Positions 1-32,000 of a stretch of DNA of 32,000 bases are shown here, piece after piece. The translations under genes were made by a program, and so were the position numbers. Location: contig NC_003902.1 in the NCBI RefSeq assembly GCF_000007145.1, forward strand, positions 817,436 to 849,435, read 5' to 3'. Below the pieces are notes generated by a model. The model was not told where the DNA came from. It was given only the letters and a program-made list of their open reading frames with translations, and made no database searches. This DNA comes from Xanthomonas campestris pv. campestris str. ATCC 33913. Its GTDB lineage: Bacteria > Pseudomonadota > Gammaproteobacteria > Xanthomonadales > Xanthomonadaceae. How positions within the stretch are numbered: position 1 is the stretch's first letter; every line of letters starts with the position of its first letter.

Positions 1-1
1 C

Positions 2-436
2 CCGGACTTTGCCGCCATGCTGCGTGCGCCCCGTGCAGCTGCCCAGCTGGCCGTGCCTGCGGACCCGGCCCTGGCGCTGCAGCCGGTGGACGCCATCTCC
101 GGTGCCCTGATGCTGATGCAGCGCAGCCTGTTCGACCGCCTGGACGGCTGGGACGGCGGCTACCGCCTGCATGCCGAGGACCTGGACCTGTGCCGGCGTG
201 CGCGCCAGGCCGGCGCACTGGTGGCGGTGGCCAATGACCTGCAGGTGGTGCACGTGCGTGGGGTCTCCAGCCGTTCGCGCCCGTTTTTTGTGGAATGGCA
301 CAAGCACCGCGGTCTGTGGCGGTATTTTTGCAAATTCGAGTCCGCGCAACGCGGGCTGCTGGTGCGGCTCGGGGTCTGGGCGGCGATCTGGACCCATGCG
401 GCGGCGCAGGTACCCCGGCTGCTACGCCAACGCTAG
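2..436 (+). CDS. glycosyltransferase family 2, C-terminal part (5' end lies outside the window)
   Basis: The frame is open from the window edge to TAG at 434-436. The sequence ISGALMLMQRSLFDRLDGWDGGYRLHAEDLDLCRRARQAG...VHVRG is the typical C-terminal half of a GT2 catalytic domain (the ED-DL-C/R block). Confidence 0.7.
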   Translation, partial: PDFAAMLRAPRAAAQLAVPADPALALQPVDAISGALMLMQRSLFDRLDGWDGGYRLHAEDLDLCRRARQAGALVAVANDLQVVHVRGVSSRSRPFFVEWHKHRGLWRYFCKFESAQRGLLVRLGVWAAIWTHAAAQVPRLLRQR

Positions 437-450
437 TTCGTCGCGTTAAA

Positions 451-527
451 TTTGTGATAAATCCGTGATGCGATAGTGTCCGGAACTGTGATACGGTTCT
501 CTTAGAAATGTGATCAAAGTCGATTGC
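451..527 (+). promoter_or_regulatory. array of five phased (T)GTGAT direct repeats in the low-GC spacer upstream of the polysaccharide cluster; candidate transcription-factor binding array
   Basis: GTGAT occurs at 454, 465, 488 and 510, with a GTGTC variant at 476. The spacings are 11, 11, 12 and 22 bp, about one helical turn. The proximal copy reads AAATGTGATCAAAGTCGATT, whose left half equals the CRP/Clp consensus half-site AAATGTGATC. This is the only AT-rich stretch between the GT2 stop (436) and the next start (566). Confidence 0.45.
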
Positions 528-565
528 TTCCTGTCCCTTCCGGGTCCCCCACCAGGAAATCTGCA

Positions 566-1600
566 ATGTCCCTACAGAACGACCCGCGCTCGCGGGTACG
601 TCAGCCGTGCGCCACCCCCTCACGGTCCGGCTCGGTTGAGCGGGCGTCAGCGTGCAGCCAGCCCCAACGGCGTCCCCTCCAGCGGGCGGCCATGTCACTG
701 CTTGCGGTGGGTTGCCTGATCGCCGCGCTGCCCGACACTGCCATGGCCGGTGCCTGGACCCAGCCGCAAGGCGACACTCTGGTGATCGTCAAGGCGCTGC
801 ATAGCGATGGACGCGGTTGGTTCGATGACAGCCATCACCGCACCACCTTCGGTGATGGACAGCAGTTCGATGGCAACGGGCGTAGCCGCCAGGACCAGCT
901 CAATGTCTACGTCGAGCACGGCCTGACTGACCAACTGAGCGTCATCGGCAACTTCTATTTCACCGACGTGGGTTTCAGCAATCACGGCGGAGACGGCCGC
1001 ACCCGCGCCAGCACCACCGGCTTCGCCGATCAGGAAATCGGCCTGCGCTACGCGCTGCCGAGTGCGCAGGACGATGTCTGGCGCAGTTCAGTGCAGGCAC
1101 TGGTGAGCATCCCAGCCTATGGCCGCAGCAAGACCTACCACCCGAACACCCCTGGTGCGAATTCCGACCCGGCCTTGGGATTGGGTGACTATGGTCTGGA
1201 GTTGCGCTACAGCCGCGGGCGTGGATACACGCTGGGTGGGCGCAATGGCTATGTTGATCTCGGCGGTGCGGTGCGTCTGCGCGGCAGTGCCGCCTCCGAC
1301 GAACTGCGGGTGGATGCCTCCACTGGCCTGAGTCTGACCCCCAGCTGGCTAGTGCTTGGCGAACTCAACGTGATCCAGGGCTTGGGCAACGGGCGTAACA
1401 ACTTCGACGTGCCCGGCTCTGCTGGTGGCGTCAGTTTCGTCGCCACCGGCACCAACTACGACCTCACCAAGCTGCAGCTGTCCACGCTGTATACCGCCCC
1501 CGGTGGTAGCCAGTGGCAGGTGGGCTACCAGCAGCCAGTGATGGGCCGCAATACCGGTGCTGCCGGCGGGCCATTCGTGGCCGCCTGGTGGCGGTTCTAG
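566..1600 (+). CDS. outer-membrane beta-barrel protein (putative polysaccharide export porin)
   Basis: The hydrophobic signal core and cleavage site are MSLLAVGCLIAALPDTAMA/GAW. The sequence has alternating beta-strand patterns and ends in WWRF, a C-terminal aromatic OMP signature. ATG 566 has AGGAAA 6 nt upstream and gives a positively charged n-region. ATG 692 is an alternative start. ATG 524 is unlikely. Confidence 0.65.
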   Translation: MSLQNDPRSRVRQPCATPSRSGSVERASACSQPQRRPLQRAAMSLLAVGCLIAALPDTAMAGAWTQPQGDTLVIVKALHSDGRGWFDDSHHRTTFGDGQQFDGNGRSRQDQLNVYVEHGLTDQLSVIGNFYFTDVGFSNHGGDGRTRASTTGFADQEIGLRYALPSAQDDVWRSSVQALVSIPAYGRSKTYHPNTPGANSDPALGLGDYGLELRYSRGRGYTLGGRNGYVDLGGAVRLRGSAASDELRVDASTGLSLTPSWLVLGELNVIQGLGNGRNNFDVPGSAGGVSFVATGTNYDLTKLQLSTLYTAPGGSQWQVGYQQPVMGRNTGAAGGPFVAAWWRF

Positions 1601-1613
1601 GGTAGGGCCGACA

Positions 1614-3521
1614 ATGACGGTCACCTGCGAAATGGACGCGCTGGGACGGGCGCCGGACATCGGCCGCGAACGCGGCTTGTTGGGGCGTTCGCTGGTGTCT
1701 GCCGGCGTCATCACCGACGAGCAACTGCGCGCCGCGCTTGCCTTGCAGCAACGCTGGAATTCGCGCCTGGGCGATGTGATCCTGGCCCAGCGCGGCGTGC
1801 CGGCGCAGCGGTTCTACGCCATCGTGGCCGCGCACTTCGGGCTGCAGTTCGTCGACCTGGTGCAACAGCCGCCGGACCCCGAGCTGCTCACCGCCACCGA
1901 CCTGGATGTGTATGCGCAGCGGCTGATCCTGCCGTGGCGGCGCGAGGACGGTGTGCTGGTGCTGGCCGTGGCCGACCCGGACCCGGCGCTGTTCGCCTGG
2001 GCGCGCGAGCATTACGGGGCGCAGGTGCGCTTCGTCGGCACTGCCAAGTTCGACATCATCTGGAGCCTGCAGCGCTACGCCGACGAGCAGCTCACCGACA
2101 ATGCGCTGAACCTGCTGGCCGCACACGCGCCTACCTATTCCGCACGCCAGGTGGTCACCCGCGGGCAGAAGTTCACCTTGTGGGCGATTGCCGCGGTGCT
2201 GGTGGCGGCGATCGCGGCGTTCCCCATCATTACGCTGATCACCATCAATGTGCTGGTGGCGTTGGGCTTTCTGGCGACCTTCGGCCTGAAGTTGCTGCTG
2301 GTGTGGTTCGGCTCGCGCCACCGCATCGACATCAAGGTCACCGAAGACGAAGTGGCTGCGCTGCGCGATGACGACCTGCCGGTCTATACCGTGCTGGTGC
2401 CGATGTACAAGGAGCCGGAAGTCCTGCCGATCCTGGCCAATGCGCTGCGCAAGCTGGATTACCCGATCAGCAAGCTCGACGTGAAACTGGTGCTGGAAGC
2501 CGACGATTTCGACACCATCGAAGCGGCCAAGAAACTCGGCCTGGAAGCGTTCTTCGAAATCATCCGGGTGCCGCCGTCGCAGCCCAAGACCAAGCCCAAG
2601 GCCTGCAACTACGCGCTGCATTTTGCGCGCGGCGAACTGCTCACCATCTACGACGCCGAAGACAAGCCCGAGCCGGATCAGCTCAAGCGCGTGGTGGCTG
2701 CGTTCCGCAAGGCGGAAAAAGACGTGGTGTGCATCCAGGCGCGCTTGAACTACTACAACGCCGACGAAAACTGGCTGACGCGGATGTTCACGCTGGAGTA
2801 CACGCTCTGGTTCGACTTCTACCTGCCGGCGCTGGAATACCTGCGCATTCCGATTCCGCTGGGCGGCACCTCCAATCACTTCCGGCTGGACGTGTTGCGG
2901 CAGGTGCGCGCGTGGGACCCGTACAACGTCACCGAAGACGCTGACCTTGGCGTGCGGCTGATCCAGAACGGCTACCGCGTCAACGTGGTCAATTCCACCA
3001 CGTTCGAAGAAGCCAACGTCAGCATCCCCAACTGGATCCGGCAGCGTTCGCGCTGGCTCAAGGGCTACATGCAGACCTGGCTGGTGCACATGCGCGACCC
3101 GGTGCATCTGTACCGCAGCACCGGGTTCAAGGGGTTTTGGGGCTTTCAGTTCTTCATTGGCGGTAATTTTTTCATCGCACTGGGTGTGCCGGTGATGTGG
3201 ACGCTGTGCCTGATCAGCATGCTGAGCGGTGCACGCATATTTGATGCGACCTTTCCACCGTGGCTGGCCACGATCTCGCTGGTCAATCTGCTGTTGGCCA
3301 ACGCGTTCTTTATCTACGTCACGCTGGTGGCCGCGTTCAAGCGCGACTACTTCAAGCTCGCGCCGTATGCGCTGACGGTGCCGTTCTATTGGTTGCTGCA
3401 GTCGATCGCGGCCTACAAGGGTCTGTGGCAGTTGATCCGCAATCCGTTCTACTGGGAGAAGACCACGCATGGCATCAGCAAGCATTCCGAACAAGAGCGC
3501 CGCGCCGCACTCGAAGAGTGA
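1614..3521 (+). CDS. membrane-bound processive family-2 glycosyltransferase (polysaccharide synthase) with an N-terminal MshEN/T2SSE_N c-di-GMP-binding domain
   Basis: N-terminus: LLGRSLVSAGVITDEQLRAALALQ, then a 5-aa spacer, then RLGDVILAQRGVPAQRFYAIVAAHFGLQFVDL. This is the MshEN tandem-motif layout. TM helices follow (FTLWAIAAVLVAAIAAFPIITLITINVLVALGFL). The GT2 motifs are VLVPMYKEPE, LEADD, YDAEDKPEPD and QRSRW (3042..3056). More TM helices lie at the C-terminus. ATG 1614 lies just after the upstream stop at 1600. The start at 1557 in the ORF track would overlap the upstream gene. Confidence 0.88.
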   Translation: MTVTCEMDALGRAPDIGRERGLLGRSLVSAGVITDEQLRAALALQQRWNSRLGDVILAQRGVPAQRFYAIVAAHFGLQFVDLVQQPPDPELLTATDLDVYAQRLILPWRREDGVLVLAVADPDPALFAWAREHYGAQVRFVGTAKFDIIWSLQRYADEQLTDNALNLLAAHAPTYSARQVVTRGQKFTLWAIAAVLVAAIAAFPIITLITINVLVALGFLATFGLKLLLVWFGSRHRIDIKVTEDEVAALRDDDLPVYTVLVPMYKEPEVLPILANALRKLDYPISKLDVKLVLEADDFDTIEAAKKLGLEAFFEIIRVPPSQPKTKPKACNYALHFARGELLTIYDAEDKPEPDQLKRVVAAFRKAEKDVVCIQARLNYYNADENWLTRMFTLEYTLWFDFYLPALEYLRIPIPLGGTSNHFRLDVLRQVRAWDPYNVTEDADLGVRLIQNGYRVNVVNSTTFEEANVSIPNWIRQRSRWLKGYMQTWLVHMRDPVHLYRSTGFKGFWGFQFFIGGNFFIALGVPVMWTLCLISMLSGARIFDATFPPWLATISLVNLLLANAFFIYVTLVAAFKRDYFKLAPYALTVPFYWLLQSIAAYKGLWQLIRNPFYWEKTTHGISKHSEQERRAALEE

Positions 3522-4812
3522 GCCGGGCGCCGTGCGCCGCGACAGCGGGCTGCCGGCGTTCCTGGTGGCGGTGGTGGCGTTGTCGCTGCTGAGCCAGCCG
3601 TTGCTGGTGCAGTCGCTGGGCAGCGCGGCACCGGCGGTGGCGCCCACGGTGGGGTTGCCGGCGACCGGCTTGCTGACCTGGCTGATCGATGTCGCTGCGC
3701 ACCGCTGGAACCTGCCGTTCCAGGTGTGGCCGTTCGTGGCAGTGGCCGCCAATGCGCTGTTCCTGTCGTTGCTATGGCGCGATCTGGCCGGCGTGTTCGG
3801 GCGCGGCTGGGCCAGCGGGTTGACCTTGCTGGTGGGCTGCAACCCGCTGTTCCTGCTGCCGATTGCCGCCGGTGGCAGCCAGGCAGTTGGCCTGCTTGCG
3901 TTCTACGGGTTGTGCCGCACGCTGCGCCGCCTGCAGGCGCCGGTGGAGGCCTTCACTTACCTGCGTATTGCCGGCTGGCTGTGCATCCTGTTGTGCCTGG
4001 ATCTGCAGACCCTGGCGCTATCGACGATGGTCGCGCCCTGGCTGCTGCTGGTGATGCCGCCGCAGATGCTGCGCAAGGCACCGGGCTCGTTCTATTTGGT
4101 GTGCTATCTGCCGTTCGTGTTCCTGGTCGGCATGTGGGCCTACATCAATCTGACCATGTTCAATGCGCCGTGGCCGACGTTGTCCAGCACCGCCGCCATT
4201 GCGCACCCGCTGCCGTTGCCGCTGCAGGCGCATGCCGACGGTTGGCTGCCGGCGCTGCGTTGGGGTGTGGCGGCCGTGGCGTGTTTCCCATTGCTGGCGT
4301 TGGTGATGCGCAGCCGCAGCGGCGTGTTGGCGCGCGGCGTGCTCGCCAGTGCGGGTACGGTGATCTGCGCGGCGGCGCTGTCGTTCGCGTTCGGCTGGGC
4401 CGGTTTCGATGCCTTGCTGCTGCTGTGGGTGCCGGCCGCATTGTTGCTGCGCGCGCTGCGTGCCGATCAACGTGGCCAGGCCGCCGGCCTGCTGCTGTTG
4501 GGCGTGCTGGGTGCGGCGTGGGTGCAGCCGCAGGGCTGGGGCCGCTGGATGCAGGCGCCATCGGCTGAACAGGCACAGGCGCACGGCGAGCCGATCGTGG
4601 TGACCGCGATGGCGGCGCTGCCGATGACGGACGGGCAGTCTGCTGTGGCAGCGCGCATTGCGCCGCCGGCCGGCGCTGATGCATTGCCCGCGGTCGCCAA
4701 GCCCGTTGCGGCGGCTGACGGGCGCACCGCACCCTCCGGCGCAACTGCATGCACGCAACCGTCGGCGCTGTCGTCGAATCAGGGGTCTGCCGCATGCTCA
4801 AGCACGTTCTAA
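3469..4812 (+). CDS. polytopic inner-membrane protein of unknown function with an Ala/Pro-rich C-terminal tail
   Basis: It has about 10 hydrophobic segments, for example FLVAVVALSLLSQPLL, VWPFVAVAANALFLSLLW, LTLLVGCNPLFLLPIAAGG and FYLVCYLPFVFLVGMWAYI. GGGAGAAG lies 8-10 nt upstream of ATG 3469, which overlaps the synthase gene by 53 nt. GTG 3532 is a non-overlapping alternative start. I recognise no family. Confidence 0.7.
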   Translation: MASASIPNKSAAPHSKSEPGAVRRDSGLPAFLVAVVALSLLSQPLLVQSLGSAAPAVAPTVGLPATGLLTWLIDVAAHRWNLPFQVWPFVAVAANALFLSLLWRDLAGVFGRGWASGLTLLVGCNPLFLLPIAAGGSQAVGLLAFYGLCRTLRRLQAPVEAFTYLRIAGWLCILLCLDLQTLALSTMVAPWLLLVMPPQMLRKAPGSFYLVCYLPFVFLVGMWAYINLTMFNAPWPTLSSTAAIAHPLPLPLQAHADGWLPALRWGVAAVACFPLLALVMRSRSGVLARGVLASAGTVICAAALSFAFGWAGFDALLLLWVPAALLLRALRADQRGQAAGLLLLGVLGAAWVQPQGWGRWMQAPSAEQAQAHGEPIVVTAMAALPMTDGQSAVAARIAPPAGADALPAVAKPVAAADGRTAPSGATACTQPSALSSNQGSAACSSTF

Positions 4813-5762
4813 ACGCCTGGCTAATGCTGGCGATCTGCATGCTTGCATCCGGCTGCAACGCGGCGCCATCGACCTGGATGGGCGCCAACGTCAAGGTGTC
4901 GGCCAACGCGCCGTGGGAAAGCGACGCGGCAGCGCAATCGTTGAATGCGCTGGCTGACACCGGTGCGAGCAAGGCCTTGTTGATCGCCTTCGCGTGGCAG
5001 GCAACGCCGCAGTCCAACGACCCGGTGCTGGGCAGCGACAGCAGCCTGGCCGCGATGCGCGCAGCGTTGCGGCAAAGCCACGCGGCCGGGCTGCAGCCCA
5101 CGCTCAAGGTGCATCTGTGGATTCCGGGGCATTGGGCCGGCGATGCTGCGCCGGCCGATCAGGCAGCGTGGTTTGCCGCCTACCAGCGCGCGCTGCTGCC
5201 GCTGGCGCGGCTTGCCGAAGACGAGCACGCCGAGGCGTTGGTGATCGGCACCGAGCTGCGCCAATTGCAGGACGCACCGCAATGGCCGGCCCTGGTGGCG
5301 GCGGTGCGCGCTGTCTACGGCGGCAAGCTGCTGTACGTTGCCGACGGCATGGAGCACGCGGAAACATTCCGCTACTGGTCGCTGTTCGATGCGGTGGGCA
5401 CCAGCCTGTATCCGCGTCTGTCTGAAGCGGCGGCCAAACGGCGCCCGGAGATGGAGGCCGCCGCGCAGCGCCTGCAGGACCTGGGCAAGCGCGTCGGTAA
5501 GCCGGTGTGGGTGGCCGAGCTGGGGCTGCGTTCGGCACGCGGCAGCCTGGCGGCGCCATGGGAGAGCCCGGAACAGCGCACCGCGGCGGTCGATACAAAA
5601 CTGCAATTGCAGGTGCTGCAACAGTGGCGCGCGGTGTTGCAGGCGCATGGCGTGGAAGGCATCGCGCTGTGGTGCTGGTACACCGACCCCAAGGCCGGCG
5701 GTCCCGGGGATAGCGACTTCACCGTGCAGGGCAAGCCGGCGCAACGAGTGCTGGCGGAGTAA
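4794..5762 (+). CDS. lipoprotein, clan GH-A-like (beta/alpha)8 glycoside hydrolase
   Basis: Signal peptide and lipobox: MLKHVLNAWLMLAICMLASG/C. Candidate acid/base Glu is in VIGTELRQL (gag 5253..5255). Candidate nucleophile Glu is in VWVAELG (gag 5517..5519), 88 aa later, as in GH-A enzymes. ATG 4794 overlaps the upstream gene by 19 nt. Confidence 0.7.
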   Translation: MLKHVLNAWLMLAICMLASGCNAAPSTWMGANVKVSANAPWESDAAAQSLNALADTGASKALLIAFAWQATPQSNDPVLGSDSSLAAMRAALRQSHAAGLQPTLKVHLWIPGHWAGDAAPADQAAWFAAYQRALLPLARLAEDEHAEALVIGTELRQLQDAPQWPALVAAVRAVYGGKLLYVADGMEHAETFRYWSLFDAVGTSLYPRLSEAAAKRRPEMEAAAQRLQDLGKRVGKPVWVAELGLRSARGSLAAPWESPEQRTAAVDTKLQLQVLQQWRAVLQAHGVEGIALWCWYTDPKAGGPGDSDFTVQGKPAQRVLAE

Positions 5763-6339
5763 GCGCCGCTATTAGAACGACGACACAGCCGCCAAGCGAA
5801 AGCGGCCGTGCTCGGAATCGGCATCTAACCCCGAACACTCCGGTTTCTCCGCGCCGTCCCCGACCACCTGACGATTGCTCGCTACGCGTTGTCAGCAGCT
5901 CCAAGTGGGCGCGTGGATATGCTGCTTCGAAATGCGCGCGGTGCGCTGCCTTCTTAGGCAGTCGATGACTGTGCGCTGCGAGTTCGGCGCACATGCAGTC
6001 GAGATGCGCGCGGATTTCCGTCGATACGATCCCGCTAGCTGAGTCGGTGCTGCGTCACGCGTCCTCGAACGACACGCGCCAGACAGGCGTGACCGCTGCG
6101 GAGCACATGGATAGTGCGTTCCAACCTCGCGGCTGCTCACAACGCGTCGCCCGCAGCCCTCGGCGTGATCGCAAATCCGCGTCCTGTACGCACTGAGCCC
6201 GCTTGAACGGCCTGACGGATGCAGCGCCGTATGCGTCTGCTGTTGCGTTCGTCTGCAGCGGGGAACACTGCCTGCGCTCACCGGTGTCTCAATGCCACGA
6301 CACGCACCCGCCCCGCCGCTGCGGGCATAATCCGGCAGC

Positions 6340-7536
6340 ATGATCATTCATTCGCTGCTCGACACCGATCTGTACAAGTTCACCATGATGCAGGCGGTGC
6401 TGCATCAGCACCCGGCCGCGCAGGTGGACTACCGCTTCAAGTGCCGCACACCCGGCGTGGATCTGGCGCAGTTCATCGACGAGATCTCGCGTGAGATCGA
6501 CGCGCTGTGCCGGCTGCGCCTGCGCGAGGACGAGGTGGACTACCTGCGCAGCCTGCGCTTCATCAAGCCGGACTTCGCCGACTTTCTCGCGTTGTTCCAC
6601 CTGGACCGCAAATACCTGGCCCTGGCCGCCTCGGCCGCCCACCCGGGCGAGATCGAGCTGACCATCCGCGGGCCCTGGTTGCACACCATCCTGTTCGAAG
6701 TGCCGCTGCTGGCGATCATCAACGAGGTGTGGTTCCGCAACACCTCCGAGCCGGATTTTGAAGAAGGCCGCAGCCGCCTGCGCGAGAAGGTACGCAGCCT
6801 GCGCAGCATGCCGGCCGGTTGCAAGATCGCCGATTACGGCACGCGCCGCCGCTATTCGCGGCAATGGCATGGCGAACTGCTACCGCTGCTGCGCGATGGT
6901 TTGGGCGAGCAATTCGTCGGTACCAGTAATGTGTTTTTCGCCAAGCAATACGGGCTGACCCCACTGGGCACCATGGCGCACGAATACCTGCAGGCATTCC
7001 AGGCGCTGGGCCCGCGGCTGCGGGATTCGCAGGTCGCGGCGTTGGACTCGTGGGCGCGCGAATACCGCGGCGACCTCGGCATTGCGCTGTCGGATGTGGT
7101 GGGCCTGGACGCGTTCCTGCGCGACTTCGATCTGTATTTCTGCAAGCTGTTCGACGGCATGCGCCACGATTCCGGCGACCCGTTCGACTGGGGCGAGCGG
7201 GTGATCGCGCATCTGGAAGCGCACCGCGTGGATCCGCGCACCAAGGTGCTGGTCTTCAGCGACGGGCTGAACATCGACAAGGTGATGCGGCTGTACGAAC
7301 ACTTCAGCCCGCGCTGCCGGCTGGCGTTCGGCGTGGGCACCAGCCTGACCAACGACCTGGGCCCGACGCCCTTGCAGATCGTCATCAAGATGGTCCGCTG
7401 CAATGGGCAGCCGGTGGCCAAGCTCAGCGATTCGCCGGGCAAGAGCATGTGCGAAGACCTGGGCTACCTGCGCTACCTGCGCGATGTGTTCGGCCTGCCG
7501 CCGATGCCGGAAGCGGGTGACCCAGCGCGTCAGTGA
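6340..7536 (+). CDS. pncB: nicotinate phosphoribosyltransferase
   Basis: The N-terminus [25 protein letters not shown] and [11 protein letters not shown] are hallmark PncB sequences. At 398 aa it is full length. Confidence 0.95.
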
Positions 7537-7587
7537 CTGACGTGTAGCGGCAGGCGGTGTCGGGAGCTCGGGCACTGCTGTCAGGAG

Positions 7588-8332
7588 ATGACCCAACTGC
7601 GCAACACCGCCTGGATCGAACTGCAGGCGCGCCAGGCGCGCTTGCTGGTCGAGCAGGGGCGGGCGGGCGAAGCGCAACAACTGCTGGCGCGCACTGAAGC
7701 CGCACTCGGCAATCAGCTCGACGACCCGCAACTGCTGGCAGCGCTGGCCGGTGCGCACGCCGACGCCGGCAACACCCCGCGCGCATTGACCCTGGCCCAG
7801 CGCCTGGTCACCGGCGCCACCCCGAGTACCGAAGACCGCCTGCAGTACGCTCAGCGGTTTCACCTACGGCCACGGTGGCTACTTCAGCCCGCAGGACTAT
7901 GTGGACCTGGGATTCCCGGTGCACTGGAGCGGCCGCAGCGCCGGGCAGACGGTGAACTGGAAGGTGGACGCCAACATCGGTGTGCAGCATTTCACCACCG
8001 AAGCCACGCCGTATTTCCCGACCGATCCCACCTTGCAGCAGGCCGCCTACGATGCCGCCTCGGTCGCGGCGTTGCTGGGCCTGGTCAACCGCTATACCGA
8101 TCCGGTGTACGCGGGCGAAAGCCGCACCGGCGTGTCCTACAACCTCAGTGGCGCGGCCGAATGGCAGGTGGCACCGCAGTTGTTCCTGGGCGGGCGCATG
8201 ACCTTCAACAACGCGCGCGACTACAACCAGTTCAGCAGCAATCTCTATCTGCGTTTCGTGCTGGATCGGCTGGGTTCCGCGCTGGGCCGCGCGCCGCAGG
8301 TACTGACTTCGCCGTACGCGGCGGATCACTGA
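7588..8332 (+). pseudogene. cellulose-synthase subunit C (BcsC)-like remnant: a TPR fragment joined out of frame to the C-terminal beta-barrel segment
   Basis: Frame 1 (7588..~7860) encodes TPR-like LLVEQGRAGEAQQLLARTEAALG...RALTLAQRLV. After about 7860 that frame becomes Arg/Pro/Gly-rich junk. Frame 2, from about 7856, reads GFTYGHGGYFSPQDYVDLGFPVHWSGR...LYLRFVLDRL, which is the BcsC C-terminal domain signature, and ends at 8332. The roughly 1000 aa expected between the two parts are absent. Confidence 0.6.
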
Positions 8333-8416
8333 GCCAACGCAGTGCAGTGCGCAAGGTGTGCGGTGATGCGTGCGCGCGCCGGGCACGTTGCACGCCTGGG
8401 CTGCAGCGGCAATGAA

Positions 8417-8440
8417 GAACGGCGCCTTGCGGCGCCGTTC
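8417..8440. terminator. perfect 10-bp GC-rich hairpin between convergent genes
   Basis: The sequence is GAACGGCGCC-TTGC-GGCGCCGTTC. On the minus strand it is followed by TTCATT and lies 35 nt downstream of the protease stop. There is no strong U-tract on the plus strand. Confidence 0.55.
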
Positions 8441-8474
8441 CGGTCACACCATGACTGACCGCCGTGCGTCCGGG

Positions 8475-10133
8475 TTACGGGCGCATCTTGGTGGCACACA
8501 CGAACACCGACGCCTGCTGCAGGCGGCTGATCGCGCCCTGGTCCTGCAGCCCACGCACGTGCTCGTCCATGCAGGTCAGGTAACCCAGGCGGTTGCCTGC
8601 GTTCTGCGTCTTGCACAGGCTGCTCTCGGCCTGGATGTTGGCGCCGGGAATCAGCCCGCCGGTTTCCACCGTTGGTACCAGCGTGCTGCAGCTGCCCAGC
8701 TTGGTGAGGCCGCGATTCAACGTCCAGCCGATATCGGCAAACATCGCCGGGGTCAGGTCGATGTTGAGCTGCGCCTGCACTTCCGGCGTATCGAACGGTT
8801 CCATCAGCGCATTCGGCTGCAGGTCGGTATCGAAGTGCGAGAAGGTCGAGCCGCCGGCCACCACGCTGGGGGCGTACAAGCGCGTGCGGCCCTGGCTGTC
8901 GGTGCCCTGCAGCAGTTCCGGGTCCTCGTACAGCCCTGCCACCACCGCGGCGCTGCCTTTCAGGCGCGCGCCATCGGCTTGCGAGACCATGATCGCCGGG
9001 ATGGTGATGTCGGTGATCGGCGGTGCGGCATTGCCCATCGTCTGCACGCCGGCCGCGTTGTTGGCCACGATCACGCCCACCGCGCCATTGAGCTGGGCGT
9101 TCTTGACCTTGATGGCGAAGGCGCAGGTGCCGCGGTCGATCAAGGCCACCTTGCCGGCCACGGCCGCCGCATTGACGAACGGGGTTTCGCAACCGTCGCT
9201 GGCCGAGGCAGCGGCCACGCCGTCATCCACCGTCACCACCGAACGCGCCGGGAAATTGCCGGCGCTGGCCAGCGGCCCGAAGCTGGCAAAGCCCACTTCG
9301 AACTTGCCGGCCGCACCGGCGGGCGCGCTCACCTGCAGCAGCGTGCGCGGATCCAGGATCAACGCCGCCTCGCGGTTGACGCGCGTACCGGCCCACACCG
9401 TCCGCCCGGGCGTGCGCATGGCTTCGGCACGCAGCGCATTGGTCATGGTGGGGTCGTCGAAACGCTTGTTCTGCACGTTGTCGAAGGCCTGCGCGGTATA
9501 GACGTCGGTCAGGCCGGAGCCCGAGCCGAGCACACCGGTGGTCTTGTTGAGGAAGCCCGCCGCGCCCAGTCCATGGCCGATCTCGTGCATCACCACGTTG
9601 AGGAAGTTGATCTGGCCCTCGGGCGTCTTGCCGTCCAGGCCCAGGTACCAGCCCGACCCGGCCAGGCAGTCGTCCTTGCCCAGGTCGCCGTTGAATTGCG
9701 AAAACACGTCGGCCGGATCGGCCGGGTCGGGTACCAGATCCTGCCCGGCGATCGCATCGCCCAGCGCGGATGGGTACAAGGTATTGGCCTTGGCACCGGG
9801 GAAATTGTTGACGATCCAGTTCGGGCCGGCCTGGCCCAGGGTGCCGCCGGTGGCGGTACAGGTCAGCCGCGCGAACGAGGCGTACACCTTGATCTCGACA
9901 CTGCTCTGCAGCACCGCGCCCCACATGTCCATGGCGTACTGGTAGGCGATGCGTCGCTGCTCACCCACCGACCGGCCGGGGTTGCCACCCAGCGGTGCAG
10001 CGGCGGTGGGGTCGTTCAAGCCGACATTGGTGCCGGCATCGCCATTGATCAGGGTGACGTTGGCGGCCGAGGCGTGCAGCGGCGACAGCGCGGCGGCGAT
10101 GCCCAGGGACAACAGCAACAGGGGCTTATTCAT
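8475..10133 (-). CDS. secreted zinc metalloprotease with an inserted PA (protease-associated) domain
   Basis: Signal peptide: MNKPLLLLSLGIAAALSPLHASA. Zinc motif: HEIGHGLG. PA-domain signature: GKVALIDRGTCAFAIKVKNAQLNGAVGVIVANN. Length 552 aa. Confidence 0.85.
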   Translation of the reverse strand: MNKPLLLLSLGIAAALSPLHASAANVTLINGDAGTNVGLNDPTAAAPLGGNPGRSVGEQRRIAYQYAMDMWGAVLQSSVEIKVYASFARLTCTATGGTLGQAGPNWIVNNFPGAKANTLYPSALGDAIAGQDLVPDPADPADVFSQFNGDLGKDDCLAGSGWYLGLDGKTPEGQINFLNVVMHEIGHGLGAAGFLNKTTGVLGSGSGLTDVYTAQAFDNVQNKRFDDPTMTNALRAEAMRTPGRTVWAGTRVNREAALILDPRTLLQVSAPAGAAGKFEVGFASFGPLASAGNFPARSVVTVDDGVAAASASDGCETPFVNAAAVAGKVALIDRGTCAFAIKVKNAQLNGAVGVIVANNAAGVQTMGNAAPPITDITIPAIMVSQADGARLKGSAAVVAGLYEDPELLQGTDSQGRTRLYAPSVVAGGSTFSHFDTDLQPNALMEPFDTPEVQAQLNIDLTPAMFADIGWTLNRGLTKLGSCSTLVPTVETGGLIPGANIQAESSLCKTQNAGNRLGYLTCMDEHVRGLQDQGAISRLQQASVFVCATKMRP

Positions 10134-10542
10134 GCGGCAGCGCTCCGTGCTCGGCGTGGGCAGGTGGGGTGGTGGCGTCCTCGCTGTGCTCGATCACCAG
10201 GCGGCCATCGGCCTGCCGGGTCGCAACCAGGGAGCTCATCTGGGTGGCCGGCAACTTGCGCGCGATGGTGCCGTTGGGCAGGCGACGCTCGGTGGCCAGG
10301 GCGGCCGCCTCGGTCTGCGGGACTGCACTGCGTTGGGCGCTGCGCGCAGCCGGGGCTGCGGCGGCCTGCCGGTCCAGCGCGGCACTTTCTTCGGCGGTCA
10401 GCGCACGCAACTTGCCGGTGACCGGGTCGATACCGACCTTGGAGCTGCTGGTTCCTGCATCCTGGGCTGCGGCAAGTGCCGGCAGGCAGGCAAGACACAA
10501 CACACCGGACAGCATCCATCCGGGCTTGCGAAAGCTCATCAT
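10126..10542 (-). CDS. small secreted protein, translationally coupled to the metalloprotease
   Basis: Signal peptide: MMSFRKPGWMLSGVLCLACLPALAAAQD. AAGGAAA lies 9 nt upstream of ATG 10542. Its TAA stop overlaps the protease ATG (CATGAATAA, an 8-nt overlap). I recognise no domain. Confidence 0.6.
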   Translation of the reverse strand: MMSFRKPGWMLSGVLCLACLPALAAAQDAGTSSSKVGIDPVTGKLRALTAEESAALDRQAAAAPAARSAQRSAVPQTEAAALATERRLPNGTIARKLPATQMSSLVATRQADGRLVIEHSEDATTPPAHAEHGALPHE

Positions 10543-10644
10543 CGTTGGGGTTTCCTTGGGTCCAACAGGGGAAATACGCCGCACTGACACCGGCGCTCGG
10601 GGCAATCCTTCATTTCCAGTCTGTTCATGACTGAATCATGAATC

Positions 10645-10660
10645 CGTGATGCGCGTCAAC
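10645..10660. promoter_or_regulatory. possible CRP/Clp-type site in the protease operon upstream region
   Basis: CGTGA-TGCGCG-TCAAC matches TGTGA-N6-TCACA at 8 of 10 positions. It lies about 100 nt upstream of ATG 10542. It also overlaps a 13-mer shared with the polysaccharide-cluster promoter region. Confidence 0.25.
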
Positions 10661-11331
10661 TTTTTGACACATGGGCCCATGAATGCGAAGTCATTGCCTG
10701 AAATAGTCATGTCTGCGCTTGCATTGTGCGCGGGATGCCGAATTGGCCTGAGTGCTCTGCCTGTTCCGAGCTCCGAGGGATGCGATCGGATTGCTTACGG
10801 CAGGTGGAGAGGGCTAGCTGGCGCACGAGGTGCGAGTGCTTAGCGTTGTCATGCCCCCACAGGTGTTGGCTTCCGCGTTTTCGACGGGCCTGACCTGAAG
10901 GGCGTACGGCAGACGGAGATGCCGCGTTGCAGGTGCTGCCGGGAGTTGGCGTGGCATCGCCCAGACAGGCGCGGCGACATCGCACACGCCATCGGATGCG
11001 CTGCAGGTTGGTCGGCGCGAACGCGCGCTGCTGCCATCGCTACCAAATTGGAGAGCGGAGTGGTTTCGTAAGGAGTTGCAGTCACCGCGCCTCGCGCGGA
11101 TGCGCAGCTCGCAGGCGGACGTGCAGCGAGTGCAGGTGCTACGTGGCGTAAACCGCAGGGGCCACATCGCCGCGCGTGCAGCACAACGTTAGTCGCTTGG
11201 TCAGGCGCGGCAGACGGTTTGCGTTTCGCGTTTCGATGGCAGGCGCTGAGACCGCTCGTGCTGCAGTGTGCACGCCACTACCATTGGCCTCCCGTCCTCC
11301 ACGCCATCGGCGTGACGCCCTCAGGTTGCCC

Positions 11332-11754
11332 ATGCACGCCGTCATCTATCACAACCCTGCCTGCGGCACCTCGCGCAACACGCTGGCCTTGATCCGCCAT
11401 GTCGGCATCGAACCGCAGATCATCGAGTACCTGCGCGACCCGCCAACGCGCGCGACCTTGCAGGCACTGATTGCCGAGGCCGGCCTGTCGGTGCGCGATG
11501 CGCTTCGCCAGAAGGGCACGCCCTATCTGGAACTCGGGCTGGATGACCCCGCGCTGGACGATGCCGCCTTGCTGAGCGCGATGCTGGCGCATCCGATCCT
11601 GATCAACCGCCCGTTCGTGCGCACCGATCGCGGAGTGCGGCTGTGCCGGCCGTCCGAGCAGGTGCTGGAACTGCTGCCGGCGGCGACCAGCGGCTTCATC
11701 AAGGAAGACGGCGAACGTGTGCTCGACGAGGCCGGGCGCCGCGTTAGTCAGTGA
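11332..11754 (+). CDS. arsC: arsenate reductase (glutaredoxin-coupled ArsC family)
   Basis: MHAVIYHNPACGTSRNTLALIR contains the catalytic HNPxCGTSRN motif. The 140-aa length fits the family. The longer ORF starting at 11176 has no support. Confidence 0.85.
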   Translation: MHAVIYHNPACGTSRNTLALIRHVGIEPQIIEYLRDPPTRATLQALIAEAGLSVRDALRQKGTPYLELGLDDPALDDAALLSAMLAHPILINRPFVRTDRGVRLCRPSEQVLELLPAATSGFIKEDGERVLDEAGRRVSQ

Positions 11755-12009
11755 GGTCATGCGGGCAACGCGCTAGGACCCAGCAGCATCGCCTGCCGAT
11801 GACACCGCTGCGGTCGTGGCCGCGTGCGCAACGGCGCCGCCACGCACCCGACAGCGCAGGGTTTGCGCCTCCGGGAGCCGTTCCGGTTCCGCAGTAGCGC
11901 AGCCACTGCGCACCGGTGCTGGCTGGGGTGGGTCTGTCGGGCTAGGTTTGCTCACCTCACACCACGCGCCACGCTCTACCATCGGCGCATCGTTGATTGG
12001 AGCACCCGC

Positions 12010-12525
12010 ATGATTCGCGAAATTATCCGCATGGGCGACAAGCGCCTGCTGCGCGTGGCGCCGCCGGTCACCAACCTGGGCAGTGACGAGTTGCACGCGT
12101 TGGTGGCCGATATGTTTGAAACCATGGATGCCGCGCGCGGTGTCGGGCTGGCCGCACCGCAGATCGCGGTGGACCTGCAATTGATGGTGTTCGGTTTCGA
12201 GGCCAGCGAGCGCTATCCCGAAGCACCGGCAGTGCCACGCACCGCCTTGGCCAACGTGCAGATCGAACCGCTGTCCGATGAGATGGAAAACGGCTGGGAA
12301 GGGTGCCTGTCGATCCCCGGCCTGCGCGCGGTCATTCCTCGCCACCGCGTCATCCGCTATTCCGGCTTTGCCCCGGACGGCACGCCCATCGAGCGCGAGG
12401 CCGAAGGCTTCCATGCACGCGTGGTGCAGCACGAATACGACCATCTGGTTGGCCGCCTGTATCCCTCGCGCATCGAAAACTTCGACACCTTCGGCTTCGA
12501 AGACGTGCTGTCCTACGACCTGTAG
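12010..12525 (+). CDS. def: peptide deformylase
   Basis: The three Def motifs are present: [16 protein letters not shown] and HEYDHL. GGAG lies 8 nt upstream of ATG 12010. Length 171 aa. Confidence 0.9.
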
Positions 12526-12567
12526 TGCGACGCCCACAGCGCAGGCGTCGCGGCGCAACGCGCATAA

Positions 12568-12598
12568 GGAAAAGGGCGCCCTCAAGGCGCCCTTTTTT
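12568..12598. terminator. bidirectional rho-independent terminator between def and ettA
   Basis: The sequence is AGGAAAA-GGGCGCC-CTCAA-GGCGCCC-TTTTTT, with an A-tract and a T-tract flanking a 7-bp GC stem. Confidence 0.8.
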
Positions 12599-12643
12599 CA
12601 TCCAGCCTCATGACAGCGCCCTCATCCGGGCGCCGTGGTTGGC

Positions 12644-14305
12644 TTACTTCAACGCCTTGAAGCGCAGGCGCTTGGGACCGGCGTCATCGCCCATGCGGCG
12701 ACGCTTGTCTTCTTCGTACTCACGGTAGTTGCCCTGGAAGAACTCCACGTGCGACTCGCCTTCGAACGACAGGATGTGCGTGGCGATACGGTCGAGGAAC
12801 CAACGGTCATGCGAGATCACGAAGGTGTTGCCCGGGAACTCCAGCAACGCATCTTCCAGCGCACGCAAGGTTTCGATGTCCAGGTCGTTGGACGGTTCGT
12901 CGAGCAGCAGCACGTTGCCACCCTGCAGCAGGGTCTTGGCCATGTGCAGGCGACCACGCTCACCACCGGACAGCGAGCCGACCATCTTCTGCTGGTCCTG
13001 CCCCTTGAAGTTGAAGCGGCCGATGTAGGCGCGCGACTGGATCTCCACGCCATTGATGTTGAGGATGTCCAGGCCGCCAGCGATTTCCTGGAACACGTTG
13101 TGGTTGCCCTCGAGCTTGTCGCGGCTCTGGTCCACGTACGACAGCTGCACGGTCGGGCCCATCACGATCTCGCCAGAATCCGGCTTTTCCGCACCGGTGA
13201 TCATCTTGAACAGGGTCGACTTACCGGCACCGTTGGGGCCGATGATGCCCACGATGGCGCCCGGCGGCACGATCATCGACAGGTTGTCGATCAGCAGGCG
13301 GTCGCCGAACTTCTTGGAGACGTTCTTGAACTCCATCACCGAGTTGCCCAGGCGCTCGCCCGGCGGGATGAAGATTTCATTGGTCTCGTTACGGCGCTGG
13401 TAATCCACCGACTGCAGCTCTTCCAGGCGGGCCAGACGCGCCTTGCCCTTGGTGCGGCCACCCTTGGCGTTCTGCCGCGACCATTCCAGTTCCTTCTGGA
13501 TCGCCTTCTGGCGTGACTTTTCCTGGTTGTCTTCCTGCTTGAGGCGCTCGTCCTTCTGGGTCAGCCACTCGGTGTAGTTGCCCTTCCACGGAATGCCGCG
13601 GCCGCGGTCCAGTTCCAGGATCCACTCGGCAGCGTTGTCGAGGAAGTAGCGATCATGCGTGACCGCCACCACGGTGCCGGTGTAGCGCGCCAGGAACTGC
13701 TCCAGCCACTCCACCGACTCGGCGTCCAAGTGGTTGGTCGGTTCGTCGAGCAGCAGCATGTCCGGCTTCTGCAGCAACAGGCGGCACAGCGCCACGCGGC
13801 GCTTTTCACCACCGGACAACTTGCCGACGATGGCGTCCCACGGCGGCAGGCGCAGCGCATCGGCGGCCACGTCCAGCTGGTTTTCCAGGGTGTGTGCATC
13901 GCCGGCGGCCAGGATGGCCTCCAGGCGCTCCTGTTCCTTGGCCAGCGCATCGAAATCGGCGCCTTCTTCGGCGTACGCCAGATAGACCGCATCCAGCGCG
14001 GCCTGGGCCTGCAGCACGTCGCCCACGCCTTCTTCCACCGCCTCGCGCACGGTGTGCTCGGGGTTGAGCTGCGGCTCCTGGGCCAGGTAGCCGACCTTGA
14101 TGCCGGCCTGCGGGCGGGCTTCGCCCTCAAAGTCGGTATCCACGCCGGCCATGATCTTCAGCACCGTGGATTTGCCGGCGCCGTTCAGGCCGAGCAGGCC
14201 GATCTTGGCGCCGGGGAAGAAGCTCAGCGAGATGTCCTTGATGATCTGCCGCTTGGGCGGGACCACCTTGCTGACGCGGTTCATGGTGTAAATGTATTGC
14301 GACAT
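12644..14305 (-). CDS. ettA: energy-dependent translational throttle protein EttA (ABC-F ATPase)
   Basis: The N-terminus MSQYIYTMNRVSKVVPPKRQIIKDISLSFFPGAKIGLLGLNGAGKST matches EttA. There are two ABC cassettes (LSGGEKRRVAL and LSGGERGRLHM). GGAG lies upstream of ATG 14305. Confidence 0.95.
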   Translation of the reverse strand: MSQYIYTMNRVSKVVPPKRQIIKDISLSFFPGAKIGLLGLNGAGKSTVLKIMAGVDTDFEGEARPQAGIKVGYLAQEPQLNPEHTVREAVEEGVGDVLQAQAALDAVYLAYAEEGADFDALAKEQERLEAILAAGDAHTLENQLDVAADALRLPPWDAIVGKLSGGEKRRVALCRLLLQKPDMLLLDEPTNHLDAESVEWLEQFLARYTGTVVAVTHDRYFLDNAAEWILELDRGRGIPWKGNYTEWLTQKDERLKQEDNQEKSRQKAIQKELEWSRQNAKGGRTKGKARLARLEELQSVDYQRRNETNEIFIPPGERLGNSVMEFKNVSKKFGDRLLIDNLSMIVPPGAIVGIIGPNGAGKSTLFKMITGAEKPDSGEIVMGPTVQLSYVDQSRDKLEGNHNVFQEIAGGLDILNINGVEIQSRAYIGRFNFKGQDQQKMVGSLSGGERGRLHMAKTLLQGGNVLLLDEPSNDLDIETLRALEDALLEFPGNTFVISHDRWFLDRIATHILSFEGESHVEFFQGNYREYEEDKRRRMGDDAGPKRLRFKALK

Positions 14306-14531
14306 GGGGACTCCGTGGACGCAGGCAGCCCGCCGGCCGAGGCCGGAGGCAGCGGAAAAGGGATTGCGCCGATTATACCGGCAAGTATTCACCTCCGCCG
14401 GACCGCAGATGCGGCTAAACGGCAGCTTACTTCCCACCTGAATGGGTGTTTTCGTAACCGATTCCAGCAAGAAAGCGTTAAGCCGGGCAGCCTCTTAATG
14501 CAATTGCGACATCGCACACAGGAGCAATCCC

Positions 14532-15056
14532 ATGAACCGCAAACGCATCGTCACCGTTGTGCTTTCCTCCATCTTGGCGCTGGGCTTCGCTGCACCGGCC
14601 GCATTTGCCGGGGATTGGGACCGCGACCACGACCGCCGTGGGCATGACCGCGACCGCGACCATCGGCGCGACTACGACCGTCACGACAACCGCAACTGGC
14701 AGGCCCAGCAGCGCTGGGATGACCGCCGTCGCCGCGATGACCGCCGCGAGTGGCGCCAGGACCGCCGCGTCTACAACAATGGCTACCGCGAGGGTTACCA
14801 GGACGCGCGCTACCGCGACCGCTACAACGATCGCCGCGTCTACACCTACCAGCCCGTCCGCCCGGCCTATTACGGCGGCCCGCGCTATGTGCGTGGCGGC
14901 TATTACAACGGCCCGGTGTATGTGATCAACGATTACGACCGTCACCACCTGCGTCGCCCGCCGTATGGCTATCGCTGGCAGCGCGACAACACCGGCAACT
15001 TCCTGCTGGTGGCGATCGCAACCGGTGTGATCGCCGATCTGGTGCTCAACAACTGA
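14532..15056 (+). CDS. RcnB/YohN-family periplasmic protein with a long Asp/Arg-rich low-complexity region
   Basis: Signal peptide: MNRKRIVTVVLSSILALGFAAPAAFA. The C-terminus YVINDYDRHHLRRPPYGYRWQRDNTGNFLLVAIATGVIADLVL is the RcnB-family signature. AGGAG lies upstream of the start. Confidence 0.75.
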   Translation: MNRKRIVTVVLSSILALGFAAPAAFAGDWDRDHDRRGHDRDRDHRRDYDRHDNRNWQAQQRWDDRRRRDDRREWRQDRRVYNNGYREGYQDARYRDRYNDRRVYTYQPVRPAYYGGPRYVRGGYYNGPVYVINDYDRHHLRRPPYGYRWQRDNTGNFLLVAIATGVIADLVLNN

Positions 15057-15111
15057 GCCCCTAGCTGGCAGCGCCCGACCGGGCAGCCCGGTCAGGCCAC
15101 AGGCATCACAT

Positions 15112-15131
15112 GGGCGCACTTCGGTGCGCCC
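15112..15131 (+). terminator. GC-rich stem-loop downstream of the RcnB-like gene (weak terminator candidate)
   Basis: GGGCGCAC-TTCG-GTGCGCCC is followed by ATGGCGTTTGTGGG, a poor U-tract. A second hairpin, GACCGGG-CAG-CCCGGTC, lies at 15077..15093. Confidence 0.35.
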
Positions 15132-15265
15132 ATGGCGTTTGTGGGTCCCGTTCCTGGGCCCCGGTGTGCTGCGTCGCAAGGCCAGTCTGGTCGATTGGTC
15201 ACCCGTTCCCCGGAGGCTTACAATCGGCGGTCTTACTGGCCACAGCTGCCCCCCGGAGCTTCTGC

Positions 15266-16519
15266 ATGTTCTCGCGCGACGTCCGACTGGAAACCTACGA
15301 CCCCGAACTGGCCAAGGCCATTGCCGCTGAAGCCGGCCGCCAGGAGGATCACGTCGAGCTGATCGCCAGCGAGAACTACTGCAGCCCGCTGGTGATGGAA
15401 GCCCAGGGCAGCCAGCTGACCAACAAGTACGCCGAAGGCTACCCGGGCAAGCGCTACTACGGCGGTTGCGAGTTCGTCGACATTGCCGAGCAATTGGCCA
15501 TTGACCGCATCAAGCAGGTGTTCGGTGCGGACTACGCCAACGTGCAGCCGCACAGTGGCTCGCAGGCCAACCAGGCGGTGTACCTCGCGCTGCTGCAGCC
15601 GGGCGACACCATCCTGGGCATGAGCCTGGCCCATGGCGGCCACCTCACCCACGGCGCCAAGGTCAATGCCTCGGGCAAGCTGTTCAACGCCGTGCAGTAC
15701 GGCGTGAACGAGCAGGGCCTGATCGATTACGACGAGGTGCAGCGCCTGGCCACCGAGCACAAGCCGAAGATGGTCATTGCCGGCTTCTCGGCGTATTCGC
15801 AGAAGATCGACTGGGCGCGCTTCCGCGCCATTGCCGACAGCGTCGGTGCGTATCTGTTCGTGGACATGGCGCACGTGGCCGGCCTGGTGGCCGCCGGTGT
15901 GTACCCCAGCCCGATGGACCATGCGCACGTGGTCACCTCGACCACGCACAAGACCCTGCGTGGCCCGCGTGGCGGCATCATCCTGGCCAAGGGCGCGGGC
16001 GAGGACCTGGTCAAGAAGCTGCAGTCGATCGTGTTCCCCGGCATCCAGGGTGGCCCGCTGATGCACGTGATCGCGGCCAAGGCGGTTGCGTTCAAGGAAG
16101 CACTGGAGCCGGAGTTCAAGACCTACCAGCAGCAGGTGGTCAAGAACGCGCAGGCGATGGCGAACACGCTGATCGCGCGCGGCTACAAGATCGTCTCCGG
16201 TGGCACCGAGAACCACCTGATGCTGGTGGACATGATCGGCCGCGATGTCTCGGGCAAGGACGCAGAAGCCGCGCTCGGCAAAGCGCACATCACCGTCAAC
16301 AAGAACTCGGTGCCCAACGACCCGCGCTCTCCCTTTGTTACCTCGGGCCTGCGCCTGGGCACCCCGGCCATTACCACCCGCGGTTACCAGGAACAGGACT
16401 GCGTGGACCTGGCCAACTGGATCGCCGACGTGCTGGACGCCCCGGCCGACGACGCCGTGCTGGCCAAGGTGCGCGATGCAGTGACCGCGCAGTGCAAGAA
16501 ATATCCTGTGTATGGCTGA
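15266..16519 (+). CDS. glyA: serine hydroxymethyltransferase
   Basis: [38 protein letters not shown] and the PLP lysine context [12 protein letters not shown] identify it. Length 417 aa. Confidence 0.95.
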
Positions 16520-16522
16520 TGC

Positions 16523-16612
16523 GGAAATCGGGAATGGAGAGACGGGAATGGTAAAAGCAACGCTGCGATAGCCCCGCTGTTCCGATTCCCTATTCCCCTC
16601 TCCCTATTCCCG
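16523..16612. repeat. heptamer-based REP-like inverted repeat (G-rich arm / spacer / C-rich arm)
   Basis: The left arm is GGAAATC GGGAATG GAGAGAC GGGAATG. The spacer contains AGCAACG. The right arm is CGATTCC CTATTCC CCTCTCC CTATTCC CG. It fills the glyA-nrdR spacer and ends 8 nt before the nrdR ATG. Confidence 0.8.
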
Positions 16613-16620
16613 GACGTCTG

Positions 16621-17145
16621 ATGCATTGCCCCTTCTGCCAGCACAATGACACCCGCGTGATCGATTCGCGCGTGTCCGAAGACGGGACGACGATCCGTCG
16701 GCGTCGCGAATGCGAGGCGTGCGGCGAGCGTTTCAGCACCCTGGAAACCATCGAGCTGAAGTTGCCGACGGTGGTCAAGAGCGATGGCGGGCGCGAGGCA
16801 TTCGATGCGCGCAAGTTGCGCACCAGCTTCGACCGCGCGCTGCAAAAGCGGCCGGTGTCCGAAGAACAGATCGAAGCGGCGGTGCGTGCGGTGGTGCACC
16901 AGCTGCGGATGTCCGGCGAGCGCGAAGTCGGCTCGCTGCGGGTAGGCGAATACGTGATGGTGGAGCTGCGCAAGCTCGACCATGTCGGCTATGTGCGCTT
17001 CGCCTCGGTGTACCGCAGTTTCCAGGACGTGGCCGATTTCCGCGAAGAGATCGAAAAGCTCGAACGCGAACTCCCGGTCGGCAGCGAGCAGCTGCCATTG
17101 CTGGAAGCAGCCCTGGAACGCGCCGGCAAGCCCGGCAAGCGTTGA
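16621..17145 (+). CDS. nrdR: transcriptional repressor NrdR
   Basis: [17 protein letters not shown]...[10 protein letters not shown] is the zinc ribbon, and an ATP-cone domain follows. Length 174 aa. Confidence 0.95.
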
Positions 17146-17150
17146 GCGTG

Positions 17151-17624
17151 ATGCGCATCGCGTGCGTTGCCGACACGCCGGACCTCCTGCCTGTCATTGC
17201 GCAGGCACATCTCCAGGCCTTCGGCGCCTTGCTGCCGGACTGGAATTTTGATCAGGCATTGGAAGAACTGCAGAGCCACGACCGCGACGGGGTGATTCCC
17301 ACCACGTGGGTGGCACTGGATGACACGCAGTGGCTCGGCTCGGTGAGCCTGCTGGAGAACGACGATGCGCGCATCCGGCAATGGTCGCCGTGGCTGGCGT
17401 CGCTGTACGTGCAGCCGCAGGCGCGCGGGCAGGGCATCGGTGAGGCACTGGTGACGCATTGCGTGCAGGCCGCCGCGCATCTGGGCGTGGCGGCGTTGTA
17501 TCTGTACTGCCAGCCCGCACTGGTGCCGTACTACCAGCGCCTGGGCTGGCAGGCGCATGCCGAATTGTTGCTGGGGCCACTGCAGATCGTAGTGATGCAG
17601 ATCGAACCGGCAGTAGTGCGGTGA
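17151..17624 (+). CDS. GNAT-family N-acetyltransferase
   Basis: LYVQPQARGQGIGEALV is the acetyl-CoA-binding motif A (Q/RxxGxG/A). The 157-aa length fits. It lies between nrdR and ribD. Confidence 0.8.
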   Translation: MRIACVADTPDLLPVIAQAHLQAFGALLPDWNFDQALEELQSHDRDGVIPTTWVALDDTQWLGSVSLLENDDARIRQWSPWLASLYVQPQARGQGIGEALVTHCVQAAAHLGVAALYLYCQPALVPYYQRLGWQAHAELLLGPLQIVVMQIEPAVVR

Positions 17625-18715
17625 GCGTGAGCGCAGACAACCACCGCTGGATGGCACAGGCACTGCGCCTGGCCGAGCGCGGCGCTTACACCACCCGTCC
17701 CAATCCGATGGTGGGCTGCGTGATCGTGCGCGATGGCGCGTGCGTGGGCGAGGGGTTTCATCAGCGTGCCGGCGGCCCGCATGCAGAAGTGTTCGCGCTG
17801 CGTGCGGCGGGCGAACAGGCGCGGGGTGCAACGGCGTATGTGACCCTGGAGCCCTGCGCGCATTACGGGCGCACGCCGCCGTGTGCGCTGGCCTTGATCG
17901 CGGCCGGCGTCACACGCGTGGTCGCGGCGATGGCGGACCCGTTTCCGCAGGTCAATGGTGGTGGCTTCACCTTGCTGCGCGATGCAGGGATCCAGGTGCA
18001 CAGCGGGGTGATGGAAGCGCAGGCACGCGCGCTCAACCAGGGCTTTCTGTCGCGCGTGGAGCGTGGCCGCCCATGGGTGCGGGTCAAACTCGGTGCCAGC
18101 CTGGATGGGCGCACCGCGATGGCCAGCGGCGAATCGAAGTGGATCACCGGCGCCGATGCGCGCGCGGATGTGCAGCGCTGGCGCGCACGTGCCGGCGTGA
18201 TCCTGACCGGTGCCGGCACGGTGCTGGCCGATGACCCATCGATGACGGTGCGGCTGGGCGAGGACACGCCGTGCGTGCCGCCGCTGCGGGTGGTGCTCGA
18301 TGCCGGCTTGCGCACGCTGGCGTGCGCCAACATTCGCCAGGGCGATGCGCCCACCTTGTATCTGCACGGCGCCGATGTCACGGCGCCGGCGTTCGACGGC
18401 GCGGAGTTTGCCGCGATGCCGTTGCATGCGGGTCGCTTCGATCTGGCCGCGGTGCTGGCATCGCTGGCCGAGCGCGGTATCAACGAGGTGCACGTGGAAG
18501 CCGGCGCCACGTTGAGCGGCGCACTGCTGCAGGCCGGCCTGGTCGATGAGCTGTTGGTCTACATGGCGCCGGTGCTGCTGGGTGAGACTGCGCGGCCGCT
18601 GCTGGCTGGGCTCGGCATCGACACCATGGCGCAGCGGCATGCATTGCAGCTGCTCGATGTCCGCCACATTGGCCAGGATTTGCGACTGCGCTATGCGCCG
18701 GTTGCTACTGCGTAG
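17621..18715 (+). CDS. ribD: bifunctional diaminohydroxyphosphoribosylaminopyrimidine deaminase / 5-amino-6-(5-phosphoribosylamino)uracil reductase
   Basis: MAQALRLAERGAYTTRPNPMVGCVIV, HAEV and TLEPCAHYGRTPPC are the deaminase zinc motifs. The reductase domain follows. GTG 17621 overlaps the GNAT stop (GTGA). ATG 17651 is an alternative start. Confidence 0.9.
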   Translation: MSVSADNHRWMAQALRLAERGAYTTRPNPMVGCVIVRDGACVGEGFHQRAGGPHAEVFALRAAGEQARGATAYVTLEPCAHYGRTPPCALALIAAGVTRVVAAMADPFPQVNGGGFTLLRDAGIQVHSGVMEAQARALNQGFLSRVERGRPWVRVKLGASLDGRTAMASGESKWITGADARADVQRWRARAGVILTGAGTVLADDPSMTVRLGEDTPCVPPLRVVLDAGLRTLACANIRQGDAPTLYLHGADVTAPAFDGAEFAAMPLHAGRFDLAAVLASLAERGINEVHVEAGATLSGALLQAGLVDELLVYMAPVLLGETARPLLAGLGIDTMAQRHALQLLDVRHIGQDLRLRYAPVATA

Positions 18716-18742
18716 TTACTGTGCGGTGCGTTTGACGCCGCA

Positions 18743-18766
18743 TAAAAAGGCCCCGCATGCGGGGCC
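18743..18766. terminator. rho-independent terminator (best on the minus strand) between ribD and the Ax21-like gene
   Basis: AAAAA is followed by GGCCCCGCATGCGGGGCC, an 18-nt perfect palindrome. The minus-strand reading gives the stem followed by TTTTTAT. Confidence 0.75.
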
Positions 18767-18788
18767 TCTACGTCTTGAGCGCGCTGGA

Positions 18789-19412
18789 TCAGAAGCTTGC
18801 GCGCACGCCGACCTTGTACTGGTTGGCGTCGTCGATGAACTGGACTTCGCCGACCAGGCCCCAGGTGGGGGTGAAGTTCACCTGGCCACCGAGGGTGCCG
18901 ACGAACTCGCCTTCGTCCACGTCGCTGCCATCGATGTAGCCGGCCTTGATCCAGGCTTCGGTCCGCGGCGAGGGCTTGCCACGCAGGCCCAGGTTGGCGA
19001 AGCCGAGGTTGCTCGAGTCCGACGAGTCGTCGAGCGAGCGGCCACGCAGGCGCAGGTCGGATTCGACCTTGGTGCGCAGCACGCTGATGTCGGCGGTGAA
19101 GTCGACGCGCTCGGTCATTTCCTGGCGGTAACCGATACCCAGGGTGGCTTGCTGCAGGGTGCCTTCGAGCACGAAGCCGCCGCCGAGGTTGAAGTCCTTG
19201 TTGGCACGCTCATAGCCGCCGAACACATACACCGGCTGTGCAATCTGCCAGGACCCGCGAACGTAGCCGCCGTCGATGTCGTCGGATTCGCCGTTGACGC
19301 CGATCTCGGTACGGTTCCAGCCACCTTCCACGTAGGAATAGCTCAGGCCTTCGGCCGAGGCGGCAAACGGTGCGGCTGCCAGCAGGGCGGCCAGAATCAG
19401 GGTGTTACGCAT
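18789..19412 (-). CDS. Ax21-family small outer-membrane beta-barrel protein
   Basis: MRNTLILAALLAAAPFAASAEGLSYSYVEGGW resembles the Ax21/Omp1X N-terminus (LLAALPFAASA...LSYNFVEG). The sequence ends in a C-terminal Phe. GGAGAG lies upstream of the start. Length 207 aa. Confidence 0.7.
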   Translation of the reverse strand: MRNTLILAALLAAAPFAASAEGLSYSYVEGGWNRTEIGVNGESDDIDGGYVRGSWQIAQPVYVFGGYERANKDFNLGGGFVLEGTLQQATLGIGYRQEMTERVDFTADISVLRTKVESDLRLRGRSLDDSSDSSNLGFANLGLRGKPSPRTEAWIKAGYIDGSDVDEGEFVGTLGGQVNFTPTWGLVGEVQFIDDANQYKVGVRASF

Positions 19413-19633
19413 GGGGTGTTTCTCTCCGAATTGATGTCCGTGTCTTCGTCCCGTTGCGGGGCGAAAATAGCGACGTCTCCCGCCGCGGCGCGCACTTTAA
19501 CAAAGCCTTCACGATTCTGGCTATGGGGAATTTCCCGACATGACGCAGCGTCCTGCCAGGCATGTCTTGGCAGTCAGCTATCGCCGGAAGCCGCCCTGTA
19601 GAATTGACGCGCCGGTTCGCCGGTACTTACGAA

Positions 19634-19796
19634 CGTCTTCAGGGCGGGGTGCGATTCCCCACCGGCGGTATGCATGCGCAAGCGTGTGAGCCCGCGAGCG
19701 CTTCGCTGCCGATCTCTCGCTGAGAGCACGGCGGTGAAGGTCAGCAGATCCGGTGCGATGCCGGGGCCGACGGTATAGTCCGGATGAAAGAAGACG
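19634..19796 (+). promoter_or_regulatory. FMN riboswitch (RFN element) aptamer
   Basis: The sequence CGTCTTCAGGGCGGGGTGCGATTCCCCACCGGCGGTA...AGCCCGCGAGCG...GGGGCCGACGGTATAGTCCGGATGAAAGAAGACG matches the conserved RFN core. The P1 stem pairs CGTCTTC with GAAGACG. A TTGACG -35-like hexamer lies at 19604. Confidence 0.9.
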
Positions 19797-19802
19797 GCCA
19801 AC

Positions 19803-19866
19803 GCGCAGCCCTTGCGGCTGCGCGCGCGCCTGTTTGCCTTGCGGCGTTTTTCGCTCAACTTTTTTG
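19803..19866 (+). terminator. putative FMN-riboswitch expression platform (hairpin followed by T-tracts)
   Basis: The hairpin is GCGCAGCC-CTTGC-GGCTGCGC (19803..19823). It is followed by GGCGTTTTTCGCTCAACTTTTTTGCG. The exact terminator and antiterminator pairing was not resolved by eye. Confidence 0.35.
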
Positions 19867-19967
19867 CGAGAAACGGCTATGTCCACCATGCGTCATCCAG
19901 CGTGCTACCGCACGCCAGTCCAGCGCTCTACGCGCGCCTTGCGGCCATTGCCCACAGGAGCGTGCTG

Positions 19968-20570
19968 ATGTTCACCGGCATTATTGAAGGCGTTGGCCGC
20001 CTGGCCGCGCGCCAGCCGCAGGGCGGCGATGTACGTTTTACCTTCGCCACCGGCAGCCTGCCGTTCGAGGCGGTGCAGCTCGGCGAAAGCATCGCAGTCA
20101 ACGGCGTCTGCCTGACCGTGATTGCATTCGATGCGGCCAGTTTCCAGGCCGATGCGTCCACCGAAACCCTGTCGCTGACCACGCTGGGCAGCTTGCAGGA
20201 AGGCGCGGTGTTGAACCTGGAACGCGCGATGCGGCCCACCGATCGGCTGGGTGGCCACCTGGTCAGCGGGCATGTGGATGGCCTGGGCCAGGTGCAATCG
20301 GTGCATGGCGATGCACGCGCGCAACGTTGGCGCTTTGCGGCGCCGCCGCAGGTGCTGCGGTATGTCGCCAAGAAGGGCTCGATCTGCGTCGACGGTGTCA
20401 GCCTCACCGTCAATGAAGTGGACGATGCCGGGTTCGAGGTCGCGTTGATTCCGCATACCGTGGCTAATACCGCGTTTTCGGAAACGGCGGTGGGCGCGGC
20501 GGTGAATCTGGAGATCGACCTGGTGGCGCGCTACGTCGAACGCCTGCTTGGCACGCGAGGTGCGGCATGA
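19968..20570 (+). CDS. ribE: riboflavin synthase (alpha chain)
   Basis: The N-terminus MFTGIIEGVGRL and the internal duplicated lumazine-binding repeat (GESIAVNGVCLTV and GSICVDGVSLTV) identify it. AGGAG lies upstream. Length 200 aa. Confidence 0.9.
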   Translation: MFTGIIEGVGRLAARQPQGGDVRFTFATGSLPFEAVQLGESIAVNGVCLTVIAFDAASFQADASTETLSLTTLGSLQEGAVLNLERAMRPTDRLGGHLVSGHVDGLGQVQSVHGDARAQRWRFAAPPQVLRYVAKKGSICVDGVSLTVNEVDDAGFEVALIPHTVANTAFSETAVGAAVNLEIDLVARYVERLLGTRGAA

Positions 20571-21697
20571 ATTTCGCGCCTGTCCCCGAATTGATCGAAG
20601 AGCTGCGCGCCGGCCGCATGGTGGTGATCGTCGATGACGAAGACCGCGAAAACGAAGGCGATCTGATCATGGCGGCCGAGTTGGTCAAGCCGTCGGACAT
20701 CAACTTCATGGTCACCCACGCACGTGGCCTGGTGTGCCTGTCGCTGACCCGCGAGCGCTGCACGCAGCTCGGTCTGGCACCGATGGTGCGCAACAACACC
20801 GCGCAGTTCCATACCAACTTCACCGTCAGCATTGAGGCGGCCGAAGGGGTCACCACCGGGATTTCCGCCTACGACCGCGCGCATACCGTGCGCACCGCGG
20901 TGCGGCCGGATGCCAAACCGCACGATCTCAGCCAGCCGGGGCACATTTTCCCGCTGATTGCGCAGCCGGGTGGCGTGCTGACGCGCGCCGGGCACACCGA
21001 GGCGGCCAGCGATCTGCCGATGCTGGCCGGGCTGGAACCGGCCGGTGTACTGGTGGAAGTACTCAACCCCGACGGCAGCATGGCGCGCCGCCCGCAGCTG
21101 GAGGTGTTCGCGCGCGAGCATGGGCTGAAGATGGGCTCGATCGCCGATCTGATCGCCTACCGGCTGGCCAACGAACACACCGTCGAGCGCGTGGATGAAC
21201 GTGAGATCGAAACCGAGTTCGGGCCGTTCCATCTGGTGACCTACCGCGACCGCATCGCGCACGACCTGCATTTCGCGCTGGTGCGTGGCACCCCGGATCC
21301 GACCACGCCAACCCTGGTCCGCGTGCAGGTGGAAAACCCGCTGGCCGATCTGCTGCACTGGCAGCGCGATGATTTCGGCGTGGCCGCCACCGATGCGCTG
21401 CGCGCGATTGCTGCCGAAGGGCAGGGCGTGATGGTGGTGCTGTCGGCCCCGCGCGACAGCGAATCGCTGCTGGCACGCCTGCGCCAACAGCCGGAGGTGG
21501 CCGCCAACGCCAAGGATGTGAGCCAGTGGCGCCGCAACGGTGCTGGCGCGCAGATCCTGGCCGACCTGGGCCTGGGCAAGCTGCGCGTGCTGGGTACGCC
21601 GCGGCGGCAGGTCGGCCTGGCCGGCTTCGGCCTGGAGGTGGTGGAGTTTCTGGAATGCCATCCGGGCGCCGCCTCGCGCGTGGCCGCCGCGCCCTGA
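20567..21697 (+). CDS. ribBA: 3,4-dihydroxy-2-butanone-4-phosphate synthase fused to a GTP-cyclohydrolase-II-like domain that lacks the zinc cysteines (ribBX type)
   Basis: The RibB domain shows VIVDDEDRENEGDLIMAAE and GHTEAA. The C-terminal domain aligns to RibA, but RVHSEC is replaced by RVQVEN and LRCDCG by WQRDDFG. The start overlaps ribE with ATGA. Confidence 0.9.
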   Translation: MNFAPVPELIEELRAGRMVVIVDDEDRENEGDLIMAAELVKPSDINFMVTHARGLVCLSLTRERCTQLGLAPMVRNNTAQFHTNFTVSIEAAEGVTTGISAYDRAHTVRTAVRPDAKPHDLSQPGHIFPLIAQPGGVLTRAGHTEAASDLPMLAGLEPAGVLVEVLNPDGSMARRPQLEVFAREHGLKMGSIADLIAYRLANEHTVERVDEREIETEFGPFHLVTYRDRIAHDLHFALVRGTPDPTTPTLVRVQVENPLADLLHWQRDDFGVAATDALRAIAAEGQGVMVVLSAPRDSESLLARLRQQPEVAANAKDVSQWRRNGAGAQILADLGLGKLRVLGTPRRQVGLAGFGLEVVEFLECHPGAASRVAAAP

Positions 21698-21706
21698 GCC
21701 GGCGGC

Positions 21707-21774
21707 CGCCACGGCCAGGCCTGCGCAGGCGGGCCCGGCCGTGGCGTGCAGCCCGGGCGCATTGCCCGGCTGCT
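21707..21774 (+). other. two GC-rich intercistronic hairpins between ribBA and ribH
   Basis: CGCCACGGCC (21707..21716) pairs with GGCCGTGGCG (21737..21746) and encloses the palindrome GCCTGCGCAGGC. A second hairpin, GCAGCCCGGG-CGCATTG-CCCGGCTGC, is followed by TGTTAAACTT. Confidence 0.5.
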
Positions 21775-21809
21775 GTTAAACTTCCCGCCCCCTCGAGTTG
21801 CCGACCCGC

Positions 21810-22274
21810 ATGACCCACTACGAAGGCGATCTTCGCCCCACCACCGCGCGCTTTGTGATCATCGCCAGCCGCTGGAATGCCCGTATCACCGACGCCCTGG
21901 TGACCGGTGCGCGTCAGAGCCTGGCCGGCAACGGCATCGGCGAAGACGCCATCGACGTGGTGCGCGTGCCCGGCGCCTGGGAAATCCCGATGGCCGCCAA
22001 CCGCGTCGCCCAGGGCGGCCAGCATGCGGCGATCATCGCGCTGGGCTGCGTCATCCGTGGCGATACCCGCCATTACGAACACGTCGCCGACCTGTGCGCC
22101 GAAGGCCTGATGAGCGTGCAGTTGCAGACCGGCGTGCCGGTGCTCAACGGCGTGCTGGCGGTCGAGCGCGTGGAAGATGCCGAGGCACGTGCCGGCGGCA
22201 GCCACGGCAACAAGGGCGAAGAATGCGCCCTGGCCGCACTGGAACTGGTCAATTTGATGGAGCTGTTGCCATGA
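21810..22274 (+). CDS. ribH: 6,7-dimethyl-8-ribityllumazine synthase
   Basis: [28 protein letters not shown] and [14 protein letters not shown] are lumazine synthase signatures. Length 154 aa from ATG 21810. Confidence 0.9.
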
Positions 22275-22750
22275 GCAAGCCCGGTGGACACGCCCGCCAC
22301 GGACGTCGTGACGGCATCGACCCGGTGCTGCGCTCGCGCGCACGCCGTCGCGCCTTGCAGGCGGTGTATGCCTGGCAGATCGCCGGTGGGTTCGCCAAGC
22401 AGGTGATCGCTCAGTTTGCCCACGAGCAAGCGCATGAAGTGGCCGATCTGGCCTACTTCGAAAGCCTGGTGGAAGGCGTGCTCAGCAACCGCAGCGAGCT
22501 GGATACCGCGCTGACGCCGTACCTGGACCGTGGCGTGGAAGAAGTCGATGCGATCGAGCGCGCCGTGCTGCGCCTGGCCGCCTACGAGCTGTTGTATCGC
22601 CAGGACGTGCCGTACCGCGTGGTGATCAACGAAGCGATCGAAACCGCCAAGCGTTTTGGTTCCGAACACGGCCACACCTATGTCAACGGCGTGCTGGACC
22701 GCGCAGCCGTGGAGTGGCGCAAGATGGAATCGGGCGCCAGCGGCGCGTGA
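22271..22750 (+). CDS. nusB: transcription antitermination factor NusB
   Basis: [17 protein letters not shown]...[33 protein letters not shown]...YVNGVLD identifies it. The start overlaps the ribH stop with ATGA. Confidence 0.9.
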
Positions 22751-22757
22751 GGCGCCG

Positions 22758-22855
22758 CGGGAATGGGGAGTCGGGAATGGAGAATCGGAAGAGCAACGTT
22801 TCCGACATCTCCTGACGCGCCTTTGCGATTCCCGATTCCCCTCTCCCGATTCCCG
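22758..22855. repeat. heptamer-based REP-like inverted repeat
   Basis: The left arm is GGGAATG GGGAGTC GGGAATG GAGAATC GG. The spacer contains AGCAACG. The right arm is CGATTCC CGATTCC CCTCTCC CGATTCC CG. It fills the nusB-thiL spacer and ends 5 nt before the thiL ATG. Confidence 0.8.
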
Positions 22856-22860
22856 TCCTC

Positions 22861-23835
22861 ATGCCCGAATTCGATCTGATCGCCCGCCTGCGTGCCCGCA
22901 TTGCTGCGCGGGCCGATGTGCCCCTGGGCATCGGTGACGATGCGGCGCTGCTGCAGCCGCCGGTTGGCGAGCAGTTGGCGATCACCGCCGATACGCTCAA
23001 TGCCGGCGTGCATTTCCCGCTGGAAACACGCGCCGCCGACCTCGGCTGGAAGACGCTGGCGGTCAATCTCTCCGATCTGGCCGCGATGGGCGCGCAGCCG
23101 CGCTGGTGCACCTTGTCGCTGTCGTTGCCCCACGACGATGCCGCGTGGGTGGATGCGTTCGCCGATGGGTTTTTTGCGCTGGCCGATCTGCACGGCATTG
23201 CTCTGGTCGGTGGCGACACCACGTGCGGGCCGTTGTCGTGCGCGGTCACCGCGATCGGCAGCCTGCCACCAGGCGCGGCGTTGCGCCGCGATGGCGCACG
23301 CGTCGGCGACGACATCTGGGTGACCGGTGCGCTGGGCGAGGCGGCGGCGGCATTGTCGCTGTGGCAGGCCGGCGACCTGGACGTGACGGTGCCGGCCACT
23401 GACGCCGTGCAGGAGCAGTGGCGACAGCACCTGCTGCGCCCGCAGCCACGCGTACAGGCCGGACTGCGCCTACGTGGGCTTGCCCATGCCTGCATCGATG
23501 TGTCCGATGGTCTGTTGGCCGATCTGGGGCATTTGTGCGAACGCAGCGGCGTGGGCGCGGAACTTGCGCTGGCTGCCTTGCCGCAGATGCCATCCACCGC
23601 CGGCGTCACCGCCACGCAGTACAGCGCGTGGCAACTGGGCGGCGGCGACGATTACGAACTGTGCTTCACCGCTGCCGTGCAGCATCGCGATGCGGTGCTG
23701 CAGGCACTGGAATTCGCACAAGTGGCCGCCACCCGCATCGGGCGCATCGTCGCCGCGCCCGGCGTGGTGGTCCACGATGCCAGCGGCAACCCATGGCAAC
23801 CTCCGCAACGCGGCTACCAGCACTTCGTCGGCTGA
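22861..23835 (+). CDS. thiL: thiamine-monophosphate kinase
   Basis: MPEFDLIARL...GIGDDAALL...AITADTLNAGVHF and GGDT are AIR-synthase-fold ThiL motifs. Length 324 aa. Confidence 0.9.
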   Translation: MPEFDLIARLRARIAARADVPLGIGDDAALLQPPVGEQLAITADTLNAGVHFPLETRAADLGWKTLAVNLSDLAAMGAQPRWCTLSLSLPHDDAAWVDAFADGFFALADLHGIALVGGDTTCGPLSCAVTAIGSLPPGAALRRDGARVGDDIWVTGALGEAAAALSLWQAGDLDVTVPATDAVQEQWRQHLLRPQPRVQAGLRLRGLAHACIDVSDGLLADLGHLCERSGVGAELALAALPQMPSTAGVTATQYSAWQLGGGDDYELCFTAAVQHRDAVLQALEFAQVAATRIGRIVAAPGVVVHDASGNPWQPPQRGYQHFVG

Positions 23836-24093
23836 GTCGGTTGGCGCTGTGTACTGCGGGTGGGGTAGGCGCAGGGTGAGTCTTACGCGTTCGCTTTGAT
23901 GGTCCATTCGACTGTAATGACCATGCGATTAGCACCATTGCGGGTTGCGCAGCGAGCGTGATTTTCGAATGTGCAGTGCTACAGCGCCTTTGAATCGGCA
24001 AACGTATTGATCCGACGTATTCGGGCGCAGCTGCGTCGGCCAATCCGAAGTAACAATCTAACCGCCTGCCTGCGGCTTAACCGGTGCTCGTCC

Positions 24094-24122
24094 CGACTCC
24101 CTATTCCCGATTCCCGATTCCC
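24094..24122 (+). repeat. solo C-rich heptamer arm of the REP-like family
   Basis: The units are CGACTCC CTATTCC CGATTCC CGATTCC C. I see no complementary G-rich arm nearby. It lies 114 nt upstream of the hydrolase ATG. Confidence 0.6.
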
Positions 24123-24236
24123 AACCCTTGAGCCATACCGTACCGGCTGGTACGTTCACCACGTTCTCCCCCGAACCACGGATGCATCGCAGTTGCCGCT
24201 GGGCTATCCCGGCCCGGCCTCGCGTGGGAGAACACG

Positions 24237-25814
24237 ATGGACAAGCGTTGGATGGGCGGTCTTGCCGCCATGGCGTTGTTGCTGTCATCGGCGTCAGCTC
24301 TGGCCGGTGCCTTCAGCAAGACCTACGAACGGATTCCGGGTTGGGACGGCGCGCAGATGGGCGCCCTGGTGCTGGTGCCGCAAGGGCAGGGTAGCGGGCC
24401 ATTTCCGCTGATCGTGATGCCGGCCAGCTGGTCGCTGCCGAATCTGGAATACCTCGGGCGCGCCACCCAGTTGGCCAGCGATGGCTATGTGGTGGTCAGC
24501 TACACCTCACGCGGGTTCTGGGATTCGGCTGGGCAGATCGACATCGCCGGGCCGGATACCGTGGAAGACGTCAGCGCGGTGATCGACTGGGCGCTGGCGC
24601 ATACGCCGGCCAATCCCGATGCGATTGGCGCCTCGGGCATTTCCTATGGTGCGGGCATCAGCCTGCTGGCGGCCGAGCGCGACCCGCGCATCAAGGCGGT
24701 GGCCGCGCTCAGCGGGTGGGCGGATCTGGAAGCCTCGCTGTACTCAAATCGCACGGTGAGCCAGCAGGGCGTGGGCCTGCTGGTAGGGGCGGGTACGTTG
24801 ACCGGCCGGCCGGGGCCGGACTTGGCCAGGATCGGCGCCAGGGTGGCGGCTGGCGATTACGACGGCGCGGTGCAGGGCTTCCTGCCGCAGGCCGCATCGC
24901 GTAGCCCCGCGAGCGATGTGGCGGTGCTCAATGCGCGCGGCACCGCGGTGCTGCTGGGCAATGCCTTCAACGACGGCCTATTTCCACCCAACCAGACCAT
25001 CGCGTTCTACAACCAACTGCGCGGCCCCAAGCAACTGCTGCTCAGCCAGGGCGACCATGCCACCGCCGAATTGCCGGGCGCGCTCGGGCTGCCCAACGCG
25101 GTGTACACGGCGACCACGCGCTGGTTCGACCGCCACCTCAAGCAGCTGCGCAATGGCGTGGACGACGAAGCGCCGGTGCGGCTGTCGCCGCGCGCCGGGC
25201 AATGGCTGGACTACCCGGACTGGGCGGCGGTGCAACAGGGTGCCACCCGGTTCGGGCTCTCCGCGCCGGGCGGGCTGCTCAGCCCCACGGGCGGCTTGAT
25301 CAACGGCACTGCCAGCGGCTGGCAGTCGCGCATTGGTACCGACGTGCCGACGCTCGCCGAGTCTGGCGTGGTGCTGGCCAGTGGGCTGTTGCAGGGAATC
25401 GGCCTGCCGGTGACCACTTCCATCCCGCTGGTGAACCGGGCCGGTGCGGCGGTGTGGGTGGGTGCACCGTCGAGCGGAGTGCGGCGCCTGGCCGGCAGTC
25501 CATCGTTGCGGGTCACCGTGGTGTCCAGCCAGACGCAGGTGAGCCTGTTCGCCTATCTGTACCGCATGGATGCGCTGGGCGTTGCACAGCTGCTGACCCA
25601 CGCGCCGTATTCGCTGCGCGGCGCAACGCCCGGCACGCCGGTGACGCTGGAGTGGGCGCTGCAGGCCGCCGCAGCAGAGATCCCGGCCGGGCAGCGCCTG
25701 GTGTTGGTGGTCGACACGCGCGACGCACGCTACACCGATGCCAGCGGCGGCGGCACGCTGACCTTTACGTCGCCGGTGGCGACGCCATCGGTGTTGAATG
25801 TGCCGCTGCGGTGA
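24237..25814 (+). CDS. secreted CocE/NonD-family (S15 X-Pro dipeptidyl-peptidase-like) alpha/beta hydrolase
   Basis: Signal peptide: MDKRWMGGLAAMALLLSSASALAGA. The nucleophile elbow is GISYGAG. The sequence has YVVVSYTSRGFWDSAG and a C-terminal beta-sandwich-like region. GGGAGAA lies upstream of the start. Confidence 0.8.
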   Translation: MDKRWMGGLAAMALLLSSASALAGAFSKTYERIPGWDGAQMGALVLVPQGQGSGPFPLIVMPASWSLPNLEYLGRATQLASDGYVVVSYTSRGFWDSAGQIDIAGPDTVEDVSAVIDWALAHTPANPDAIGASGISYGAGISLLAAERDPRIKAVAALSGWADLEASLYSNRTVSQQGVGLLVGAGTLTGRPGPDLARIGARVAAGDYDGAVQGFLPQAASRSPASDVAVLNARGTAVLLGNAFNDGLFPPNQTIAFYNQLRGPKQLLLSQGDHATAELPGALGLPNAVYTATTRWFDRHLKQLRNGVDDEAPVRLSPRAGQWLDYPDWAAVQQGATRFGLSAPGGLLSPTGGLINGTASGWQSRIGTDVPTLAESGVVLASGLLQGIGLPVTTSIPLVNRAGAAVWVGAPSSGVRRLAGSPSLRVTVVSSQTQVSLFAYLYRMDALGVAQLLTHAPYSLRGATPGTPVTLEWALQAAAAEIPAGQRLVLVVDTRDARYTDASGGGTLTFTSPVATPSVLNVPLR

Positions 25815-26644
25815 GCTTGTTTTGACACTGAAGAGACTCGGCGGCAGGAGGCTGCCGACACTCGTCGGATGGGAGCGTGCTTGGGCGTGTGGGCAGGACT
25901 TCAGTGCGAAGTGCAGCTTCGCGTGCATAAGACGATAAGCCGGCAGATGGCTGTCGATTGATCGGTGCTTTGGGTTGCGGAGGATTTGTGTCGGAGTGCA
26001 TGCATGTGCTCGTGACTGATGCTGTCTTCGCGCATGCCGTGTCCTGCTTTCAGTGTGTGTCTCATCGCTTCGTCTGCGTTGGTTGCACGGCGCGAACTGG
26101 GATTGCGTTGCAGGGCCCTTGCCCGCCCACCATCGCGGGACACGCCGCAAGTACGTCCTTGTAGCAACTGTGGTGTTGGAGGCGGCACGTCTGCGCTTGC
26201 CCGGTCCTCGGAATGGCCGTAGCCACTCCAACATCACAGTTGCTCCATGGATGGATTCACAGCGTGTCCCGAAAGCGGTCAGGGCAGGCCGCCCGCGACC
26301 AACCCTGCTTGGACTCGCAGGAACTCCAGCACCTGCCTAGCGCCATAGCGCTGAAGCCAATTGGGCCCGGCTGCCGAAACAAGCAAGCCAATTCAGCGTT
26401 TTATGCGGAATTTACGCGGCCGCCCCACCAGGTCCATAGCGACTTTACGCAGCGCAGGACGAGACTGCGCGCATTGGCGGAGCGGTTCCGCCGTGGACAT
26501 CCCGATGCACGCTCTTTCCTGTCTGCCCCATCGGCGCTGTGCGCCCGGTGCGGCAGCGCCTTGTCTTGTTGGTTCGTCCCTGCCGCATGCAAGCGCGGGC
26601 GTTATCTCGCTTGCGCCGCGTTGCGCACCCACGGAGTAATCGAC

Positions 26645-26737
26645 ATGCCTGCCTGGTTGTCCCTGCTGTGCGGCGTGGCCGTGTTCGTGGCGGCCGCGTA
26701 CTTGTTGTACGTGGTGCTGCGGCCCGAAGACTTCTGA
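26645..26737 (+). CDS. kdpF: K+-transporting ATPase subunit F
   Basis: MPAWLSLLCGVAVFVAAAYLLYVVLRPEDF is a 30-aa single-TM peptide with the KdpF-type RPExF ending. GGAG lies 9 nt upstream. It ends 16 nt before kdpA. Confidence 0.7.
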   Translation: MPAWLSLLCGVAVFVAAAYLLYVVLRPEDF

Positions 26738-26752
26738 TGCGAGTGCGCTCCA

Positions 26753-28552
26753 ATGACTGAAACATTGCTTGTCTATGCGTTGGCCATCGTGCTGGCGTGG
26801 CCCTTGGGTCGCTATCTGGCGGCGGTGATGCGCGGTGCGCCCATGCGCGGCGACGCCGTGTTCGGCTGGATCGAACGGCCGCTCTACGCAGCGCTTGGCA
26901 CGCGCCCGCAGCAAGGCATGTCGTGGCGCGGCTACGTCGCCGCGTTCCTGCTCAGCAATCTGGTAGTGGGCGTGCTGACCTGGGGCGTGTTCATGACCCA
27001 GGCCTGGCTGCCGTTCAATCCCGATGCCATTCCCAACATGCGTTGGGACACCGCGTTGCACACGATGGTGTCGTTCCTCACCAACACCAACCAGCAGCAT
27101 TACTCCGGCCAGGCGCAGTTGTCGTACCTGGCGCAGATGACCGGCATTGTCGGCCTGCAGGTGGTGACGCCGATGATGGGTCTGGCACTGGCGGTAGCAA
27201 CCTTGCGCGCGCTGTTTGGTGGGCGGGCGGTTGCGAATGCCAACGACGTTGCAGCAACGGCAAGCGGCCCGCACTCCACCGCGTTGCAGGACGCGACAGC
27301 GAGCTTGGCTACGCACGAGACGCAGCCGTCAATACCGGCAGGCGCGCCGTTGCCCGATGCAGACGTGGGCAACTACTGGGCCGATGTGATCCGCGCAAGC
27401 GTGCGGGTGTTGTTGCCGCTGTGCCTGCTGTGGACGCTGCTGCTGGGCTGGCAGGGCGTGCCGTCGACCTTGCAGGGTGCAGCGACGGCGACGCCGCTGG
27501 ACAGCAGTGCCGGCATGGCCACGCAGACCATTCCGGTCGGGCCGGTGGCAGCGATGGTGGCGGTCAAGCAGCTCGGCACCAATGGCGGTGGCTGGTATGG
27601 CCCCAACAGTTCGGTGGCACTGGAAAACCCCACTCCGCTGAGCAATCTGCTGGAAACGCTGGCGCTGGTGCTGCTGCCGATGAGCGTGGTGTTCATGGTC
27701 GGCTATCTCACACGGCGCAAGCGGCTGACCGCGTTGGTGTTCGGCACCATGCTGCTGATGTCGGCGGCATCCACCGGCTTGCTGCTGTGGTCCGAAGCGC
27801 ATTCGGTCAGCGCCGCATCGCCCGCGTTGATGGAAGGCAAGGAAGTGCGCATCGGTGCCGACGCCTCGGCGTTGTGGGCCGCGTTGACCACGCAGACGTC
27901 CAATGGCTCGGTCAATGCGATGCACGATTCGCTCAGCCCGTTGAGCGGGCTGGTCACGCTGGTGGACATGTTGATCAACGCCATCTGGGGCGGCGTCGGC
28001 TGCGGGCTGCAGCAGTTCGTGGTGTATCTGTTGTTGAGCGTGTTCCTGGCCGGCCTGATGACCGGGCGCACACCGGAATTGTTCGGCCGCAAGATCGAAG
28101 CGCGTGAAGTGCAATTGCTGGCGCTGTTGATCCTGCTGCAGCCCCTGGTGGTGCTGGGCTTCACCGCGGTGGCGTTGTCGGTGCCGGCGTGGACGGCCAA
28201 TTCCAACCCCGGCTTCCATGGCATCAGCCAGGTGTTCTATGAGTACACCTCGGCATTCGCCAACAACGGTTCCGGTTTCGAAGGCCTGGGCGATGCCACG
28301 TACTGGTGGAATCTGAGTTGCGCGGTGGTGCTGGCGCTGGGGCGTTATCCGGCGCTGATCCTGCCGCTGATGGTGGCTGCGCGCATGGCAACCAAACGCC
28401 GTGCACCGGAATCGTCCGGCAGCCTGCAGATCGAAACCCCCACCTTTGCATTGACCCTGATGGCCATCGTGCTGGTGCTCACCGTGCTGCAGTTCATGCC
28501 CGCACTGGTGCTGGGCCCCATCGCCGAACACCTCGCCCTGGCGGCGTCCTGA
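26753..28552 (+). CDS. kdpA: K+-transporting ATPase subunit A
   Basis: It is collinear with E. coli KdpA, for example [36 protein letters not shown] and NNGSGFEGL. It is 599 aa because of a loop insertion of about 45 aa at 27218..27364. Confidence 0.95.
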
Positions 28553-28565
28553 GAGTTCCCGAGCA

Positions 28566-30614
<2,049 letters not shown>

Positions 30615-30617
30615 GTC

Positions 30618-31274
30618 ATGACCACTTCTTCCAAGAGCACGACCATGTCTACCTCCCTGCCATTGCGCGACGATGGCGCGGTGCGCGCGTCCTTCGCCCT
30701 CGCGTTGTTCGTGCTGCTCGGGCTGGGCCTGGGCTATTCGTTGGTGGCCACCGGCATCACCAGCGCGTTGATGCCGGATCAGGCGCATGGGTCACTGCTG
30801 CGGGCGGATGGCCGGGTCATCGGCTCGTCGCTGGTGGCGCAGCCGTTTGCCGACGCGCGCTACTTTCAGCCGCGTCCATCCGCCGCCAAGTACGACCCCA
30901 CCGCTGCGGCCGGCAGCAACCAGGCGCGCTCCAATCCAGAGCTGCTGGCGCGGATCGCCACCGCACGTGCGGAGATTGCACAGCGCGATGGCATTGCGCC
31001 GGATGCAGTTCCCGGCGAGCTGCTCACCCAGTCCGGCAGCGGCCTGGATCCACACCTGAGCCCGGCCGGTGCGCAGGTGCAACTGCGCCGCGTCGCCGCC
31101 GCCCGCGGCTGGCCGGAGCAACGCGTGGCCGCGCTGCTGCAGGCCGCCACCGAGCAGCCGCAGTTCGGCTTGCTTGGGCAGCCGCGAATCAATGTGCTCG
31201 CGCTGAATCTGGCGCTTGATCGCGCCGGAGATGGAGTGCCGGGAACGGAGAATGGCGTAGAGCAACAGCGCTAG
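30618..31274 (+). CDS. kdpC: K+-transporting ATPase subunit C
   Basis: GSLL...GSSLVAQPF...YFQPRPSA...GSNQARSNPEL...SGSGLDPHLSP...INVLALNLALD is collinear with E. coli KdpC. ATG 30645 is an alternative start. Confidence 0.9.
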   Translation: MTTSSKSTTMSTSLPLRDDGAVRASFALALFVLLGLGLGYSLVATGITSALMPDQAHGSLLRADGRVIGSSLVAQPFADARYFQPRPSAAKYDPTAAAGSNQARSNPELLARIATARAEIAQRDGIAPDAVPGELLTQSGSGLDPHLSPAGAQVQLRRVAAARGWPEQRVAALLQAATEQPQFGLLGQPRINVLALNLALDRAGDGVPGTENGVEQQR

Positions 31275-31298
31275 TACACCAAGCCAGGGTAGGCTCTT

Positions 31299-31370
31299 CG
31301 ATTCCCGATTCCCGATTCCCGATTCCCGATTCCCGATTCCCGATTCCCGATTCCCGATTCCCGATTCCCG
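31299..31370 (+). repeat. perfect tandem heptanucleotide array (CGATTCC)x10 plus CG
   Basis: I counted ten identical consecutive copies directly, from 31299 to 31368. The array ends 1 nt before the kdpD ATG at 31372. There is no complementary arm. Confidence 0.95.
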
Positions 31371-31371
31371 C

Positions 31372-32000
31372 ATGTCTGACGCCCGTACCCAACAAGCCGA
31401 TGCCCTCATCGGCGAACTGCAGCGCGAACACGGCGGTCGGCTGACCGTGTTCCTGGGCGCAGCGCCTGGCGTGGGCAAGACCTACGCCATGCTCTCGCGT
31501 GCGCGCGAGCGGCTGCGCCAGGGCGTGGATGTGGTGGCCGGGGTGGTGGAAACGCACGGCCGCAGCGAGACCGCCGCGTTGCTCGATGGCGTGCCGCTGC
31601 TGCCGCGTGTGCAGGTGAGCTACCAGGGGCATGCGCTGGAAGAACTGGCGCTGGATGCGCTGCTGGCGCGCAAGCCGCAGCTGGCGTTGATCGACGAGTT
31701 GGCACATCGCAACGTGCCCGGCAGCCGCCACGAGCGCCGCTGGCAGGACACCGTGGAGTTGCTGGACGCCGGCATCGACGTCTACACCACCGTCAATATC
31801 CAGCACCTGGAAAGCCTCAACGACATCGTGCTGCGCATCACCGGCGTGCGCGTGTCCGAGACCGTGCCAGATGCGGTGTTCGACCGCCTGCGCGACATCG
31901 TGCTGGTCGACCTGCCACCGCGTGAGCTGATCGAGCGGCTGCAGCAGGGGAAGGTGTATCTGCCCGAGCAGGCCAGCCAGGCGCTGCAGGCGTTCTTCTC
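31372..32000 (+). CDS. kdpD: sensor histidine kinase KdpD, N-terminal part (3' end lies outside the window)
   Basis: MSDARTQQADALIGELQREHGGRLTVFLGAAPGVGKTYAML...IDELAHRNVPGSRHERRWQD...YTTVNIQHLESLND is the KdpD N-terminal Walker-A/Usp region. The frame stays open to the window end. Confidence 0.9.
   Translation, partial: MSDARTQQADALIGELQREHGGRLTVFLGAAPGVGKTYAMLSRARERLRQGVDVVAGVVETHGRSETAALLDGVPLLPRVQVSYQGHALEELALDALLARKPQLALIDELAHRNVPGSRHERRWQDTVELLDAGIDVYTTVNIQHLESLNDIVLRITGVRVSETVPDAVFDRLRDIVLVDLPPRELIERLQQGKVYLPEQASQALQAFF

Follow-up and report, generated by a model that had tools for sequence, protein, structure and literature searches.

The analysed stretch very probably corresponds to xagABCD, an operon of Xanthomonas campestris pv. 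campestris (Xcc), plus the 3' part of the GT2 gene next to it. The operon would encode a synthase-dependent system for extracellular polysaccharide (EPS) which is subject to c-di-GMP control at two levels. As xagABCD is already published, this is not a new system. What is added here is an annotation of the four proteins: XagB is assigned an MshEN domain and XagD a GH113 domain, XagC models as GT-C-like, and XagA is described as a COG4313-like barrel; in the searchable literature, these four annotations were not found tied to the name xag.

Locus identity and gene organization

The features referred to in this work are listed below. Coordinates are those of the window, i.e. the whole 32-kb stretch of DNA that was analysed.

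2..436, + strand: partial GT2 gene; 3' part (144 codons) of a gene for a 279-aa soluble-type GT2, outside the published xag operon
437..691, + strand: xagA promoter and leader; spacer from the GT2 stop codon to the xagA ATG at 692
509..524, + strand: Clp operator TGTGATCAAAGTCGAT; exact match to the published TGTGA-N6-TCGAT (PMC3528676)
692..1600, + strand: xagA; signal-peptide protein of 302 aa, predicted small outer-membrane beta-barrel (AAY50599)
1614..3521, + strand: xagB; inner-membrane synthase of 635 aa with MshEN, two membrane helices, GT2 and C-terminal membrane helices
1680..2093, + strand: XagB residues 23-160, MshEN domain; the 53-residue motif region for c-di-GMP binding is contained in it (residues 23-71)
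2385..3305, + strand: GT2 catalytic domain of XagB (residues 258-564; Pfam)
3469..4812, + strand: xagC; polytopic inner-membrane protein of 447 aa with a GT-C-like modelled fold and an Ala/Pro-rich C-terminal tail
4794..5762, + strand: xagD; probable GH113 glycoside hydrolase and lipoprotein of 322 aa

The window matches the genome of Xcc strain 8004. The 635-aa synthase is 100% identical to its counterpart in that strain (CP000050.1, approximately 4.22 Mb) and unchanged in many other Xcc genomes, and the four proteins encoded around it are 98-100% identical to those of Xcc 8004. The accessions flanking the synthase are AAY50597 and AAY50599, the latter being XagA. From the genome position, the equivalence of XCC0678 with AAM39994 in strain ATCC 33913 and the comparison with Ferriphaselus, we infer that the genes correspond to XC_3553 to XC_3556. 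The initial annotation had left open whether the cluster is the xag cluster reported for this species; synthase identity and the Clp operator answer this question in favour of xag, now xagABCD. Since the same annotation held that an exact match to a characterized system would remove any novelty, the claim of novelty falls.

The requirement of the xag cluster for EPS and biofilm is documented by published genetics (PMC3609779, PMC3364877, PMC3528676). The glycosyltransferase gene xagB is XC_3555, and its mutation lowers EPS and abolishes biofilm formation (PMC3364877). The operon is called xagABCD in a study in which an rpfG mutant lost its extra biofilm upon deletion of xagA or xagB (PMC3609779).

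The junctions between the xag genes consist of a 13-nt gap (1601-1613) and overlaps of 53 nt (3469-3521) and 19 nt (4794-4812), sizes which depend on the choice of start codons. The same three values had been given in the initial annotation and were reproduced from the ORF coordinates. Candidate starts of xagA are located at 524 (TTG), 566 (ATG) and 692 (ATG; used in the Xcc 8004 annotation), and some records let xagD begin at 4749. For xagC, the NCBI pipeline places the start at a GTG at 3571 (413 aa, 49-nt gap). The MASAS... N-terminus that results from a start at 3469 is retained in relatives down to 36% identity, and this start is preceded by the Shine-Dalgarno-like motif GGGAGAAG. Of the five genes initially described as tightly packed, only xagA to xagD form such a group; the upstream GT2 gene does not belong to it because it is followed by a promoter-bearing spacer of 255 nt (or 129 nt). 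Co-transcription of xagABCD is taken from the papers, in which xag is called an operon and is co-induced 3- to 14-fold in an rpfG mutant, and would fit the overlapping reading frames. Terminator-type hairpins inside the xag coding regions are weak and no more frequent than in shuffled sequence.

Upstream gene and Clp control

The upstream GT2 gene falls outside the xag operon as published and sits beyond its promoter. Its full-length product matches Glycos_transf_2 (E 4e-20) and is 100% identical to that of the gene preceding xagA in Xcc 8004. It holds this position only in Xanthomonadaceae-type loci.

The sequence TGTGA-N6-TCGAT occurs once in the 32-kb window (0.05 matches expected), between the GT2 stop codon and the xagA start, and two further TGTGAT half-sites are present at 453 and 487. 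Clp, a CRP-like regulator responsive to c-di-GMP, binds the xagA promoter in gel-shift assays and represses it in gusA fusions (PMC3528676). According to the literature, Clp is released by c-di-GMP, and DSF/RpfG signalling lowers c-di-GMP and thereby holds xag expression low.

Domain composition of the Xag proteins

HMM searches, which had been proposed along with the initial annotation, were run with Pfam and NCBIfam and bore out its domain calls. The partial gene at the start of the window is supported as a GT2 gene by a match to Glyco_tranf_2_3 (E 2.1e-6). The remainder of the proposed parts list is likewise present: a GT2 synthase with an MshEN receptor-type domain (MshEN and NF053729 matches above cut-offs), a barrel-like signal-peptide protein, a polytopic partner at 3469-4812, and a lipoprotein glycoside hydrolase.

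In XagB, Pfam models match MshEN at residues 75-160 (E 2.2e-14) and GT2 (E 2e-23), while the NCBIfam c-di-GMP motif model NF053729 covers residues 23-71. PDB matches of the MshEN region are to PilF, MshE and PilB, whose MshEN domains bind c-di-GMP. XagB (XCC0678, AAM39994) was already listed as an MshEN protein by Wang et al. 2016. On these grounds XagB is predicted to bind c-di-GMP. The GT2 motifs were located by translation: DAED at residues 347-350 (2652-2663), TED at 440-442 (2931-2939) and QRSRW at 477-481 (3042-3056). Hydrophobic segments span residues 184-234, 513-540 and 549-576. Motifs and flanking membrane helices point to a processive-type inner-membrane GT2 synthase.

XagC yielded no match in Pfam or NCBIfam. 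It models as a GT-C-like polytopic protein: an AlphaFold2 model built from 66 sequences (pLDDT 78.6, pTM 0.79) was compared with the PDB by Foldseek, and the top 12 matches were all GT-C enzymes, including ArnT, AftB, STT3, ALG9, AftA and PglB, with weak scores (probability 0.98-1.0, best E 5e-3, TM 0.29-0.43). PMT_2 was matched weakly by four of 66 relatives. No acidic residue of the GT-C type is conserved in the first loop in at least 70% of the family; among acidic residues only D178 reaches about 77%, and none is family-wide.

XagD matches Pfam GH113 with 110 bits (cut-off 27; E 1.8e-31). Its Glu154 (5253-5255) and Glu242 (5517-5519) align with the catalytic residues E151 and E231 of AaManA, and the signal peptide is of the lipoprotein type, ending in LASG|C. 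XagD is thus a probable periplasmic GH113 lipoprotein hydrolase.

XagA carries the signal peptide MSLLAVGCLIAALPDTAMA|GAW with an AMA|GAW cleavage-type site, leaving a mature protein of about 280 aa with the C-terminus ...AAWWRF. It has no Pfam match, and its UniRef cluster bears the name 'Biofilm-related exported protein'. The family profile matches the solved outer-membrane channel 4RL8 (E 5.5e-4), its only solved relative. Together with the signal peptide, this resemblance agrees with the outer-membrane barrel named initially and makes XagA a likely beta-barrel. Phenol_MetA_deg (PF13557) was matched by five of 27 XagA relatives (best E 1.7e-6); as the protein from the window itself has no Pfam match, membership in COG4313/Phenol_MetA_deg was rejected in favour of a distant relationship at most.

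Homologous clusters in other genomes

Clusters resembling xag were found in at least 595 species genomes. A BcsB-like gene is usual in these clusters; it is absent from Xanthomonas. In Ferriphaselus R-1, 'XagB/C/D-like' genes follow a BcsB-like gene (PMC4643136). The same arrangement was seen in one of our loci (L034), where a BcsB-like gene precedes homologues of XagB (59% identity), XagC and the GH113 protein.

Alternative explanations

It is conceivable, if unlikely, that XagB has a degenerate MshEN domain that has lost c-di-GMP binding. In that case c-di-GMP would act only via Clp, and the domain would serve docking or dimerization. In the first motif the Arg of RLG is replaced by Leu in Xcc, a position that is not conserved in the family, and the second motif has R-G for the expected single turn Gly and His for the final Gln. 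Comparable substitutions cost XpsE (GspE) of X. campestris strain 17 (Xcc17) its c-di-GMP binding (Wang et al. 2016), and no paper showing c-di-GMP binding by XagB was found in the searchable literature. However, E. coli NfrB, a GT2 with MshEN that has Pro at the position of that Arg, still binds c-di-GMP with a Kd of about 1 µM and needs this binding for function (PMC8669469). XagB also scores above the curated cut-off of NF053729 (42.8 versus 38 bits), and Wang et al. 2016 placed XCC0678 in another column than XpsE, PilB and GspE of the same genome. Residues G24, L27, L38, W48 and R51-L52-G53 are kept in distant relatives, and a REC-GGDEF gene lies within the cluster in 28 of 80 related loci. 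A binding-competent MshEN domain in XagB is tentatively preferred. A second proposal, in which XagB glycosylates lipids or LPS non-processively and the cluster serves envelope modification instead of polymer secretion, is very improbable. A Ferriphaselus homologue was automatically annotated as beta-monoglucosyldiacylglycerol synthase (Kato et al., PMC4643136), but the processive signatures DAED, TED and QRSRW are near-invariant among 65 XagB relatives of <80% identity and the GT2 domain is flanked by membrane helices. Moreover, the conserved neighbours comprise a hydrolase, a barrel and, in other genomes, a BcsB-like subunit, and xagB mutation reduces EPS but not LPS (PMC3364877).

With respect to the product, we predict a beta-1,4-mannan-like polymer because all seven solved XagD relatives in the PDB are endo-beta-1,4-mannanases, with both catalytic Glu residues kept in XagD, and because ManC is encoded beside the cluster in some loci. 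A different product, be it a ManNAc polymer as proposed for NfrB, a beta-glucan or a mixed chain, is nonetheless a distinct possibility, and GH113 would then be misleading as to the substrate. Among NCBIfam GT2 models, XagB comes closest to CelA (cellulose synthase), PgaC and NodC but falls far short of each cut-off; most related clusters contain a BcsB-like gene; and the identity of XagD to the solved mannanases is low (E about 1e-14). A ManC gene (GDP-mannose synthesis) adjoins the cluster in only eight of 80 loci, but it does so in at least four lineages. Outside MshEN, the closest solved match of the XagB GT2 domain, albeit weak (E 5e-5), is 6YV7, which we take to be an archaeal membrane mannosyltransferase. 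GH113 membership hints at the substrate without proving it, and ManC adjacency is seen in only 10% of the loci. For XagA, it might be argued that the protein works as a COG4313-type channel for uptake and is co-transcribed by chance, export being mediated by another outer-membrane protein. Its sole structural relative 4RL8 is a small Phenol_MetA_deg barrel, presumably implicated in the uptake of hydrophobic molecules. XagA lacks a TPR domain (Pfam detected TPR repeats neither in XagA nor in any other cluster protein), and in alphaproteobacterial loci the XagA-like gene follows the REC-GGDEF gene, away from the synthase gene. This explanation is quite improbable given that 64 of 80 loci, including loci cut by contig ends, have an XagA-like gene within or adjacent to the cluster, and that deletion of xagA causes the same biofilm loss as deletion of xagB (PMC3609779).

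Proposed mechanism

The following scheme is proposed for xagABCD. At the level of transcription, as known from the literature, Clp bound at 509-524 represses the xagA promoter until it is released by c-di-GMP. At the protein level, c-di-GMP may activate the GT2 domain of XagB by binding to MshEN at the cytoplasmic N-terminus, by analogy to E. coli NfrB. XagB, judged by its motifs, would polymerize a nucleotide sugar and thread the chain across the inner membrane. The polymer is predicted to have a backbone with beta-1,4-mannosidic linkages made from GDP-mannose. XagC, putatively translationally coupled to XagB and always encoded next to it, may act as a GT-C-like partner, either by stabilizing the synthase or through periplasmic modification of the chain; this is the weakest step of the scheme. 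XagD, like BcsZ, PgaB, PelA and AlgL elsewhere, might trim the chain or set it free in the periplasm, and the small outer-membrane barrel XagA would let the polymer out.

Comparison with known systems

The analysed locus is the same as xagABC(D) of Xcc 8004, described by Tao, Swarup and Zhang 2010 as relayed in PMC3528676, PMC3609779 and PMC3364877. The synthase is identical, a Clp operator lies before the first gene, the gene order is A-B-C-D, the role in EPS and biofilm is shared, and no differences between the two loci were seen.

The sfz/sfb 'stalk formation' clusters of iron-oxidizing Zetaproteobacteria and Betaproteobacteria (PMC4643136, PMC8250860) are homologous to xag; their function was proposed from comparative genomics only. 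Sfz2 is the counterpart of XagB (55-59% identity), including the N-terminal domain that its authors called 'type II secretion EpsE-like', and Sfz3 and Sfz4 correspond to XagC and XagD, respectively. An HMM search assigned an ORF of about 315 aa directly 3' of the XagD homologue to the XagA family; from its position we take it to be Sfz5. In contrast to the Xanthomonas cluster, the first gene of sfz/sfb clusters is BcsB-like (Sfz1), and a conserved C-terminal domain is retained in their XagC homologue.

With the NfrB-NfrA-YbcH system of E. coli (PMC8669469, PMC8669472), Xag shares a processive-type GT2 combined with MshEN, outer-membrane and periplasmic accessory proteins, and a polysaccharide product that, for Xag, is predicted to be secreted. 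Relatives of either system sometimes encode a dedicated diguanylate cyclase beside it. However, the domain order is reversed, with MshEN being C-terminal in NfrB and N-terminal in XagB, and the small barrel XagA contrasts with the large NfrA, which combines TPR with a barrel. Neither XagC nor the GH113 enzyme has an equivalent in the Nfr system, whose proposed polymer is made of ManNAc. Assignment of XagB to the NfrB family (NF008411) was rejected, as it scored 35.3 bits against a cut-off of 1170 and the match was confined to the MshEN part (residues 21-190, model positions 482-647).

In agreement with the initial statement that the subunits do not resemble Bcs or Pga proteins, XagB scored far below the cut-offs for BcsA (42.4 versus 699 bits with TIGR03030, 29.7 versus 992 with NF008558; no PilZ match) and PgaC/IcaA (35 versus 422 bits with TIGR03937). 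No BcsB-like gene is present in the window, and Pfam revealed no PgaA-, PgaB- or PgaD-like proteins; a separate pgaABCD operon exists in some Xanthomonas species but not in Xcc. Xag has MshEN as the putative receptor and lacks a PilZ domain, PgaD, PelD and Alg44. Its hydrolase belongs to GH113, as opposed to GH8 (BcsZ), GH153 (PgaB) and GH166 (PelA), and its small barrel XagA has no TPR domain, unlike BcsC, PgaA, PelB and AlgK/AlgE. Nevertheless, BcsA and PgaC share the GT2 signature motifs with XagB, and BcsB-like subunits occur in relatives of the Xag cluster. Common to Bcs, Pga, Pel, alginate and Xag is the logic of an inner-membrane synthase, a c-di-GMP receptor (in Xag a predicted one), a periplasmic hydrolase or lyase and an outer-membrane barrel (in Xag a likely one).

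Gene organization and identity of the locus

The region studied here is the known xagABCD operon of Xanthomonas campestris pv. campestris (Xcc). The following open reading frames (ORFs) were delimited at the locus, in a window with a G+C content of about 65%.

Open reading frames of the locus
2-436, + strand: 3' end of a truncated glycosyltransferase (GT2) gene (ORF list; GT2 by Pfam and NCBIfam)
End at 1600, candidate starts 524, 566 and 692, + strand: xagA (ORF list)
1614-3521, + strand: xagB; annotated start ATG 1614, longest form from 1557
3469-4812, + strand: xagC (ORF list)
4794-5762, + strand: xagD; other start 4749 (ORF list)

With the starts listed, the junctions described in the initial annotation (a gap of 13 nt followed by overlaps of 53 nt and 19 nt) were reproduced in the ORF list. 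The tight packing it had ascribed to five genes holds for the four xag genes and not for the first GT2 gene, which is located 255 nt away from xagA (129 nt with ATG 566); the assignment of this truncated gene as a GT2 was corroborated by Pfam and NCBIfam. A σ70 promoter scan of positions 1-6500 found none, and terminator-like hairpins were no commoner than in shuffled sequence, so that these scans are no evidence either way on the operon boundaries. In Xcc, xagD and pncB are separated by a spacer of 577 nt (5763-6339), in which no ORF matches a family; the two protein matches lie closer together (about 90-420 nt) in the other Xanthomonas loci fetched.

The 635-amino-acid synthase is present residue for residue, and with the same neighbours, in Xcc 8004 (CP000050.1, about 4.22 Mb, reverse strand) and many other Xcc genomes. 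Cluster look-ups returned AAY50599 and AAY50597 as the 8004 accessions of the second and fourth proteins, counted from the truncated GT2; the corresponding ATCC 33913 accessions are AAM39993 and AAM39995. The xagABC genes, later xagABCD, were reported to be required in Xcc for an uncharacterized extracellular polysaccharide (EPS) and for biofilm formation. A mutant of the glycosyltransferase gene xagB (XC_3555) produced less EPS and no biofilm while its lipopolysaccharide was unaffected (PMC3364877). In an rpfG mutant of X. oryzae pv. oryzicola the xagABCD operon was induced 3- to 14-fold, and the extra biofilm of that mutant was lost on deletion of xagA or xagB (PMC3609779). Our literature search returned no description of a xagC or a xagD mutant. 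A second, independent link to the xag names is provided by gene order in Ferriphaselus sp. R-1, for which 'XagB-, XagC- and XagD-like' genes after a BcsB-like gene were described (Kato et al., PMC4643136): the R-1 locus fetched here (L034) contains, in this order, a BcsB-like gene and homologues of the synthase (59% identity), the fourth protein and the fifth. With high confidence, 692-1600 is thus assigned to xagA, 1614-3521 to xagB, 3469-4812 to xagC and 4794-5762 to xagD; we infer the mapping of the four genes to 8004 locus tags. As a published operon was rediscovered, no new system is added.

Clp control of the xagA promoter

Clp, a CRP-like regulator responsive to c-di-GMP, binds TGTGA-N6-TCGAT in the xagA promoter and represses the gene, and c-di-GMP prevents this binding (PMC3528676). 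DSF/RpfG signalling and RsmA affect xag via c-di-GMP levels, and EPS-dependent biofilm requires both xagA and xagB. The 16-nt Clp pattern has a single match in the 32-kb window, directly upstream of xagA (509-524), as compared to 0.05 matches expected in shuffled sequence. Three of the 12 TGTGAT hexamers of the window lie within 62 nt at this promoter (453, 487 and 509; span 453-514). Only the third belongs to the published operator; the other two may be extra Clp half-sites. The published xagA reporter was described with '211 bp upstream of the start codon (GTG)' (PMC3528676). No in-frame GTG start fitting 211 bp was found; the spacer measures 255 nt to ATG 692 and 129 nt to ATG 566.

XagB, a synthase with a predicted c-di-GMP receptor domain

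The combination of a c-di-GMP receptor-type domain and a GT2 domain proposed for the synthase was confirmed by Pfam (MshEN, E 2.2e-14; GT2, E 2e-23) and, for the MshE-type c-di-GMP motif at its N-terminus, by NCBIfam model NF053729 (42.8 bits; cut-off 38). MshEN covers residues 23-160 and GT2 residues 258-564, and hydrophobic segments are located at 184-234 (two helices), 513-540 and 549-576. The processive GT2 signatures DAED (347-350), TED (440-442) and QRSRW (477-481) are near-invariant among 65 XagB relatives of less than 80% identity.

Among solved structures, the N-terminus matches MshEN domains that bind c-di-GMP, namely those of Thermus PilF, Vibrio MshE and PilB proteins. The published MshEN motif, RLGxx(L/V/I)(L/V/I)xxG(L/V/I)(L/V/I)xxxxLxxxLxxQ, occurs in two copies. 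Motif I of XagB (LLGRSLVSAGVITDEQLRAALALQ) deviates solely by Leu in place of Arg. Motif II (RLGDVILAQRGVPAQRFYAIVAAH) retains RLG and the hydrophobic pair, with R-G at the turn and His as the last residue. E. coli NfrB, which carries Pro at the Arg position of its first motif, binds c-di-GMP with a Kd of about 1 µM, and binding is needed for its function (PMC8669469). The supplement of Wang et al. 2016 lists XCC0678 (AAM39994, labelled 'NrfB'), whose sequence is exactly that of XagB and whose column differs from that of XpsE, PilB and GspE of the same genome; according to the same study, XpsE/GspE of Xcc17 has lost c-di-GMP binding. Our literature search found neither a connection of XCC0678 with xagB nor a binding assay of XagB. 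Roelofs et al. 2015 predicted that a c-di-GMP-binding protein is also encoded by the xag operon, which was then known only as transcriptionally controlled by c-di-GMP. XagB, with its MshEN domain, is the evident candidate for this protein.

XagC, a putative GT-C-like membrane partner

XagA and XagC had no family match in Pfam or NCBIfam. Among 1.84 billion representative proteins, a full HMMER scan yielded only 99 XagC relatives at E ≤1e-3, most of them 480-540 amino acids long. An initial AlphaFold model from 24 sequences, mainly of Xanthomonas, proved unusable (pLDDT 57) and was replaced by a model based on 66 diverse sequences (pLDDT 78.6, pTM 0.79), in which the membrane core is confident and most core blocks exceed 90. 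In a Foldseek comparison with the PDB, the top 12 matches were all GT-C-fold glycosyltransferases (ArnT, AftB, STT3, ALG9, AftA, ALG12, PglB), with probabilities of 0.9-1.0, weak E values (best 5e-3) and TM scores of 0.29-0.43. PMT_2 was matched weakly by four of the 66 relatives, and some XagC orthologues are named 'RgtA/B/C/D-like' in UniRef. Conservation is found chiefly at Pro, Gly and Leu positions; the single conserved acidic residue is D178 (about 77% of sequences), and the first periplasmic loop contains no acidic residue at ≥70% conservation. We read XagC as GT-C-like in fold and, at most, as a putative enzyme.

The Xanthomonas XagC tail (residues about 385-447; 4620-4812) is variable and Ala/Pro-rich, with two Cys and the terminal ...ACSSAF kept; relatives outside Xanthomonas possess a conserved C-terminal domain of about 110 amino acids. 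The relatives with this domain also carry a BcsB-like gene that is absent from Xanthomonas. Joint loss of domain and gene is a qualitative trend only, confounded by alignment of the low-complexity Xanthomonas tails to the profile.

XagA and XagD

XagA begins with a signal peptide whose last residues are AMA and terminates in ...AAWWRF. In an alignment of 27 relatives (23-62% identity), the mature N-terminus is conserved (AWT/VQ..G); the sequences also share alternating hydrophobic stretches, one Trp without exception and, almost without exception, a Phe at the end. The family profile had one solved match, the 'meta-pathway of phenol degradation-like' outer-membrane protein 4RL8 (E 5.5e-4), which we take to be a 12-stranded COG4313 channel, and five of the 27 relatives matched Pfam Phenol_MetA_deg (best E 1.7e-6). 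The prediction of XagA as an outer-membrane barrel is well supported.

The glycoside hydrolase call for the fifth protein could be specified as GH113 (Pfam, E 1.8e-31). All seven solved relatives of XagD are GH113 endo-β-1,4-mannanases, the best being AaManA (3CIV and 4CD6, E about 1e-14). Its acid/base Glu151 and nucleophile Glu231 align with XagD Glu154 (GTELR) and Glu242 (VAELG), and the XagD N-terminus (MLKHVLNAWLMLAICMLASG/C) is consistent with a signal peptide of the lipoprotein type. Given the aligned catalytic Glu pair and the signal peptide, XagD is most likely an active periplasmic, membrane-anchored hydrolase.

Distribution and gene neighbourhood

When one genome per species was scanned, at least 595 XagB relatives were confirmed. 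Eighty full-length relatives (51-94% identity, MshEN region included) were kept, and the ORFs of their loci were searched with HMMs for cluster genes. The 80 relatives originate from Xanthomonas, Pseudoxanthomonas, Halopseudomonas, Pseudomonas saliphila, Ferriphaselus, Mariprofundus, Azospirillaceae, Bradyrhizobium, Aurantimonas, Rhodobacteraceae, Acidobacteria and Desulfobulbaceae. A xagC-like gene directly follows xagB in nearly every locus that is long enough. XagA-like genes are present in 64 loci, XagD-like genes in 55 and BcsB-like genes in 56, the latter mostly directly upstream of xagB. Xanthomonas proper lacks the BcsB-like gene. The order in a Pseudoxanthomonas locus (L023) is GT2, BcsB-like, xagA, xagB, xagC, xagD; hence, the 255-nt promoter spacer of Xcc occupies the place that the BcsB-like gene has in this relative. 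The upstream GT2 gene is outside the published operon and may be a lineage-specific accessory gene, as its position is kept only in Xanthomonadaceae-type loci.

A gene for a REC-GGDEF response regulator was found in 28 of the 80 loci, mostly between the xagC-like gene and the xagA-like or a histidine kinase gene. It is embedded in the cluster of many Alphaproteobacteria (L069, 11356-12387; L082, 11229-14250; 26 others), and in L082 it is followed by a Cache/PAS histidine kinase gene. This arrangement suggests a dedicated local source of c-di-GMP.

In some xanthomonads the cluster displays signs of decay, consistent with the published xagA pseudogene of X. fuscans: (i) in X. arboricola CFBP 7645 (L028, 8001-9236) the xagB match breaks at residue 412; (ii) in X. 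arboricola pv. pruni fragments of 428 and 462 amino acids are annotated; (iii) in X. phaseoli ATCC 49119 (L016, 6821-8001) an insert of about 1.2 kb separates xagA and xagB, and pncB is also split.

About 2 kb downstream of xagD, past pncB, a frameshifted remnant of a BcsC-like outer-membrane gene (7588-8415) was detected. Its first part, a TPR-like ORF from 7588 (TPR_16, E 1.6e-3), continues in another frame (7901-8332), where only the final third of Pfam BCSC_C is matched (positions 230-335 of 336, E 2.4e-25). We rejected this remnant as the missing TPR porin of Xag, given the frameshift, the retention of only about one third of the barrel domain, the position beyond pncB and its absence from all other fetched loci except that of X. 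nasturtii (L053).

Proposed mechanism and polymer

[quoted passage not shown] XagC, with its start codon within the conserved 3' end of xagB behind the GGGAGAAG motif, would be made in step with XagB and act as its membrane partner. XagD may trim the chain in the periplasm, and XagA could serve as its exit through the outer membrane.

The xag polymer was still called uncharacterized in a 2019 review. A β-mannan-type chain is indicated by the GH113 affiliation of XagD, the published implication of the mannanase ManA in biofilm dispersal and a recurrent GDP-mannose gene. The latter, a bifunctional ManC gene (mannose-1-phosphate guanylyltransferase/mannose-6-phosphate isomerase), adjoins the cluster in eight of the 80 loci from at least four lineages (L036, 3352-4857; L062, L032, L074, L038, L050, L039 and L065). 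We consider it rather probable that the polymer contains β-1,4-mannosidic linkages; this prediction is the weakest point of our account.

More speculatively, Xag might stand as the first, genetically tractable representative of a separate, widespread class of synthase-dependent EPS machines making a β-1,4-mannan-type polymer from GDP-mannose. Such a class, which we propose only tentatively, would combine a GT2 synthase with N-terminal MshEN, an obligatory GT-C-like XagC, a GH113 hydrolase, a small TPR-less barrel and an ancestral BcsB-like subunit. Its scope would be the at least 595 species genomes with a full-length XagB relative, from Gamma-, Alpha- and Zetaproteobacteria, Acidobacteria and Desulfobulbaceae. 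We know of no bacterial synthase-dependent mannan system, nor of a GT-C-like subunit in any synthase-dependent system.

The xag operon is genetically defined and biochemically blank, and its family is wide and little studied; specific predictions remain, and the re-annotation makes the open questions directly testable. For the twisted stalks of iron oxide made by iron-oxidizing bacteria, the xag gene set is also the prime candidate. As stalk-forming iron oxidizers are, to our knowledge, not amenable to genetic manipulation, Xanthomonas could serve as the experimental model for the family.

Comparison with known systems

Xag shares its working logic with the Bcs, Pga, Pel, alginate and Nfr systems but is a member of none. 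XagB scores far below the cut-offs of the curated BcsA, PgaC and NfrB models, and its MshEN domain is N-terminal whereas the order in NfrB is opposite. Unlike these five systems Xag has no TPR porin, and none of the five has an equivalent of XagC or of the GH113 enzyme.

A homologous cluster of iron oxidizers was named sfz (Koeksoy et al., PMC8250860). There, an EpsE-like domain of type II secretion was assigned to the N-terminus of Sfz2, and Sfz4 was assigned to GH10 (PMC8250860); by homology to XagB and XagD, they are MshEN and GH113, respectively. In earlier work, no xagA-like gene was reported for iron oxidizers. In Mariprofundus ferrooxydans PV-1 (L046), the XagD homologue is directly followed by an ORF of about 315 amino acids (12540-13496) that matches the profile of XagA; from its position we take this ORF to be Sfz5, which the stalk-cluster paper had left without function.

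Follow-up and report, generated by a model that had tools for sequence, protein, structure and literature searches.

The question raised by this locus is whether the N-terminal region of a membrane glycosyltransferase of Xanthomonas campestris pv. campestris ATCC 33913 is a c-di-GMP receptor and what it does to the synthase to which it is fused. The xag genes are required for biofilm formation and aggregation, high c-di-GMP levels correlate with xag-dependent biofilm, and the β-1,4-mannanase ManA disperses the xag-dependent aggregates. Clp represses xagA and is released by c-di-GMP, upon which xag transcription rises (Lu et al. 2012, PMC3528676). Roelofs et al. (2015) described xagABC as being under transcriptional c-di-GMP regulation without a known receptor, and as a system that 'likely' encodes one. 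Here we have analysed a stretch of 32,000 nucleotides (the window; NC_003902.1, positions 817,436 to 849,435) and we conclude that its positions 1677-1835, residues 22-74 when the ATG at 1614 is residue 1, encode the predicted c-di-GMP-binding subdomain (MshEN_N, a four-helix bundle) of XagB, the inner-membrane GT2 synthase of the xagABCD operon.

Results

The xag operon

XCC0678 is the xagB gene of X. campestris. It is the second gene in the order A-B-C-D, behind an xagA promoter carrying a Clp operator (Table 1) that has the same form as the site in which Lu et al. (2012, PMC3528676) introduced mutations; identical X. campestris records exist, and a relative with 69% identity carries the JGI name 'glycosyltransferase XagB'. 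In X. campestris this exact protein sequence carries the annotation of a glycosyltransferase family 2 protein, and it is found on 177 contigs. A 2026 paper on phage resistance in Roseobacter that also names xagB is irrelevant here, as the gene mutated there is an NfrB homologue. The operator is the transcriptional tier of the c-di-GMP control of xag. A search for Clp sites with the canonical consensus TGTGA-N6-TCACA and two mismatches was uninformative (3 matches against 9.4 expected).

Table 1. Features of the xag locus, given in positions of the window
Feature	Position	Strand	Basis or remark
Clp operator of the xagA promoter, TGTGA-N6-TCGAT, TGTGATCAAAGTCGAT	509..524	+	read directly in promoter
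xagA, putative outer-membrane protein	567..1600	+	ORF; start ATG 567 or ATG 693
xagB, 635 aa	1614..3521	+	ORF; order MshEN, two-helix hairpin, GT2 synthase
MshEN half-motif 1, residues 22-45, LLGRSLVSAGVITDEQLRAALALQ	1677..1748	+	
Spacer QRWNS, five residues, 46-50	1749..1763	+	
MshEN half-motif 2, residues 51-74, RLGDVILAQRGVPAQRFYAIVAAH	1764..1835	+	
MshEN_C (T2SSE_N-type) α/β subdomain, residues 75-160, with D121	1836..2093	+	Pfam PF05157
Two-helix membrane hairpin joining sensor and catalytic domain, residues ~184-234	2163..2315	+	hydropathy
GT2 catalytic domain, residues 258-564	2385..3305	+	Pfam PF13632, PF13641, PF00535
GT2 motif DAED	2652-2663	+	
GT2 motif TED	2931-2939	+	
GT2 motif QRSRW	3042-3056	+	
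C-terminal interface and transmembrane helices, residues ~496-609	3099..3440	+	hydropathy, model
xagC, polytopic membrane protein	3469..4812	+	many hydrophobic segments
xagD, GH113-family glycoside hydrolase, lipoprotein-like signal (…LASGC)	4749..5762	+	Pfam GH113, 109.9 bits

A tblastn genome scan found relatives of XagB in at least 600 species genomes, and almost all of the 80 relative genomes retrieved (82 loci) have a match that starts inside the N-terminal domain. Relatives with three to five tandem MshEN domains before the GT2 domain also occur. As for the neighbouring genes, xagA encodes a signal-peptide-like stretch (LLAVGCLIAALPDTAMA) and a C-terminus ending in ...AAWWRF, and its orthologues found by tblastn are confined to four of the 82 loci, those of Xanthomonas (L004-L007). 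In 15 of the 82 loci xagB is immediately followed by a homologue of xagC, as it is in Halopseudomonas and Beggiatoa, and a GH113 gene is present at 6 kb or less from xagB in 35. Neither xagA nor xagC gave a family match in Pfam or NCBIfam. Among the housekeeping genes in the rest of the window are pncB, an ABC-F ATPase gene, glyA, rib genes, nusB, thiL and kdpAB; no diguanylate cyclase gene like those beside the nfr operons of pseudomonads was found in the window next to xag.

Architecture and translation start of XagB

The GT2 signatures of XagB (DAED347-350, TED440-442 and QRSRW477-481) are invariant among 33 close relatives, and the top Foldseek matches of its full-length model (pLDDT 85.1, pTM 0.86) are BcsA, the hyaluronan synthases of Chlorella virus and Xenopus, PcManGT and Chs1. 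Signatures and fold point to a processive membrane GT2 synthase of the BcsA, HAS or chitin synthase type with a predicted polymerising activity, in which the helices at residues ~496-609 of the model presumably form the polysaccharide channel. The MshEN domain is followed by a hydrophobic stretch of 51 residues (184-234), modelled as helices 183-202 and 204-233, and the GT2 domain lies downstream, so the initial annotation was right in placing the sensor ahead of the first membrane helices of such a synthase. The MshEN domain of XagB is cytoplasmic, ahead of a two-helix hairpin that leads into the BcsA/HAS-like synthase.

This architecture depends on where translation starts. The C-terminal 447 residues of XagB are identical to AAM39994.1 (XCC0678) and AAY50598.1, which were annotated as proteins of 447 aa from residue 189; on that view translation would really start at the TTG at 2178, the N-terminal 188 codons would stay untranslated and the motif would be left in the 5' leader as a relic. 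We regard this as extremely improbable and have rejected the old annotation: the open frame already begins at 1539, relatives from many phyla conserve the N-terminal domain as in-frame protein, and current records give 635 aa. Moreover, the tblastn matches are single and colinear and in 76 of the 82 loci start no later than query residue 30, the model has a pLDDT of 86-94 over residues 20-170, and a start at TTG 2178 would fall inside the first membrane helix.

The c-di-GMP motif

With the full-length XagB established, the next point is whether its N-terminal domain carries a true c-di-GMP motif. Two 24-residue MshEN motifs had been read at residues 22-45 and 51-74, separated by the five-residue spacer QRWNS, and both these calls and their coordinates are exact; the three departures pointed out at the same time (Leu for the leading Arg, Arg for Gly and His for Gln) are also correct in the gapless register with MshE. 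A chance match is ruled out, because the pattern used has a per-position probability of ~6e-9 at the composition of XagB, did not match any of 20,000 shuffles and occurs exactly once when the entire window is translated in six frames. The motif-specific NCBIfam model NF053729 ('c-di-GMP_motif, MshE-related', 53 positions) matches residues 23-71 with 42.8 bits (E 3.4e-11), which exceeds its curated cut-off of 38 bits by only 4.8 bits, and Pfam MshEN (PF05157) matches residues 75-160 with 53.6 bits against a cut-off of 23.1.

The HMM alignment to Vibrio cholerae MshE (5HTL) gives a 53-residue register without gaps in which R9, L10, G11, G18 and Q32 of MshE correspond to L22, L23, G24, G31 and Q45 of XagB in motif 1, and R38, G40, G47, L54, L58 and Q61 to R51, G53, R60, F67, V71 and H74 in motif 2. 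The guanine-contacting Asp of MshEN_C is also kept (D108 in MshE, D121 in XagB) and is invariant in the 33 close relatives. Motif 1 fits completely the extended consensus (R/K/L)LGxx(L/V/I)(L/V/I)xxG(L/V/I)(L/V/I)xxxxLxxxLxxQ; motif 2 has Arg for Gly at position 10, with a Gly at the next residue, His for Gln at position 24, and conservative Phe and Val at two Leu positions. A shift of motif 2 by one residue, which would put G61 at the Gly position, was discarded since it would displace F67, V71 and H74 from the positions of Leu, Leu and Gln and is also contradicted by the gapless alignment to MshE. Within the spacer, the close relatives all have W48, and R47 and S50 reach a conservation of at least 90%. 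In the representative search with XagB as query, in which NfrB-type MshEN domains are too distant to appear, the residue at the position of R60, the turn Gly, is Gly in 78 of 106 sequences, Arg being specific to the Xanthomonas clade, and the position of H74 is more commonly His (43/106) than Gln (32/106). Three key positions of XagB differ from MshE (R9L, G47R and Q61H), and this speaks against binding.

Structure of the domain and predicted c-di-GMP binding

The AlphaFold2 model of the N-terminal region (pLDDT 84.9) consists of a four-helix bundle and an α/β subdomain that can be superposed on ligand-bound MshE. Its top PDB match is 5htl_B, MshE with c-di-GMP (TM 0.78, rmsd 2.8 Å, 137 columns), followed by c-di-GMP-bound PilF GSPII-B, and the non-binding XpsE N-domain ranks lower. 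Both this ranking of ligand-bound over non-binding structures and the NF053729 score rule out a generic T2SSE_N domain without the motif and bear out the initial annotation, which had proposed an MshEN domain with the c-di-GMP motif instead.

The same fold could still have lost its ligand and serve a structural purpose, oligomerisation or the binding of a partner instead, an explanation that we consider unlikely although it has precedents in this genus. XpsE-N binds XpsL, X. citri PilB-N binds PilZ and receives the signal via another protein, and PilB-N/PilZ complexes of X. citri are also among the structural matches of the XagB model. The N-domains of Xanthomonas XpsE and GspE do not bind c-di-GMP; however, XpsE departs at eight key motif positions and XagB at three, and Leu at the first motif position is experimentally favourable, because PilF K167L binds c-di-GMP with a KD of 2 nM (Neissner et al. 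2024, who also solved the ligand-bound crystal structure and extended the consensus to (R/K/L)LG). In MshE, in turn, R9A abolishes binding. A motif is not enough for binding on its own: the near-consensus motif of PilF GSPII-A carries His in place of the final Gln of its first half, and this domain failed to bind even when the full consensus was restored. The Arg at the turn Gly in the Xanthomonas clade would also fit a domain without ligand, and so would the orthologues in which the domain is kept and the RLG cores are lost (20 of the 82, about a quarter of those retrieved); the domain must therefore also have a ligand-independent role. On the other side, XagB passes the NF053729 cut-off, its best fold matches are ligand-bound structures, and it keeps all 15 relaxed key positions, as do another 20 of the 82 orthologues across phyla, together with the MshEN_C Asp. 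Furthermore, NfrB binds c-di-GMP despite having Pro, Gln and Arg at positions 1, 10 and 24 of half-motif 1 (PMC8669469).

Predicted effect of c-di-GMP on XagB

We therefore favour a domain that binds c-di-GMP. One c-di-GMP molecule would be sandwiched between the half-motifs, with L22 and R51 capping the guanines, the L23/L38/L42 and L52/F67/V71 clusters stacking beneath them, and Q45, H74 and D121 contacting ribose-phosphate and base. Binding would then release or activate the synthase. In our opinion c-di-GMP probably activates XagB after translation, on top of the transcription control by Clp, and xag would thus be controlled by c-di-GMP twice, at the levels of transcription (Clp) and of the enzyme (MshEN). 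That the effect is activation rather than inhibition is assumed by analogy with BcsA and NfrB and from the biofilm phenotype.

It could also be that c-di-GMP is bound and the output is cyclase recruitment, localisation, oligomeric state or inhibition rather than catalytic activation. NfrB works with the dedicated cyclase DgcJ by direct contact (PMC8669469), and the relatives with three to five tandem MshEN domains suggest more than an on/off switch. Nevertheless, this seems rather improbable to us, given that no cyclase gene is found next to the operon within the window, that high c-di-GMP goes together with xag-dependent biofilm and that cellulose synthase, PGA synthase and NfrB are all activated by c-di-GMP (PMC8669469).

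As for the product of XagB, a β-mannan-like polysaccharide is suggested by the presence of a GH113 partner and by the ManA sensitivity of the aggregates. The complete proposal, that XagB is the missing post-translational c-di-GMP receptor of xag and that its MshEN domain switches on a β-mannan-like synthase by a mechanism unlike the PilZ gating of BcsA, has in our judgement about an even chance of being correct.

Discussion

That the order MshEN-GT2 is new had been implied in the initial annotation, and this does not hold. Wang et al. (2016, PMC5013675, Suppl. Tables 3 and 4) already aligned residues 14-92 of XCC0678 and included it in the 'predicted to bind' column, and they listed both 'Glyco_trans_2_3 - MshEN' and 'MshEN - Glyco_trans_2_3' architectures. 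Their XCC0678 is the same protein with the same architecture, binding being predicted there from motif conservation; it was labelled 'NrfB', without a link to the xag biofilm operon, and cited as AAM39994, the truncated record of 447 aa without the sensor domain. As a sequence finding, the motif thus adds nothing beyond Wang et al. (2016) and the Pfam and NCBIfam records. What emerges from our analysis is that the xag literature and the MshEN census have dealt with one protein under different names, and that the original GenBank records cut off its sensor domain. In the literature searched, we found no measurement of c-di-GMP binding for XagB or any other protein with an N-terminal MshEN-GT2 arrangement.

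If the proposal is correct, xag would be under a two-tier c-di-GMP control by Clp and MshEN, and the same switch would operate in several hundred species with XagB-type synthases of intact motif, including stalk-forming iron oxidisers, while c-di-GMP control would have been lost by those relatives in which the domain persists but the motif has gone. Should both binding and activation be true, the xag biofilm of Xanthomonas plant pathogens would gain the enzyme-level switch predicted by Roelofs et al. (2015).

Among the closest known systems is Escherichia coli NfrB, a c-di-GMP-activated GT2 synthase that makes the N4 phage receptor glycan (Junkermeier and Hengge 2021, PMC8669469). Both are inner-membrane GT2 proteins with DxD/TED/QxxRW motifs and an MshEN domain fused across a two-helix hairpin, with sensor and catalytic domain both at its cytoplasmic side (PMC8669469 for NfrB), and both belong to a synthase-dependent secretion operon. 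Nevertheless, their domain order is reversed, as had been noted from the start: XagB 23-155 aligns with NfrB 490-622 (29% identity in MshEN) and XagB 345-619 with NfrB 167-475 (23% in the GT and C-terminal membrane regions). The initial annotation had concluded from the reversed order that the geometry of signal coupling must differ, which may be the case. The spacer between the NfrB half-motifs is one residue shorter, and c-di-GMP binding has been measured for NfrB and is a prediction for XagB. The partner genes also differ, being xagA, xagC and the GH113 gene xagD for XagB, and NfrA (TPR/β-barrel) and YbcH, in an nfrBA-ybcH layout, for NfrB. Together with the score of the NfrB equivalog NF008411 (35.3 bits against a cut-off of 1170, only XagB 21-190 matching the MshEN part, NfrB 482-647), the reversed order and these partners rule out that XagB is an NfrB orthologue. 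If the proposal is true, XagB would be a naturally permuted counterpart of NfrB in which to study the control of a membrane synthase by MshEN.

BcsA is likewise a processive membrane GT2 of the same fold with a fused cytoplasmic c-di-GMP sensor, encoded in an operon on which c-di-GMP acts at more than one level (the enzyme level being a proposal for XagB). However, its sensor is a C-terminal PilZ domain and that of XagB an N-terminal MshEN domain, and the release of a gating loop is established for BcsA and hypothetical for XagB. V. cholerae MshE (5HTL) and Thermus thermophilus PilF GSPII-B (8PDK, 8PE0) share with XagB the two-subdomain fold, the gapless register and the MshEN_C Asp, and PilF K167L also the LLG start; XagB differs from them in the Arg at the second turn Gly and the His at the last Gln, and in having a membrane glycosyltransferase as output domain, whereas the output of MshE and PilF is secretion and pilus ATPases.

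Finally, the Sfz2/Sfb2 proteins of stalk-forming iron oxidisers (Kato 2015; Koeksoy 2021, PMC8250860) are orthologues of XagB. In Mariprofundus (loci L016-L018 and L020) they are 54-57% identical to it, keep 14-15 of the 15 key motif positions and lie in the same xagB-xagC-GH113 order, which is complete in L016, L017 and L020. In the published analysis, the motifs sought were RxxD and RxxxR, and the N-terminal region was not recognised as MshEN; the product proposed for these loci is the stalk polysaccharide (PMC8250860).

An MshEN motif pair precedes the glycosyltransferase domain of XagB

The initial annotation placed an MshEN-type c-di-GMP motif pair at the N-terminus of a GT2 synthase, identified here as XagB (XCC0678), ahead of its first transmembrane helices, and this is borne out by profile searches, structural models and the position of the hydrophobic stretch. 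XagB is identical to the X. campestris records, and one relative with 69% identity is named 'glycosyltransferase XagB'. On translation, the coordinates claimed for the motif pair match exactly. At the composition of XagB, the half-motif 1 pattern is expected with a probability of about 6e-9 per position; it was matched 0 times in 20,000 shuffles and had a single match across the six reading frames of the window. Furthermore, NF053729, a 53-position NCBIfam model of the MshE-type c-di-GMP motif, scored 42.8 bits on residues 23-71 (cut-off 38), and Pfam MshEN (PF05157) scored 53.6 bits on residues 75-160 (cut-off 23.1). The 5-residue spacer, which has been described as non-conserved in MshE, is constrained in the XagB family, W48 being invariant and R47 and S50 present in at least 90% of 33 close relatives.

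After the MshEN domain, XagB continues with a long helix and then a hydrophobic stretch of 51 residues (184-234), which forms two membrane helices in the AlphaFold2 model. The GT2 domain (residues 258-564, Pfam) is C-terminal to this hairpin, with interface and membrane helices extending to about residue 609, and it contains the signatures DAED347-350, TED440-442 and QRSRW477-481, whose catalytic residues do not vary among 33 relatives. The number of helices between the MshEN and GT2 domains is even, so both domains probably face the cytoplasm. The closest folds to the full-length model (pLDDT 85.1, pTM 0.86) were BcsA, viral and vertebrate hyaluronan synthases, the archaeal mannosyltransferase PcManGT and chitin synthase, all membrane-embedded GT2 enzymes and mostly processive polysaccharide synthases. 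The model of residues 1-185 (pLDDT 84.9) was best matched in the PDB by MshE with c-di-GMP (5HTL; TM 0.78, rmsd 2.8 A) and then by c-di-GMP-bound PilF GSPII-B, the non-binding XpsE N-domain ranking lower.

Features of the xag region in the window and in XagB
Feature	Window position	XagB residues	Description
GT2 gene, C-terminal part	17-436		same strand, just 5' of the xagA promoter
xagA promoter	440-525		AT-rich in a GC-rich genome; several TGTGAT/GTGAT half-sites (~454, 465, 487, 509)
Clp operator	509-524		TGTGATCAAAGTCGAT; the published TGTGA-N6-TCGAT site of the xagA promoter
xagA	upstream of xagB		ORF; probable outer-membrane protein
xagB	1614-3521, +	1-635	635 codons, ATG to stop; frame open from 1539
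Motif pair	1677-1835	22-74	
Half-motif 1		22-45	LLGRSLVSAGVITDEQLRAALALQ
Spacer	1749-1763	46-50	QRWNS
Half-motif 2		51-74	RLGDVILAQRGVPAQRFYAIVAAH
TTG start of 447-aa records	2178	189	inside first membrane helix
xagB/xagC overlap	3469-3521		53 nt, as called
xagC	downstream of xagB		polytopic membrane protein
xagC/xagD overlap	4749-4812		64 nt, as called
xagD	downstream of xagC		GH113-family hydrolase, lipoprotein-type signal
Short ORFs	7588-8415		two frames
ORF	7901-8332		last third of Pfam BCSC_C only (profile 230-335 of 336, E 2.4e-25)

Departures from the consensus

The XagB family profile aligned with MshE without gaps through all 53 residues, and this register shows that the three departures claimed for XagB are real, namely Leu for the first Arg (MshE R9 = XagB L22), Arg for Gly (G47 = R60) and His for Gln (Q61 = H74). 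The other equivalences are L10 = L23, G11 = G24, G18 = G31 and Q32 = Q45 in half-motif 1, R38 = R51, G40 = G53, L54 = F67 and L58 = V71 in half-motif 2 and, for the MshEN_C aspartate, D108 = D121. The three departures are of unequal weight. The Leu is no defect: like XagB, the K167L variant of PilF GSPII-B reads LLG, and it binds c-di-GMP at 2 nM in a complex that has been solved, the consensus having been widened to (R/K/L)LG (Neissner et al. 2024, PMC11731258). His is the commonest residue at the last position of half-motif 2 (43 of 106 representatives; Gln in 32). The second turn Gly is the family consensus (78 of 106), Arg being peculiar to the Xanthomonas clade, and in the Xcc protein a Gly directly follows this Arg. 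Moreover, E. coli NfrB binds c-di-GMP even though positions 1, 10 and 24 of its half-motif 1 are occupied by Pro, Gln and Arg and its spacer has one residue fewer. NfrB of E. coli K-12 also contains, C-terminal to its complete MshEN domain, a third, isolated half-motif beginning LGKFLVTEGVISQETLDRVLTIQ (residues 691-726).

[quoted passage not shown] For this reason, the XagB sequence makes c-di-GMP binding likely rather than established, and we consider such binding quite probable. The main alternative, to which we give a minor share of the probability, is that XagB carries a ligand-blind MshEN fold serving as a structural or partner-binding module, for which Xanthomonas XpsE and PilB are precedents.

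Distribution and motif retention

XagB relatives are encoded in at least 600 genomes (one genome per species scanned), and we compared 82 loci, the best 80 of these relatives plus two fetched earlier (L002 and L003). The best 80 come from Gamma-, Beta-, Alpha- and Zetaproteobacteria, Acidobacteria, Nitrospinota, Aquificota, Synergistaceae, Synechococcus, Bacteroidetes, Ignavibacterium, Sporomusaceae and one actinobacterium. Each locus gave one tblastn match, colinear up to about residue 625, and as 76 of the 82 begin at or before query residue 30, the N-terminal MshEN-GT2 fusion is old and general. This domain order is at least as common as that of NfrB, whose homologues have been reported from 406 species beyond E. 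coli (Junkermeier and Hengge, PMC8669469), compared with at least 600 genomes here.

All 15 relaxed key motif positions are present in Xcc XagB and in 20 of the 82 orthologues, and at least 13 in 47. Another 20 keep 9 or fewer, among Bacteroidetes (L066, L067, L069, L074, L075, L078, L081, L083), sphingomonads (L019, L022, L030, L035, L042, L045) and Acetobacteraceae (L047, L050, L053); in these, Pro or Ser replaces the RLG cores of one or both half-motifs, but the N-terminal domain is still present. The domain thus seems to persist even in proteins that are unlikely to bind c-di-GMP. Some relatives carry tandem MshEN domains before GT2: three in P0102 of Beggiatoa alba (L003:8001-10781, 926 aa), four in P0004 (1105 aa) and five in P0187 (1322 aa). 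Repeated MshEN domains appear only in T2SSE ATPases in the tables of Wang et al. (2016; PMC5013675).

The xag locus and its product

Xcc and X. oryzae pv. oryzicola need the xag genes for biofilm formation or aggregation, and rpfG mutants express these genes at strongly raised levels. GH113 is a family named after beta-mannanases; in 35 of the 82 loci, across many lineages, xagB has a GH113 gene no more than 6 kb away, and the xagB-xagC-GH113 order is also found in Halopseudomonas and Beggiatoa. The beta-1,4-mannanase ManA disperses xag-dependent aggregates and, taken with this neighbour, suggests that the product could be beta-mannan-like. The gene overlaps could be due to translational coupling, or the true start codons could lie further downstream; xagB and xagC overlap similarly in X. 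cucurbitae (L004). The ORF matching BCSC_C, some 2 kb 3' of xagD, looks like what is left of a bcsC-type gene for outer-membrane polysaccharide export.

Previous records and a proposed mechanism

The motif observation is correct and was correctly read, yet published work and curated domain libraries already contained it. In fact, Wang et al. (2016; PMC5013675) aligned residues 14-92 of XCC0678 from X. campestris ATCC 33913 in their supplement, printed with the same sequence save two conservative positions, and listed it as predicted to bind c-di-GMP, opposite XpsE, PilB and GspE, which they classed as non-binders; the stated basis was motif conservation, not experiment, and the proteins that they measured included no glycosyltransferase. 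Their Supplementary Table 4 gives 'Glyco_trans_2_3 - MshEN' for NfrB and also 'MshEN - Glyco_trans_2_3', exemplified by Rhodobacter sphaeroides Rsph17029_0522, in Actinobacteria, Firmicutes and Proteobacteria. Roelofs et al. (2015) placed xagABC among the c-di-GMP transcriptionally regulated operons without a known receptor, 'likely' encoding one. Our literature search found no test of XagB, nor any link between the xag operon and its own MshEN domain. This gap may be explained by the label 'NrfB' given to XCC0678 by Wang et al. (2016; PMC5013675) and by the original GenBank records (AAM39994.1, and AAY50598.1 of Xcc 8004), which have 447 aa instead of the current 635 and, starting at residue 189, lack the whole MshEN domain.

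To the domain identity, topology, synthase signatures and operon context established here, the literature adds the biofilm phenotype and transcriptional control of xag by c-di-GMP via Clp, which represses xagA from a TGTGA-N6-TCGAT site and is released by c-di-GMP (Lu et al. 2012, PMC3528676). We propose, with somewhat less confidence than binding itself, that one c-di-GMP molecule would sit between the XagB half-motifs as it does in MshE and PilF, and would activate the synthase, so that Clp and MshEN would together provide two-tier c-di-GMP control of the xag system. Signal coupling may also differ geometrically from that in NfrB, as the initial annotation proposed.

XagB orthologues are also present in the stalk-forming iron oxidisers of the genus Mariprofundus, in which the published analysis sought RxxD and RxxxR motifs and the MshEN region was unrecognised. 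Their XagB orthologue, 'Sfz2', keeps 14-15 of the 15 key MshEN positions (L016, L017, L018 and L020), and xagC and GH113 genes lie downstream in all of these loci except L018, which is too short to show them.
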